Virus genome (UHGV): UHGV-0200643
From: a virus
DNA: 38,172 bases
Strand: one strand, 5' to 3'
Translations under genes and position numbers: made by a program
The notes under the pieces: generated by a model
What the model saw: only the letters and a program-made list of their open reading frames with translations
What the model was told of the DNA's origin: nothing
The model's database searches: none
Part shown: in pieces, positions 1 through 38,172 of the stretch
Numbering within the stretch: position 1 is the first letter of the stretch
How the letters are laid out: the number at the start of each line of letters is the position of its first letter

Positions 1-24
1 ATTATAGCACAAGGAGCGGATGGC

Positions 25-441
25 ATGATAGCGCTATTGAGAGAAGTCGATTTTTATCAAACTAAATGTAATGCAAGAAAAATATTGAAAAATTATCGTA
101 AGTGGGTACGTATAGCGGGAAAGTCAATGATAGATATTAAATCACCAGTCATGTCCGATATGCCAAAAGGTGATCGTTGGGGGAACAAGGTGGAAGATGG
201 CCTAGTTCAGTTTATGGAAGCCGAGGCGGAACGAGACGCTATTTTAGCTGCTTTAATGGCTTTAGGATTAACTAGCCGTCAAGTCCTTTACTATCGATAT
301 TGCACTACTGATAGCTACTCAAATTACAAAATAGCTCGTGAAATTGGCTACTCTGAGCGCAGCGTTGAAAGACTAATGTCAGAAGCTCTAATTGAATTTG
401 CTGAAGCTTATAAAAAAGGCAGATTGATCGCATATCGTTGA
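25..441 (+). CDS. ArpU-family phage late-gene transcriptional regulator (sigma-70 region-4-like)
   Basis: 138 aa. RBS AAGGAG is 6 nt upstream. The position immediately upstream of terS is typical for ArpU/RinA-type late activators. The C-terminus has an HTH-like segment (SRQVLYYRYCTTDSYSNYKIAREIGYSERSVERL). Confidence 0.65.
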   Translation: MIALLREVDFYQTKCNARKILKNYRKWVRIAGKSMIDIKSPVMSDMPKGDRWGNKVEDGLVQFMEAEAERDAILAALMALGLTSRQVLYYRYCTTDSYSNYKIAREIGYSERSVERLMSEALIEFAEAYKKGRLIAYR

Positions 442-783
442 ACAATTATTTTGGCGGTTTTTTGCGGGATATTTGGCGGTTTAATCACGTTTTTCTGCTA
501 TATACTATTATTATCAAATTAGTATATTTACAGCTAGTCAGACGAACATCATAAACAGGACAACTGCTAAAAAGCGGAGTAAATGAACAACCATCTGAAC
601 TAGCTGTTTTTATAGAGAGCATCAAAATTTATAGGCTACTCACATAACCTATAAAAAACAGAAGGAGGTGAACAGCTCCTTTCTCTGTTTCTACAATCTT
701 AGGCGGCACAATTAAAAAAATAAAGAAGGAAGTGAATAGCTCCTCTTCCTTTAAAGTTCATGTGCTGCCTGATACATATTTTT

Positions 784-815
784 GGATCACTCATTGAGTG
801 GTCTTTTTATTTTGC
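784..815 (+). terminator. Hairpin plus T-tract in the late-operon leader (possible attenuator)
   Basis: GATCACTC-ATT-GAGTGGTC stem with one mismatch, followed by TTTTTATTTTG. Confidence 0.35.
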
Positions 816-832
816 CCTTGGAGGTGTAGATA

Positions 833-898
833 ATGAGACAAATGCTAGATCGGATTAAACGTTTATTTGGCAAGCGTAACGGGTTGGTGACTACATAA
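833..898 (+). CDS. Tiny 21-codon ORF (MRQMLDRIKRLFGKRNGLVTT) with a strong SD, in the leader upstream of terS
   Basis: GGAGGT at 820-825 sits 7 nt before ATG 833; stop TAA at 896-898. Missing from the ORF track because it is under 60 aa. Confidence 0.25.
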   Translation: MRQMLDRIKRLFGKRNGLVTT

Positions 899-946
899 AT
901 ACAAGTTTTTCAAAACAAACACAGATAGCGAGGTGGTGGAAAATGG

Positions 947-1723
947 ATGGCTAGACAAAGAAATCCTTTGCGTGATGAGGCCTATAAACTATGGATTGAT
1001 TCTGATAAAAAGAAGCCATTGAAAGATATTGCTGAGGAATTGGGAGTATCGGCTTCAACTGTAAGAAAATGGAAATCAGAAGATAAATGGGATGGCGATA
1101 AGAAACGGAGCGCTCCGAATCAAAAAGAGCGTTACGATTCAATGCATGGCAATCAGAATGCGAAAGGTAATCCTGGTGGCAAACCACCACCCAATAATAA
1201 AAATGCTGTTAGCCACGGTCTGTTTGCTAACTGGTTGCCAGATGAAACTCTAGAAATTATGAACGAGGTTGCAACCTCTAAACCAGAGGATATCCTTTGG
1301 AACAATATTATGATTCAATATACGGCGATAATTAGAGCGCAAAAGATTATGTATGTGTATGATGGTGATCTTTCTAAAGAAGTATCTAAATGGTCTTCAA
1401 GCGAAAGTGGCAGTTCAGAAGAATATGCTATTCAGTATGCCTGGGATAAACAAGCAAACTTTATGAACGCTCAATCCAGAGCCATGAGCACGCTTGCTAA
1501 TTTAATCAAACAGTTTGTATCAATCGCTGATGAACAAGATGAACGACGCAAGAAACTTGAACTCATGAACACTCAAGTTGATCTAGCTAAAGCGCAATTG
1601 AAGCAATTGGACGATGGCTATGACCCTGCAGAAGAACAGACGATTATAGTTGATGACATACCTGTAATAGAAAGTGAGGTTGATTCAAATGGCAATGAAA
1701 GCCAAGACGAAGCCTCAGATTAA
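947..1723 (+). CDS. terS: Terminase small subunit (N-terminal HTH)
   Basis: 258 aa. The N-terminal HTH (ELGVSASTVRKWK) and acidic C-terminus are typical. It immediately precedes and overlaps the large subunit gene. RBS GAGGTGG is upstream. Confidence 0.7.
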   Translation: MARQRNPLRDEAYKLWIDSDKKKPLKDIAEELGVSASTVRKWKSEDKWDGDKKRSAPNQKERYDSMHGNQNAKGNPGGKPPPNNKNAVSHGLFANWLPDETLEIMNEVATSKPEDILWNNIMIQYTAIIRAQKIMYVYDGDLSKEVSKWSSSESGSSEEYAIQYAWDKQANFMNAQSRAMSTLANLIKQFVSIADEQDERRKKLELMNTQVDLAKAQLKQLDDGYDPAEEQTIIVDDIPVIESEVDSNGNESQDEASD

Positions 1724-3014
1724 ACTAACTGGAATGATTAACCCACATTTTTATAAGATGTGGCACACACAGTGCCCTTATATCTTAATGAAAGGTGGAC
1801 GTGGGTCATTTAAGTCGTCAGTTATCAGCTTAAAACTTGCGACTGAAATGAAGAAACATACGCAAGCAAAGCATAAAGTTAATGTAGTATGCATGATGAG
1901 CCAGCACAAGTATTTACGTGATGCGGTTTATCTTCAAATCAAATGGGCTTTGAATATGCTGGGCGTTGCAAATGAGTTCAGATATCGAATGTCACCGTTG
2001 ACTATTATTCATAAGAGGACTGGATCGGCGTTTTACTTTTATGGTGTTGATGATCCATTGAAACTTAAATCTAATGCGATAGGCGATATTATCTCACTGT
2101 GGTACGAAGAAGCTGCTAATTTTCAGAGTAGTGAAGTATTTGACCAAACCAACGCTACATTTATTCGTCAGCGTTCTGAATGGGTAGATCAAGTAAGAGT
2201 TTACTATTCGTGGAATCCTCCTAAGAATCCTTATGATTGGGTTAATGAATGGGTAGAGAAAAGTAAAGAGCTTGATGATCACTTAGTGGACCATTCAACT
2301 TACTTAGATGATGAATTAGGTTTTACTGATCCACAACAACTTAAACTAATAGAAACTTACCGCAAGAATGACGAAGACTATTACAAGTGGCTCTATCGTG
2401 GCGAAGTCATTGGATTAGGGACTCATATCTATAATATGAATCATTTCCACCCGTTGGATAAAATGCCTGATGACGACTACATAGTGAATCTCTATTTCTC
2501 AATCGATAGCGGGCACCAAGTGTCAGCTACAACGTGTGGTTGTTACGCGCTTACTAGAAAGAAGAACGTAATCTTGTTAGACACGTATTACTATAGCCCG
2601 GCAGGTAAAGTAAATAAGAAAGCACCGACCGAACTATCAAAAGACTTGCATGATTTCATTGATCGTTGCCAGGCTGAATATGATAAATATGCGTATCAAA
2701 TTACGATTGATTCGGCAGAAGGCGCATTAAGGAATCAATATTATCTAGATTACAACGTCCGGTTGCACACAGTAGCTAAAGCCAAAAAAGTAGATATGAT
2801 TGACCACGTTCAAAGCTTACTTGCACAAGGTAGGTTTTTTTATTTGGAAAAAGAAAGCAATAAGATATTTATTGAGGAACACAAAAAGTATCAATGGGAC
2901 GAAGACACGTTGAACAGTGATGATCCAAAAGTTATTAAAGAGGATGATCACTCTTGTGATGGATTCCAATATTTTGTACGTGATAATCTTCAAGACTTAG
3001 ACCTGAAATGGTAG
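1689..3014 (+). CDS. terL: Terminase large subunit (PBSX/Terminase_3-like ATPase-nuclease)
   Basis: About 441 aa. A Walker-like motif (LMKGGRGSFKSS) and a C-terminal nuclease region with acidic residues are present. The start is probably ATG 1689, in frame with the track ORF at 1674 and overlapping the terS end. Confidence 0.85.
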   Translation: MAMKAKTKPQIKLTGMINPHFYKMWHTQCPYILMKGGRGSFKSSVISLKLATEMKKHTQAKHKVNVVCMMSQHKYLRDAVYLQIKWALNMLGVANEFRYRMSPLTIIHKRTGSAFYFYGVDDPLKLKSNAIGDIISLWYEEAANFQSSEVFDQTNATFIRQRSEWVDQVRVYYSWNPPKNPYDWVNEWVEKSKELDDHLVDHSTYLDDELGFTDPQQLKLIETYRKNDEDYYKWLYRGEVIGLGTHIYNMNHFHPLDKMPDDDYIVNLYFSIDSGHQVSATTCGCYALTRKKNVILLDTYYYSPAGKVNKKAPTELSKDLHDFIDRCQAEYDKYAYQITIDSAEGALRNQYYLDYNVRLHTVAKAKKVDMIDHVQSLLAQGRFFYLEKESNKIFIEEHKKYQWDEDTLNSDDPKVIKEDDHSCDGFQYFVRDNLQDLDLKW

Positions 3015-3022
3015 GTGAGAAA

Positions 3023-4567
3023 ATGGGAGTATTCCAAACGATTAAAAGTATATTCAAGAGAGGAGTTGATAGCGTGAATATGAGTTTTACTGGTCGTGAT
3101 ATTGCGAAGGTAACAGATCATCCCAAAATAGGGATTGATTCAAGAGAATACGATCGGATTGCTAGAAACTTTAGATACTATTCCAATCTATTTCCTGATA
3201 TACAATATCGTAATTCATACGGGGAAACACAGAAAAGAGAATTTAAGTCCTTAAATATCACCAAGACAGCTTCTAGACGGTTAGCAAGTATCATCTTTAA
3301 TGAGAAGTGCAAAGTAGCATTAAAAGACAAGGAGGAGCAAGCAGAAGCTTCAAAAAGCATTCAATCAGCGGTAGAGTTCCTAGATAAAACACTTTATGAC
3401 AACAATTTCTACAATTTGTTTGAAATGAACCTTGAAAAAGGGATTGCTGCAGGCGGTTTTGCTATGCGGCCGTATGTTGACGGTGACAAGATCAAAATTT
3501 CATGGATCCGTGCAGATCAATTTTATCCGTTACGCTCTAACACAAATGAAGTAAGTGAATGCGCCATTGCAACAAAGACCATTCAAACAGAAGGTGACGT
3601 GAATTACTACTATACGTTGCTAGAATTCCATGAATGGCAAGATGATAAGTATGTTATCAGTAATGAGCTTTACAAATCTGATAACGATAATATCGTTGGT
3701 AAACAAATTTCATTAGCGGTTCTTTATCCTGATTTGGCTGAAACTGTCACATTAGAAGGTTTAAAGAGACCGCTTTTTGCGTATTTCAGAACACCTGGTG
3801 CGAATAACAAATCGTTAGAAAGTCCATTGGGCGCTGGTATTGTCGATAACTCAAAAGAGATTCTGGACACAATCAACACAACGCATGATCAATTTGCTTG
3901 GGAAATTCAGTTAGGTCAACGACGTGTTGTTGTTCCTGCAGAGTTTCTTAGAGTAGATCAATTGCGCCCGCCGCTGTTCGACACTGATCAGAATGTTTTT
4001 GCTGGTGTGTATGGTGCTGAAAATATCGGGGTTAAGGATATCACTACACCAATTCGGACGGTTCAATATAAGGATGCTATTAGTCATTTGATCAAAGAGT
4101 TTGAGGTGCAAGTTGGTTTATCTGTTGGCTCAATGAACTATGCAGACGATGGAATTAAAACAGCAACAGAAATTGTTTCTAACAATTCCATGACGTATCA
4201 AACCCGTTCAAGCTATTTAACGATGGTTGAAAAAGTTATTAACGAACTAATCCATTCTATTTTTGAGTTAGCAGGATATGGAGAAATGTTCGAAAGTGAA
4301 AAGCCTCTGTTCTCGATTGATTATGAGAGTTATTTAGTCACAGTGAGCTTTGAAGACGGTCTATTCGTTGATCGTAACAAACAACTAGAGAATGATTTAA
4401 AAGCTGTAACAGCTGGCGTAATGCCAAAGAAACAATTTCTTATCCGCAATTACAATTTAAACGAAGATGAATTAGAAGATTGGTTAGCTGCATTGAAAGA
4501 AGAAATGCCCGAAGCGGGATCAACCGAACGGCGTAGTCAAGATGCCTTATTCGATTTAGGTGATTAA
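3023..4567 (+). CDS. Portal protein (SPP1 gp6-like)
   Basis: About 514 aa, directly after terL, of the size and position expected for a portal. The start is probably ATG 3023 with AGGTGAG RBS; the track ORF begins at 3008. Confidence 0.8.
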   Translation: MGVFQTIKSIFKRGVDSVNMSFTGRDIAKVTDHPKIGIDSREYDRIARNFRYYSNLFPDIQYRNSYGETQKREFKSLNITKTASRRLASIIFNEKCKVALKDKEEQAEASKSIQSAVEFLDKTLYDNNFYNLFEMNLEKGIAAGGFAMRPYVDGDKIKISWIRADQFYPLRSNTNEVSECAIATKTIQTEGDVNYYYTLLEFHEWQDDKYVISNELYKSDNDNIVGKQISLAVLYPDLAETVTLEGLKRPLFAYFRTPGANNKSLESPLGAGIVDNSKEILDTINTTHDQFAWEIQLGQRRVVVPAEFLRVDQLRPPLFDTDQNVFAGVYGAENIGVKDITTPIRTVQYKDAISHLIKEFEVQVGLSVGSMNYADDGIKTATEIVSNNSMTYQTRSSYLTMVEKVINELIHSIFELAGYGEMFESEKPLFSIDYESYLVTVSFEDGLFVDRNKQLENDLKAVTAGVMPKKQFLIRNYNLNEDELEDWLAALKEEMPEAGSTERRSQDALFDLGD

Positions 4568-4569
4568 TT

Positions 4570-5706
4570 ATGATTACACCAGAAAAGATGCAAAAGACTG
4601 CGAATTCAATTATTAATATCTATTCAGAACTGGAAGACCGAATCTTTAACATCATAATCAAAGCGTTAAAACAGTCTCGTTTTCAAGATGTTGCAAAAGA
4701 AGACGTGCTTTTGTGGCAAGTAAAACAACTTTCTAAGATGGGTACATTAAACGATAAAGTTATTGATTTGTTAGCACGATATACAGGAGAGACTCAAGAA
4801 GCAATTGAGCAATTGATTAAGGGAAACGGTGTGAAGATCGTTGATGAAGTAGACCGTGAGCTTGAGCGAATGGTTCGTAAAAGCATTCCAGTCTCTGACG
4901 ATGTAGGAAAGATAATTGATTCTTTAATACGTCAAACTTTCCAAGACTTAAACAACAACGTCAATCAAACATTAATCACCACTAATTTCAATGAGAATAC
5001 AGTTATGCGAGCCTATCAAGCAATTCTTAAACAATCTACCCTAGAATCCATGACGGGTCTTAAAACGCATGAGAAGGCTGTAAAAGATAATGTCTATAAA
5101 ATGGTAGACATGGGAATTAAATCAGGTTTTGTCGATAAAGCTGGTCGTGAGTGGTCAATGGAGGCATACTCTCGAACCGTCGTTCAAACTACGTCACACA
5201 GAACATTCAACGATTTACGATTGCAACGAATGGAAGACTTTGACTGTGTGACTGCATTAATGAGTAGTCATCCAACAGCTAGAGAAGCGTGTGCGCCGAT
5301 ACAAGGTGATTGGGTATTAACTGTGCCGAAAAATGAAGCGCCAGACGAGTTCAAACATTTACCATCTATTTATGATCATGGATATGGCGAACCCAGTGGA
5401 ACGCAAGGAATTAATTGCACACACATTCTTTACCCCGGGAGACCTGATGTGAATACAAATAATCAACCGCAATATGACCCAGAAAAAGCACAAGAAAATG
5501 CTGAAATACAACAAAAACAGCGTAAGCTTGAGCGTGATATTCGCTATCAGAAGAAACGTATGAATGCGGCGGTAGAATTGGAGGATCCCGATACTGTACA
5601 AATGTGTAAGCAAGTTATTTCTAACAAGCAGAAACAGTTAAGAGAACTTATTGAAGACAACGAGTTCTTGGTACGTGATTACAGTAGGGAACAAATACAA
5701 AGTTAA
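4570..5706 (+). CDS. Minor capsid / head morphogenesis protein (SPP1 gp7 / Mu F-like)
   Basis: 378 aa following the portal. Position and size fit. The C-terminus is basic and coiled-coil. Confidence 0.65.
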   Translation: MITPEKMQKTANSIINIYSELEDRIFNIIIKALKQSRFQDVAKEDVLLWQVKQLSKMGTLNDKVIDLLARYTGETQEAIEQLIKGNGVKIVDEVDRELERMVRKSIPVSDDVGKIIDSLIRQTFQDLNNNVNQTLITTNFNENTVMRAYQAILKQSTLESMTGLKTHEKAVKDNVYKMVDMGIKSGFVDKAGREWSMEAYSRTVVQTTSHRTFNDLRLQRMEDFDCVTALMSSHPTAREACAPIQGDWVLTVPKNEAPDEFKHLPSIYDHGYGEPSGTQGINCTHILYPGRPDVNTNNQPQYDPEKAQENAEIQQKQRKLERDIRYQKKRMNAAVELEDPDTVQMCKQVISNKQKQLRELIEDNEFLVRDYSREQIQS

Positions 5707-5714
5707 TAATTTTA

Positions 5715-5744
5715 AGCTTAGCAAATGCTAGGCTTTTTATTTTG
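5715..5744 (+). terminator. Intrinsic terminator after the minor capsid gene
   Basis: AGCTTAGCA / TGCTAGGCT stem with one G-U pair, followed by TTTTTATTTT. Confidence 0.45.
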
Positions 5745-5807
5745 CCCTGAATACGGCGTTAAACTGTTCAATCCATCGAGGGCGTAGCCTCGTTAAACAA
5801 CGAAAGG

Positions 5808-6392
5808 ATGAATGAAATGAAACGAGAAGAATTAAAAGAATTGGGCTTAACAGATGAACAGATTGGATCAGTAATGGCTTTACACGGTGTAACTGTAAAC
5901 GAACTGAACAGCAAGGTGTCTACCGCGGAACAGCAAGCGACTCAGTATCAAGAACAGTTAGACAAAAATCAAAGTGAGCTTGATGACTTTAAAGCAAAGT
6001 CTAAAGGTAACGAAGATTTAGAGCAGCAAGTGACTGATTTACAAACGCGTCTTGACCAAAATAAAACCGATTCTGAACAACAGATTGCAGATATTAAGAA
6101 ATCATCAGCAATCGACTTAGCCCTAACACAAGCAGGGGCAAAGAATATTAAAGCTGCTAAAGCTTTAATAGATGGCGAGTCACTGGAATTAGCAGAGGAT
6201 GGATTAAAAGGATTAGATGACCAACTGGCCGCGCTTAAAGAAAGCGACGGTTATTTATTTGGCCAATCTGAACAGGTTCCACCTAATCCCGACGGTAAGA
6301 AGGCTACCTTTTCTGGGAATGCTAGTTCTGCGCAAAACGTTGAAGAAGATGCTTTTGCTAAAGCATTAGGAGTTATGCCAAACAAAAATTAA
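5808..6392 (+). CDS. Scaffolding protein
   Basis: 194 aa, highly charged with Q/E-rich coiled-coil, immediately upstream of the major capsid gene. ATG 5817 may be the true start given SD spacing. Confidence 0.6.
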   Translation: MNEMKREELKELGLTDEQIGSVMALHGVTVNELNSKVSTAEQQATQYQEQLDKNQSELDDFKAKSKGNEDLEQQVTDLQTRLDQNKTDSEQQIADIKKSSAIDLALTQAGAKNIKAAKALIDGESLELAEDGLKGLDDQLAALKESDGYLFGQSEQVPPNPDGKKATFSGNASSAQNVEEDAFAKALGVMPNKN

Positions 6393-6410
6393 ATTTGGAG
6401 GGAATAAAAT

Positions 6411-7283
6411 ATGGCAATTAATTACATTACAAAAGACAATGGGATTTTCGATCAGAAGATCACTCAAGGATTGTTAACGACGATCTTAGGTATTCCACAA
6501 GTTGAATTAGTGAACGGTGGTAAATCATTTACATTGACTACTATTTCAACTTCTGGTTTAAAAAACCACACACGCAACAAAGGATTTAACAGTGGAACTT
6601 ACGGAAATGACAAAAAAGTTTATACAATGGGACAAGATCGTGACGTTGAATTCTACATTGATAAACAAGATGTTGATGAAACAAATCAAGATTTGGCAGT
6701 AGCTAACATCTCAAATGTATTTATTACAGAACACGTGCAACCTGAAATTGATGCTTATCGTTTCTCTACTTTAGCTGCAGGAGCAGGCAAGACTAAGGAA
6801 GAAACAATTACTGAGAAAAATGCTTATTCTGCAATTAAAGCTGCTATTTTACCAGCACGTAAATTCGGCCCGCAAAACCTAGTAGCGTTTGTATCAACAA
6901 CAGTAATGGATGCACTAGAACGATCTACTGAGTTCACTCGCAACATTACCAATCAAAACGTTGGACAGACTGCTTTAGAATCCCGTGTTACTTCTCTTGA
7001 CGGTGTGTTGCTAGTCGAAGTTTGGGACGATACTCGTTTTAAAACGAAATACAATTTTTCAGATGGATACGTTGCTACCTCTGATGCAAAAGACATCAAT
7101 ATCTTAGTTGTCGCTAAACAAGCAGTTATCCCCGTGGTTAAAGAAAACACCGTCTTCTTGTTTGCGCCAGGCGAACATTCTCAAGGCGACGGGTACTTGT
7201 ACCAAAACCGTCTGTACCACGATTGCTTTATTAAAGAAAAACAAAAAGAAGGTGTATCTGTCTCTTTGGTCCCAAAAGGGTAG
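6411..7283 (+). CDS. Major capsid protein (0-frame product)
   Basis: 290 aa. Strong RBS GGAGGG. Located between the scaffold and connector genes. Confidence 0.7.
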   Translation: MAINYITKDNGIFDQKITQGLLTTILGIPQVELVNGGKSFTLTTISTSGLKNHTRNKGFNSGTYGNDKKVYTMGQDRDVEFYIDKQDVDETNQDLAVANISNVFITEHVQPEIDAYRFSTLAAGAGKTKEETITEKNAYSAIKAAILPARKFGPQNLVAFVSTTVMDALERSTEFTRNITNQNVGQTALESRVTSLDGVLLVEVWDDTRFKTKYNFSDGYVATSDAKDINILVVAKQAVIPVVKENTVFLFAPGEHSQGDGYLYQNRLYHDCFIKEKQKEGVSVSLVPKG

Positions 7284-7546
7284 ACCCATCCGGCGTAACT
7301 TTGAATAAAACAACAGCTACGCTAACGGTGGGAGCAACAGAAACATTGTCTGCTACTGTAGCACCGACTGATTCAACAGATAAATCAGTTCAATTCACTT
7401 CTAGCGATGTGACGGTTGCAACAGTAACGCCAGTGCAAGGAAAGGTTACTGCTATTAAAGTAGGAGCTACGACGGTCACAGCGAAAACCGTAAATGGCAA
7501 AACTGCTACTTGTGAAATCACAGTAACTGCACCAAGCGAAGGATAG
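7271..7546 (+). CDS. Big_2 (bacterial Ig-like) C-terminal extension of the major capsid protein, reached by a -1 programmed frameshift at C_CCA_AAA (7271-7277)
   Basis: The -1 frame is open from 7235 to 7546. The slippery heptamer X_XXY_YYZ ends 3 nt before the capsid stop TAG (7281-7283). The extension encodes TLTVGATETLSATV...KSVQFTSSDVTVATV...VTAKTVNGKTATCEITV, a Big_2-like pattern. Confidence 0.6.
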   Translation, partial: PKRVDPSGVTLNKTTATLTVGATETLSATVAPTDSTDKSVQFTSSDVTVATVTPVQGKVTAIKVGATTVTAKTVNGKTATCEITVTAPSEG

Positions 7547-7567
7547 TTTAGTAGCTATCCTTTTTTT
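7541..7567 (+). terminator. Intrinsic terminator after the capsid-Big_2 unit
   Basis: GGATAG-TTTAGTAG-CTATCC followed by TTTTTTT. Confidence 0.5.
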
Positions 7568-7585
7568 AATTGAAAGGAGGCAACT

Positions 7586-7984
7586 ATGAGCTATCTCACA
7601 CACGATGAATATAAAGAACTTGGATTTAGTAAAGTATCTGATGAAAAAGTATTCGACGAATTAGAACAATACGCTGAGCGCCAACTAAATCGTGTTACCG
7701 GTGATTTTTACATGAAAAACTCTTTGTCAGATGATACTTTCAAGTATCGTGTAGACAAGTTCAAAATCGCAATGGCTGTTCAAATTGAATACCTTAATTC
7801 CGTTGGAGTTACATCATTATCAGAGATTTTAAGTGCTTCGCCTGCCAGTGTTAGTGTCGGTCGTATGCGCATTGAATCTGGTAGTACAAATGCAGCAACA
7901 GTTGGCAGAACGATGGTTGCAACAGAGGCTTATAACGAGTTGATCTATACTGGACTTCTTTACAAGGGAGTTGACTATCGATGA
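7586..7984 (+). CDS. Head-tail connector (gp6-like / DNA-packaging protein)
   Basis: 132 aa. RBS AAAGGAGG. Canonical position after the capsid gene. Confidence 0.5.
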   Translation: MSYLTHDEYKELGFSKVSDEKVFDELEQYAERQLNRVTGDFYMKNSLSDDTFKYRVDKFKIAMAVQIEYLNSVGVTSLSEILSASPASVSVGRMRIESGSTNAATVGRTMVATEAYNELIYTGLLYKGVDYR

Positions 7985-8328
7985 TTCCTTTAATGCCAAA
8001 AGAACTTTGTAACCAGTTAATTACTTTGAGGCTGCTAGATGGTCATGACAAATGGCAAAAACCTGTCTTTTCTGAACCAATCACGATTAATCATATGATC
8101 TTTCAACCTCAAACAGTTTACAGTGGGAGTAATAACAATCGGCAAGTGGTAGCGAATGCTATCGCTTTTTTGTTTGCAGGTGTGTCTGACCCAATGCCAA
8201 CAATAACTAAGAAACATGTTGGTTCAGAGATTGATTTTGAGGGTGAGACTTACACTATCACAACAATCGTTGATAACCGCAATCCTTACAGCAATGAAGT
8301 TTATTCATATGAGCTGGAGGTGCTGTAA
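7981..8328 (+). CDS. Head closure / head-tail adaptor protein
   Basis: 115 aa, with overlapping start and stop codons with its neighbours, in the connector module. Confidence 0.45.
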   Translation: MIPLMPKELCNQLITLRLLDGHDKWQKPVFSEPITINHMIFQPQTVYSGSNNNRQVVANAIAFLFAGVSDPMPTITKKHVGSEIDFEGETYTITTIVDNRNPYSNEVYSYELEVL

Positions 8329-8663
8329 TGCTGCATGTTAAGGTCGAAAAAAACGGTGTAGATCGTAAGTTGTCGGTGGTGAATATCAATTCAGCACTGT
8401 ACTACATGACTGCTCAAATGCATCCAGACATGAACTTATATGCGCCAAAACGTCATGGGCATTTAAGAGACAAATCATTTGTGAGTAAGAACCGAATCAC
8501 GTATGCAGTGCCGTATGCACAAGCGCAGTTTAGAGGGTTTGTTAATGGGAGTAGAGTCAGAAACTATACGACTCCAGGTACCAGCCGTCGTTGGGATCTT
8601 AGAGCAAAAGCGAATCACATGGATGATTGGCGTAGAGCGTTTATCAAAGGGGGGAACTTGTAG
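8328..8663 (+). CDS. Tail component (HK97 gp10-like)
   Basis: 111 aa, translationally coupled, in the connector module. Confidence 0.45.
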   Translation: MLHVKVEKNGVDRKLSVVNINSALYYMTAQMHPDMNLYAPKRHGHLRDKSFVSKNRITYAVPYAQAQFRGFVNGSRVRNYTTPGTSRRWDLRAKANHMDDWRRAFIKGGNL

Positions 8664-9055
8664 TGGATTTATGGGAACGATTATCTGACTCGATAGATTC
8701 TATTCAAGGTCTCCCAATGCCATGCTCGATGGGATTTCTTAATGGAGAAGACACGCTTTGCGTCTATTCTATGCCAGGCAGTCGAACAGTTGAAGAATAC
8801 TTTGACGGTACGAAAGAACGAGAAATGCTGTATGAAGTCGGATTTAACACGACAGACCAAGAAAAAGCCAATCAAACTCTTTGGCTCATATCAAATCATT
8901 TGGACGAACTCTCAACTCTGAAATCAGAAGATGGGAGCTTCGTCTTTTTAGGTATCGAAATAAGTGAGACTCCTTTTGTTAGTGAACAGGACGTGCAAGG
9001 GAACTCAACTTATCTATTAGGTATCAAAATCACTATTCATCAATTCAAAAATTAG
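8663..9055 (+). CDS. Tail completion / tail terminator protein
   Basis: 130 aa, immediately upstream of the major tail protein. Confidence 0.45.
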   Translation: MDLWERLSDSIDSIQGLPMPCSMGFLNGEDTLCVYSMPGSRTVEEYFDGTKEREMLYEVGFNTTDQEKANQTLWLISNHLDELSTLKSEDGSFVFLGIEISETPFVSEQDVQGNSTYLLGIKITIHQFKN

Positions 9056-9067
9056 GAGGAAACACAA

Positions 9068-9538
9068 ATGGCAGAAAACAATAAAGAATTTTTACTGAAC
9101 TTTAAAAACAAATTGGAAATCGATACAGCGGGGAATACTGATATTGCAAATGTGGCTAGTGCGTCGTTTGCGGTACTTGGAGCAGGTATCACAACTATTA
9201 CTCCGGCTGCTGCAGATACTACTGATGCTTCTGCTTACTACGATGGTGGAGGATTCACTGACTCTACTGTAACTGGTAAAAACATCACATTCGCTGTAGC
9301 TGGACATCGTGTATTTGGTGACGCTGCGCAGGATTATGTTGCCGCTAAATTCTTATCTATTGGTGATGAATTGCGCACATTGGCTCAATGGACCGATGCA
9401 AAAGGGAATAAGGTACAAGCTGTGGTTACATTGACGGCTATCGTACCTTTTGGTGGAGCTGCGAATGCTAAGCAAACATTCAGCTTTACGATGGCGTTTA
9501 ACGGTAAACCAGTAACGGTACCAGCGGTGGGGGAGTAA
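9068..9538 (+). CDS. Major tail protein (0-frame product)
   Basis: 156 aa. Strong RBS AGGAGG. Ala/Thr/Gly-rich and beta-rich. Located before the tail chaperones and TMP. Confidence 0.65.
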   Translation: MAENNKEFLLNFKNKLEIDTAGNTDIANVASASFAVLGAGITTITPAAADTTDASAYYDGGGFTDSTVTGKNITFAVAGHRVFGDAAQDYVAAKFLSIGDELRTLAQWTDAKGNKVQAVVTLTAIVPFGGAANAKQTFSFTMAFNGKPVTVPAVGE

Positions 9539-9795
9539 TTAGCCCCTCAAATGTATCACTTAATAAAACGACATTAACACTTAATGTAGGGGCAGAAGAG
9601 ACACTAATTGCAACAGTATCACCAGCTGACGCTGACGACAAAACTGTTGCTTGGAAATCTAGCGATATAACAATAGCCACTGTTGATACAGCTGGTAAAG
9701 TATCAGCTGTTAAAGAGGGCACAGCAGAGATTACAGTAACAACAACTACTGCAAGTAAAACTGCGAAGTGTACTTTGACAGTTACTGCTGTTTAA
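9529..9795 (+). CDS. Big_2 (Ig-like) C-terminal extension of the major tail protein, reached by a -1 frameshift on the GGGGG run (9529-9533)
   Basis: The -1 frame is open from 9508 to TAA at 9793-9795 and has no ATG. It encodes SLNKTTLTLNVGAEETLIATVSPADADDKTVAWKSSDITIATVDTAGKVSAVKEGTAEITV...CTLTV, a paralog of the capsid extension. Confidence 0.55.
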   Translation, partial: GGVISPSNVSLNKTTLTLNVGAEETLIATVSPADADDKTVAWKSSDITIATVDTAGKVSAVKEGTAEITVTTTTASKTAKCTLTVTAV

Positions 9796-9833
9796 AGGTT
9801 AACCTTGATAGGTTAGCCTTTTCTATTTTATTT
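9794..9833 (+). terminator. Intrinsic terminator after the tail-Big_2 unit
   Basis: AAAGGTTAACC-TTGATA-GGTTAGCCTTT, an 11-bp stem with one G-U pair, followed by TCTATTTTATTT. Confidence 0.55.
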
Positions 9834-9846
9834 AGGAGGAAAATTA

Positions 9847-10296
9847 ATGGCAATTAACAATATTATCGACTTAGATGCTAAATTAACACTCACTAAAACA
9901 GTGAAAATCGCTGGTAAGAATTATGACATTTCAATTTCCGACGAGATTGATCGTGCGCTTTCTAATTACGCGAATATTGATGTAACAGTTCAATTGAGAG
10001 ATATAGCATCCAAACTTGAGAAGTTAGATGGTGTGGAAACTACTACTGCTGATCAATATAAATCATTTACTCAAGAAGAAATGATCTCAATGAGGAATGG
10101 CGCTTTAGCGACGCTTGACGTTGTTTTAGGAGAAGGAGAAGGTCAACGTATTTACGATCATTATGGGCAAAGTACGAAAGCCGTTAATACCGTTATTGGT
10201 CTCCTTCGAACAGAATTGGATAAAGTAATGGTCGAACGCAAAAAAGCTGCCGACAAGCATTACAGTAATCGGCATAAAAACAATAAAAAGAAGTGA
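9847..10296 (+). CDS. Tail assembly chaperone (putative)
   Basis: 149 aa between the MTP and TMP genes. RBS AGGAGG. Confidence 0.4.
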   Translation: MAINNIIDLDAKLTLTKTVKIAGKNYDISISDEIDRALSNYANIDVTVQLRDIASKLEKLDGVETTTADQYKSFTQEEMISMRNGALATLDVVLGEGEGQRIYDHYGQSTKAVNTVIGLLRTELDKVMVERKKAADKHYSNRHKNNKKK

Positions 10297-10301
10297 TTTA
10301 A

Positions 10302-10931
10302 TTGTTTGATTTAATTGATGATCTTGAAACAACTATTTTGATTGAAGATTACGAAATCCCTTTGGATTTATCTTTTGATACAGTGCTGAAATTTTACGAA
10401 CTATTGGAGGACGATCGTTTACAATCCTTCGAGAAAATATATAAAGCTTTTGATCTATTTTATTTTGGAGATGAAACGCTGTCCAAAACCTTTACTTTCG
10501 AGCAAAAGAGTAAGGCTGTTGAAGATATCAGCAATTATATTCAGAGAAATCCATACGGAAATGAAGAGAGCGGAGATGCTGGGTTCGGAGGTGTTGAACC
10601 TGAAAAATTGTACTCCTATACGCAAGATGCAGGGGCAATTTACGCCTCTTTTTTTTCTGATTACGGAATTGATTTGCTGAAAGAACGAGGAAAGATGCAT
10701 TACATTACGTTCAAATCACTGCTGGCCGGATTAAGTGATAAAACACAATTTCAACGAATTCTATCTATTCGATCTAGAACAGTTAGCGGATTAGAAGGAG
10801 AATCACTGACAAATCTTTTGGAGTTGCAACAGTATTATGCTTTGGAGTCCGAAAAAACTGTGGATAACTTAGATAATCAATTAGGCAGCATGTTCGATAT
10901 GTTAGCTGCTCAAGCACAATCAAATAAATAA
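10302..10931 (+). CDS. Tail assembly chaperone-like acidic protein (putative)
   Basis: 209 aa, very acidic, with a TTG start, directly upstream of TMP. No G/GT-type frameshift link to the upstream gene was found. Confidence 0.4.
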   Translation: MFDLIDDLETTILIEDYEIPLDLSFDTVLKFYELLEDDRLQSFEKIYKAFDLFYFGDETLSKTFTFEQKSKAVEDISNYIQRNPYGNEESGDAGFGGVEPEKLYSYTQDAGAIYASFFSDYGIDLLKERGKMHYITFKSLLAGLSDKTQFQRILSIRSRTVSGLEGESLTNLLELQQYYALESEKTVDNLDNQLGSMFDMLAAQAQSNK

Positions 10932-10948
10932 GGAGAGGAGGTACATAC

Positions 10949-13900
10949 ATGGGAGCAGATGCAACGATTAACATTGATGTCATGCTGGCTAATTTACCTA
11001 AATTCAAGAACGATGTTTCTTTTGTGGATGATGTTTTGACCAAGCTAGGTATGAATACTGGATCAAAGATTGACGACTCGTTCAAAAGTGAGACAGCAAA
11101 AATTGAAACTATTGCGAAGTCTACCAAAAAAGATGTAGATAATACATTTGATAATCCGGTTAAATTTACTATCAAAGCTGATAACTCAGATGCTGAAAAA
11201 GATGTCAAAGAAACAAAAGCTTTTTTTAAAGATATTCCGAAAAGCAAGATCACTGAACTCAAAGCAGATAACGATGGCGCTAGCTTAAAGATCAAAGCAA
11301 CTAAAGAAGGTATTAGTGAAATACCTAAACAAAAAGAAACTATTTTGAATGCTGATGCCACTCAAGCAAAGTCTGAAACAAAAGAACTTGGGGAAACTGC
11401 TGAACGAACAGAATCGAAGTATATGAGCTTAAAGGACAAGCTTTCTATTGGTGCAATTGCTGGAGTTGCTTCAAGTGCAATTCAAGTAATCACTGGTAGT
11501 TTTAGTGAATTAATTGGTGAATCTGTACAAGCTTCTGACTCAATCGATAAATTTAAATCCACTATGAAACTAGGTGGATTTGGTGAAAAAGAGATCAACG
11601 AAGCGACTAAAATTGTACAAAAATATGCAGATGATACTGTATATGACCTTTCTACAGTTTCTAACACAACTGCTCAATTAGCGGCAAACGGTATTAAAAA
11701 TTATACCGAATTAACTCAAGCAGCAGGTAACTTGAATGCTCAAGCTGGCGGGAGTGCTGAGACTTTTAAAGCAGTAGCAATGATGCTTACCCAAACAGCT
11801 GGGGCAGGGAAACTTACTACTGAAAACTGGAATCAGTTGGCAGATGCAATACCTGGTGCATCAGGCGTGTTACAAAAAGCGATGGTCGATAACGGTGCAT
11901 ACACAGGCAATTTCCGTGATGCAATGGAAAAAGGCGAGATTTCTGCTGATGAGTTTAACCAAGCGATTACTAAACTAGGAATGAACGACGGTGCAATTCA
12001 AGCCGCTAAAACAACCACAACTTTTGAAGGCGCAATTGGTAATTTGCAAGCGAATATCGTCGGTGGAATCAATGACATTATCAAACATCTTGGAAAAGAT
12101 AAGCTTACAGGTATAATCAACGGCGCATCTGATTCTGTTGTCGGGTTATTCCAACATGTTTCTGACGTCTTTTCTTATCTGGACAAAAACAAGTCGACGA
12201 TTGGAAATATCACAGGGAACGTTAAAGATTTAGCCGGTGCATTGATTTCTGGCGCTTGGGATCAAGGAAAGGATATTCTCCTTGCCGTCGCAGATATGTT
12301 CGGATTGATCGATGATAATACAAAGAAAATCAAAGATCCTCTCAAACAGGTGGATAAAATCATTGAAAACCTAGCTGACAATAAAGATAAAGTTGAATTA
12401 CTGGGTAAAGCACTTGTGACTATGTTCGCAGTGAAAAAAGGTTTTGAATTCATTTCGATGATCAATCAAGCTCGTAAATCTCTACTTGAATTTACTGCAG
12501 TCGAAAAAGCCACTAGCTTTTTAAGCGGAGGATTTGGAAACACTGCCAAAGCAGGAGTGACTCAAACAGTTACGGAGACGGCAGCTACTGTAGCGCCTGC
12601 TGCTGTTGGTGGAACAGGCATTGCAGCGAAATTAGGATCTTTAGTGACAGGACTGGCTAAGTTAACGCCGGTTATAAGCGTGCTAGCAAGTGTACCAGAG
12701 CTTTTCAAAAAAGGATCTACAGGAGAAAAAACTGGAGGATTTTTAGGCGGTATCGGCGGCGGTCTTGGTGGTGCTAAGCTAGGCGCAACGATTGGAACGA
12801 TGATAGCTCCTGGAATTGGAACAGCGATAGGCACAGTGCTAGGCGGCGTGGCAGGACAGTTTGCCGGATCGAAATTTGGTAGTGGCTTTGTTGGCAGCTT
12901 GCAAGAATCTCTGAATGGAAAACCGTTGAAGCCTAAAGTAGAAAAAACAAAAGCTGAAATCGAGGTCGAAATAGACGAAAAGAAAATCAGCAAAAAGATT
13001 ACCCCTGCAATTAATAAGTTAAATAAAGAACTTCTTATTAAGATGGGAATTGATACTAAGAGTGCTCAAAAAGCAAAAAAAGAATCCGACAAACTTTTTG
13101 AAGAGATGGGCAAAGACATCGATGATTACTATGACAGCAAACAAAAAAGATCCAAAAAGGATCTAGATTTACTTGTTAAACAAGGGGTTATGACACGTAA
13201 AGAAGCTGATAAACTCCTCAAAAAAGAACAAGAAAACAATGATGCTTCCAAAAAAAGTAAAAAAGATGCGCTCATAAAAATGCAGACGACCGTCAACGAA
13301 TACTACAAAAAGGTAGAAGGCATTCAGAATGATTCCAGCAAAAGTGAAAAACAAAAAAATAAAGAACTTAATAAATTACGGAAACAGTTCGTCAAGGATT
13401 ATGTTGCTGATCAATTTGCCATGAATGGGAAAGCTGTCGAAGCAATCGAAAGCGGAGCAAAAGAACAAGAAGATTTGCTTAAACAACTTCGCAAGAAAAA
13501 AGGTAAGCTAAGTGCTAAAGATTTAGAAGCGACTCAAGAAGAGGCTGATAATCTATACGACGCTTCTGTCAAACCGGCAAAAAAAGCTCGGGACGATATT
13601 ATCACTGCGGCTGACAAAAAGTACAAAGAGACTGTTAAAGCAGCTAAACGTCAGCGAGATGAAACGGGCACTCTTTCACAAGAACAGTATGAGAAAGTTG
13701 TAAAAGAAGCAAGAAAGCAACGTGATGATACTCATACTGCTGCAAAAAATCAATACAAAGAAGTAACTGCTAAAGCAAAAGAACAGCACGACAAAGTTAG
13801 TGGCGAAATCAGCGCTCAAAAATCTTCAGTTGTGCGAAACGCCCAAGAGCAAGCTAGAGAACATATTGGTGCATCACAGAATGAAACAGGTACAGTTCAA

Positions 13901-15607
13901 GGTTCATGGGATGGATTGAAATCTAATCTATCTAATATTGTAGAAGCTATTGCACACGGAATTGGGAAACTAATAGGCGGATTAAACAAAGACTGGGGCA
14001 AAGGTCTTCGAGATTTCAAATTCCCCGCCCATGCCAAAGGTACTAGCGGTCTAACAGAAGATGAAATTGCGCTAGTTGGTGAAGAAGGATTTGAATTAGC
14101 TCACCATCCCACTAAAGGTATTTTTGCAGTTGGTTCTCAAGGCCCTGAAATCCGACCTTTACAAGCCGGAACATCGATTCTCCCACACGAAGCCTCTAAA
14201 CAGTTCTTATCTATGACGAAAGGATTGCCGGCTCATGCTAGTGGTGTTTGGGGAACGATCAACAACATAGCGGATTGGGTCAAAGAGAAGGCTGAAAATG
14301 TTGAAGACTTTGTCTTTGATGGAGCCGATAAACTTTACAACACTGTCACGGATAAGCTTGGTATATCCAAGTTTTTGGACTCATTAGGAGACTCAGCAGA
14401 ATTCAAGGTTGCTAAAGGTGGCTTGAATACGGTTAAGGACAACGTAATCAAATATGCTCAATCGTTATTTGATAAGTATCAAGAAGAATTTGGAAGTTCC
14501 GGTAGTTTTGATGGGGCTATGAACGCGAATGGCGTTTATCAGTATTTAGTTAATGTAGCAGAAAAGGTAATGAAGAAATTTCCAGGCATGACGATTACAA
14601 GCGGACTTCGACCAGGTGATCCTTACGATCACGGGAAACATGCAGCTATTGATATTGCTTATCCAGGTTCTATGAATGGTTCTAGTAAATATTTTGACCC
14701 TGCAAACTATGCCTTTGAAAAGTTCCCATCCGATGTTGCTTACGTCATTACTCAAAATAAGGTAAGAGATAGAAAGGGAACATCCGGGACAGGTGTTCAT
14801 AACGAGTGGGGTCCATGGACGGACGGTGATCATTATGACCATTTACACATTTCTGGTATGAAACATGCTGGAGACGTATTTAAAGCTGGTTCGAATAAAG
14901 GTGGAAAAGTTAATTTTAATGCTTCTGCAGGTGTTGAACAATGGCGTAATCTTGCGATAAAGGCACTAAAAATGGAGGGACAGTACTCTGCCGGAAACTT
15001 AGGTTCGTTGCTTTTTCAAATGCAAACAGAGTCAGGCGGTAATCCTAATGCTATCAATTTATGGGATAGTAATGCTGCTGCCGGGCATCCGTCAAAGGGT
15101 CTACTTCAAACAATCGATTCTACATTTAAGGCTTATGCTAGACCAGGATACGATAAAAATGTTTATGATCCACTTTCCAACATTTTAGCTTCTATCAGAT
15201 ATGCAGTAGCTAGATACGGCTCCTTAGGTTCGGCGTATCGAGGTGTTGGATACGCCAATGGCGGAGAAGTAGATAAACCAACGCTTGCTTGGATCGGCGA
15301 AGATCCTAATTATGCTAAGGAATTTATTATCAACCCTGCCAAGGACAGCGCTGATTTGTTGATTCAAAAAGCGATAGCAGCTAGAGAACAGTATAAGCCA
15401 ACACCTTCTGCTCAAGGCTATTCTTCAAACGATAACTCAACCGGTCGCTTTGTGACTCAAACTGATTTAAATCAGTTAATAAATAAGATTAACGAAAGAC
15501 CAGTCAAAGTGAACAGTATTTTGGATGGAAAACAAGTTGGACATTCAGTTGATCAAACGAATGCGGGAACTTTAAAACGTAAGCTATATACGGCAAGGAG
15601 GGCTTAG
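10949..15607 (+). CDS. Tail tape measure protein with C-terminal peptidase M23-like and lytic transglycosylase (SLT) domains
   Basis: 1552 aa. A Gly-rich hydrophobic segment (GGFLGGIGGGLGGAKLGATIG...). A K/E-rich repetitive coiled-coil. HAAID plus HLH motifs (M23-like HxxxD/HxH). An SLT motif QTESGGNPNAIN...GLLQ...Y. Confidence 0.85.
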   Translation: MGADATINIDVMLANLPKFKNDVSFVDDVLTKLGMNTGSKIDDSFKSETAKIETIAKSTKKDVDNTFDNPVKFTIKADNSDAEKDVKETKAFFKDIPKSKITELKADNDGASLKIKATKEGISEIPKQKETILNADATQAKSETKELGETAERTESKYMSLKDKLSIGAIAGVASSAIQVITGSFSELIGESVQASDSIDKFKSTMKLGGFGEKEINEATKIVQKYADDTVYDLSTVSNTTAQLAANGIKNYTELTQAAGNLNAQAGGSAETFKAVAMMLTQTAGAGKLTTENWNQLADAIPGASGVLQKAMVDNGAYTGNFRDAMEKGEISADEFNQAITKLGMNDGAIQAAKTTTTFEGAIGNLQANIVGGINDIIKHLGKDKLTGIINGASDSVVGLFQHVSDVFSYLDKNKSTIGNITGNVKDLAGALISGAWDQGKDILLAVADMFGLIDDNTKKIKDPLKQVDKIIENLADNKDKVELLGKALVTMFAVKKGFEFISMINQARKSLLEFTAVEKATSFLSGGFGNTAKAGVTQTVTETAATVAPAAVGGTGIAAKLGSLVTGLAKLTPVISVLASVPELFKKGSTGEKTGGFLGGIGGGLGGAKLGATIGTMIAPGIGTAIGTVLGGVAGQFAGSKFGSGFVGSLQESLNGKPLKPKVEKTKAEIEVEIDEKKISKKITPAINKLNKELLIKMGIDTKSAQKAKKESDKLFEEMGKDIDDYYDSKQKRSKKDLDLLVKQGVMTRKEADKLLKKEQENNDASKKSKKDALIKMQTTVNEYYKKVEGIQNDSSKSEKQKNKELNKLRKQFVKDYVADQFAMNGKAVEAIESGAKEQEDLLKQLRKKKGKLSAKDLEATQEEADNLYDASVKPAKKARDDIITAADKKYKETVKAAKRQRDETGTLSQEQYEKVVKEARKQRDDTHTAAKNQYKEVTAKAKEQHDKVSGEISAQKSSVVRNAQEQAREHIGASQNETGTVQGSWDGLKSNLSNIVEAIAHGIGKLIGGLNKDWGKGLRDFKFPAHAKGTSGLTEDEIALVGEEGFELAHHPTKGIFAVGSQGPEIRPLQAGTSILPHEASKQFLSMTKGLPAHASGVWGTINNIADWVKEKAENVEDFVFDGADKLYNTVTDKLGISKFLDSLGDSAEFKVAKGGLNTVKDNVIKYAQSLFDKYQEEFGSSGSFDGAMNANGVYQYLVNVAEKVMKKFPGMTITSGLRPGDPYDHGKHAAIDIAYPGSMNGSSKYFDPANYAFEKFPSDVAYVITQNKVRDRKGTSGTGVHNEWGPWTDGDHYDHLHISGMKHAGDVFKAGSNKGGKVNFNASAGVEQWRNLAIKALKMEGQYSAGNLGSLLFQMQTESGGNPNAINLWDSNAAAGHPSKGLLQTIDSTFKAYARPGYDKNVYDPLSNILASIRYAVARYGSLGSAYRGVGYANGGEVDKPTLAWIGEDPNYAKEFIINPAKDSADLLIQKAIAAREQYKPTPSAQGYSSNDNSTGRFVTQTDLNQLINKINERPVKVNSILDGKQVGHSVDQTNAGTLKRKLYTARRA

Positions 15608-16432
15608 ATGGTAAAAACAGATGTCTTATTAAGATTTAGTGATTACGACTATATTTTAACTGATGATCCTGCAATTACATTAGCAACTGTAACTGTAGGC
15701 ATGCCCGTTCAAAAAAATGATTTTGTTTCTTTTCAGGGTTCTGTTGGTCAGCGATTGGTGAATCATTCATTTGATTCTTTCCCAATCACACTAGAATTCG
15801 ACCTTAAAGTTCGTACGCTTGATGATTTAGTTCTAAAAGAAACCGAATTAAGAGAACTATTAACTAGAGAAGCAGAATATTATTTTCTCTATTCAAAAGA
15901 ACCCGGCAAGAAATATCCAGTCGTTGTTGATAGCATAGCAGTTACCAAAAAAGCATTTTTCATGTCTCGATTCACTGTTTCTTATACAGTGGTTAAAGGC
16001 TATGCAGAGTCTATTACATCGACGTTATCCGACTTTAGTTTGGATGACGAATGGCAATTCAGCCAAAATCTAGTTGCTGAGGACTACGAGTACACCCATA
16101 AAAATAGTCGGTTTAGCATTTACAACGCAGGTAGTTTTCCATTGGATCCACGAGAAGCATACTTAAAAATTACACTTCAAGGCGAGTCGTTAGGCAATGC
16201 TACGATTTTCAATCGAACAACTGGTGATCGATTTATTTACTATCCTGAATTTTCAACAAACTTAGGACAAACAATCACTTTAGATCGTGTCTATCCGAAG
16301 TTGAACGGTGTGAATCATGGCATTGATACGAATCATGGTTTGATAACTCTTGCTGAAGGTCTGAATGACATCGAAATACAAAATGTAGCTAATGTAGAAA
16401 CCTCATGGGATTTCTACTACTTGTACAAGTAG
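15608..16432 (+). CDS. Distal tail protein (Dit, siphovirus tail component)
   Basis: 274 aa. Its start overlaps the TMP stop (TAGATG). Canonical TMP-Dit-Tal order. Confidence 0.7.
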   Translation: MVKTDVLLRFSDYDYILTDDPAITLATVTVGMPVQKNDFVSFQGSVGQRLVNHSFDSFPITLEFDLKVRTLDDLVLKETELRELLTREAEYYFLYSKEPGKKYPVVVDSIAVTKKAFFMSRFTVSYTVVKGYAESITSTLSDFSLDDEWQFSQNLVAEDYEYTHKNSRFSIYNAGSFPLDPREAYLKITLQGESLGNATIFNRTTGDRFIYYPEFSTNLGQTITLDRVYPKLNGVNHGIDTNHGLITLAEGLNDIEIQNVANVETSWDFYYLYK

Positions 16433-16440
16433 GTGAGTTT

Positions 16441-17460
16441 ATGGCCGATATATTAATCAGAAATATAAAAGAAGATAAAGAAGAAATCCTTTTCGATTAC
16501 GATAAGGATTCTTTTGTTGAGAATTGGCAGGAGAACGAGACTTGGGAAGTCAGTTTCACTGTATGTAAGTCTGACTTAAATAGTATGACGTTTGATTTGA
16601 TCGATTATGAAAATTTTGTTCTTTGGAATGGTCAGCGTTTCGTGATTAAACAAATGGCAAACTATGCATCAGGAGAACAGGTTTATAAAGATGTGACAGC
16701 AACACATGTTTACTACACGATTCAGGATTGCTGGCAATACAATATTTTATCAGGAACAAAGACGATTAAACAATTGCTGACTCACATTTTTAGCAGTGGT
16801 AATAACGGTTTTTCATGGGAAGTTATCGATGGAGATAACACTTTTTTATCAGTGGAGCAAGAAAACTTCGGTAATGGGAACTATCTAGATCTTATAAATG
16901 AGGTGCTAGATAATTACGGTGCAATCGTTATTCCGGACAACAAATACTTGCGCTTCTATCCTAAAGGAGCATATGGAAAAGTTACCGAGCAGCAAATCAG
17001 ATACAAATACAATACTGATGATGTGAAGTTTGATATCGATACATTCGCATTGAAAACTCAAATTCGGGGATCTGGTAAAAAAGATGACACCGATAAATAT
17101 TTATTTAGTCCAATCACATATACCTCTCCTGAATCTGAAAAATGGGGCATTCGTATTCAAGATCCTGTCGAAGACGAAAGATATACTATTGCATCAAATA
17201 TGACCGCTCGTTTGAAGCAAGAACTACACGATTATCCTGATATTTCAGGAACGGTAACAATGAAATGGGCAACAGCCGTAAATAAAGGTGATAAGGTGCC
17301 GTTCATTTATGAACCTTTGAATATCAACACAACTATTCAAGTGGTTGGTATGACAACATATCCAGCGTTACCAAACAAACCACCAGAGATCACTTTATCA
17401 AATACTAAAAAAACAATGACATCAATATTAGCGAATCTCGCTAAGAAAGGAGTGATTTGA
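16441..17460 (+). CDS. Tail-associated lysin / prophage tail endopeptidase-like protein (Tal)
   Basis: About 339 aa after Dit. The start is probably ATG 16441 with AGGTGAG RBS. Confidence 0.6.
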   Translation: MADILIRNIKEDKEEILFDYDKDSFVENWQENETWEVSFTVCKSDLNSMTFDLIDYENFVLWNGQRFVIKQMANYASGEQVYKDVTATHVYYTIQDCWQYNILSGTKTIKQLLTHIFSSGNNGFSWEVIDGDNTFLSVEQENFGNGNYLDLINEVLDNYGAIVIPDNKYLRFYPKGAYGKVTEQQIRYKYNTDDVKFDIDTFALKTQIRGSGKKDDTDKYLFSPITYTSPESEKWGIRIQDPVEDERYTIASNMTARLKQELHDYPDISGTVTMKWATAVNKGDKVPFIYEPLNINTTIQVVGMTTYPALPNKPPEITLSNTKKTMTSILANLAKKGVI

Positions 17461-18515
17461 TGGAATTACTCAAACTTATTAAGAATCGTATCTCTTCAGA
17501 GTGGAAAAAAACGTTTAACGACAATGTTGATATCTTAAATAGAATCATTCGAGGACAAAACCAGAAAATCGATGTGACGAATAAGCGCATTGATAATGTG
17601 GTTTTGCATAGTGGTGGAGATTCGCAAAACGAAGTGGTGGACGCGCGAGTAAATAATAAAGGTGAAACATTCGATACTTTAGAATCAAGATTACTTGCTG
17701 CAGAAAATAGACATGATGAAGATGTTGAGAATACAAACGGTACGTTGCTTAATCAGCAAAAACAGATGGAGCAACTGAACAACGGAATTGGAAAATTAAT
17801 GGGGACTTACGGTGCAACGATCGACTTATTTGTTTCGATAGAAAAAGGCGATGATAAAAATGGCGATGGAACAGAACAAAATCCATTTGCAACAATTCAA
17901 ATGGCAGTTAATCAAATCCCATTGATAAGCTCAGCTCGTGCAACGATTTGGGTTGATGATGGGGTTTATTTGGAAAATGTCATCCTAGCAAGTATATTCT
18001 GTGTATCACTAACAATCAGAACAATTCAAAATGTAGATAGTTTTGATTTAAGCAAAGTAGATTTACCAGTAAAAGTTCGTTCAATAGGTTTCGCCTCCTC
18101 AGCAGGCTATTTTCACATCTATGGCTTGCAAGCCGTTGATACAGCGAATGCCATTCAAACCGATGGTAATACGTGTGCTTTCTTTTGTAAACAAGGAGGG
18201 TATCTCGCTTTGAATAAAGTTAAGTGTGCTGAAAATACATCGTCATCTACGAATTACAATGCACTGTATGTGAATGGAAATTCAAAAATGAACATTTATT
18301 ACTCACATTTCGTGAATCAAGCTATTCTATTAAGAGCTTCTGCGATGTCAACCGCCTTATTTTCGGGAACGAACACAGGGTCTGGTAATGTAGTAGGGAT
18401 TTCGGCGGATTCAGGTGCGACAGTAACGGACGCATCGACAACAACTTCTAATTCAACGACTAGGCACAAAACACAATTAGGCTTAATCATCACCAAAGGG
18501 ACGGTGTTGTCCTAA
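17460..18515 (+). CDS. Tail fiber / tailspike-like protein with N-terminal coiled-coil and a pectate-lyase-like right-handed beta-helix signature
   Basis: The NGDGTEQNPFATIQMAVNQIP...ATIWVDDGVYLENV motif resembles the GDGS..NPF.TIQ.A....GdtI.v..GtY motif of pectate_lyase_3 and tailspike beta-helices. RBS AAAGGAG is 7 nt before ATG 17460. Confidence 0.5.
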   Translation: MELLKLIKNRISSEWKKTFNDNVDILNRIIRGQNQKIDVTNKRIDNVVLHSGGDSQNEVVDARVNNKGETFDTLESRLLAAENRHDEDVENTNGTLLNQQKQMEQLNNGIGKLMGTYGATIDLFVSIEKGDDKNGDGTEQNPFATIQMAVNQIPLISSARATIWVDDGVYLENVILASIFCVSLTIRTIQNVDSFDLSKVDLPVKVRSIGFASSAGYFHIYGLQAVDTANAIQTDGNTCAFFCKQGGYLALNKVKCAENTSSSTNYNALYVNGNSKMNIYYSHFVNQAILLRASAMSTALFSGTNTGSGNVVGISADSGATVTDASTTTSNSTTRHKTQLGLIITKGTVLS

Positions 18516-20386
18516 TGTTTAAAACAAATAATGAGACAATCTTAATTGATGCTAAAGCAACCGATCCTATTCCTACAGGAGTGGTTTTTTGGTCTCACGA
18601 TAGAGGAACTGCGAAGCTGATTTTCCAACTTCAAAAAGACTATATGAATCAACCTCTTTCGGCAGGTACTATCGTACCAATTCTTCTAGAATTTAATTCT
18701 GACACAGCGGAGGGTGGTCGTGGCCGCCACATTTATCATGCGGTAATCGAAGATGCGATAAACGGAATTGTGTCGATTGTTTTAGAAGACAATATTTTAG
18801 GCTATGTCGGGCGTGTCACTGGTTCAATTTATATTGAATTACCTGATTCACGCTCATTAGATACCGCTGGACGTTTTACCTTTGACATCAAGCGAAGCCC
18901 GATTGATTTGAACACGCCTGAATTAGAGGATTATTACTGGCAAGGTTTCAACGAGATTATAGATGAGTATCATCAAACGATTAATACTATTAAATCAGAA
19001 GCTAAAGCATTGATTGATAGTCTAACTGCTGACGTTACGACAGCTCAAAGTAAGATCACTCAGTTAGAACAAAGTATCACGACAGCTAACACGAATTTGA
19101 ATGCTCGCATCGATGAAATAAATAAGAAGATTGATGACAATGACGTATTCACGAAAGCAGAATCCTCCGCAAACGTGATCGATAACATAGCTGGAACAGA
19201 GAAAGCTATACTGAAAAATGGCTTACTCATTGACGGTATTTCTGGAACAGGTGCTAGAGATGATAACGGTACATTAATTCCATTCGTTCAAGATGATTAC
19301 TATAAGCTTGCTAGTACTGATACGTATGTAAGGAATGAAACTCTAGTCAGCGGACGTGGTGCAGAAATTCAGTTTGATTTTAATGTAATTGAAACTTTAG
19401 AATCAAGATATCCAGCTATTTTTGAAAGCTCGACTACTATTGCAGAGAAAATTTCGAAATACAAAACAATCATTAAAAATGTGAATGCGAACATAATTAT
19501 TCGGGGTCGTGGAATTCATTCATCAACTAATGTTGCTACAAACTTTTCGCGATTATTTTTAAGCTGGGGGACTAACTATTCAAATAATACGAGCTTAGGA
19601 ATTGCTTCATCGAGTGATTTTTCAAAAATAAACTCTAATTTGTCTGTTCTAGGTATTAATAGTATTTCAAATAAAGGATATTATACGCTCTTTGCGGTGA
19701 CGCGAAGAACTGGCGCGTCTGATAATGGAGCCGTTTCTGACGGCGTAACGCCGGCCTGGGTAGAGGTCAAAGATATTTCCTTGACAGTGGAGTTAGAAGT
19801 TAATGGACGGACAATCATCGAGTCAATGATAGCGGCCAATCACGTAGAAAACTTGGCGACTCAAGAAGAGGCTGAAACGGGTGAAGATAACAAGAAGATT
19901 ATGACGCCGCTGCGAGTAATGCAGTCGATTAAAAAGTTCGTGGAGAATAAATTTGTAAGCATTGCTGGTAACGAGACTATTGGTGGTCTAAAAAACTTTC
20001 GAGACGGTCTAATGGTAAATGGAAATAATGTTCTTACACATAAAGGAGTAGTTACTATAAAATATTCCAATGCAGATTTTCCAACTGAAATTGCGAGTGG
20101 CTACATTACTTTTGTACGTTACAGTGATGTGATTCAAGCAGTGTTTAACTTCAAAACACGAATAGGCAATGATTTCGCAAAAGACCAATCTATTATTTGG
20201 GGTATCGCGGCTGATTTTCAGGCAGATACTTCCGAACCTCAATATATCGGAATAACAAGTACAGGCGGAACAACAAGCATAGTTAAATTTACTGCGGGCG
20301 GTTCCACTTTAACCGCGCACTCTATACTACTAAAAGATACCTGGTATGCTGGAACAGTCACGTACTTAGCTAAAAACAAATTATAG
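18515..20386 (+). CDS. BppU-family baseplate upper protein / receptor-binding tail protein
   Basis: 623 aa. The N-terminus (MFKTNNETILIDAKATDPIPTGVVFWSHDRGTAKLIFQLQKD) is typical of the BppU N-terminal domain. A central coiled-coil and a C-terminal beta-rich head are present. Confidence 0.6.
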   Translation: MFKTNNETILIDAKATDPIPTGVVFWSHDRGTAKLIFQLQKDYMNQPLSAGTIVPILLEFNSDTAEGGRGRHIYHAVIEDAINGIVSIVLEDNILGYVGRVTGSIYIELPDSRSLDTAGRFTFDIKRSPIDLNTPELEDYYWQGFNEIIDEYHQTINTIKSEAKALIDSLTADVTTAQSKITQLEQSITTANTNLNARIDEINKKIDDNDVFTKAESSANVIDNIAGTEKAILKNGLLIDGISGTGARDDNGTLIPFVQDDYYKLASTDTYVRNETLVSGRGAEIQFDFNVIETLESRYPAIFESSTTIAEKISKYKTIIKNVNANIIIRGRGIHSSTNVATNFSRLFLSWGTNYSNNTSLGIASSSDFSKINSNLSVLGINSISNKGYYTLFAVTRRTGASDNGAVSDGVTPAWVEVKDISLTVELEVNGRTIIESMIAANHVENLATQEEAETGEDNKKIMTPLRVMQSIKKFVENKFVSIAGNETIGGLKNFRDGLMVNGNNVLTHKGVVTIKYSNADFPTEIASGYITFVRYSDVIQAVFNFKTRIGNDFAKDQSIIWGIAADFQADTSEPQYIGITSTGGTTSIVKFTAGGSTLTAHSILLKDTWYAGTVTYLAKNKL

Positions 20387-20397
20387 GGGGAAGATAC

Positions 20398-20745
20398 ATG
20401 AAAACAATTTATGAAATTTTGTATCCGTTCGGGTGCAAAACAACAGAAGTGGCAGAGGATTTTGAAACAAAGTTTCCATACACGGAAGTAGAACCTGATG
20501 CCAATCGAGATCTAATGCTACAGTTCTTCGATGTGAAATTGAACGTATGGCGTCCAGTAGAATACATGGCAAGCACTGAGAAGATTAGTCTGTTAGAGAA
20601 CTTTTACACGAAAGCTACAGCTGATGTTAAAACCTTAACAAAGCAAAATGAGGTTCTTAACGACCAACTAACAGATACTCAATTAGCTTTAGCCGAAGTA
20701 TACGAAATGCTGGTACCAGACGATGCAGCAAAGGAGGTAGTATAG
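20398..20745 (+). CDS. Hypothetical tail-fiber-associated protein
   Basis: 115 aa. RBS GGGGGAAG. Confidence 0.4.
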   Translation: MKTIYEILYPFGCKTTEVAEDFETKFPYTEVEPDANRDLMLQFFDVKLNVWRPVEYMASTEKISLLENFYTKATADVKTLTKQNEVLNDQLTDTQLALAEVYEMLVPDDAAKEVV

Positions 20746-20859
20746 ATGGCAAATATTTACGTGAATTTAATCCAGAAAGGCCTGAAGACTATTGAAGAAG
20801 TTCCTAGAACAATCAGAAATGAAGTACAAGCAATCCTTGATGCAGAAACTGCGGATTAG
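20746..20859 (+). CDS. XkdX-like mini-protein (37 aa)
   Basis: MANIYVNLIQKGLKTIEEVPRTIRNEVQAILDAETAD. RBS AAGGAGG. Paralog of the following gene. Missing from the ORF track because it is under 60 aa. Confidence 0.45.
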   Translation: MANIYVNLIQKGLKTIEEVPRTIRNEVQAILDAETAD

Positions 20860-20896
20860 GATTGCTTTTTATTTACTCAGGAAGGAGGTGGAAGAA

Positions 20897-21022
20897 ATGG
20901 CCGTAGTATATGCGACTTTAATTATTAAAGGCAAGAAGACGATTGAACAAGTACCAGGTCTAATTCGCGAGCAAGTGAAAGAGATTCTAGTAGATATGGA
21001 TTTGCCAGAATTGGCAGAGTAA
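20897..21022 (+). CDS. XkdX-like mini-protein paralog (41 aa)
   Basis: MAVVYATLIIKGKKTIEQVPGLIREQVKEILVDMDLPELAE. Strong RBS GAAGGAGGTGG. The true start at ATG 20897 lies inside track ORF 20792..21022. Confidence 0.5.
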   Translation: MAVVYATLIIKGKKTIEQVPGLIREQVKEILVDMDLPELAE

Positions 21023-21026
21023 CAAT

Positions 21027-21058
21027 TTAGCCTCGTTTTTAACGGGGCTAATTATTTA
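21027..21058 (+). terminator. Intrinsic terminator between the tail genes and the lysis cassette
   Basis: TTAGCCTCGT-TTTTA-ACGGGGCTAA followed by TTATTT. Confidence 0.45.
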
Positions 21059-21059
21059 G

Positions 21060-21320
21060 TTGGAAGGCGGGGGAGTTTTGAAAGATGATACTGCACAAGA
21101 TGTTATTGAGCGCTTAGTGCGCATTGAAACAAAACTTGATAATTACGAGGCATTGAGAGAGAAGGCGGATGCTGCGAAAGATGTGGCGGATCACGCATAT
21201 TCTATTGCACTCAACAATGCTGATGACATCAAAGAAATTAAAGCAAACAATAAATGGTCATGGGGTTACATGATCGGTTTAGGTATTACTATATTAGGCT
21301 ATTTCTTAACGAAATTATAG
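21060..21320 (+). CDS. XhlA-like hemolysin-family lysis accessory protein
   Basis: Coiled-coil N-terminus plus a C-terminal TM segment (WSWGYMIGLGITILGYFLTKL). The TTG start could be 21060 or 21078. Confidence 0.5.
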   Translation: MEGGGVLKDDTAQDVIERLVRIETKLDNYEALREKADAAKDVADHAYSIALNNADDIKEIKANNKWSWGYMIGLGITILGYFLTKL

Positions 21321-21331
21321 GGGGGTTTGAA

Positions 21332-21529
21332 ATGATTTTACCGGACAAGTATTACCAAATTATTAAATGGGCGGTTCTCACAGTGTTGCCAGCTGCATCT
21401 GTTTTAGTTGGCACACTTGGAAAGGCATACGGTTGGGGTGGCGCAGATATGACTGTGCTAACAATTAATGCTGTAGCTACTTTTTTAGGAGTAGTTACAG
21501 GTGTCTCAGCATACAATTCGAAAAAATAG
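21332..21529 (+). CDS. Holin (small, two TM segments)
   Basis: MILPDKYYQIIKWAVLTVLPAASVLVGTLGKAYGWGGADMTVLTINAVATFLGVVTGVSAYNSKK. ATG 21332 with RBS AGGGGGG lies inside track ORF 21254..21529. Confidence 0.6.
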   Translation: MILPDKYYQIIKWAVLTVLPAASVLVGTLGKAYGWGGADMTVLTINAVATFLGVVTGVSAYNSKK

Positions 21530-21539
21530 GAGGAATCAC

Positions 21540-22547
21540 ATGAAAAAGAAAATTACGTTACTGAGCCTTTTACTGGCTCTTTTTTTATTGCCTATTAATG
21601 GGTTTGCTTACACGATCAATAACGAGTTCAATTTAGGGGCGAATGAAGGCAGTCCAATTAGAGCGAATCCTAATTACATTATTGCTCACGATACTGCAAA
21701 TCCTAGCGCAACAGGACGTAACGAAGCTACCTTTATGAAGCGCAATTGGATGAATGCCTACACTAGCTATATTGTTGGTGACGGTATTGTCTACCAAGTT
21801 GGTGAACCAGGTTATGTGCAGTACGGAGGTGGTTCGTATGCGAATTCCAATTCTCCAGTACAAATTGAGTTACAAGCCACACCCAACCCAGCGCTCTTTA
21901 AACAGAACTATAAAGTTTACATTGAATTAATCCGTGACAGTGCGAAACGGTTTAATATTCCTCTTACTGTAGACAGTCCAGTAGGCGGCAAAGGGGTCAT
22001 CAGTCACCAATACATTTCTACGAATTGGTGGGGCGATCATACGGACCCGTATGGCTATTTAGCAAGTCAAGGTGTGTCTCAAGCGCAATTTGCGCATGAT
22101 GTGAAGTATGGTTTTGAATCAAATCAAAACAAACCTGCACCGACTCCAAGCAAACCTGTAGATCCAACTACCGCTGGATCAGGATATTCCGTAATGAATG
22201 ATGGCAAAGGCAACCATGCTCATGTTGATCAGTGGGGGAGGATCGGAAACACCTTGAAGGCTCGTGGTTGGCATATCGCTAATTACAAGTATCAATATGT
22301 ATTTATTATTTATCGGACAACTGGGAAAGAACTCGCTCGTCAAAAAGCACCTGGAGTTGCGAGACCAGATGTTAACGCAGCGTATCGTACAACAGGAAGT
22401 GTTGGTTATGATGTGAACTTTAATGCGAAACAATTTAGTGGCAAGTCAATTGTCGTGATGACTCGTGCAACAAATGATGCTACTGGTAATGTCAGTGGTG
22501 GTCATCAAGATTTCTATGAGACACGCTGGTATCACGATATTAAGTAA
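21540..22547 (+). CDS. Endolysin: N-acetylmuramoyl-L-alanine amidase (Amidase_2/PGRP-like) with N-terminal signal peptide and C-terminal wall-binding region
   Basis: ATG 21540 follows RBS AGGAGG. The signal peptide is MKKKITLLSLLLALFLLPINGFA. Amidase_2-like motifs are IIAHDTANP...YIVGDG...NSNSPVQIELQ. Confidence 0.75.
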   Translation: MKKKITLLSLLLALFLLPINGFAYTINNEFNLGANEGSPIRANPNYIIAHDTANPSATGRNEATFMKRNWMNAYTSYIVGDGIVYQVGEPGYVQYGGGSYANSNSPVQIELQATPNPALFKQNYKVYIELIRDSAKRFNIPLTVDSPVGGKGVISHQYISTNWWGDHTDPYGYLASQGVSQAQFAHDVKYGFESNQNKPAPTPSKPVDPTTAGSGYSVMNDGKGNHAHVDQWGRIGNTLKARGWHIANYKYQYVFIIYRTTGKELARQKAPGVARPDVNAAYRTTGSVGYDVNFNAKQFSGKSIVVMTRATNDATGNVSGGHQDFYETRWYHDIK

Positions 22548-22556
22548 AGGAAAACA

Positions 22557-22576
22557 CCCTCTACAATCGTAGAGGG
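22557..22576 (+). terminator. Hairpin after the endolysin (CCCTCTAC-AATC-GTAGAGGG)
   Basis: Perfect 8-bp stem with a weak U-tract. A second weak hairpin lies at about 22600-22629. Confidence 0.4.
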
Positions 22577-22681
22577 CTTGCATTTATGATAAAATAAAAA
22601 AGAGCCTACCCGCAAAAGTGAAAGCTCTTCCTGTAGTTCATAAGTATATAGATATTATACCACACTTTTGGGGGAATTTAT

Positions 22682-22870
22682 ATGGGGAAAACTAACGAAA
22701 GGCTATTCCTAAGCGATTCAGAATTATCTGAATTGAAAAATATAATTGCATTTTCTTTGGAAGAAGGATATGGAGTTTATTACTCTGAAATAGAAACTAC
22801 AAAAAAAGTTTTACTCAAAATATTTCCAGAGGAATTTGAAAAGATAGTTCGAAATTCAATAGTGGAATAG
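22682..22870 (+). CDS. Moron gene 1: 62-aa hypothetical protein
   Basis: AT-rich compared with the flanking DNA. Lies between the lysin and attP. RBS GGGGGAA. Confidence 0.4.
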   Translation: MGKTNERLFLSDSELSELKNIIAFSLEEGYGVYYSEIETTKKVLLKIFPEEFEKIVRNSIVE

Positions 22871-22880
22871 AAAATCATCT

Positions 22881-23516
22881 ATGGATAAGAAAGAGCAAGC
22901 ATTGCTAAATGAGCGTCTGAAAAAGTTTTACCTGAGATTATTCGATGAATCGGATGTCTATTTATTACTGATTATGTTACGTCAGCACAGCAAAAAAAAC
23001 AGCATAGTATTTGAACTAGCTAATTTTGTTGCTCATAGGGAGCGTGATCGCGGAATGTTGCATAAGTACATTCTCGAAACGAAACTGAAAGCAGAAAAAA
23101 TAGGTGTAGAATCTACAACAATAGTAATAAAGGAAAGATTTAAAACTGCTGATCTTTTTAAAGATATAAACCAGATACTACTCGAATTAGAATTTTTACC
23201 TCTACCTAATGAAATATCTAATGAAATAATGGTGTGTGTAATATCACTTTTACAGGATGTTAAATTGGTGAATAACAATAAAATAATAGGTCATTTAGTG
23301 TTAGCTATATCTAAGGATGAGATTGAGCTTATGGGGAGCGTCAAACCAAAAGGAAAGATATATAAAACTACGAACATCAAAATTAATTTTCCGGTGTTAA
23401 AGGCAGAGAATATTTTCTATACTCCTATAACAAAAAGAGAAATAGAAAATACAGTCTTAACTGTTCGTGACGCAAGTGGTAAATTAGTATTAACTAACGT
23501 TGCAAAAAACGAATAA
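22881..23516 (+). CDS. Moron gene 2: 211-aa hypothetical protein (no recognisable family)
   Basis: AT-rich with distinct codon usage. Followed by a strong terminator. Confidence 0.5.
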   Translation: MDKKEQALLNERLKKFYLRLFDESDVYLLLIMLRQHSKKNSIVFELANFVAHRERDRGMLHKYILETKLKAEKIGVESTTIVIKERFKTADLFKDINQILLELEFLPLPNEISNEIMVCVISLLQDVKLVNNNKIIGHLVLAISKDEIELMGSVKPKGKIYKTTNIKINFPVLKAENIFYTPITKREIENTVLTVRDASGKLVLTNVAKNE

Positions 23517-23522
23517 ACAAAC

Positions 23523-23558
23523 AGCCCTCTACTTTTTAGTAGGGGGCTTTGTTTTTAT
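23523..23558 (+). terminator. Intrinsic terminator after the moron (AGCCCTCTACT-TTTT-AGTAGGGGGCT plus T-tract)
   Basis: 11-bp stem with one G-U pair, followed by TTTGTTTTT. The stem sequence is nearly identical to the hairpin at 22557-22576. Confidence 0.6.
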
Positions 23559-23638
23559 TATTTCAAAGAATTTGCTTTTGCAAACTCTAAAAAAGAAGGC
23601 GTGTGGACATGTAGTTGCAATTTTTCATTCAAAAATAA

Positions 23639-23668
23639 AAAAGCCCGAATGATCAGGCTTTCATCATT
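23639..23668 (-). terminator. Intrinsic terminator for the minus-strand gene 23653..23907
   Basis: On the minus strand this reads AGCCTGATCATTCGGGCT followed by TTTTTTATTTTTG. Confidence 0.5.
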
Positions 23669-23907
23669 TCAAATTCCATCATAATTTTCGTCTTTCCGAT
23701 TACCGCATATTTCTTCACAATGAACTGTTTCCTACTATTATATAAACCAGCAACAACTACATGCATGCCGTCTTCTACGTCAGCTAAAAAATTCAACGAG
23801 TGACCAGCAATCAAACAGCTAGTATCATCAAGCTTAAAATAGACGAGGGGACGTTCAGAATACTCTAATATTTTAACTTTGCTAACTAAACCTGTCATTG
23901 ACTCCAT
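23653..23907 (-). CDS. Small (84 aa) hypothetical protein under a LexA-box promoter
   Basis: ATG at 23907 has RBS GAGGAG 8 nt upstream. The track ORF starts at the TTG at 23922. A promoter with an embedded Cheo box lies directly upstream. Confidence 0.5.
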   Translation of the reverse strand: MESMTGLVSKVKILEYSERPLVYFKLDDTSCLIAGHSLNFLADVEDGMHVVVAGLYNSRKQFIVKKYAVIGKTKIMMEFEMMKA

Positions 23908-23935
23908 GCGATCACTCCTCAATTTTGTTAATTAT

Positions 23936-23964
23936 ATTATACGAACAAATGTTCGATAAGTAAA
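23936..23964 (-). promoter_or_regulatory. Sigma-A-type promoter (-35 TTTACT, 17-nt spacer, -10 TATAAT) with an embedded LexA/Cheo box CGAACAAATGTTCG (23942-23955)
   Basis: The minus strand reads TTTACT-TATCGAACATTTGTTCG-TATAAT. This is a perfect match to the Firmicutes LexA consensus CGAAC-N4-GTTCG. Confidence 0.55.
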
Positions 23965-23986
23965 GCATGAAAGATAGATATTTGAT

Positions 23987-24006
23987 GGTGATAGCACTGG
24001 TGATAG
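23987..24006 (+). repeat. attP arm-type repeats, left set (2 x GGTGATAG)
   Basis: GGTGATAG at 23987-23994 and 23999-24006. The second copy is ACTGGTGATAGTGAA. Confidence 0.5.
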
Positions 24007-24215
24007 TGAATAGTTTTTTGTGCATTCTATGAAGGTTTAATTTAGGGATAAAACCTTGATATAATGCGATTCTTTCTTCAATAAAATTAATGAATCAAGG
24101 TTTACGAACAAAAAGAATATGTTCGCTTTGCTTGGAAAACCAGGATTTGAAGATTTAGCAAAAGAATTAAACGATCGTTTATAAATCGCTGTTTCTAGCA
24201 GATTTAATAACGACT

Positions 24216-24269
24216 GGTGATAGAAACATGTTTGCTTCATCTGTTTTTTGGTGATAGAAAAGGTGATAG
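24216..24269 (+). repeat. attP arm-type repeats, right set (3 x GGTGATAG)
   Basis: GGTGATAG at 24216-24223, 24250-24257 and 24262-24269, immediately upstream of the integrase 3' end. Confidence 0.5.
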
Positions 24270-24290
24270 TGAACTTGAAAAAGCACTCAA

Positions 24291-25508
24291 TTACGAGTGC
24301 TTTTTCTTTTGCTCTTCAAGATAATCTTCGAACTTTTTCATCGATCGTTCTTTCACTTCTGGAGTGACCGAAGCATAAATTTGAGTAGTAGAAATATCCT
24401 TATGACCTAACAAATCTTTTATGTCATCTAAATCCACCCCAGCTTGTCTCATCCGAATAGCATAAGTGTGTCGGCCATCATGTATTTTAATGTGCTTTAG
24501 TTTTGCTCGTTTTGCGATGCGGGCAGAAGCGCCATTTACCGAACGATTACGGACGATTTTTCCTTTTGATTTGCTTGTCGTATAAATAAAGATATAATCA
24601 GAGTTTGTTTTTTGTAATGGTGTGATCCCAATCTGATCATAGAAGTATTTATAAAATTCCAGCAGCGCAAATTTTGTCCGCTGTGTAATCGGCAAATCAC
24701 GTTCACCAGCGGGAGTCTTAGGGTCGTCAATGATGATTGCATCTTTATTTTCGCCAGTTTCTGCTCGATACAAACGTTCACGTTCGATATTGACAAAGTT
24801 AGAAGAGAAATCAAAGTCTGACCAACGTAGTGCCATAACCTCAGCTTTCCTCAATCCACAATCAAATATCAGTAAAAAGAAGGGATACCAAAACGGTTCC
24901 TTTTCGTTCTTTGCTGACTCAAAAAATTGATTAACTTCATCAGAACTGTAGTGTGGTGGAATCTTTGGTCCCTTAGGAGCTAACGGGAATTCAACATATT
25001 GTGCAGGATTATCTTTTACATAGCCTAACTGGATTGCTTTTCTATATGCGCTTGATAGAGTTGCATTAACTGTTTTAACTGTATTAAACGATAACCCTTT
25101 TTTGCTCCGACCTTTTCCATCAAGAGAAAATAGCTTGTTGATAAATTTTTGGTGATCAGCCCTAGAATAGTTAGTTAAGCGATGTTTGCCGATGTAAGGA
25201 TTGATATACATCCTGATATTTTCTCGGTGAACGATACGAGTACCTTCTTTTACTTTCAATTTGTATTCAGTAATCCATACCTTTAAAAATTGTTCAATTG
25301 TCATATATTTAACATCATTTTTTTGATAATCACCTTTTGCAATTTCACCTTCAGTTATTTTTGCATAGTTGTTTGCTTCATCCCAAGATCTAAAACCTTT
25401 TTTGTGGATTTTATTTTGCCGCTTGGTCCCAGGATCGATACCATTCGAGATAAAGACCTCATATCTAAGTTCGCCACTTTTTAAGTTGTATGGTTTTATA
25501 GATGCCAT
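24291..25508 (-). CDS. int: Tyrosine integrase (phage integrase family)
   Basis: 405 aa. N-terminal SAM-like/arm-binding region. C-terminal catalytic motifs: R...HDGRHTYAIRMRQAG...LLGHKDISTTQIYASV (R-H-R-Y). Confidence 0.9.
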   Translation of the reverse strand: MASIKPYNLKSGELRYEVFISNGIDPGTKRQNKIHKKGFRSWDEANNYAKITEGEIAKGDYQKNDVKYMTIEQFLKVWITEYKLKVKEGTRIVHRENIRMYINPYIGKHRLTNYSRADHQKFINKLFSLDGKGRSKKGLSFNTVKTVNATLSSAYRKAIQLGYVKDNPAQYVEFPLAPKGPKIPPHYSSDEVNQFFESAKNEKEPFWYPFFLLIFDCGLRKAEVMALRWSDFDFSSNFVNIERERLYRAETGENKDAIIIDDPKTPAGERDLPITQRTKFALLEFYKYFYDQIGITPLQKTNSDYIFIYTTSKSKGKIVRNRSVNGASARIAKRAKLKHIKIHDGRHTYAIRMRQAGVDLDDIKDLLGHKDISTTQIYASVTPEVKERSMKKFEDYLEEQKKKHS

Positions 25509-25614
25509 AAAATCATTCCTTTCGGATTATTTAGAGAAAAATTCATAAATGTCCGTATTCAATACGCACAATACTTCTAATTAGGACTTTAATCGTATTA
25601 TTGTCACTTTAATT

Positions 25615-25628
25615 CGAACTTATGTTCG
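25615..25628 (+). promoter_or_regulatory. Second LexA/Cheo box CGAACTTATGTTCG upstream of int
   Basis: Perfect CGAAC-N4-GTTCG, about 107 bp upstream of the int start codon on the minus strand and downstream of the terminator at 25631-25660. Confidence 0.45.
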
Positions 25629-25630
25629 TT

Positions 25631-25660
25631 TGAGGGTTAAAAAGAAAAGCCCGAAGGCTA
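25631..25660 (-). terminator. Intrinsic terminator (minus strand) after the small ORF 25668..25820
   Basis: On the minus strand this reads AGCCTTCGGGCT followed by TTTCTTTTTAA. Confidence 0.5.
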
Positions 25661-25667
25661 ATCTTAA

Positions 25668-25820
25668 TCTTTTTCTCGTAAGACTTTTTCAATGTCTTTT
25701 TTCGCTTGCACGTAGTAGTTAGCTACTTGCTTGGCAGATTTGTGATCTAAGTCCACTTTTTCCAAATAAATGATCGCTACATCGTGAGCCGCTTTTCTAA
25801 TTTCTTCATCTGACATTTCG
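25668..25820 (-). CDS. Small 50-aa ORF (MSDEEIRKAAHDVAIIYLEKVDLDHKSAKQVANYYVQAKKDIEKVLREKD)
   Basis: Followed by a terminator. Missing from the ORF track because it is under 60 aa. A credible coding periodicity. Confidence 0.35.
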
Positions 25821-25890
25821 ATTCACCTTCTTTCAGATGGATATCAAACAATTCCTATTGATTAAAAAACTGTAGGATGATAATTTAACA

Positions 25891-26940
25891 TTATTTAAGT
25901 TCTATATAACCGTTATTAGTCCACCAGTCTGAATCATTAGATTTACCAGCATTTCCTATTTTCGTTTTAGTCTTTCCCTTAGATTCATTGAGTAAACTAT
26001 TTTGAATCATGTAGCCGTCCGATGCTGAATATAGAACAGTTCCATCAGAAGAGATTTGGTCGCTCCAATTAGCAAAATTTATCGAGTCGAGCGTCTGTTT
26101 TGTAAAAAATGTACTAATCGCTAAACCTTCTGATTCGTTACCTTTGTCATCAGTAAATGTTGTCGTCAATTGAATGATGATACTTTCGAATGGGGTGCCT
26201 TGTAGATTTTCTAAAATTTTTTCAACATCTTTGGGATAGGTAACTGCAACCAAAGAGTCGGCATTCCAAAAGGACTCGATTGGATAACTAATAATGACAT
26301 TGCTCCCTTCAATTTTAGTTTTATAATCGGAAACATCAGACTCACTCAATGCACTAGCTAAGATGTTTTCAGGCTTGCTTTCTTCAGTCTCATTTATTTT
26401 CTGGCGTTCGTCTGATTGATTATAAACTTCAACATTATAGGTTTCTGATACGTTTTCATTTGTTTCGGCTACAAGATCATAATAAATGAAATCTACTGTA
26501 GAAGGTAAAGTAACATAAAAATGAAATATTCCTTTTGAATCTGCAGTAGTTCGTATTTCTTTCAGAGAAACGTCATTACGTTCATTAGGTTTCAATTCAA
26601 CTTTGGCATTTTTTTTAGTTTTACCAACAATATCAGCTTTTCCATTTTTATCAGAGTCATATCCAAAATGATCAGAATACATAAACTTGTCGCTCACACT
26701 GATTTTTAAGGGTTCGTTTGCTTCGGTAGGATCAGAAGTCTTTTCAGTCGTTCCAGAGTTCGGTGATAACGAGAAAGCAAAAATAGAAACTACTAGAACG
26801 AGTAAGGAAATACCAATAACTATTAGTCCATTTTTTTTACCGTCTTTAGCAGTTAGTTTTTTTAAGCTAGGAAGCATTATAACGCCAGAAATAAAGCCGA
26901 TAATCGACAAACACATTAAAATTACAAAAAAAGATTGCAT
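25891..26940 (-). CDS. Membrane-anchored surface protein (2 N-terminal TM segments plus large extracytoplasmic domain), candidate superinfection exclusion protein
   Basis: TM helices FFVILMCLSIIGFISGVIML and LIVIGISLLVLVVSIFAFSL. AT-rich. Located between int and the repressor. The ATG at 26940 has RBS GGGGGAA; the track ORF starts at 26955. Confidence 0.5.
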   Translation of the reverse strand: MQSFFVILMCLSIIGFISGVIMLPSLKKLTAKDGKKNGLIVIGISLLVLVVSIFAFSLSPNSGTTEKTSDPTEANEPLKISVSDKFMYSDHFGYDSDKNGKADIVGKTKKNAKVELKPNERNDVSLKEIRTTADSKGIFHFYVTLPSTVDFIYYDLVAETNENVSETYNVEVYNQSDERQKINETEESKPENILASALSESDVSDYKTKIEGSNVIISYPIESFWNADSLVAVTYPKDVEKILENLQGTPFESIIIQLTTTFTDDKGNESEGLAISTFFTKQTLDSINFANWSDQISSDGTVLYSASDGYMIQNSLLNESKGKTKTKIGNAGKSNDSDWWTNNGYIELK

Positions 26941-27009
26941 CAACATTTCCCCCACAATAATAATTTTAAACTCCCACTTAATGGCAGGTAGTTTTAGTCG
27001 CCAGTATTT

Positions 27010-27414
27010 TTACCCATACGATTCTTGATACGCATATTCGAAAGCGATTTCTTTTATTAAGTCTTGATAACTCATATCTAAATTATTTTGTTCTATAAAC
27101 TGCATAAAATTGAACTCATGTATATCTATATCAAGAAGTGATATATAAATTCTTACAAGTTCAGTTATCATAAAACAATCAGCTTGATATTCCATTTTTG
27201 AATGAAATCTCCCGATTTTATAAATTTCTTTTAAGTCATCATGTAAAACTCCATGACCAGCTTCGTGTAAAATCACTTTAATCTTTTCGAAATCGTTTAA
27301 TCCCTTGCAGACAAACATTGTTTTTACTTCTGATATATAACAACCAGGTTTATCTAAATCAAATAATTTTAAAGTAATTCCATATTTTTCGAGAAGCGCT
27401 TCAACTTCCTTCAT
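27010..27414 (-). CDS. ImmA/IrrE-family metallopeptidase (anti-repressor protease)
   Basis: HEXXH motif (ILHEAGHGVLHDD). Its stop lies immediately downstream of the XRE repressor, the typical ImmR-ImmA arrangement. Confidence 0.75.
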   Translation of the reverse strand: MKEVEALLEKYGITLKLFDLDKPGCYISEVKTMFVCKGLNDFEKIKVILHEAGHGVLHDDLKEIYKIGRFHSKMEYQADCFMITELVRIYISLLDIDIHEFNFMQFIEQNNLDMSYQDLIKEIAFEYAYQESYG

Positions 27415-27428
27415 GTCAGCACTCCTCT

Positions 27429-27788
27429 TTATTTTCCATACTTTCCCTTTAGGTATGCACGAATAATTTCTCGATCATGATCTGTTATTGGTTCGCCGTC
27501 AAAACTCATAGCGCTGTCTAACATTTTATCAAGATCGGTATCTGTAGGTTTGTCCTTAACCGACGAAGAAGTACCATCAGCAAGATAATCAACACTTACA
27601 TTATAAATAGAAGCTAAGTCTTTTAAAGATTGTAAATCTGGTTCTCTCGTTCCGTACTCCCAATTAGCATAAGTAGCCATATTTTTTAAACCTAACTTGT
27701 TTGCCACTAATGTTTTTGTCCATCCGTTCTGTTCCCTTAACGATTCAAGACGTTTTGCTAGGGATGATCTATCATCAGACAATTTCAT
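27429..27788 (-). CDS. XRE-family HTH repressor (cI/ImmR-like)
   Basis: N-terminal HTH (LREQNGWTKTLVANKLGLKNMATYANWEYG). Transcribed divergently from the cro-like gene. Confidence 0.75.
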   Translation of the reverse strand: MKLSDDRSSLAKRLESLREQNGWTKTLVANKLGLKNMATYANWEYGTREPDLQSLKDLASIYNVSVDYLADGTSSSVKDKPTDTDLDKMLDSAMSFDGEPITDHDREIIRAYLKGKYGK

Positions 27789-27866
27789 TTAATCACCTCG
27801 TTTAATTTATTATAAATCATTTAAACCATATATTTAAAAAAATAAACAAAAAGTATAACAAAACCC

Positions 27867-27895
27867 TTGACTTAAACTAAATGTTTAAGTATACT
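27867..27895 (+). promoter_or_regulatory. Early rightward promoter (-35 TTGACT, 17-bp spacer, -10 TATACT) overlapping inverted operator repeats
   Basis: TTGACT at 27867-27872 and TATACT at 27890-27895. The inverted repeats TTAAACTAAA and TTTAGTTTAA flank and overlap the promoter. Confidence 0.55.
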
Positions 27896-27942
27896 TAATT
27901 CATAAGTTAAACGTTTAGTTTAATAGGAAGGAGTTGATTTGC

Positions 27943-28164
27943 TTGGAAATCGCAAAAGATGCATATTTAAAAATGCGAAGTATCCGGAAAGATAAAGGCA
28001 TTACTCAAGCGTATATTGCAAAAAAACTAGGTTTTTCTTCATCACAAGCTTACGCAAACATCGAATATGGGAAAACTGAATTAAAATTTAATGTAGCTGT
28101 GAGAGTAGCCGATATCTTGAATGTATCAGTATACGATTTTTTAGGAGAAGAAGTTAAACTTTAA
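27943..28164 (+). CDS. Cro-like XRE HTH regulator
   Basis: HTH (ITQAYIAKKLGFSSSQAYANIEYG). Likely TTG start at 27943, 9 nt after GGAG; ATG 27973 is an alternative. Confidence 0.6.
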   Translation: MEIAKDAYLKMRSIRKDKGITQAYIAKKLGFSSSQAYANIEYGKTELKFNVAVRVADILNVSVYDFLGEEVKL

Positions 28165-28201
28165 GTTTAATAATTATTTTTATAAAGAAGGAGGCTTCAA
28201 A

Positions 28202-28360
28202 ATGAAACGAGAAACCATGATCAAAATTTTAACCAAAGCTAGACCAGATATTCCTAAAGATTTCTGGGATGCATGGACAGACGATGAACTTTCCTTACAA
28301 GTCGGTTTAGTTAAGACATGGATGACACAACATGCAGTCGATGCAGCGTTTGCTTCATAA
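28202..28360 (+). CDS. Small 52-aa ORF (MKRETMIKILTKARPDIPKDFWDAWTDDELSLQVGLVKTWMTQHAVDAAFAS)
   Basis: Strong RBS GAAGGAGG at 28188-28195. Missing from the ORF track. Confidence 0.35.
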   Translation: MKRETMIKILTKARPDIPKDFWDAWTDDELSLQVGLVKTWMTQHAVDAAFAS

Positions 28361-28539
28361 GTTAATTGTAAACATGTTTGCTTCGTTATTGGACACTATT
28401 TTTACTGTTAGAACAAAATCGGGATACATTCGAAAAAAGACGAAACACTTGGTTAATCTGTTTGTTTCAAACCTAAAAATAGGAAATTATTGAAACCTAA
28501 TTCGGACAAATTCATGAAATAATTTAAGGAGGGATCGTA

Positions 28540-29073
28540 ATGATGCGAGTCGCTTTAAAAAGTGAATTAGATGCTTTGCTGATACGAAGAAATCTTTCGC
28601 AAAAAGAAGTCGCTAAAGAAAGCAACATTCCATTTTCAACATTGAATGGTTACACGAAAGGAACGCAAGAAGTTCCAGTTAATAAAGCTATAGATATTAA
28701 TAACGCTGTCGGAGATGACGTGTTTGCATCAGGTATTAGTAATAAGTATTTAGGTACTTTGAAAGCCTTAGATGGAAAAGTGTCAGAGGTTCTAACACCA
28801 ACGGAATTAGATTTTTTACAAGACCAAGAAACAATTCAGCGTGAGGAAAGAAGAGAACAAGCTAAAAGGTTGCTAATTAAATCGAAGCTTGAACCGCTAA
28901 ATGATCAAGACAAAGAAGACTTAGAAAAATACGTAATGGAATTTTTAGATGAAATAGTCGTTGAACTTTCTATCGTGTTTTCAATACTTAAGATTCTTAG
29001 AATGACAATCACTGAAGCTTTTTCCAAACGGATGCCACATTGGGTGACTAAAAAGTATATGAAAGGTGAATGA
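28540..29073 (+). CDS. HTH (XRE-like) DNA-binding protein of the early region
   Basis: N-terminal HTH (LSQKEVAKESNIPFSTLNGYTKG). RBS AAGGAGGG. Confidence 0.45.
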   Translation: MMRVALKSELDALLIRRNLSQKEVAKESNIPFSTLNGYTKGTQEVPVNKAIDINNAVGDDVFASGISNKYLGTLKALDGKVSEVLTPTELDFLQDQETIQREERREQAKRLLIKSKLEPLNDQDKEDLEKYVMEFLDEIVVELSIVFSILKILRMTITEAFSKRMPHWVTKKYMKGE

Positions 29074-29075
29074 AT

Positions 29076-29354
29076 ATGATTATTGAAAAACCTAAAGTAG
29101 TTCAGTTTAGAAATGAAAAAATCCAAGCTAAAAAGAACTATCCAGAAATGATTAGTCGATCAGAGTTAGCTAGACGATGGGGAGTATCAATCGGAACTAT
29201 CAAAAATTGGACAGATAGACCTTATGACCCGCTTCCTATGGAAATGACTTCACCAACACGAATCGGAACTAAAGAAGTCGTTAGAATCCCGTTCGAGCTC
29301 GCTGTCGAGTGGAAGGAACGCAATACGAACAGAAACTATGAGGTGAAAGCATGA
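29076..29354 (+). CDS. Small HTH DNA-binding protein (excisionase/MerR-like helix)
   Basis: SRSELARRWGVSIGTIKNW is an HTH-like segment. Confidence 0.4.
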   Translation: MIIEKPKVVQFRNEKIQAKKNYPEMISRSELARRWGVSIGTIKNWTDRPYDPLPMEMTSPTRIGTKEVVRIPFELAVEWKERNTNRNYEVKA

Positions 29355-29548
29355 GGAAAGATTTTGAGTATGTGCCGACTGTTCCAGTTGAATTAGCACA
29401 AAAATTAGCGACTTACAAAGCTACTAAGGTGATATTCACTGGCGCGATGATTGGAATCGCTACTATCGGATACTGGCCAATCGCATTAACATTAATACCT
29501 GTTTCATTTTTCGCGAACAAGATTGTCAAAAAGGTGCTGGGACTATGA
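29351..29548 (+). CDS. Small membrane protein (65 aa)
   Basis: Hydrophobic segments (IFTGAMIGIATIGYWPIALTLIPVSFF). Confidence 0.35.
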   Translation: MRKDFEYVPTVPVELAQKLATYKATKVIFTGAMIGIATIGYWPIALTLIPVSFFANKIVKKVLGL

Positions 29549-29731
29549 GGATACAAAAAAAGAGACTTACCAGCCAGCAAGCAAAAGTAAGTCACTAATG
29601 AAAGTTTATCTAGGAGGATTATAACATGTTTAATTACGATTCTGCAATGTCAGATACAGAGAGTCATATTTTTGTAAATGTATCACAAAATGCTGACAAA
29701 GACTCTCCTGATAATTTAGAAGGGTGGGCTG

Positions 29732-30679
29732 ATGATGGTGAAAAAATCAACAATCGAAATGACTCACAACGAATGGCTTGAAGACAGAAGAAAAGGTATT
29801 GGCGGGTCTGATGTTGGAACTATTCTTGGATTGAATAAGTGGAAATCACCTTATCAACTATGGCTAGAGAAAACAGGACAAGTAGAACTGGATGAATCAA
29901 ATAGCGAACCAGCCTATTGGGGCAATGTTTTAGAAGAAATAGTCGCAAAAGAATTTACCGAACGAACTGGAAAAAAAGTTCGGCGTCGCAATCAAGTATT
30001 TGAGCACGCGTTGCATCCATTTTTGAGAGCCAATATTGATCGAGATGTTGTCGGTGAAAATGCCATATTGGAATGTAAAACAGCGAATAGCTTCTTATCA
30101 AAAGAATGGGATGGCGAAGAGATCCCCATGAGTTATCTTTGTCAAATACAACATTACATGAATGTTTTAAATAGAGATTTCGCGTACATCGCTGTCTTAA
30201 TTGGTGGACAAAAGTTCATTTGGAAAAAGATAGAACGGGATCAAGAATTGATTGACATAATAACTGAGCGACTAGTCGAATTTTGGGAAATCAATGTTAT
30301 TACAGGAATGGAACCACCTATCGATGGTAGCGACGCTACCGCCGAGTTTATAAAGAATCACTATTCAACAGAGGGAACCGAAGAAATCAGTTTATCTAGC
30401 GAATATGACGAATTGATCGAAAGTAAACGGGACCTAAAGAAATCAGAAAAGGAAATTCAGACTCAGATTAAGAAGATCGATAACCAAATAAAATCGGAAC
30501 TTGGAAAAAATGATGCAGTGGTCGGTATAAGCCCTAAATTCATTGTTTCGTGGAAGTCACAAGAACGGACTTCACTTGATAAAAAGCTGTTAGCTGAGAA
30601 ATATCCAGAAGTAGTAAAAGATTCTAGTATTTACAAAACGTCTAGTTTTAAACGACTAGCTGAAAAGGAGATCAAATAA
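29732..30679 (+). CDS. YqaJ-like viral recombinase exonuclease (PD-(D/E)XK)
   Basis: GIGGSDVGTILG and D...ILECKT motifs. Immediately upstream of RecT. Confidence 0.7.
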   Translation: MMVKKSTIEMTHNEWLEDRRKGIGGSDVGTILGLNKWKSPYQLWLEKTGQVELDESNSEPAYWGNVLEEIVAKEFTERTGKKVRRRNQVFEHALHPFLRANIDRDVVGENAILECKTANSFLSKEWDGEEIPMSYLCQIQHYMNVLNRDFAYIAVLIGGQKFIWKKIERDQELIDIITERLVEFWEINVITGMEPPIDGSDATAEFIKNHYSTEGTEEISLSSEYDELIESKRDLKKSEKEIQTQIKKIDNQIKSELGKNDAVVGISPKFIVSWKSQERTSLDKKLLAEKYPEVVKDSSIYKTSSFKRLAEKEIK

Positions 30680-31603
30680 ATGGCCACAAATGATACTTTA
30701 AAAAATCAGTTAAGCGAACAGAAATCGCAAGAAGTCAGCGCTCAATCATTAGGGTTCAAAGCATTAATGAATACACCAACTATGAAAAAGAAGTTTCAGG
30801 ATATTCTCCATGAGAAGTCAGATTCCTTCATGGGATCATTGATGACTTTAGTTGGAGGAGACAACTATCTTTCAAATGCAGAACCAATGACAATTATTGC
30901 TTCTGCATTAAAAGCTGCGACCATGGATTTACCCATTGATAAGAATTTAGGTTATGCATATGTCGTTCCATTTAATAGAAAAGAAAAAGTTGGAAAAGAC
31001 TGGGTCACACATAATGAAGCGCAATTCATACTAGGATACAAGGGATATATTCAACTAGCCCAACGTTCTGGGCAGTACAAAGCATTGAACGCTTTAGAAG
31101 TGTATGAAGGTCAATTGATTGAATGGAATCCCCTCACAGAAGAGTTTATTTTTGATTATTCAGCCAAGGCTTCAGATAAAGTCATCGGTTATGTAGGTTT
31201 CTTCGAATTATTGAATGGATTTAAAAAAACAGTTTATTGGACGAAACAAGAAATCGAAGCTCATCGAATTAAAAATGCTAAAGGTTACGATAAAGAAAAA
31301 TTAACAGGCGCTTGGAAAGATAACTATGATTCGATGGCCATAAAAACGGTACTACGTAATCTTCTTGCTAAATGGGGAATTTTGTCGGTAGAAATGCAGA
31401 CAGCAGTGACTTCCGATGAAAAAGTATTTCGACTTGATGATAATGACGACTTGATTGAAGAGACCGCATTGAATGAAGCTGAGCCAATCAAAACTGATAG
31501 AAAAGAAGCAGAAAAGGTTAATGAAAAACCGACCAATGAAAATCAAACTGCTCTATTTAACGATAAGCAGCCACCATTGAAAGACGATAAATACCCATTT
31601 TAA
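30680..31603 (+). CDS. recT: RecT-family single-strand annealing recombinase
   Basis: 307 aa. The GYKGYIQLAQRSGQYK region is typical of RecT. Its start abuts the YqaJ stop. Confidence 0.8.
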   Translation: MATNDTLKNQLSEQKSQEVSAQSLGFKALMNTPTMKKKFQDILHEKSDSFMGSLMTLVGGDNYLSNAEPMTIIASALKAATMDLPIDKNLGYAYVVPFNRKEKVGKDWVTHNEAQFILGYKGYIQLAQRSGQYKALNALEVYEGQLIEWNPLTEEFIFDYSAKASDKVIGYVGFFELLNGFKKTVYWTKQEIEAHRIKNAKGYDKEKLTGAWKDNYDSMAIKTVLRNLLAKWGILSVEMQTAVTSDEKVFRLDDNDDLIEETALNEAEPIKTDRKEAEKVNEKPTNENQTALFNDKQPPLKDDKYPF

Positions 31604-31642
31604 TAGAGGGAGTTTTCTCCCTCTTAACTAGGAGGTGAAGCT

Positions 31643-32482
31643 GTGGCAAGGCCAACAAAACAGGGCATTGATTATTACTCCTTAGACGTTAATTTTTTAA
31701 AAGATATCAAAGTAAGAAAGATAAGAAAAGCTTGCGGACCACAATCTATCGAGATACTACTTTGCCTGCTGGGTAATATTTACCGTGAAAATGGGTATTA
31801 CATTGGGTGGGATGAAGATACAGTGTTCTTAGTTGCTGACGAAGTTGGGGCGAAAGAGGGCTTAGTTGAAGAGGTTGTAGCAAAAGCAATTCAATCAAAA
31901 TTCTTTGACCATCAAAAATATGAACAATACAAAATTTTAACTTCAAATGGGATTCAAAAAAGATACTTTGAAGCAACTACAAAAAGAAAAGGTGTCGAAG
32001 TTAAAAAAGAGTTTTTAGTTAATGATGACAGTAACCCTAGTTCAACTGTAGTTAATGACAGCAATAACTACAGCTCAAGTGAAGTTAATGAGGGCGATAA
32101 TGAACAAAGTAAAGTAAATAAAACTAAAGTAAATAAAAGTAAAACAAATAACTATGTTTTCGGCGTTTTTGAATTCTTGGAAACAAATCATTTTGGGAAT
32201 CCATATTCTGAACCGATGGCAACAGACATCAGTGAATGGATAAAGAACCTAAGGGGAAAAGGACTCAAGGACTCTCAAATTGATGATTGGATGATTATGG
32301 GCGTTAAAGTGGCTTCTGGAAATAATCGTCGTTTTTGGAATTATGTTGACGGTGTTTTGAGGAATTGGGATAACAATGCTGCGTACACCAAAGAAGATAT
32401 CGAAAATCAAAAGAAAAATAAATCCGGCGGCAAAAAATTAGAAAATACAGGCTCAAGTGAATACGACAACCTGGGCTGGTAG
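31643..32482 (+). CDS. DnaD-domain / phage replisome organizer replication initiator
   Basis: 279 aa with a GTG start. An N-terminal replisome-organizer-like region, a low-complexity central linker encoded by repeats, and a C-terminal DnaD-like region. Confidence 0.6.
   Translation: MARPTKQGIDYYSLDVNFLKDIKVRKIRKACGPQSIEILLCLLGNIYRENGYYIGWDEDTVFLVADEVGAKEGLVEEVVAKAIQSKFFDHQKYEQYKILTSNGIQKRYFEATTKRKGVEVKKEFLVNDDSNPSSTVVNDSNNYSSSEVNEGDNEQSKVNKTKVNKSKTNNYVFGVFEFLETNHFGNPYSEPMATDISEWIKNLRGKGLKDSQIDDWMIMGVKVASGNNRRFWNYVDGVLRNWDNNAAYTKEDIENQKKNKSGGKKLENTGSSEYDNLGW
32016..32140 (+). repeat. Putative origin iterons inside the initiator gene (3 x AGTTAATGA at about 33-bp spacing, then 3 x AAAGTAAATAAAA-like)
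   Basis: AGTTAATGA at 32016, 32050 and 32083. AAAGTAAATAAAA at 32108 and 32125, and AAAGTAAAACAAAT at about 32137. Confidence 0.5.
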
Positions 32483-32490
32483 GAGGTCAC

Positions 32491-33339
32491 ATGGAAAATT
32501 TAGGACAAGCGATGCAGAAAATCATTGATCGAGTATTCATTACTGTTGGCAGTTGCCCAGATTGTGGAGCTGAGATGTACCAATGGCGTGAAAAGCTACC
32601 TAGTGGCGAAGATCGCTGCGGGCCGACTTGCATGATTTGTGGACACAAAGAGCTTAAGAGAAAGCAAGATTATGATACTCGAGTGATGTATAACGAAAGT
32701 TTGAAAAAGCGTGCGTTAAATTACTTCAAACATAGCTCTATCGTGCCGGATAAAACACTGTTTGAGAAGCGACTGAAAGGTTACATGGTGACAGACCAGG
32801 AGACTAAGAACGCGCTAGAGATCGCTAAAAGAGCAGTGAATGAATTTATTTTAGGCAAACCAGTTCATGTTGTGTTTACTGGGAAATCAGGCACGGGTAA
32901 AAGCCACTTAGCGATGTCTATAGCATGGGATGTTTTAGAACGATCAAATTATGATAGAGACGTGCTGTATGTTAACTATCGCGAGTTATTAGATCAATTG
33001 AGATTCGCGATGAACGACAAAGAAGCACAAAGACAAATACAAGGTGCTCTTATGGCGGAGTTAAAAACAGCTGACCTAGTTATCATCGATGATATTGGAG
33101 CCGAGCTAGGTGGAAACAAGACATCTGATAGTTCGCGATATAACAACGATACGCTTACCGGGTTGTTGGAAGCTCGTCAAAATATGGCAACTGTTGTAAC
33201 AACTAATCTAACGGCTAAAGAGCTCCAAGAAGCATATGGAGAACGAATTTTATCAAGAATATTGCAAAACTCAAAAGGCTTTGTCGTATCAATGAAATCA
33301 ACAAAGGACAAACGTTTGATCGGTGGGATAGTGGCATGA
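32491..33339 (+). CDS. DnaC/IstB-like AAA+ helicase loader with N-terminal zinc ribbon
   Basis: CPDCG...C..C zinc ribbon. Walker A GKSGTGKSHLA. Walker B LVIIDDIG. Confidence 0.75.
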   Translation: MENLGQAMQKIIDRVFITVGSCPDCGAEMYQWREKLPSGEDRCGPTCMICGHKELKRKQDYDTRVMYNESLKKRALNYFKHSSIVPDKTLFEKRLKGYMVTDQETKNALEIAKRAVNEFILGKPVHVVFTGKSGTGKSHLAMSIAWDVLERSNYDRDVLYVNYRELLDQLRFAMNDKEAQRQIQGALMAELKTADLVIIDDIGAELGGNKTSDSSRYNNDTLTGLLEARQNMATVVTTNLTAKELQEAYGERILSRILQNSKGFVVSMKSTKDKRLIGGIVA

Positions 33340-33878
33340 AGCCTTGGAGTCAGTTTGAAAAACATATTGAGAGCGTGAATCAATTCTATCGTGTCAAAGG
33401 ATTTGGGGTTGTCGAAAAGATTCCGAACGGCACGAAAACAATCAGGCAAGGCGGCCGCCAGATCATCGTTAGAGACACGAAAACAGGATGTGACTTTATC
33501 GGACATTTAGACGGCACACCGATTGCCTTTGACTGCAAATTGACCGCTAACAAGACGAATTTTCCGTTTGGATCAGGCAAAGTCGTAACAGTCAAACCAC
33601 ACCAAAAAGCATTTCTAAAAGACTTTAAAAAAAGTGGTGGGCAAGCCTTTTTCCTAATTGCTTTAGAAAACGCTAGGCGAGTGTTTTTAGTCGATATAGA
33701 CAGTTACATGACCATTGAGCAAGAAATGCTTTTAAACAAACGCAAATCGATTCCTATCGCGAGATTAGAGCAATACGAGGTGGATCAAGCGACTGGAATT
33801 ATTGATTACCGCAGAAATATTCTTGAATACTTAAAGAGAAAAGAGGCAATTATCATTGGTGCCAAAAAAGAGGATTAA
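33336..33878 (+). CDS. RecU-like Holliday junction resolvase (putative)
   Basis: 180 aa. The FDCKLT and D/E/K pattern resembles the RecU/PD-(D/E)XK core. Position after the replication genes fits. Confidence 0.4.
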   Translation: MKPWSQFEKHIESVNQFYRVKGFGVVEKIPNGTKTIRQGGRQIIVRDTKTGCDFIGHLDGTPIAFDCKLTANKTNFPFGSGKVVTVKPHQKAFLKDFKKSGGQAFFLIALENARRVFLVDIDSYMTIEQEMLLNKRKSIPIARLEQYEVDQATGIIDYRRNILEYLKRKEAIIIGAKKED

Positions 33879-34041
33879 AGAGCTGATTCAGCGTTATGGA
33901 TATTGCGAAGTTAAAAAATATCGTCAATGGGACAATCGTCATTATTCTGCAATTGCAGACGGTGTAGCTGTTGTCGTAGATTTAAGAACCTGTGAACTAT
34001 TTGAGTGGAATAGCAATGCAAAAAAGCTAATGAAAAAATGA
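33856..34041 (+). CDS. Hypothetical early protein (61 aa)
   Basis: ORF with an overlapping start. Confidence 0.3.
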   Translation: MVPKKRIKELIQRYGYCEVKKYRQWDNRHYSAIADGVAVVVDLRTCELFEWNSNAKKLMKK

Positions 34042-34076
34042 GAGGCACGGCATCAAACTAAATTCGAGGTGATCCA

Positions 34077-34274
34077 ATGTATCGCATATATCACGATAAG
34101 ATTGCAGCAATCGTAGCAGACGAAGACAGAAAACTGTTCTGCTATACCAGCATTGAAAAAGCAAAGCAAGTAGCTAAGAGTATTGAATCGAAAACGAGTT
34201 ATCGAACAGCGTTGAATCAGCGAGAAGAGTTTCTACTCGAAGTTGGATATAAGAAAGAGAAATTTATTGGATAG
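34077..34274 (+). CDS. Hypothetical early protein (65 aa)
   Basis: RBS GAGGTGA. Confidence 0.35.
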   Translation: MYRIYHDKIAAIVADEDRKLFCYTSIEKAKQVAKSIESKTSYRTALNQREEFLLEVGYKKEKFIG

Positions 34275-34314
34275 TCCGCTAACTGGAGCTATCAAGTAGA
34301 AATGAGGTGCTATA

Positions 34315-34764
34315 GTGCAAGCGATTTTCACACTTACTCGTCGAGGGTTTAACGAAAAAATCAAAGTTGGTGAGATCATCAACTATAAAGAAAATGAAAA
34401 GTACGTCTTGACTCATATTGCCGAGATTGAACAATTCTATGGCAGTTCCGCTCGTATGGTTGTCAAAGGAGTAGCGCAACTAATTGGTGGTAAGTCAGAT
34501 TATCATTTATACGAAAAAACAAGCGAGTTTGTATGTAAATATCCGAAAGGTGAATTTGATAACAACAATCCTTTGTATAGAGTTGGGGATATTTTTGTAT
34601 TTGATGGCATCTGTGGCGAAGTTACAAATATAGAATCGATTGAATATGAATTTGTTGATTTGGTTGTAGCTTATCGTTCACGATTAATTCGACCGTGGAG
34701 TAATGAGGAAATGAATCAAGCGATAAAAGAAGATCGGTTATCAAAATTCACTGTAATTGGATAA
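34315..34764 (+). CDS. Hypothetical early protein (149 aa)
   Basis: RBS GAGGTG; GTG start. Confidence 0.4.
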   Translation: MQAIFTLTRRGFNEKIKVGEIINYKENEKYVLTHIAEIEQFYGSSARMVVKGVAQLIGGKSDYHLYEKTSEFVCKYPKGEFDNNNPLYRVGDIFVFDGICGEVTNIESIEYEFVDLVVAYRSRLIRPWSNEEMNQAIKEDRLSKFTVIG

Positions 34765-34803
34765 GGAATTCATTTAGCGGAGGACTTAGAGGAGGAAGCA
34801 GTA

Positions 34804-35361
34804 ATGGGAAAACAGGAATTGATTGAGAAATGGGAGAATAAGACAAGCGCTCCTTCATGTAAAATAAGCGCTTCTTCAATTCGTCCATCTGAATATGAAA
34901 TGTACAACGTAGGATATGGTGTAGCGCGTGTTGAAATTATAGAGGACTTAAAGCGGCTAGACGAACCGCAGAAAGTCAAAGTGCCGGCGTTTGTGGCTGA
35001 GTGGATAGAATGGTCTCAAAATCGTAAATGGGCCTTGTCTAATGTAGTTGACGCTTCAAATATAAAATATTTTGAAGATCATAACGAACCAACAGGACTG
35101 ACATCATGGTTTGTTAAAAAAGGACATGATGAAATTCTAGCTCGTGCATGGTTAGACGGCTACGAGGTCGAGAAAGAGCCAAAGTGGAAAATAATTAATG
35201 ATCAAAACTACTGTCTGACATCAATAGAAGCAGGATATGGCAACTCGTTACATTGGGCTTTCGACAGTACGAAGAAAAGACCTATCCTCTTTGACAATGA
35301 GGAAACGGCAATGTATACCGCATATATCACTGGCGGTATAGTCGAGAAAGTGGAGGTGTGA
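34804..35361 (+). CDS. Hypothetical early protein (185 aa)
   Basis: RBS GAGGAGG. Confidence 0.45.
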   Translation: MGKQELIEKWENKTSAPSCKISASSIRPSEYEMYNVGYGVARVEIIEDLKRLDEPQKVKVPAFVAEWIEWSQNRKWALSNVVDASNIKYFEDHNEPTGLTSWFVKKGHDEILARAWLDGYEVEKEPKWKIINDQNYCLTSIEAGYGNSLHWAFDSTKKRPILFDNEETAMYTAYITGGIVEKVEV

Positions 35362-35362
35362 A

Positions 35363-35551
35363 ATGAATATTACAGAAGAAGCTGAATATTTTATAGAATT
35401 ACCAGCAAAACAGAATAAACTTTATGTGAATTATGATATCGAAGAGAATATCAGCATTGATGCGATCAGAGTAACTCGTTTTACGGAAGTAGAAATCAAA
35501 TCAATTGATGAAAGATACTGGCCGTTTGCTGTGCCAGTCGAGAAAGTGTAG
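35363..35551 (+). CDS. Hypothetical early protein (62 aa)
   Basis: Coupled to the upstream gene. Confidence 0.35.
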   Translation: MNITEEAEYFIELPAKQNKLYVNYDIEENISIDAIRVTRFTEVEIKSIDERYWPFAVPVEKV

Positions 35552-35561
35552 GTTCAATCGG

Positions 35562-35849
35562 ATGATCAAAAAAATAAAAACTTTGATCGATGGTTTTCTG
35601 CTAGAAAGAAAACTCGTTAAGGTTAGAGAATTAATAAAGAGTCATATAGATAGCGGTGAACGTTCAATGTATTGGGTCGCCACTGATAGCGAAAAGCAGA
35701 ATGTTATGAACATGATCAGATTTTTTGAGATTGCATTCGAAGATGGATATTTTGCGACTGGTGAGTATTTTGATGCATCTTCATGGATGTCTTCGAATCC
35801 AGAAGAAGTGTGGCAAATTTATTTGGAAATGAAAGAGGTGGCGGAATGA
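35562..35849 (+). CDS. Hypothetical early protein (about 95 aa)
   Basis: Internal ATG of track ORF 35505..35849, located after the upstream stop. Confidence 0.35.
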   Translation: MIKKIKTLIDGFLLERKLVKVRELIKSHIDSGERSMYWVATDSEKQNVMNMIRFFEIAFEDGYFATGEYFDASSWMSSNPEEVWQIYLEMKEVAE

Positions 35850-36190
35850 CAGAATATAAAATAGGCGACAGAGTGCTTTATAACGGCGTCGAAGGAACTG
35901 TCGTTAATCGTGTTGGTGAACTTTATGAGGTTAGACTAGATGTCGAAGGCGGTCGATATCTTTATGCAGATCAGATGGAACCATTAAAAGAAGCTAAAGG
36001 GTGTATGTACTGCAAGCATGGCGAACCGTTGAATGATACCAGCAATTCTAACTTTGCCTTGATTGTTAAAAAAGGTGAAAGTTCCTATTATCTTGAATCT
36101 GAATATGATCCGGGTGAATGGAATGATAATGATTGGGGAAATATTAATTATTGCCCAATGTGTGGGCGGAAATTGGAGGTAACGGAATGA
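35846..36190 (+). CDS. Zinc-ribbon protein (CxxC...CPMC)
   Basis: MTEYKIGDRV...CMYCKHG...CPMCGRKL. RBS GAGGTGG. Confidence 0.45.
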   Translation: MTEYKIGDRVLYNGVEGTVVNRVGELYEVRLDVEGGRYLYADQMEPLKEAKGCMYCKHGEPLNDTSNSNFALIVKKGESSYYLESEYDPGEWNDNDWGNINYCPMCGRKLEVTE

Positions 36191-36555
36191 GGGAAGAAAA
36201 ATACATTGATACGTCTTTAACTGACGAGCAGTTAGCCCTCTTTGGAATTAAGAGTTTTCCCGAGACGGAACAGTACATCCAAGTCAACGACACACGCTAC
36301 ACGTTAGACGAGTTTAATCGTGTAGGGGACTTTTTGCTGGGGTGGGAACTCACCGACGATCAGCAGGTTGTGTTGGAGTGGTTGAAAGAAGAAAAAACTA
36401 ATTCCAACCTTACAGCATTCGATTGTATTTACTCGTTTATTTATGGGAATCCAAAAGATATTGTTACACAAATTTGGTCAGAATTAAATGAAAAAGAAGA
36501 AGGTCAAGTTTTAGAAGCATTCGGCAAATGGGCACAGGAACAGGAGGAAGATTGA
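36187..36555 (+). CDS. Hypothetical early protein
   Basis: ATG 36187 has RBS GGAGGT. Acidic. Confidence 0.4.
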   Translation: MREEKYIDTSLTDEQLALFGIKSFPETEQYIQVNDTRYTLDEFNRVGDFLLGWELTDDQQVVLEWLKEEKTNSNLTAFDCIYSFIYGNPKDIVTQIWSELNEKEEGQVLEAFGKWAQEQEED

Positions 36556-36728
36556 TGGATAAAGAAGTAGTCGCAGTATCAATAAAAAATGGCAAATATT
36601 TCGTTGTTCTTGAAGATAAAACTAGAATCCGAGTAGATTCTGATGAATATAAAAGAGTTAAGCGAAAGCTATCCAAAAACATTACTTTATTCTTAAAAGT
36701 CAACGAGGAGAGTGATTGCGTTGAGTAA
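36555..36728 (+). CDS. Hypothetical small protein (57 aa)
   Basis: RBS GGAGGA. Confidence 0.35.
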   Translation: MDKEVVAVSIKNGKYFVVLEDKTRIRVDSDEYKRVKRKLSKNITLFLKVNEESDCVE

Positions 36729-36942
36729 AAATGTAATCCAAATAACGGAATATGACGGCTTTAGCGATGAATTCCAACGATCGTATTTGCTAAACAACAT
36801 GGATAAAGGTGGAATTGTTTTTACTGAAATGCAGACCAGTCAAGCAATGGCACGCATCGGGCAGTTAAATACTACTAAAAAAATACACGTAGATGTTTAT
36901 AATTTATCAAGCAATATGACTGATTTAAGCAAAGTTTACTGA
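36712..36942 (+). CDS. Hypothetical small protein
   Basis: GTG or TTG start. Confidence 0.3.
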   Translation: MIALSKNVIQITEYDGFSDEFQRSYLLNNMDKGGIVFTEMQTSQAMARIGQLNTTKKIHVDVYNLSSNMTDLSKVY

Positions 36943-36955
36943 GGAGGAAGAGTAA

Positions 36956-37126
36956 TGTTCTTCAAAAAGAAGGATATACCAAGAATAAAAATACGTTCGA
37001 ATGTAATCCAATTTGATGAAATGGGTTATCCGTTAAGGTTATGTATCTTTTCCGATGGTGAGCAGCGATGGGTAGATACGTATGAAAAAGAAGGAGACGT
37101 TGTGTTGAAATGGGAGGAAGAGTGAT
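36956..37126 (+). CDS. Small 56-aa ORF (MFFKKKDIPRIKIRSNVIQFDEMGYPLRLCIFSDGEQRWVDTYEKEGDVVLKWEEE)
   Basis: Strong RBS GAGGAGG at 36941-36947. Missing from the ORF track. Confidence 0.4.
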
Positions 37127-37673
37127 GGTGCCAAAATTTAGAGCTTGGGTAAAACCAGGAGTTTTATCCAACCATCCCGACGGAGTAGTCGCGGATGCAA
37201 AACCCGACTTTTTAGGAATGGAATGCTTAGTAAAGAGAGACGATTTAAAAGGTAAAAAGTGCTTTACTGAAATATTTGATTTCGAAGATGTCGAACTCAT
37301 GCAATCAACAGGACTGAAGGGATACATGGATGACTCATATGATGATTCTGAAGAAAAAGATGTTTTCAAAGGTGATATCATTGATATCTTTTGGGAAGAA
37401 TGGCCTATGGGGTACTACCAAGAAAATCATATGGTTGGCGTGGTAGATTTAGATGAAACAGACACTGCATGGATAATCAGAAATGCTAAATATGACTTTG
37501 ATACTCCAGAAACTATACCTAGTGAAATCGATGGGATTTCTGTTTCCATGAGTTTACCTGACGATGAAGACCTTGAAGAAATATTTTTGCACCATTTTAA
37601 CTTAACATCGAGCGATATAACCATTTTAGGCAACATCTACGAAAATCCAGAGTTGTTGGAGGCGATAGAATGA
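37125..37673 (+). CDS. YopX-family protein
   Basis: The N-terminus MVPKFRAWVKPG matches the characteristic YopX start (M.KFRAWDK...). RBS GGGAGGAAG. Confidence 0.55.
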   Translation: MVPKFRAWVKPGVLSNHPDGVVADAKPDFLGMECLVKRDDLKGKKCFTEIFDFEDVELMQSTGLKGYMDDSYDDSEEKDVFKGDIIDIFWEEWPMGYYQENHMVGVVDLDETDTAWIIRNAKYDFDTPETIPSEIDGISVSMSLPDDEDLEEIFLHHFNLTSSDITILGNIYENPELLEAIE

Positions 37674-37888
37674 AATTAAAAGAATTATTGAAATTTTTAC
37701 CGCATGAAGCTGAAGTAACGTTTGAAATTGTGGAAGAGACTTACCCAATAGGTATTTTAGCAAAAAATATTTTATTAATTTACCCACGAGCTGCAGAATA
37801 TGAGGTAACACTAATAGACGCAGGTATTAGTACGTGCGAAGGAAAAGATATTCCTACACTGTGTATTGAAGTCAGCAATGTAAAGTAG
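37670..37888 (+). CDS. Hypothetical early protein (72 aa)
   Basis: Coupled ORF. Confidence 0.35.
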   Translation: MKLKELLKFLPHEAEVTFEIVEETYPIGILAKNILLIYPRAAEYEVTLIDAGISTCEGKDIPTLCIEVSNVK

Positions 37889-37920
37889 ATCCGCTAACGT
37901 CGCCAATAGAGGAGAATTAC

Positions 37921-38124
37921 ATGAACAAAATTATCAAAGAAGTTAATCTTGTCGCTAAGATTCATGGATATGAAAAATTGAAAGATATAAAGATGGTGGA
38001 TAAAACGAGATATTCAGCACATGTGGGGGAAACGGGTGTCAAGATTTTAGTTGATATTCAGTCTGCAAAAGTTTGGCAATGGTTTCCGTTTCAAAAAAAA
38101 CTATTAATACAAGCGAGAAAATAA
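37921..38124 (+). CDS. Hypothetical early protein (67 aa)
   Basis: RBS GAGGAGAA. Confidence 0.35.
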   Translation: MNKIIKEVNLVAKIHGYEKLKDIKMVDKTRYSAHVGETGVKILVDIQSAKVWQWFPFQKKLLIQARK

Positions 38125-38172
38125 AAAAACACCAAGCTTTCGCTCAGCGCTAAATGTTATCTAGTCAATAAC

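What the first reader, a model, noticed from the sequence alone, without database searches (positions are those of the whole stretch)
9508..9833. Second, independent -1 frameshift appends a paralogous Big_2 domain to the major tail protein
After the MTP stop (TAA 9536-9538), the -1 frame is open from 9508 to 9795 and encodes a second Big_2 domain. It has no ATG at all, which explains its absence from the ORF track. A G5 run (9529-9533: GTG_GGG_GAG) allows a single-tRNA(Gly) -1 slip from GGG to GGG just before the stop. The capsid and tail extensions are clear paralogs (TLTVGATETLSATVAPTDSTDKSVQFTSSDVTVATV vs TLTLNVGAEETLIATVSPADADDKTVAWKSSDITIATV). Both are followed by intrinsic terminators (9794-9833 here). 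Having the same decoration on both head and tail via two different slippery-site types is noteworthy and suggests a role in surface adhesion.
Basis: partly seen in the sequence, partly recalled or inferred. Interest (0 to 1): 0.7.

Follow-up and report, generated by a model that had tools for sequence, protein, structure and literature searches.

The report
Frameshifted Ig-like extension of tail protein
A phage tail-tube gene very probably makes a second, longer protein carrying an Ig-like surface domain when some ribosomes slip back one base at a run of Gs just before the stop codon; the signal is real and conserved, but the trick is already known from Lactobacillus phage A2 and others.

Summary
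The major tail protein (MTP) gene (9068-9538) is followed in the -1 frame by an 86-codon extension with no ATG or GTG. It ends at TAA 9793-9795 and encodes a Big_2 domain (Pfam E 5e-16).

Forty-nine related loci, mostly Enterococcus prophages and IMG/VR contigs, keep the same layout: heptamer, then a stop codon directly after it, then the -1 Big_2 ORF. The heptamer is G_GGG_GAG in most, G_GGG_AAG in some and the canonical G_GGA_AAG in one. The extension is under purifying selection only in the -1 frame (pN/pS 0.34, against 1.0 and 1.7). One relative carries the same domain fused in frame.

A stem begins 6 nt after the heptamer, and its synonymous sites are frozen across relatives. The terminator (9794-9821) and the paralogy with the capsid extension (55% identity) are confirmed.

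- The junction is PAVGE|VISPS or PAVG|GVISPS, not ...GGSIS.
- A two-tRNA slip is at least as likely as a single tRNA-Gly slip.
- The long form is 24.8 kDa, not about 26 kDa.

This is not new in kind. Lactobacillus phage A2 carries the same -1 Big_2 extension ORFs behind both head and tail genes, and both shifts are reported as demonstrated experimentally. GGGGGAA-type heptamers are widely annotated in mycobacteriophages. It is a new member of a known kind, of modest interest.

The parts
9068..9538 (+). Major tail (tube) protein gene, short form: 156 aa, 16.1 kDa, including stop TAA 9536-9538
   Evidence: phrog_820 'major tail protein' E 3.6e-50. It lies between head-tail connector genes and the Gp15/tape-measure genes. 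Close homologues are named 'phage tail tube protein' in Enterococcus genomes.
9529..9535 (+). Slippery heptamer G_GGG_GAG, the proposed -1 shift site
   Evidence: The same position holds G_GGG_GAG, G_GGG_AAG or G_GGA_AAG in 49 related loci. In some relatives the -1 frame is open for only 19 nt before the stop, which leaves this heptamer as the only candidate site. The GGGGGAA-type motif has precedent.
9536..9541 (+). 0-frame stop codon TAA plus TTA: the 6-nt spacer between the heptamer and the stem
   Evidence: A stop (TAA, TGA or TAG) directly follows the heptamer in every locus that carries the heptamer. In the Big_2-bearing loci the stop is followed by TTA.
9542..9593 (+). Putative 3' stimulatory structure. 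Outer stem GCCCCU 9542-9547 pairs with AGGGGC 9588-9593, stacked on inner hairpin 9571-9577/9581-9587. A small alternative hairpin lies at 9549-9553/9557-9561.
   Evidence: MFE -12.7 kcal/mol, z -2.9, 0 of 200 shuffles fold as well. The outer stem is 96% paired across 31 distinct sequences but shows no covariation. Its synonymous sites are frozen: Gly is always GGG, Ser is AGC and Pro is only CCC or CCT, while other Gly and Pro columns vary. The GCCC...GGGC arms are kept in the L007 lineage although the coding sequence between them differs. The small hairpin has 2 covarying pairs.
9535..9795 (+). -1 frame extension: 86 codons 9535-9792 plus stop TAA 9793-9795. It gives a 242-aa, 24.8-kDa long form.
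   Evidence: Translation. pN/pS is 0.34 in this frame against 1.04 and 1.72 in the other two frames, over 38 unique sequences. It is collinear with the natural in-frame fusion P0042, 61% identity over 235 aa.
9550..9774 (+). Big_2 (bacterial Ig-like, group 2) domain within the extension
   Evidence: PF02368 E 5.3e-16, residues 15-89 of the translation that starts at 9508. PHROG hits to Ig-domain structural proteins and to C-termini of major tail proteins. 47% identical to the phage A2 tail extension.
9794..9831 (+). Intrinsic-terminator-like hairpin plus T-rich tail, placed after the extension and before the next gene (ATG 9847)
   Evidence: 12-bp stem with a 4-nt loop, followed by TCTATTTTAT.
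6411..7283 (+). Major capsid protein gene (290 aa), the sister case
   Evidence: phrog_422 'major head protein' E 2.9e-99.
7271..7277 (+). Canonical slippery heptamer C_CCA_AAA of the capsid gene
   Evidence: Read directly from the sequence. It is the same heptamer as at both phage A2 sites. A stem starts 7 nt downstream: -17.2 kcal/mol, z -2.2.
7277..7546 (+). -1 frame capsid extension: 89 codons plus stop TAG 7544-7546, containing a Big_2 domain. The long form is 378 aa, 40.8 kDa.
   Evidence: PF02368 E 1.5e-12. Lengths and masses. The terminator-like hairpin 7538-7563 overlaps its end.

Best explanation
This is a programmed -1 ribosomal frameshift at the 3' end of the major tail protein gene.

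Most ribosomes terminate at TAA 9536 and make the 156-aa tube subunit. A fraction slip back one base on G_GGG_GAG (9529-9535). They are probably paused by a stem that starts 6 nt downstream (GCCCCU 9542-9547 with AGGGGC 9588-9593). These ribosomes read on in the -1 frame to TAA 9793 and make a 242-aa subunit with a C-terminal Big_2 Ig-like domain.

The most likely mechanics is a two-tRNA slip. tRNA-Gly moves from GGG to GGG. tRNA-Glu moves from GAG to GGA with one G:U pair. This gives the junction ...PAVGE-VISPS.

Short and long forms would then co-assemble, so that a subset of tube subunits display the domain on the tail surface. The capsid gene does the same at C_CCA_AAA.

Basis of each step:
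- Shown here: sequence layout, conservation, frame-specific selection, domain identity.
- Inferred: the slip itself, its efficiency, the role of the stem, co-assembly, and a weak carbohydrate or surface-adhesion function. The last two rest on analogy with SPP1 and on the hypothesis of Fraser et al. 2006 as summarised in PMC8718954.
For: 1. A start-less -1 ORF encodes a bona fide Big_2 domain.
2. 49 related loci (38 unique sequences), from Enterococcus genomes and IMG/VR contigs, keep heptamer + immediate stop + -1 Big_2 ORF with the same frame offset. The MTPs of the genome loci are 84-95% identical to the window's, and those of the IMG/VR loci reach down to about 79%.
3. The heptamer varies only as G_GGG_GAG, G_GGG_AAG and the canonical G_GGA_AAG. 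The MTP C-terminus stays GE or GK while the linker before it varies.
4. pN/pS is 0.34 (pS 0.47) in the -1 frame, against 1.04 and 1.72 in the other frames.
5. Relative P0042 has MTP and Big_2 fused in frame, collinear through the junction and with neither heptamer nor stop.
6. A stem begins 5-6 nt after the heptamer in three sequence lineages: z -2.9 (window), -2.2 (L007), -3.8 and -2.3 (L057, L065). Synonymous sites in the stem arms are frozen.
7. The terminator and the next gene's ribosome-binding site follow the extension, not the 0-frame stop.
8. Precedents. In phage A2 both the head and tail genes carry -1 frame Big_2-like ORFs behind C_CCA_AAA, and the frameshifts are reported as required (PMC5009743). 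The GGGGGAA motif with G:U re-pairing is discussed in PMC10885494. SPP1 makes short and long MTP forms at 3:1 (PMC8718954).
Against: - There is no protein-level evidence for this phage or its relatives.
- G_GGG_GAG is not a canonical X_XXY_YYZ heptamer. A-site re-pairing needs a G:U pair at the middle codon position.
- The outer stem shows no compensatory changes: it is either invariant or broken. It is mismatched in L025, L029 and L038.
- A fold that includes the G-run is no better than shuffled sequence (z -0.6).
- The efficiency of the shift is unknown.
Confidence: 0.88

Rival explanations
1. The site is the same, but only one tRNA slips. Peptidyl-tRNA-Gly would slip from GGG (9530-9532) to GGG (9529-9531) before GAG is decoded, giving ...PAVG-GVISPS. 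Alternatively, tRNA-Glu would slip in the P site while the stop codon waits in the A site ('shifty stop'), giving ...PAVGE-VISPS.
For: All heptamer variants keep GGG at positions 1-3, so tRNA-Gly can always re-pair. GGG is the rarest Gly codon in the window's genes, 40 of 324. A stop codon directly follows the heptamer in every locus that carries the heptamer, and 'shifty stops' are known at phage MTP genes (PMC4759559).
Against: If the A-site codon were irrelevant it should drift, yet positions 5-7 are only GAG or AAG and position 6 is invariant A in 36 of 36 sequences. Position 6 is a synonymous site in the -1 frame, and the overall pS is 0.47. One locus holds the canonical two-tRNA heptamer G_GGA_AAG.
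Confidence: 0.3
2. The Big_2 ORF is translated on its own, by initiation or termination-reinitiation at a non-canonical start. An example is ATT 9538, with the G-run acting as a Shine-Dalgarno-like sequence. The product would be a free 85-aa Ig-like protein.
For: GGGGG (9529-9533) could pair with the anti-Shine-Dalgarno core, and ATT lies 4 nt downstream (read from the sequence).
Against: - There is no ATG, GTG or TTG near the 5' end in any relative.
- The spacing is short.
- The G-run is weakened to GGGAAAG or GGGGAAG in some relatives with no loss of the ORF.
- A free domain has no evident way to attach to the virion.
- An in-frame fusion exists in a relative, and A2 carries the same -1 extension ORF behind its tail gene, reported to be expressed as a frameshift fusion.
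Confidence: 0.04
3. There is no recoding. The arrangement would be a sequencing or assembly error in a G homopolymer, or a recent frameshift mutation that inactivated an originally in-frame MTP-Big_2 gene. A further variant is transcriptional slippage on the G-run.
For: Homopolymer runs are prone to indels. An in-frame relative exists.
Against: - The same frame offset and immediate stop recur in 49 loci from separate genome and metagenome records, with three different heptamer sequences and all three stop codons.
- The extension remains under purifying selection.
- G5, and G3A3 in L005, are too short for efficient RNA-polymerase slippage. This last point rests on established knowledge, not on a test here.
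Confidence: 0.03

Closest known systems
Lactobacillus casei phage A2: -1 frameshifts in the major head (ORF5) and major tail (ORF10) genes (Garcia 2004 and Rodriguez 2005, as cited in PMC5009743)
   Same: Both the head and the tail major proteins are followed by a start-less -1 frame ORF of about 85-100 aa encoding a Big_2-like domain. The A2 tail extension is 47% identical to this one, E 3e-20. The capsid heptamer C_CCA_AAA is identical. The stop lies within one codon of the heptamer.
   Different: A2 uses C_CCA_AAA at both sites with one codon before the stop. Here the tail site is G_GGG_GAG with the stop directly adjacent. The MTP bodies show no detectable sequence similarity (BLASTP E 15). 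The A2 tail stimulator is reported to be a pseudoknot (PMC5009743), whereas here only a stem or bipartite helix is predicted.
Bacillus phage SPP1 gp17.1/gp17.1* and lactococcal 936-group MTP-TpeX
   Same: The major tail protein is made in short and long forms by recoding at its 3' end. The long form adds an Ig-fold or carbohydrate-binding decoration to the tail surface. The SPP1 ratio is 3:1, and the SPP1 extension is dispensable for infection (PMC8718954; PMC4759559).
   Different: The 936-group shift is a +1 shift at a CCC-stop 'shifty stop', described as similar to SPP1's. The added domains are FN3 (SPP1) and a carbohydrate-binding module (936 group), not Big_2.
Listeria phages A118, A500 and PSA
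   Same: Both capsid and tail genes are recoded to give C-terminally extended forms (PMC5009743). The window's tail module also carries the A118-type Phage_Gp15 protein (PF06854).
   Different: The tail-gene shift is +1 in all three Listeria phages. Here it is -1.
GGGGGAA 'fivetwo' heptamer of mycobacteriophage tail-assembly-chaperone (G/GT-type) frameshifts
   Same: An all-purine heptamer starting with five Gs. After the slip, tRNA-Glu re-pairs with GGA through a G:U pair (PMC10885494).
   Different: Different gene (chaperone, not tube protein) and different host clade. The last base is G, not A. Those cases are mostly annotations, not experiments.
Lambda gpV and T5 pb6: in-frame C-terminal Big_2 on the tail tube protein
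   Same: The end product is the same: a tube subunit with a C-terminal Big_2 domain on the outside of the tail (PMC8718954). Relative P0042 is such an in-frame version of this very family.
   Different: There is no recoding, so every subunit carries the domain.

Membership tests
Programmed -1 ribosomal frameshift site | An overlapping -1 frame ORF without its own start codon, continuing past the 0-frame stop | tested here: met
   The -1 frame is open 9508-9792. It has no in-frame ATG or GTG, only TTG at 9775.
Programmed -1 ribosomal frameshift site | A slippery heptamer X_XXY_YYZ that lets both P-site and A-site tRNAs re-pair in the -1 frame | tested here: inconclusive
   G_GGG_GAG is non-canonical. 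The P site re-pairs perfectly, but the A site needs a middle-position G:U pair. The homologous position is the canonical G_GGA_AAG in L005. The GGGGGAA type is widely annotated.
Programmed -1 ribosomal frameshift site | A 3' RNA structure 5-9 nt downstream of the heptamer | tested here: met
   The stem starts 6 nt downstream, z -2.9. Stems at the same spacing occur in three lineages. Synonymous sites in the stem arms are frozen. There is no compensatory covariation in the main stem, so support is moderate.
Programmed -1 ribosomal frameshift site | The arrangement is conserved and the trans-frame region is under coding selection across relatives | tested here: met
   49 loci, 38 unique sequences. 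pN/pS is 0.34 in the -1 frame only.
Programmed -1 ribosomal frameshift site | Two protein products with a trans-frame junction peptide | not testable with these tools
   This needs proteomics or a reporter assay.
Big_2 (PF02368) bacterial Ig-like domain | Pfam HMM score above the gathering threshold | tested here: met
   58.8 bits against 22.8, E 5.3e-16, covering profile positions 4-78 of 79.
Big_2 (PF02368) bacterial Ig-like domain | Ig-like beta-sandwich fold | tested here: inconclusive
   The single-sequence AlphaFold2 model had mean pLDDT 34.9 and is unusable. Sequence matches to Big_2-containing PDB chains reach E 2.6e-12.
Siphovirus major tail (tube) protein | Sequence membership in an MTP family, and a position between head-tail connector genes and the chaperone/tape-measure genes | tested here: met
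   phrog_820 E 3.6e-50. Gene order. The homologue in phage phig1e is annotated as major tail protein.
A2-like dual head + tail -1 frameshift Ig decoration | Both the major capsid gene and the MTP gene carry -1 frame Big_2 extensions | tested here: met
   Capsid C_CCA_AAA plus Big_2 (E 1.5e-12); tail G_GGG_GAG plus Big_2. A2 compared.
A2-like dual head + tail -1 frameshift Ig decoration | The carrier proteins are homologous to those of A2, and the slip site is the same | tested here: not met
   The MTP bodies are not similar (E 15). The tail heptamer differs. So this works like A2 but is not an orthologous locus. The Big_2 module itself is shared at 47% identity.

The most novel reading that the evidence does not exclude
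G_GGR_RAG followed directly by a stop codon, and then by a GCCC-initiated stem, could be a distinct, portable -1 recoding cassette in phages of Enterococcus and related lactic acid bacteria. The same heptamer + stop + hairpin is kept in lineages where the -1 extension is only about 24 aa (L007, L048, L049, L057, L065) and is followed by a separate small gene. The cassette might therefore set the stoichiometry of different tail-surface appendages, including short docking peptides for separately encoded decoration proteins. Its mechanics might depend on the adjacent stop codon (a -1 'shifty stop') rather than on the classical two-tRNA slip.
Probability: 0.15. Interest if true: 0.5.

Novelty: new member of a known kind. 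Interest (0 to 1): 0.3.

Why it matters
The result corrects annotation. In this phage and in at least 49 related Enterococcus prophage and IMG/VR loci, about 260 nt now left unannotated after the tail tube gene are coding, and the tube protein has a 24.8-kDa Ig-decorated long form.

It adds a well-conserved natural series of non-canonical heptamers: G_GGG_GAG, G_GGG_AAG and G_GGA_AAG, each directly followed by a stop. These could serve to test G:U-tolerant re-pairing in Gram-positive ribosomes.

It supports the view that Ig-like modules move between unrelated phage structural proteins and are expressed by whatever recoding the landing site permits. It does not change any concept.

Tried and rejected
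- Megablast of 6300-10000 against the phage collection found nothing. The nearest isolated phage by MTP is Lactobacillus phage phig1e (62% aa), which lacks the extension.
- Folding 9529-9620 with the G-run included gave z -0.6. It is uninformative because the G-run competes for the CCCC arm. I refolded from the stop codon onwards.
- RNAalifold on the 38-sequence alignment gave only a weak consensus of -8.4 kcal/mol and paired the slip-site Gs with CCC. I rejected this as a stimulator because the ribosome occupies those bases.
- The single-sequence AlphaFold2 model of the 242-aa long form had pLDDT 34.9 and is unusable. No fold search was run.
- A PDB sequence search with the MTP profile gave only spurious hits to designed 'Pizza' proteins.
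- A full-text search for 'GGGGGAG' with 'frameshift' returned only human-genetics papers.
- The two primary A2 papers and the SPP1 commentary are not held, and one literature search failed on term length. I inspected the A2 genome directly instead.
- I checked for a lambda G/GT-type chaperone frameshift between 9847-10296 and 10302-10931. The -1 and +1 frames both contain stops there, so there is none.
- The window contains no tRNA genes, so there is no phage-encoded tRNA-Gly or tRNA-Glu to modulate the shift.
- The length of -1 frame extension past the stop, measured over all window ORFs, is confounded by downstream genes that happen to lie in that frame. I used only the stop-frequency estimate from that call.
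Full report
**1. What is in the sequence**

The ORF at 9068-9538 encodes a 156-aa protein ending ...PAVGE, followed by TAA at 9536-9538. It matches the PHROG family phrog_820 'major tail protein' (E 3.6e-50). It lies between head-tail connector genes and a Phage_Gp15 (PF06854) gene followed by a 1552-aa tape-measure-sized ORF.

The -1 frame is open from 9508 to 9792 and ends at TAA 9793-9795. It holds no in-frame ATG or GTG. The only start-like codon is TTG at 9775, six codons before the end. Its translation matches Pfam Big_2 (PF02368) at E 5.3e-16, 58.8 bits against a gathering cutoff of 22.8.

The G5 run lies at 9529-9533. The 0 frame reads GTG GGG GAG TAA. The -1 frame reads GGT GGG GGA GTA ATT AGC CCC. 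From the stop-trinucleotide frequency of the window, an open stretch of 86 codons has a probability of about 0.004, before the domain match is even considered.

The terminator-like hairpin at 9794-9821 with its T-rich tail is found by the scan. So is the one at 7538-7563 after the capsid extension.

The junction peptide reads G-V-I-S, not G-S-I-S. The long form is 242 aa and 24.8 kDa, not about 26 kDa.

**2. The sister case in the capsid gene**

The capsid gene (6411-7283, phrog_422, E 2.9e-99) ends ...GTC CCA AAA GGG TAG. The canonical heptamer C_CCA_AAA sits at 7271-7277. The -1 frame continues to TAG 7544-7546 and encodes a second Big_2 domain (E 1.5e-12). The two extensions are 55% identical over 85 aa (E 9e-25). 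The claims of 'paralogous' domains and 'two different slippery-site types' are both correct.

**3. Comparative evidence**

This is the decisive part of the analysis.

- No near-identical phage exists in the GenBank phage collection. The nearest isolated phage by MTP is Lactobacillus phage phig1e (62% aa). Its MTP ends in a short low-complexity tail with no -1 ORF.
- A protein search found many close homologues, annotated as tail tube proteins of Enterococcus avium, E. dongliensis, E. hailinensis and others. Nearly all of those retrieved at roughly 79% identity or above end in GE or GK, although the linker residues before that vary.
- I fetched 15 loci from bacterial genomes and 80 from IMG/VR.
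- In 49 of these loci (38 unique nucleotide sequences) the MTP stop is followed by a -1 frame ORF of about 88 codons that aligns almost without gaps to the window's extension.
- At the homologous position the heptamer is G_GGG_GAG in most loci. It is G_GGG_AAG in seven (L025, L029, L031, L038, L039, L041, L044). In E. devriesei (L005) it is the canonical lambda-type G_GGA_AAG.
- A stop codon follows the heptamer directly in every locus that carries the heptamer, and TAA, TGA and TAG all occur.
- In several loci the -1 frame is open for only 19 nt before the stop. The shift must then happen within the last six codons, and the heptamer is the only slippery element there.
- Pairwise Nei-Gojobori counts over the extension give pS 0.47 and pN 0.16 (ratio 0.34) in the -1 frame. 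The ratios are 1.04 and 1.72 in the other two frames. Third codon positions of the -1 frame are the variable ones (78 of 86 vary).
- One relative (P0042, 259 aa) carries the same MTP and the same Big_2 domain fused in frame. It is collinear with the conceptual frameshift product: 61% identity over 235 aa in a single alignment across the junction. Its junction reads GCG AAG GGA GTA ACA AGC, with neither heptamer nor stop.
- Other relatives carry an in-frame FN3 domain instead (P0113, P0117).

Together these results exclude a sequencing error, a recent pseudogene and a chance ORF.

**4. Stimulatory structure**

Folded from the stop codon onwards, the window RNA forms a stem GCCCCU (9542-9547) with AGGGGC (9588-9593). 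This stem stacks on an inner hairpin (9571-9577 with 9581-9587). The energy is -12.7 kcal/mol, z is -2.9, and none of 200 shuffles folds as well. The stem starts 6 nt after the heptamer, which is the expected spacing.

Across 31 distinct sequences the outer stem is 96% paired. It shows no compensatory changes, and it is mismatched in L025, L029 and L038.

Its synonymous sites are nevertheless frozen.
- The Gly codon in the 3' arm is GGG in 36 of 36 sequences, although GGG is the rarest Gly codon in the window's genes.
- The Ser codon in the 5' arm is AGC in all 33 sequences that have Ser there.
- The Pro codon is only CCC or CCT, both of which pair with G.
- Other conserved Gly and Pro columns in the same domain use three or four synonyms.

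In a lineage whose extension is unrelated and only 24 aa long (L007), the GCCC and GGGC arms persist around a new 8-bp helix (-19 kcal/mol, z -2.2). In another such lineage (L057, L065) a different GCCGUC/GACGGC hairpin starts 5 nt after the heptamer (z -3.8 and -2.3).

A small hairpin at 9549-9553/9557-9561 has two covarying pairs but is weak.

I rate a 3' stimulator as moderately supported. Its exact shape is open. The capsid site has a comparable stem starting 7 nt after its heptamer (-17.2 kcal/mol, z -2.2).

**5. Mechanism**

The best-supported reading is a -1 programmed ribosomal frameshift on 9529-9535. Three variants of the mechanics remain.

- (a) A two-tRNA slip. tRNA-Gly moves from GGG to GGG and tRNA-Glu from GAG to GGA with a G:U pair at the middle position. 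In the variants, tRNA-Lys moves from AAG to GAA or AAA. Junction: PAVGE|VISPS.
Junction: PAVG|GVISPS.
- (c) A slip of tRNA-Glu in the P site while the stop waits in the A site. This gives the same junction as (a).

I favour (a) or (c) over (b), for three reasons.
- Positions 5-7 of the heptamer are only GAG or AAG.
- Position 6 is invariant A even though it is a synonymous site in the -1 frame.
- One locus holds a canonical two-tRNA heptamer.

The GGGGGAA 'fivetwo' motif, with exactly this G:U re-pairing argument, is described for about a thousand mycobacteriophage chaperone frameshifts (PMC10885494). Only mass spectrometry of the junction can decide between the variants.

**6. Rivals**

- Independent initiation at ATT 9538, with the G-run acting as a Shine-Dalgarno-like sequence, is conceivable. 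It is disfavoured by the short spacing, by the heptamer variants that weaken the G-run, by the in-frame relative and by the A2 precedent.
- Transcriptional slippage is unlikely on G5 or G3A3. This rests on established knowledge, not on a test here.
- The window encodes no tRNA.

**7. Comparison with known systems**

- The review PMC5009743 states that Lactobacillus phage A2 requires two -1 frameshifts, one for a head component and one for a tail protein. It also states that Ig-like extensions are repeatedly added to phage structural proteins by -1 or +1 frameshifting, as in T3 and in Listeria A118, A500 and PSA.
- I inspected the A2 genome directly. Both ORF5 (head) and ORF10 (tail) end ...C CCA AAA GCG + stop and are followed by -1 ORFs of 99 and 89 codons.
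- The A2 tail extension is 47% identical to the one here (E 3e-20). The two MTP bodies are not detectably similar (E 15). The locus therefore works like A2 without being orthologous to it: the Ig module is shared and the carrier is not.
- SPP1 makes short and long MTP forms at 3:1, the long form through a translational frameshift, and the extension is dispensable (PMC8718954). Lactococcal 936 phages use a +1 CCC-stop shift, described as similar to SPP1's, to add a carbohydrate-binding extension (PMC4759559).
- Lambda gpV and T5 pb6 carry the Big_2 domain in frame.

**8. Verdict**

The finding is real and its interpretation is essentially right. The frameshift is not proven at the protein level, but the comparative support is about as strong as sequence data alone can give.

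It is a new member of a known kind. The modestly new elements are the conserved non-canonical heptamer series with a directly adjacent stop, its spread through Enterococcus prophages that are currently annotated with only the short tube protein, and its persistence in lineages with very short extensions.

Interest is about 0.3.

Noticed in passing
L007 4453-4740 (also L048, L049); L057 3953-4325 (also L065): These relatives keep the G_GGG_GAG heptamer, the immediate stop and a downstream hairpin. However, the -1 extension is only about 24 aa (GGVVSPAVVGKITPTADGAVIELT or GGVTAVYDDGATYDGKAIYK). It is followed by a separate small gene with its own ribosome-binding site and ATG (65 aa in L007; 97 aa and repeat-rich in L057), inserted between the MTP and chaperone genes. 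The recoding signal seems to outlive the Big_2 domain.
   Followed up: partly
P0042 (L098 211-990); P0113 and P0117: Within the same MTP family, some members carry a Big_2 domain fused in frame (P0042). Others carry an FN3 domain (PF00041) fused in frame (P0113, P0117). More distant members (phig1e, Lactiplantibacillus, Pediococcus) end in short low-complexity tails. C-terminal decoration is highly plastic in this family.
   Followed up: partly
window 9847-10296 and 10302-10931: The two genes between the MTP and the tape-measure gene sit where a G/GT-type chaperone pair would be expected. They are a phrog_10257 protein and a Phage_Gp15 (PF06854) protein with a TTG start. They show no frameshift overlap: both alternative frames carry stops between 10294 and 10302.
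   Followed up: yes
window 5714-5735, 8144-8167, 10631-10649: There are further terminator-like hairpins with T-tails in the structural module. One lies just upstream of the scaffold gene. Two lie inside ORFs (7981-8328 and the Gp15 gene). In total 7 were found, against 3.1 +/- 1.7 in shuffles.
   Followed up: no
L001 (phig1e) 3462-3998; several Bacillus phage records: Homologues of this tail tube protein are annotated as 'minor capsid protein', 'capsid protein' or 'major capsid protein' in several GenBank phage and bacterial records. This mis-annotation appears to have propagated.
   Followed up: no
L097 (phage A2) 5538-5834 and 7912-8178: In the RefSeq record of phage A2 the two frameshift products reported in the literature are not annotated as joined CDS. 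Only the short forms (ORF5 and ORF10) are listed, which leaves gaps of about 300 nt after each gene.
   Followed up: partly

Follow-up and report, generated by a model that had tools for sequence, protein, structure and literature searches.

The question raised by this locus is whether a LexA-type box in the promoter of a small gene beside the attachment site of a phage is a true SOS operator, and what the gene behind it does. The DNA analysed, 38,172 nucleotides (which we refer to as the window), looks like the complete genome of a temperate siphophage, and the phage is a temperate Enterococcus (E. avium group) siphophage; enterococci encode LexA. The gene, which we call p84 after its 84-residue product, is on the minus strand (23653–23907). 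On one side of it the structural and lysis genes run to position 22547, the last encoding an Amidase_2 endolysin, and between endolysin and p84 lies a plus-strand insert of two genes (62 and 211 aa, 22682–23516), neither product having a family match. On the other side, upstream of p84 and some 25 nt from its promoter, are two arm-type integrase sites GGTGATAG (23987–23994 and 23999–24006), repeats also found in the relatives L001 and L040 and in the cultured phage EG-TP1, followed by the attP core (24105–24187, plus strand), three further arm-type sites on its integrase side (24216–24223, 24250–24257 and 24262–24269) and a minus-strand tyrosine integrase gene (24291–25508). An earlier note on this DNA had located the gene between the moron and attP, and the arm-type repeats flanking the core beside p84 bear this out. 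The core carries the last ~24–28 codons of the host glucose-6-phosphate isomerase gene (pgi), its product matching NCBIfam NF010697 at positions 425–448 of 448 (E 2e-5), and is common to the prophage/host junctions of relatives and to EG-TP1. Since the core encodes the last 24 residues of the enzyme, integration takes place in the 3′ end of pgi, for which the phage supplies a substitute; no element turned up when the window was scanned for tRNA genes and Rfam families, so attP is not a tRNA site. The attP region also has weak DNA matches to Listeria phage contigs. Beyond the integrase come a 50-aa open-reading frame and an immunity region of the ImmR/ImmA type, with an ImmA/M78-like metalloprotease gene (27010–27414) and a gene for a 119-aa, HTH-only repressor without an S24 self-cleavage domain (27429–27788), both on the minus strand, the latter faced by a plus-strand Cro-like HTH gene (27934–28164).

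The box itself, CGAACAAATGTTCG at 23942–23955, shows no mismatch to the Cheo-type LexA consensus CGAAC-N4-GTTCG, agreeing at all 10 specified positions as the earlier note had claimed. That note had also counted two perfect boxes as beyond chance expectation, and this was borne out: two are present (starting at 23942 and 25615), whilst 100 dinucleotide-preserving shuffles of the window gave a mean of 0.01 and none of the 100 contained two. Relaxing the search to one mismatch or fewer gave three boxes (0.54 expected), the additional one, at 5173–5186 within a structural gene, being probably a chance occurrence. A wider-spaced pair, CGAAC-N11-GTTCG at 24107–24127, was considered as a third operator and rejected, as it sits in the pgi coding remnant and is missing from relatives; it is probably a coincidence of coding sequence.

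Besides a matching operator, membership in a LexA regulon would be marked by overlap of the operator with the core promoter and by its conservation in orthologous promoters. Read on the minus strand, the whole box is contained in the 17-nt spacer between a −35 hexamer TTTACT (23959–23964) and a −10 hexamer TATAAT (23936–23941), lies contiguous with the latter and so overlaps the core promoter, which matches 10 of 12 consensus positions. A GAGGAG ribosome-binding site (23915–23920, minus strand) stands 7 nt before an ATG at 23907, the start that homologues share, in place of the TTG at 23922 from which the list of open-reading frames gives 89 residues. The transcript would end at an intrinsic terminator (23639–23662, minus strand) of 10 paired bases and a T run, the stem of which overlaps the stop codon. 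The promoter anatomy and the gene boundaries proposed in the earlier note, a box in the spacer of TTTACT-17-TATAAT ahead of an 84-aa gene with its own GAGGAG site and terminator, are thus both borne out (23907–23653 for the gene, 23662–23639 for the terminator), and the evidence supports p84 as a separate, monocistronic transcription unit of SOS type that lies beside attP and apart from the immunity switch.

Conservation of this arrangement was followed through 57 related loci, collected from viral contigs, species-representative genomes, exact-protein look-ups, and phage and plasmid records. Where the sequence extends far enough upstream, almost all loci show a box with at most one mismatch; promoters that drive p84 directly have it at −38 to −50 relative to the p84 start, and operons that end in p84 have it in front, at −316 to −617, −1001, −2301 or −3616. 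Over 620 kb such boxes occur at a background of 0.08 per kb, most of these being the p84-linked sites themselves. When 23 distinct promoter sequences of p84 or of operons that end in it (from Enterococcus phages, chromosomes and plasmids, from EG-TP1 and from a Latilactobacillus phage) were aligned on the box, the near-invariant columns were CTTTAC(A/T), GAAC, GTTCG and TATAAT, the last kept in 22 of 23, and the flanks were essentially random. Relatives in which the promoter drives p84 directly also keep its 5′ UTR, TAACAAA..GAGGAGTGATC. The p84 coding sequences have diverged from the window copy by 0.7–1.6 at synonymous sites, which is near saturation, and shared recent ancestry is therefore rejected as the cause of the operator's conservation; with dN/dS at 0.10–0.19, p84 is itself a real, constrained gene, as judged from these substitution patterns.

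Promoter, operator and p84 travel together in very different settings. The unit is found with a perfect box in EG-TP1, an E. gallinarum phage that was induced by antibiotic and cultured, and on an E. raffinosus megaplasmid, and it recurs at chromosomal sites with ordinary metabolic genes around it and no phage genes detected nearby. In the virion-forming Latilactobacillus curvatus phage TMW 1.1365 P2 it lies beside the integrase gene, its box having one mismatch, and the p84 homologue there extends the family beyond Enterococcus. This homologue (L056, OQ240256.1, ~2430–2750) is an unannotated 86-aa protein, its promoter reading TTGACT, box, TATAAT. Weaker boxes, with two mismatches, occur in L038 and its relatives and on an E. 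faecium plasmid. A box of the LexA type also stands in front of Y-family-polymerase operons, both in genomes of the E. avium group and in one Listeria phage contig. Because only CTTTAC, GAAC, GTTCG and TATAAT are fixed across the 23 promoters, whilst their flanks are randomised, the operator at 23942–23955 is very likely to function as a LexA-type site. The evidence supports a real, selected operator in a repressible position, as the earlier note had proposed in reading the arrangement as one of SOS repression, and the comparative evidence strongly supports LexA-type control of p84; on sequence grounds we regard SOS control of the gene as highly probable. The locus is a clean natural case of an operator kept whilst the sequence has diverged to saturation, and methods that predict SOS-controlled prophage genes of enterococci could be trained on it.

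The protein behind the operator has 84 residues (9.5 kDa, with a near-neutral pI of 7.8) and no hydrophobic segment, its maximum 19-residue Kyte-Doolittle score being 0.93. Homologues numbered 430 at E ≤1e-3 in a collection of 5.8 billion proteins; the 120 of these that were listed are 81–89 aa long, almost all of them 84 aa, and the named ones among the 120 all belong to the E. avium group. An exhaustive HMMER search, run on 1.84 billion representatives, gave only 39 clusters, of small proteins of ~85–100 aa, with named members from Enterococcus (E. hirae, E. asini, E. alishanensis and others). One much longer match in that search, a 1487-aa crane repeat protein (P0145), was dismissed as spurious. 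No family match was found for p84 in Pfam, PHROGs, NCBIfam or PADLOC, neither a LysM domain nor any other Pfam family being present, and no match among PDB sequences even at E ≤10, so that sequence searches detected no relationship to SSB, PriB or another family. Literature searches on the p84 family, DUF5960, EG-TP1, an E. faecium accession and the LexA motifs of Enterococcus turned up no characterisation, and the family is undescribed in the family libraries and literature searched.

Structure prediction was more informative. An AlphaFold2 model built on a 38-sequence alignment (pLDDT 91.5) is a five-stranded barrel capped by a helix that connects strands 3 and 4, which is how an OB fold is recognised, and a further helix forms the C-terminus. 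Foldseek comparisons with the PDB and BFVD agreed with an OB fold, with no specific relative and, in BFVD, generic OB folds only. We therefore describe p84 as soluble, with a predicted OB fold of the SSB/PriB kind that ends in a helix. Structure alignment had independently led the EG-TP1 depositors to name their p84 homologue “SsDNA-binding protein”. That homologue (L053, PQ571292.1, 1460–1729, minus strand) is annotated from an internal methionine (gp32, 68 aa), and the neighbouring gp31 has been over-extended into it. The most conserved stretch of p84, CLIAxHSLNFLADV, coincides with the helix that links strands 3 and 4; judged from the model, it could be a protein-binding rather than a DNA-binding surface. 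The acidic C-terminal tip of bacterial SSBs is absent from p84, which ends instead in a helix (...KIMMEFEMMKA). Set beside the small homo-oligomeric OB-fold proteins that bind single-stranded DNA (the bacterial SSB core, B. subtilis SsbB and PriB), p84 has no detectable sequence relationship to any of them, and differs in lacking the acidic tail and in the shorter loops of its predicted fold; its modelled C-terminal helix is unlike these proteins and resembles RPA32/14 and Stn1/Ten1.

What p84 might do is suggested by its neighbours in relatives. Prophages of the E. avium group integrated at the same pgi site have one perfect LexA box in a TTTACA-box-TATAAT promoter, followed by a long operon in the order p77, p147, an IMS Y-family polymerase, p134, DUF5960, SRAP, p70 (a 70-aa protein) and p84. 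This operon spans 3.6 kb, and the junction sequence shows all of it to be prophage DNA, with the arm sites on one side and the lysis genes on the other. Shorter cassettes consist of p134-p70-p84 (as in EG-TP1), of DUF5960-p84, or of p84 alone, as in the window, so that p84 is the only constant member of the cassette and, in the relatives, always its last gene. The Y-family polymerase occurs together with a YolD-like gene in L001–L006, L027, L028, L035 and L048, and a YolD-like gene is found without the polymerase in EG-TP1 and others. Behind the window promoter both the IMS polymerase and the YolD-like gene are absent and p84 alone follows; from the comparison, the window unit clearly derives from a modular SOS cassette of mobile elements, of which it is the smallest form. 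We considered whether the junction of promoter and p84 in the window arose by recent deletion of the long polymerase operon. This reading is rejected, since Latilactobacillus and several diverged lineages share the direct arrangement, which has a conserved 5′ UTR of its own.

The YolD-like assignment within the cassette is the p134 protein, which had no match in Pfam or NCBIfam. Its N-terminal motif matches the annotated YolD-like protein of Streptococcus phage phi1207.3 (a weak BLAST link), and in a Listeria phage contig a LexA-type box is followed by a p134-like protein and then by a Y-family polymerase; judged from these sequences, p134 is probably a diverged YolD-like protein. The p134 homologue of EG-TP1 (gp30) is labelled “DNA-directed RNA polymerase subunit beta”. 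Another variant in the collection is a natural in-frame fusion in a metagenomic protein of 125 aa (P0121), which joins the first ~11 residues of p70 to p84 and fits the 26–29 nt overlap of the p70 and p84 reading frames in operons.

The closest known system is the group of LexA-controlled YolD/UvrX (and YqjX/YqjW) Y-family-polymerase cassettes found on Gram-positive prophages and chromosomes, for example yolD-uvrX of the Bacillus subtilis prophage SPbeta, and YolD with UvrX/YqjW-type polymerases has been proposed as a LexA-controlled Gram-positive counterpart of Pol V (PMC6511836). Like those cassettes, the p84 unit is borne by mobile elements and has a Cheo-type LexA box in its promoter, and in relatives of the locus the operon includes genes for a YolD-like protein and a Y-family polymerase. 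Unlike them, the window has neither of these two genes and keeps only the terminal OB-fold gene, and the relatives add SRAP, DUF5960 and p70 modules. LexA-controlled cargo on Gram-positive prophages is already known and the regulation here is of the textbook kind; the protein is the compact unknown.

From the promoter anatomy and its conservation we infer how the unit would work. In the lysogen, a dimer of the host's LexA, which enterococci encode (PMC6056675), would sit on the operator, fill the spacer and touch the −10 hexamer, so that RNA polymerase is blocked; upon DNA damage, RecA-stimulated self-cleavage of LexA would free the p84 promoter, giving a transcript of ~300 nt from ~23929 to the terminator at 23639. 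The product is predicted to resemble the DNA-binding cores of SSB, SsbB and PriB, and might bind single-stranded DNA at damaged forks or dock on a translesion-synthesis or RecA-filament partner, thereby acting as a damage-tolerance accessory that would benefit the lysogen and possibly phage replication after induction. The guilt by association in this argument comes from the relatives only, since p84 in the window stands alone, and the accessory role as such is put forward with somewhat less than even confidence. Taken as a whole, a LexA-repressed, damage-inducible p84 unit with an accessory role in damage tolerance is the reading that we favour, with slightly better than even confidence. A more specific version, which is possible but doubtful, would make p84 an unrecognised family of SOS-induced mini OB-fold proteins of Lactobacillales mobile elements, serving as a subunit or gatekeeper of a YolD/UvrX-type mutasome or as a modulator of RecA filaments, and forming the constant core of a traded cassette. 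What corresponds in Gram-positive bacteria to the Pol V mutasome, YolD with a UvrX/YqjW-type polymerase, is so far poorly defined; p84 may belong to this complex and is a concrete candidate for its missing accessory factor, being strongly conserved, SOS-boxed, last in the cassettes and retained alone where the other genes are lost. LexA-controlled prophage cargo is one route by which DNA-damaging antibiotics alter the mutation rate and survival of lysogens.

Several other readings of the locus compete with a damage-tolerance accessory. The simplest, that the box is a chance palindrome in front of a gene that is constitutively expressed or silent, finds a precedent in the one-mismatch box at 5173, which is probably fortuitous, and is effectively excluded by the 0.01 perfect boxes expected and by the 23 promoters that retain the operator in different genera although synonymous sites are saturated. 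The strongest rival is an SOS-response regulator, a damage-induced feedback factor comparable to DinI, RecX or the plasmid protein PsiB, which would bind single-stranded DNA or RecA filaments and tune the cleavage of LexA or of a phage repressor, with no part in lesion bypass. Such a factor would explain why p84 persists without a polymerase at many loci, the window included; dinI and recX are under LexA control, as p84 appears to be, and an OB fold, if the model is right, could compete with RecA for single-stranded DNA. Phage proteins that damp RecA activity do exist, for example AriS of Listeria phi10403S (PMC9043618). Yet p84 resembles none of the known RecA modulators, and its relatives co-transcribe it with lesion-processing enzymes, so that we consider a feedback factor acting on RecA filaments unlikely. 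The earlier note had itself offered three roles, none of which is supported. One was an induction helper, which would be a LexA-controlled antirepressor like Tum of coliphage 186 or those of the Gifsy phages, coupling the SOS signal to the ImmR/ImmA-type switch. p84 shares with these antirepressors its small size, its position away from the immunity region and, on sequence evidence, its control by LexA, and the repressor of the window, being HTH-only and accompanied by an ImmA/M78-like metalloprotease, cannot cleave itself. An antirepressor of this kind should occur with one immunity type only, whereas p84 does not co-vary with repressor type: L015, a phage with an autocleavable HTH+S24 repressor, an unrelated integrase and nothing that matches the window repressor or ImmA, has a p84 of 86% identity, and p84 stands behind the same operator on the megaplasmid and at chromosomal sites without nearby phage genes. 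As p84 also ends the polymerase operon in relatives, has no antirepressor match in PHROGs or Pfam, and differs from Tum and the Gifsy proteins in a predicted fold and operon partners that point to DNA transactions, an induction role is quite improbable.

The other two suggestions are less probable still. A cell-division inhibitor like YneA and SosA of Firmicutes or, as a variant added here, a cytoplasmic inhibitor of FtsZ like SulA, would suit a small SOS-controlled prophage gene with a Cheo-box promoter, and known division inhibitors are poorly conserved in sequence. YneA and SosA, however, are membrane-anchored and act outside the cytoplasm, and p84 has neither an N-terminal membrane anchor nor a secretion signal (maximum 19-residue hydropathy 0.93) and no LysM domain, is predicted to be a soluble OB fold, and is accompanied in relatives by DNA-lesion enzymes, not by division genes; we judge this role very improbable. 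An early excision helper, that is, a recombination directionality factor switched on by the SOS response, is suggested by the way p84 directly adjoins the arm-type sites beside attP and by the conserved LexA box upstream of the integrase gene. An excisionase would be expected to have a winged-helix or HTH fold and to co-vary with its integrase, but p84 has a predicted OB fold, is 76–86% identical beside integrases that are only 23–27% identical to that of the window, is separated from attP by the 3.6-kb operon in relatives, and is present at non-phage sites, so that its persistence across unrelated integrases leaves this reading scarcely credible.

The box upstream of the integrase is the second perfect LexA box of the window (25615–25628), which closely follows a terminator and precedes the integrase start by ~105 nt. 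It belongs to a module of terminator, box, ~105 nt and ribosome-binding site that is kept in six distinct sequences (25509–25670 of the window, L007, L009, L005, L027 and L053, i.e. EG-TP1), the intervening DNA having diverged, and that precedes either the integrase gene or, in some relatives, a gene for a 92-aa protein and then the integrase. We found no convincing promoter overlapping the box at 25615–25628. Retention of the module suggests SOS-controlled expression of the integrase and, if the box is functional, both transcription units flanking attP would be under SOS control.

Some smaller features of the region were also recorded. Most of the related p84 promoters have a GTTCGC half-site (..TGTTCGCTTTACA..) directly 5′ of the −35 hexamer, ~10 nt upstream, carried by L042, L043, L052, L051, L015, L041, L053 and others, and its recurrence suggests that it may be an auxiliary LexA half-site or the site of another regulator; the window promoter lacks it at 23965–23975 (TTCATGCTTTACT). 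Between the integrase and the ImmA-like gene, a minus-strand gene (25891–26955) has a product of 354 aa, which carries a membrane segment at its N-terminus and matches no family; it is a candidate superinfection-exclusion or lysogenic-conversion gene. The 62-aa and 211-aa pair of the insert likewise adjoins p84 in E. hermanniensis (L041), where it is 97–100% identical, and diverged copies are present in L040.

Follow-up and report, generated by a model that had tools for sequence, protein, structure and literature searches.

The window analysed here is the whole 38,172-bp stretch of DNA. Genes for lysis (XhlA, holin and amidase) and three small ORFs are encoded to the left of the segment at 23985-24275 that we interpret below as attP. 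To its right are genes for an integrase (int), an ImmA-like metalloprotease, a helix-turn-helix (HTH) repressor, a Cro-like protein, RecT and replication proteins. These gene surroundings are those of a temperate siphovirus. Cargo-like ORFs were also identified on both sides of the int-attP module: two of 62 and 211 amino acids (22682-23516, + strand) between the lysin gene and attP, and two between int and the gene for the ImmA-like protease (25664-26955, - strand), one of 50 amino acids and one encoding a predicted membrane-anchored protein of 354 amino acids. Convincing matches to the cargo-like ORFs were not identified in Pfam, PHROGs or PADLOC, and the small neighbouring ORFs likewise had none in NCBIfam.

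The int gene (24291-25508, - strand) encodes a tyrosine integrase of 405 amino acids with Pfam domains Phage_integrase (E-value 3.6e-26) and Phage_int_SAM_3 (SAM_3; 4.5e-14) and with the catalytic residues R220, H343, R346 and Y378, all four of which are invariant in the integrase alignment. Residues 15-59 match Arm-DNA-bind_4 (PF14657) with an E-value of 8e-4 and 19.4 bits, under the Pfam cut-off of 22.3 bits; the same domain is matched by all three aligned members of the Int family (best E-value 8.8e-9). The Pfam and family matches bear out the earlier note on this DNA in taking the neighbouring gene as int, and they assign an arm-binding-type domain to the N-terminus of its product. Among solved structures, the Tn1549 Int is the closest (PDB 6emy, E-value 7e-13); a PDB search with the N-terminal 74 residues returned only noise. 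Megablast of 23600-25600 against deposited phages gave no match, and leads came only from distant blastn and tblastn searches. The closest deposited relatives of Int are those of Enterococcus phage EG-TP1 (59% identity) and of a Lacticaseibacillus phage group (43%) that includes phiFSW (43-44% to phiFSW Int, 399-403 amino acids, E-value 1e-100). A hairpin terminator with a 12-bp stem (24277-24306) overlaps the int stop codon and is conserved in relatives.

The int ORF begins 22 bp past the last of five copies of GGTGATAG, all on the + strand. Two of these, P1 (23987-23994; extended consensus yTGGTGATAGtga) and P2 (23999-24006), are to the left of the central segment, and three, P'1 (24216-24223), P'2 (24250-24257) and P'3 (24262-24269), are to the right. 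There is no further copy in the window. This exact match count agrees with the five direct repeats, two left and three right, that had been described before, and the extended matches ACTGGTGATAG and GGTGATAGTGAA do occur twice each. The five copies fall in 283 bp beside int, compared with 0.69 expected in the window from dinucleotide-preserving shuffles (0/100 shuffles gave five) and 0.005 expected from composition for one strand of the 283-bp span. P1 and P2 are 12 bp apart from start to start, as are P'2 and P'3, and the two pairs form a 30-nt direct repeat (25/30 identical).

The arrangement is shared with other phages. In a five-way attP alignment the arm repeats are invariant blocks, and the DNA between them has diverged. 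P1 is aligned and invariant in the attP regions of the window, EG-TP1 and two viral contigs, L014 and L033 (L numbers denote individual sequences), and is replaced by GGTGAAG in phiFSW; P'1 reads GGTGAAYG in the EG-TP1 group. The layout of two repeats, core, and two or three repeats recurs with near-constant spacing in four further Enterococcus attP lineages (Int 59-88% identical), and the distance from P1 to the ATG in the central coding tail is 132-133 bp across all Enterococcus lineages. Phages of the phiFSW type from Lacticaseibacillus keep the repeat layout too. The arm motif varies with the integrase lineage, and phiFSW, JNU_P10 and R24.2 have GGTGAAG at the corresponding 2 + 2 positions. 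The lambda-like P/P' arm architecture proposed previously is thus upheld by the conservation of repeat positions on both sides of the core and by the tyrosine integrase next to it.

Comparative support is strong for the five GGTGATAG repeats as putative arm sites, to which Int would bind. Another reading is that they bind a different protein (Xis, a repressor or a host factor) or regulate int. The repeats near int do sit just upstream of the int terminator, and a TGATAT motif and a core-like copy (both described below) hint that other proteins may bind the region. We nevertheless regard this reading as improbable: like arm sites, the repeats flank the core and come in tandem pairs spaced by 12 bp, and each integrase lineage has its own motif (GGTGATAG for Enterococcus Int, GGTGAAG for Int of the phiFSW type). 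Moreover, the integrase family carries the Arm-DNA-bind_4 domain, and GGTGATAG is found nowhere else in the genome, the lysis/lysogeny switch region included.

The central segment between the putative arm sites contains an open frame (24065-24184, + strand) that ends in a coding tail, and both the frame and its ending are as the earlier note gave them. The last 25 codons match the 3' end of host pgi, and this phage-borne copy spans 24110-24184 (+ strand). The suggestion that the central segment represents the 3' end of the bacterial target gene can now be made specific, as a full ORF of Enterococcus raffinosus identifies the gene as pgi (glucose-6-phosphate isomerase). In E. raffinosus DSM 5633, which was matched in one tail-sequence scan of species-representative genomes, the same peptide ends an uninterrupted 459-aa ORF with a Pfam PGI match (E-value 1e-22). 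A Pfam search of the 29-aa tail peptide alone gave no match, so full host ORFs were needed to identify pgi. Because the tail is the end of an intact PGI ORF at a locus that matches attR, we conclude that the target gene is pgi and that attB of E. raffinosus DSM 5633 is empty. A tRNA target was excluded, as neither a tRNA nor a tmRNA is encoded in the window.

A host search for attB and the segment of identity had been advised, and it yielded three empty sites at the 3' end of pgi. One is that of E. raffinosus DSM 5633; the other two are from a metagenomic Enterococcus (L036 and L037), were found by a scan of metagenomes for the pgi body followed by the core sequence of the window itself, and have a pgi region ~88% identical to that of DSM 5633. 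Positions 24110-24165 are identical to empty attB L036 (56/56) and 24116-24165 to empty attB L037 (50/50), and the longest run of identity between the window core and the empty site of DSM 5633 is 38 bp (38/38). A few bases distinguish the phage tail from L036 beyond 24165, and integration there would therefore alter only ...AKDLNNRL to ...AKELNDRL.

The phage tail aligns codon for codon with the tail of phiFSW and with host Pgi C-termini. Its differences from other tails are mostly of the synonymous type (synonymous to nonsynonymous 9:2 compared with EG-TP1, 10:1 with L033 and 12:5 with phiFSW), as expected of a tail that lysogens translate as the C-terminus of Pgi. Three contigs with P arms identical to those of the window (L013, L020 and L023) differ from it in the allele of a 13-bp core patch (TTCGCTTTGCTTGGA versus TTTGCCCTACTTGGA, window-equivalent 24110-24135), and the two alleles match those of different Enterococcus pgi genes. 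This suggests that host sequence is occasionally copied into attP.

Viral contigs were scanned for the double arm motif, and the matches were aligned on the tail. Forms with an intact attP are the window, EG-TP1, L013/L020/L023, L014/L027 and L025/L033. In attL forms (L007, L008, L012 and, found later, L039 and L040) a long ORF, the pgi body, continues into the tail, with the P' arm and int behind it. In attR forms (L017 and L029) unrelated DNA with a terminator takes over directly after the stop codon of the tail, which is preceded by the P arm. Accordingly, the P' repeats are retained in attL (P'2 in all five junctions) and the P repeats in attR (P2 in both). The attL and attR structures that had been predicted are therefore present, by contig comparison, in sibling phages with the same arm motif. 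These hybrid junctions are from siblings; the exact phage itself was met only in excised form.

The attR junctions also help to delimit the exchange. The host flank of L029 matches the empty site of E. raffinosus (606 bp, one mismatch; 605/605 identical apart from it). The mismatch is the phage-type G at the window-equivalent of 24115, where E. raffinosus has A, which places the exchange to the right of 24115. For the right limit, the 40-bp common core of phiFSW ends at window-equivalent 24146. Strand exchange thus probably occurs within 24116-24146 (+ strand), judging from these two alignments. The presence of a host-type T versus the C of related attP copies tentatively hints at an exchange within 24116-24126. 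An attL of the E. raffinosus type, which would give a matched attL/attR pair for placing the crossover, was sought in the viral contigs and none was found.

The probable exchange interval begins with a sequence that is repeated in the P' arm. The window contains three copies of AAYATGTTYGC (0.12 expected): one in the core at 24116, one in the P' arm at 24225 and one in an intergenic part of the early region at 28371. The P'-arm copy, AACATGTTTGC (24225-24235, + strand), is 109 bp from the core copy at 24116-24126, and this spacing is exact in 7/7 att regions examined and the same in every Enterococcus lineage. The P' copy of EG-TP1 can still be read as N-M-F-A-L-V, as in pgi. The fixed spacing and this residual reading could be taken to mean that the real crossover is at the P'-arm copy and that the pgi tail is a relic of an old aberrant excision. 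The junctions make this very unlikely. In 5/5 attL the host pgi body runs into the first copy, which is followed by phage-type post-stop sequence and only then by the P' copy, and in 2/2 attR the stop codon of the tail, which is preceded by the P arm, directly abuts host DNA. Both sets of hybrid sequences therefore place the junction inside the tail-bearing copy.

The third core-like copy, TAATTGTAAACATGTTTGCTTCGTTATTGG (28366-28390), lies in the early operon between a 52-aa ORF and a gene for a 177-aa HTH regulator. Fifteen of its nucleotides, AAACATGTTTGCTTC, are those of the P'-arm copy at 24224-24238. This third copy is also present in L013 and absent from EG-TP1.

Other elements in the central segment had been pointed out earlier, and these fared less well. 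The palindrome CGAACA-N9-TGTTCG is present, at 24105-24125 rather than 24103-24123, but its left half is specific to this phage and missing from relatives. The AAGGTTT inverted repeats are real, with positions of the AAGGTTT/AAACCTT copies corrected to 24032-24038, 24051-24057 and 24097-24103, but they are limited to the closest relatives: neither EG-TP1 nor L014 has them, and the small palindrome of L033 is a different one. Given this lack of conservation, both were rejected as features of the family.

TGATAT(A/T)A, located ~62 bp to the left of the tail's ATG, is conserved in every attP lineage, and TGATAT is also present at the corresponding place in phiFSW, which has a different arm motif. 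In the window it is part of TGATATAAT (24057-24065, + strand), an extended -10-like motif that faces the core. A promoter scan did not call TGATATAAT, which lacks a -35 element. It may act as a promoter or be bound by an accessory protein. A role as an outward promoter that restores expression of downstream host genes was considered unlikely because pgi of E. raffinosus is immediately followed by its own terminator.

Two perfect Cheo (LexA) boxes, CGAAC-N4-GTTCG, flank the int-attP module, compared with 0.015 expected. The first, CGAACAAATGTTCG (23942-23955), is in the spacer of a TTTACT-17-TATAAT promoter (23936-23964, - strand) for an ORF at 23653-23922 (- strand). The protein encoded by this ORF (84-89 amino acids) has homologues in all relatives and weak OB-fold hints, and no family match was identified for it in PHROG, NCBIfam or PADLOC. 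The LexA box is likewise placed in EG-TP1, L013, L020 and L023, and a perfect box occurs ~270 bp from the P-arm repeats in L014, L027 and L029. The second box, CGAACTTATGTTCG (25615-25628), is 107 nt upstream of the int start, directly after the hairpin that belongs to the 50-aa ORF upstream. L020 and L013 retain it with a single mismatch (GTTTG), and L027 and EG-TP1, in which int overlaps an upstream gene, lack it. The position of this box suggests that int expression is SOS-controlled through LexA. The lysogeny switch itself is of the ImmR/ImmA type (27010-27788, - strand), with a 119-aa HTH repressor followed by a HEAGH metalloprotease (phrog_87, 1.3e-22), and contrasts with the direct LexA boxes elsewhere in the genome.

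The P' core-like copy might be a functional second core-type site for Int that affects how the intasome is built or in which direction recombination runs, or else a fossil core, with the LexA boxes making int SOS-inducible; we hold this combined proposal to be doubtful. As a fossil, the AAYATGTTYGC copy would record an aberrant excision that captured the pgi tail, by which a gene-disrupting insertion would have become a gene-preserving one.

An excisionase was sought among the early genes and beside attP. We identified an ORF in the early operon (29070-29354, + strand) that encodes an HTH protein of 94 amino acids with similarity to EG-TP1 gp20, an annotated excisionase (31% over 59 amino acids; phrog_66, E-value 6e-4). 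It is a low-confidence candidate. The ORF of up to 89 codons that is driven by the promoter with the first LexA box was dropped as the leading excisionase, as its weak hints are OB-fold-like and not HTH and it is not always beside attP. IHF-like or Xis sites were not identified at attP; candidate sites for accessory bending or directionality factors are the TGATAT motif and the AAYATGTTYGC copy.

The end of the window, position 38172, joins position 1 at 100% identity in two independent assemblies, and the 38,172 bp of the window therefore make up one complete unit, circular or concatemeric. An exact-protein look-up found Int only on metagenomic contigs with the attP-intact gene order, i.e., in the excised form, and did not find a lysogen of this phage. 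The end-to-start joint, along with the lack of host flanks on the attP-intact contigs, agrees with the earlier note in that the sequence represents the phage or replicative form and not a prophage junction. Could the window instead be an attP between two tandem prophage copies, or a mis-assembly? A circle or concatemer and a tandem dilysogen are alike at the sequence level, and some contigs (40.6 and 42.6 kb) are longer than one genome unit. Against this, several independent assemblies agree in the order, none of them with host flank, and two of these contain the joint at 100% identity. We give this option very little weight, and the site would be an attP either way, on a circle or between tandem copies. 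A 138-aa protein encoded at 25-441 of the window is identical to one encoded in another phage context, beside a GmrSD-like gene, in genome L044 (GCA_031928145.1, JARPZF010000017.1), which is a possible host for relatives of the phage.

Overall, we interpret 23985-24275 as the lambda-type, pgi-targeting attP of a temperate Enterococcus siphovirus (E. raffinosus/avium group), with a probability of about 90%. Int is predicted to be heterobivalent, with an N-terminal domain that would bind the five direct GGTGATAG arm sites and core-binding and catalytic domains that would act in the pgi tail. Insertion would occur through recombination of this tail with the identical sequence that lies at the 3' end of pgi in the chromosome. 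The resulting attL would consist of the pgi body, phage-supplied C-terminal codons and stop codon, the P' arm, the terminator and int, and attR would consist of the lysis-side genes, the P arm and the displaced host pgi tail. Pgi would stay full length after insertion, with at most a change of its last residues (...KDLNNRL to ...KELNDRL in the best-matching host). The hairpin at 24277-24306 would end transcription of int and, in the lysogen, also the rebuilt pgi transcript.

These results fix the integration site (the pgi 3' end) and the likely host group (relatives of E. raffinosus and E. avium) for an uncultured, gut-type phage known only from metagenomes, and define exact boundaries for the members of a widespread Enterococcus prophage family. 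In the open-access literature we found no report of an Enterococcus phage that uses pgi as its attB. The int-attP cassette of ~1.6 kb could serve as a single-copy integration vector for enterococci, as that of phiFSW does for L. casei. The arrangement is a textbook one, and its value is in annotation and tools rather than in a new principle; only the P' core copy and the LexA boxes go beyond the textbook.

Several features of a lambda-type attP are present at this site: an adjacent tyrosine integrase with an arm-binding-type domain, repeated arm-type sequences that flank the core and are unrelated to it in sequence, and a core identical to a bacterial attB. Hybrid junctions are present in sibling phages. 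In phage lambda, attP is ~250-290 bp long, lies next to int and has five arm-type sites split 2 + 3 (P1 and P2, C-O-C', P'1 to P'3) that are used by a heterobivalent tyrosine integrase. The window likewise has 2 + 3 putative arm sites around a core beside int. Sequence similarity to lambda is lacking, however, and the core of the window is in a duplicated host gene 3' end with 56 bp of host identity, compared with 15 bp in lambda. The arm sites of the window are also all in direct orientation, and sites for IHF, Xis and Fis are not identifiable; Firmicutes are not known to have IHF. The integrases of Tn916 and Tn1549 resemble Int in their catalytic and core-binding domains and are heterobivalent with direct arm repeats, but these elements are conjugative transposons with low target specificity and without duplication of a host gene.

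A phage with the same target gene is prophage J64 P3 of Latilactobacillus sakei (L. sakei), which is located in the glucose-6-phosphate isomerase gene (PMC9641780). Its att repeat, TTATAGGCGTTCGTTTAATT, is the reverse complement of a tail end that reads ...ELNERL*. Unlike the site described here, it is known from prophage boundary prediction only, without described arm sites or attP.

Closer is EG-TP1 (PQ571292), which was induced from E. gallinarum. Its attP is collinear with that of the window, with GGTGATAG repeats, a pgi tail and the P' copy at 109 bp, and it shares the LexA box on the P side. It differs in that P'1 is GGTGAATG and that there is no intergenic LexA box upstream of int, and attP is unannotated in the record.

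Another close counterpart is phiFSW of Lacticaseibacillus casei (AB023774), which reportedly has its attB in the pgi 3' end. It shares with the window the order of two repeats, TGATAT, a pgi-like tail, two repeats, a terminator and a convergent int, and the same module is present in phages JNU_P10, R24.2, iLp84 and PLE3. It differs in the host genus, in the arm motif (GGTGAAG rather than GGTGATAG), in having four repeats with P'1 absent, and in host identity (40 bp versus 56 bp in the window). In addition, TGATAT is ~20 bp farther from the core, and the P' core-like copy is weak and has been lost in R24.2. The annotated 40-bp recombination region of phiFSW (AB023774, 2857-2896) falls within its tail and aligns to 24107-24146 of the window, and its int-attP module has been used in the integration vector pYAP300 for L. 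casei (PMC5897238).

Follow-up and report, generated by a model that had tools for sequence, protein, structure and literature searches.

The integrase locus

The window (the whole stretch of DNA that was analysed, 38,172 nt) is the complete genome of a temperate siphophage. The plus strand carries terminase, tail and lysin genes, in that order, to about 22.5 kb; a minus-strand lysogeny module and plus-strand early genes follow. The features discussed here are:

23942-23955, minus strand: first LexA box, CGAACATTTGTTCG, inside the promoter TTTACT-[TAT CGAACATTTGTTCG]-TATAAT at 23936-23964 (PWM score 9.0)
24291-25508, minus strand: int, tyrosine integrase of 405 aa (Pfam Phage_integrase, E 3.6e-26, with SAM_3 and Arm-DNA-bind_4; phrog_1, E 7e-73)
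25509-25614, minus strand: int leader of 106 nt, with the T(A/T)CGA islands AATAATACGA (25602-25593) and AATAATCCGA (25531-25522)
25522-25516, minus strand: int ribosome-binding site (RBS) AAAGGAA, within the leader
25555-25526, minus strand: weak promoter candidate CGGACA-18-AATAAT, in the int leader
25607-25580, minus strand: weak promoter candidate GTGACA-16-CCTAAT, in the int leader
25615-25628: LexA-type (Cheo/SOS) box CGAACTTATGTTCG, a perfect CGAAC-N4-GTTCG that reads CGAACATAAGTTCG on the minus strand
25629-25638, minus strand: linker AACCCTCAAA of 10 nt from T-run to box, variable in sequence among loci and constant in length
25639-25665, minus strand: putative intrinsic terminator or attenuator, bidirectional-looking (stem AAGA..AGCC, loop UUCG, stem GGCU..UCUU, U-run)
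25664-25816, minus strand: ORF50 (50 aa), the last ORF before int, its stop codon overlapped by the hairpin
25891-26955, minus strand: ORF354, between immA and ORF50
27010-27414, minus strand: immA (Peptidase_M78)
27429-27788, minus strand: immR (HTH_3)
25664-27788, minus strand: the immR-immA-ORF354-ORF50 operon, upstream of int and co-directional with it
29070-29354, plus strand: candidate excisionase gene of the cro-side early operon; its small product has an HTH domain (phrog_66, 'excisionase and transcriptional regulator', E 6e-4)

The region has the ImmR/ImmA layout of the ICEBs1 type: an HTH_3 gene beside a Peptidase_M78 gene, a divergent cro-like gene (at 27934) and int downstream on the same strand. 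A candidate PimmR promoter, TTTAAA-18-TATAAT, was found by consensus scan and PWM. The ImmR/Cro operators of this phage are of the form TTAAAC-N5-GTTTAA and are unlike the motif in front of int.

Megablast searches of GenBank phages gave no DNA-level match to the window region or to the commonest variant of the element described below; relatives were found via integrase protein similarity and DNA patterns. Prophages of E. malodoratus and E. dongliensis have integrases that share 83-88% identity with that of the window; Enterococcus phage EG-TP1 and a human faecal contig (L007) follow at 59-60%. From these similarities, the host is almost certainly an Enterococcus.

A LexA-type box between a terminator and int

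Along the int strand, the ORF50 stop codon and the hairpin are followed by a U-run to 25639, the linker, the box, the leader with its RBS and the ATG at 25508. From T-run to box there are 10 nt, and from box to ATG 106 nt. The original prediction had a perfect CGAAC-N4-GTTCG here, between a terminator and the int start, and all of its coordinates are correct. It also spoke of a second LexA box, and the genome does hold two perfect sites: the pattern CGAACNNNNGTTCG occurs twice in 38,172 nt against 0.01 expected from dinucleotide shuffles, and none of 100 shuffles had two or more. In its flanks the int box reads CAAA-CGAAC-ATAA-GTTCG-AAT. It agrees with the Firmicute LexA operator CGAAC-N4-GTTCG (core GAAC-N4-GTTC) at 14 of 14 specified positions and has an A/T-rich spacer, ATAA. 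The Firmicute LexA consensus was established in Bacillus subtilis, where the optimum is CGAACATATGTTCG; the int box differs from it by a single spacer base.

The first box lies within a promoter for a small ORF on the far side of attP (23653-23922; its ATG is probably at 23907). Its layout is that of two strong, mapped promoters of Enterococcus faecalis V583 with the variant CGAACATACATTCG in the spacer, those of EF1686 (TTTACA-17-TATAAT) and EF1489 (TAGACA-18-TATAAT) (Michaux 2020). From their sequences, we infer that EF1686 and EF1489 are LexA targets. EF1489 is presumably the last gene of prophage pp3.

The hairpin, AAGA-TT-AGCC/TTCG/GGCT-TT-TCTT at 25665-25642, is followed by a T-run to 25639 (U-run UUUUCUUUUU) and has a predicted folding energy of -9.7 kcal/mol. 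It has the make-up of an intrinsic terminator, a GC-containing hairpin with a U-run directly after it, at the end of the co-directional ORF50. An internal loop in the stem kept it from being picked up by the consensus terminator scan. Since the stem is short and interrupted, termination is probably leaky.

Does the leader itself carry other signals? RNAalifold on 17 diverged leaders gave no conserved 5'UTR RNA structure beyond the terminator hairpin, and the int leader had zero Rfam matches. Its motifs were considered as ImmR/Cro operators and rejected, those operators having the different sequence given above. The leader was also rejected as attP; the host junction (in relatives L001 and L002) and the arm-type repeats are located downstream of int.

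Conservation of the arrangement

Four relatives found by integrase similarity (L001, L002, EG-TP1, which is L006, and L007) keep the hairpin, the T-run, a linker of about 10 nt and the box, the last with one mismatch and within diverged flanks. IMG/VR was then scanned with a pattern for hairpin and T-run alone (AGCCTTNNGGCTTTTCTTTT), with the box excluded from selection. This gave 132 pattern matches, or about 127 elements, and in about 85% of the latter a GAAC-N4-(G/A)TT(C/T) palindrome lies 9-11 nt after the T-run. When judged by the 10 specified bases of CGAAC-N4-GTTCG, 106 of the 132 matches have a site with two mismatches or fewer, always 9-12 nt past the pattern. In 83 of 96 unique contexts the box begins 9-10 nt after the last base of the T-run, and the arrangement is kept with hairpins of unrelated sequence (GCCTTTTAAGGC, GGCTTAACAGCC, GCCCCTTCACGGGC). 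A reciprocal scan with the box alone led back to these integrase loci, here with variant hairpins, and in other phage contigs it found the identical 14-mer within textbook promoters, e.g. TTGTTA-17-TATAAT with the box as spacer.

A non-redundant profile from 51 sequence classes, AAA(A/C)GAAC-ATA(C/A)-(G/A)TT(C/T)G-TAT, spans 20 nt, is nearly palindromic and has a conserved ATA in its spacer; the window box fits it. The left half-site and spacer are more conserved than the right half-site, and the latter is degraded in many copies (ATTCG, GTTTG, ATTCC; GTACG in A118). Such degraded half-sites would weaken LexA binding.

The gene after the element is an integrase gene, or a small ORF followed by one, and in IMG/VR the integrases belong to about 10 unrelated families, tyrosine as well as serine recombinases. 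The tyrosine-type proteins start MASIK.., MRGGVRKRGKRWYYY.., MNGHVRKIG.., MWIEELPNGK.., MAMIKQYKKK.., MSVKQDKK.. and MAEPKMIKKGKW..; serine-type starts are MKRVALYMRVST, MKRAALYIRVST and, in A118, MKAAIYIRVST. Terminator, 9-10-nt spacer and box appear to form a portable unit of about 45 bp.

Where is this unit found? Among cultured phages, BLAST matches are in those of Enterococcus (phiEf11, EFC-1, IME197, EG-TP1) and Listeria (A118, A006, vB_LmoS_188 and others). Outside these two genera there were two weak partial matches in one Bacillus phage, and the same search of cultured phages gave zero matches in Streptococcus phages. The order HTH repressor, M78 protease, cargo, module and int is seen in EG-TP1, A118, phiEf11, L046 and L012, the last a representative of the largest element class. 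A tblastn search with four ImmA queries found ImmA at 38 of 110 loci; this low count reflects a sensitivity problem, because Pfam finds M78 in the main class that had scored negative. As judged from sequence, an ImmR/ImmA pair with a LexA-type box before int is the rule among these Enterococcus and Listeria phages. The combination had been thought uncommon; it is their normal layout.

Promoter or read-through?

How is int transcribed? The box had been placed in the int promoter region, and one reading of the locus follows directly from this: an int promoter lies at the box and LexA occludes it, as a classical operator, while the terminator merely insulates int from the upstream operon. Neither consensus scan nor PWM detected a sigma-A promoter above chance that overlaps the int box in the window. 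Over the 181 nt ahead of int, sigma-A scores peak at 4.5 bits, which falls short of the shuffle median (6.2), whereas the promoters of the first box, EF1686 and EF1489 score 9-10.6. The hexamers at canonical positions around the box are ACCCTC and AATTAA, and of the pairs in register the best, CTCAAA-17-TAAAGT (25634-25606, the box being its spacer), reaches 3.6 bits against the same median of 6.2. A -35 element would moreover fall in the variable linker. Across 52 non-redundant leaders, PWM scoring showed no recurrent promoter position. Two further candidates, with a hairpin arm as -35 (TTAGCC-16-TACACT) or the right half of the box as -10 (TACATT), were set aside as weak and not conserved.

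Short leaders, those of phiEf11, A118 and about 15 further classes, have the RBS immediately behind the box, with no space for a -10 together with a transcribed RBS. L046 lacks the box, and its 48-nt gap from cargo gene to int consists of hairpin, T-run and RBS only; as this gap holds no promoter, int there can be transcribed only through the hairpin. The upstream gene is co-directional at 121 of 126 loci, including all 28 with short leaders (a divergent gene at 0 of 28 against about 1 expected, numbers too few for statistical power). Taken together, the co-directional upstream genes, the short leaders and the L046 gap suggest that int is normally reached by hairpin read-through from the repressor operon.

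Yet some observations favour an int promoter at the box. Four loci with long leaders, one of them L002, a close relative of the window, have a divergent upstream gene and need an int promoter of their own. Many long leaders of the E. faecalis type have a TATAnT hexamer right after the box (GTTCG-TATACT, -TATAAA, -TATGTT), as do EF1686, EF1489 and the first box. The int gene of V583 prophage pp4 has its own transcription start site and a 101-nt 5'UTR, a length akin to the long leaders (Michaux 2020); among the V583 start sites covered here, none lies beside a module-type box. Both routes, own promoter and read-through, may coexist, and LexA would block either. That the box is a classical promoter operator and nothing else is, on balance, rather unlikely.

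Does LexA act on int?

Clostridium difficile LexA binds GAAC-N4-GTTT/GTTC operators, as measured by SPR. The closest parallel is in Listeria monocytogenes EGD-e, where lexA is lmo1302 (PMC10794523 Table S8). The LexA/RecA regulon, as it is tabulated, includes lmo2332, the int gene of an A118-like comK prophage (van der Veen et al. 2010; PMC10794523 Table S8). For lmo2332 the table gives log2 values of 1.58 (mitomycin C) and 1.25 (a sif mutant in which SOS is constitutively on), an induction of 2-3 fold (PMC10794523 Table S8). The co-directional genes upstream are flat, with log2 values of 0.03 (lmo2329), 0.49 (lmo2330) and 0.08 (lmo2331) (PMC10794523). As int is induced and these genes are unmoved, the SOS-responsive element has to lie between lmo2331 and int. 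A118 carries the terminator-box module at this position, and the EGD-e prophage is A118-like. The same table has a further SOS regulon entry, lmo2271, tabulated as a bacteriophage A118 protein, at 3.4 and 3.51 (PMC10794523 Table S8). Taken from its locus-tag number, lmo2271 would lie at the prophage end opposite int and so would match the window's first box.

LexA binding at the Enterococcus box is predicted from its sequence. With the Listeria analogy added, it is probable that LexA binds the window box and makes int SOS-responsive. Of the proposal that int is under direct SOS control, the operator sequence, its conserved position and the membership of a Listeria int in the regulon uphold the control itself; a location in a promoter region is not supported. 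Direct SOS control of a prophage int is thus supported by analogy, and is already known in kind from Listeria.

Might the palindrome serve some other end? The unit could be a recombination linker, a joint of hairpin and palindrome for swaps of integrase cassettes, with LexA binding incidental. It stands before about 10 unrelated integrase families, and mosaic breakpoints between the window and its relatives fall inside the leader, at T(A/T)CGA motifs. The window and L076 have identical sequence from GACAATAATACG to the ATG and are diverged across box and linker; with L002, only the last ~40 nt of the leader are in common. Short leaders resemble deletions between the TTCG of the box and an RBS-proximal T(A/T)CG-AAAGGA. 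A joint, however, has no need of a LexA consensus, a conserved spacer, a symmetric half-site or a fixed distance from the T-run; the box is retained behind hairpins of different sequence, and the SOS induction reported in Listeria is int-specific. A linker role is also compatible with a LexA role, and the two are not mutually exclusive; as the explanation of the palindrome in place of LexA, recombination is improbable.

Another array of motifs is present in the leaders. In 14 leaders less than 70% identical, the CpG-containing T(A/T)CGA motif occurs 48 times against 24 expected, a two-fold enrichment, at positions +21 (10 of the 14), about +50, +71 and +92 from the box end, that is in 21-nt steps; the +92 motif falls in the RBS context TACGAAAGGA. 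Such motifs may serve as promoter elements, as sites for a protein or as joints for recombination. This fixed array, and the stronger conservation of left half-site and spacer, would suit a palindrome bound by a conserved factor other than LexA or belonging to an array for another protein, but such a reading is very improbable: the phage's own ImmR/Cro operators are a different motif, the identical 14-mer occurs in SOS-type promoter contexts, short-leader copies keep the box without the extra motifs, and we know of no non-LexA regulator of Enterococcus or Listeria with a GAAC-N4-GTTC site.

A probable gate on integrase expression

We consider it fairly probable, from sequence and analogy, that the box is a host LexA operator gating entry into int and is one half of a portable terminator-box unit. 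The unit would set int apart from the immR-immA-cargo operon, whose transcription is constitutive. In a lysogen without DNA damage, the terminator would halt most transcription, and LexA bound one helical turn past it would halt the remainder, which might come from hairpin read-through or start at the weak box-spacer promoter CTCAAA-17-TAAAGT. On DNA damage, RecA-stimulated cleavage of LexA would raise int transcription a few-fold, and integrase would be topped up just before ImmA-dependent cleavage of ImmR turns on the early operon with its excisionase candidate.

Which RNA polymerase population would LexA block? Here we infer the following. Given that LexA acts, blocking of read-through has somewhat less than an even chance, promoter occlusion is a lesser though substantial possibility, and operation of both modes is the least expected. 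A specific form of the read-through mode is put forward tentatively: LexA might obstruct elongating polymerase, as a roadblock, instead of repressing a promoter, so that the cassette would be a portable SOS-gated attenuator. A LexA dimer 9-10 bp past the U-run would stall polymerase when its active site had reached the U-tract of a weak terminator, and a leaky attenuator would be made tight until SOS removes LexA. The fixed 9-10-nt spacing would be explained by such roadblock-assisted termination. Recombination would have placed the cassette before at least 10 unrelated tyrosine or serine recombinase genes in Enterococcus and Listeria phages.

Could the gate by itself excise the prophage? It had been proposed that the box couples excision to the SOS response independently of repressor cleavage. 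The sole excisionase candidate (29070-29354), however, is located in the ImmR-repressed cro-side operon; extra integrase alone should not, for this reason, cause excision. The assignment itself is weak, the product being 31% identical (E 2e-7) to EG-TP1 gp20, annotated as an excisionase. Results with Listeria phage phi10403S also speak against such a coupling. Non-cleavable lexA3 blocks mitomycin-induced excision, but ectopic RecA restores virion production in lexA3 without SOS gene induction, and excision in macrophages is still higher in lexA3. As lexA3 still yields excision or virions under some conditions, a LexA gate on int would modulate these steps and be dispensable for them. The gate would be a tuning device, not an independent excision switch.

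Relation to known systems

The window is closest to A118 and EGD-e lmo2332, with repressor, M78 protease, cargo, hairpin and T-run, about 10 nt, a GAAC-N4 palindrome and int in the same order. The EGD-e int is SOS-induced while its upstream neighbours stay flat. In A118, int encodes a serine recombinase, its leader is 14 nt long and the right half-site of the box is degraded to GTACG, whereas the window has a tyrosine integrase, a 106-nt leader, a perfect box and a host of another genus. The window appears as an Enterococcus case of a kind already known from Listeria, the SOS-regulated prophage integrase, and is an ordinary member of a widespread terminator-box group.

In ICEBs1 of B. subtilis (Bose et al. 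2008), too, int is preceded on its own strand by genes for an HTH repressor and for an anti-repressor protease of the M78 family. Several module copies, like the ICEBs1-type layout, require transcription of int from the repressor operon. To our knowledge, ICEBs1 has no terminator and LexA box between immA and int; the window differs in that cargo genes and a candidate SOS-gated attenuator are interposed.

Phage-borne host SOS boxes also alter phage transcription at GIL01 P1 with gp7 (as presented in PMC4551915) and at CTXphi rstA. In those accounts LexA is the main lysogeny repressor, at a lytic promoter, whereas the switch of the window phage is ImmR/ImmA and its predicted LexA sites touch only int and one accessory gene.

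Integron intI is a site-specific recombinase gene under direct SOS control, a trait described as widely conserved (Guerin 2009; Cambray 2011, PMC3108266). The window recombinase differs in being a phage integrase that needs an excisionase for excision, and the hosts are Gram-positive, with a different LexA motif. The integron LexA box is said to overlap the intI promoter, whereas no above-chance promoter overlaps the window box. The window box is not of the intI type, and the analogy is one of logic alone.

Significance

If the gate works, temperate phages of two important Gram-positive pathogens would pre-load integrase within minutes after DNA damage, before repressor proteolysis, which is slower. 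Excision would then be timed differently against replication and packaging, with effects on lateral transduction and on prophage loss. The unit could also be the first case of LexA acting via transcription termination. A compact terminator-operator unit common to many unrelated integrases offers a handle on int expression, which is poorly defined in ImmR/ImmA phages.

The integrase leader

Constant spacing is a feature of the sequence between the LexA-type box (25615-25628) and int, the tyrosine integrase gene. In this leader (window 25509-25614), as in the leaders of the related loci L001-L140, T(A/T)CGA motifs recur at set distances past the end of the box: +21, ~+50, +71 and +92. These offsets are common to leaders ahead of different integrase families, and CpG is two-fold enriched in these leaders. 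The window leader also carries two repeats 71 nt apart:

25602-25593, leader repeat AATAATACGA
25531-25522, leader repeat AATAATCCGA

The leaders are sharply mosaic when the window is compared with L076/L103 and L002. Window and L076 show no differences between GACAATAATACG and the int ATG, and differ at ~12 of 40 positions over the linker, the box and the first 12 nt of the leader. With L002, the common leader sequence is limited to the last ~40 nt. The box remains within consensus on either side of the mosaic breakpoints.

Variants and insertions around the module

Two variants of the module (hairpin with T-run, linker and box) have no box:

L046, 5494-5543, box-less module
L029, 10206-10256, box-less module

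The order in L046 is hairpin, T-run, AAGAAAGGAG and int ATG, which looks like a deletion joining the AAGAA of the box to the RBS-proximal CGAAAGGAG. In this arrangement there is no room for a separate int promoter.

Directly 5' of the hairpin, a divergent small gene is inserted in two Enterococcus prophages (L002 4793-4850; L001 ~4516-4570). Its extended -10 is perfect (TGGTATAAT), and after it comes the palindrome TTGGATGGTATATTTATCATCCAA, a possible operator. Several relatives carry, after the leader and in front of int, a conserved ORF that overlaps the start codon of int; the window has no copy of it.

L001 4723-5001, L006 (phage EG-TP1) 4723-5001, also L072 and L118: ORF of 92-95 aa, N-terminus M..PYELRERLKK..

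Early regulators and a further LexA-like site

Between the repressor gene immR and the divergent cro, three 17-bp palindromes, TTAAAC-N5-GTTTAA, overlap Pcro (TTGACT-17-TATACT) and the PimmR candidate, and are probably ImmR/Cro operators. Two HTH proteins are encoded further on:

27821-27837, 27872-27888 and 27907-27923, palindromes
28540-29073, 177-aa HTH protein, phrog_1124
29070-29354, small HTH protein, early operon

The 177-aa protein is a second early regulator. It precedes the small HTH protein, the sole excisionase candidate, which has a weak PHROG match and 31% identity to EG-TP1 gp20.

CGAACCGTCGTTCA (5173-5186) has one mismatch to the LexA box, with the core GAAC-N4-GTTC intact. It lies within a structural-gene ORF (4570-5706) and is probably a chance match, because its spacer is G/C-rich and it has no promoter context.

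attP and the box 1 promoter

The window has another perfect LexA box, box 1. The stretch that separates it from int contains direct repeats of TGGTGATAG, exemplified by TTGGTGATAGAAAAGGTGATAGTGAA, which look like integrase arm-type sites:

23981-24010, 24215-24226 and 24244-24273, direct repeats
23936-23964, promoter with box 1
23653-23922, small ORF downstream

From the repeat positions, attP appears to be located ~20-300 nt 3' of the int stop; the host junction ~100 nt past int in L001 and L002 is consistent with this placement. The promoter is near-consensus (TTTACT / TATAAT), and box 1 fills its 17-nt spacer. EG-TP1 carries a perfect box at the equivalent relative position (L006 6590). The promoter is predicted to drive the small ORF, whose probable start codon is the ATG at 23907, preceded by the RBS GAGGAG. 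The ORF has no match in Pfam or PHROG; its apparent counterparts are lmo2271 in Listeria and EF1489 in E. faecalis. It is positioned immediately past attP, and therefore the prophage end opposite int would hold this small ORF.
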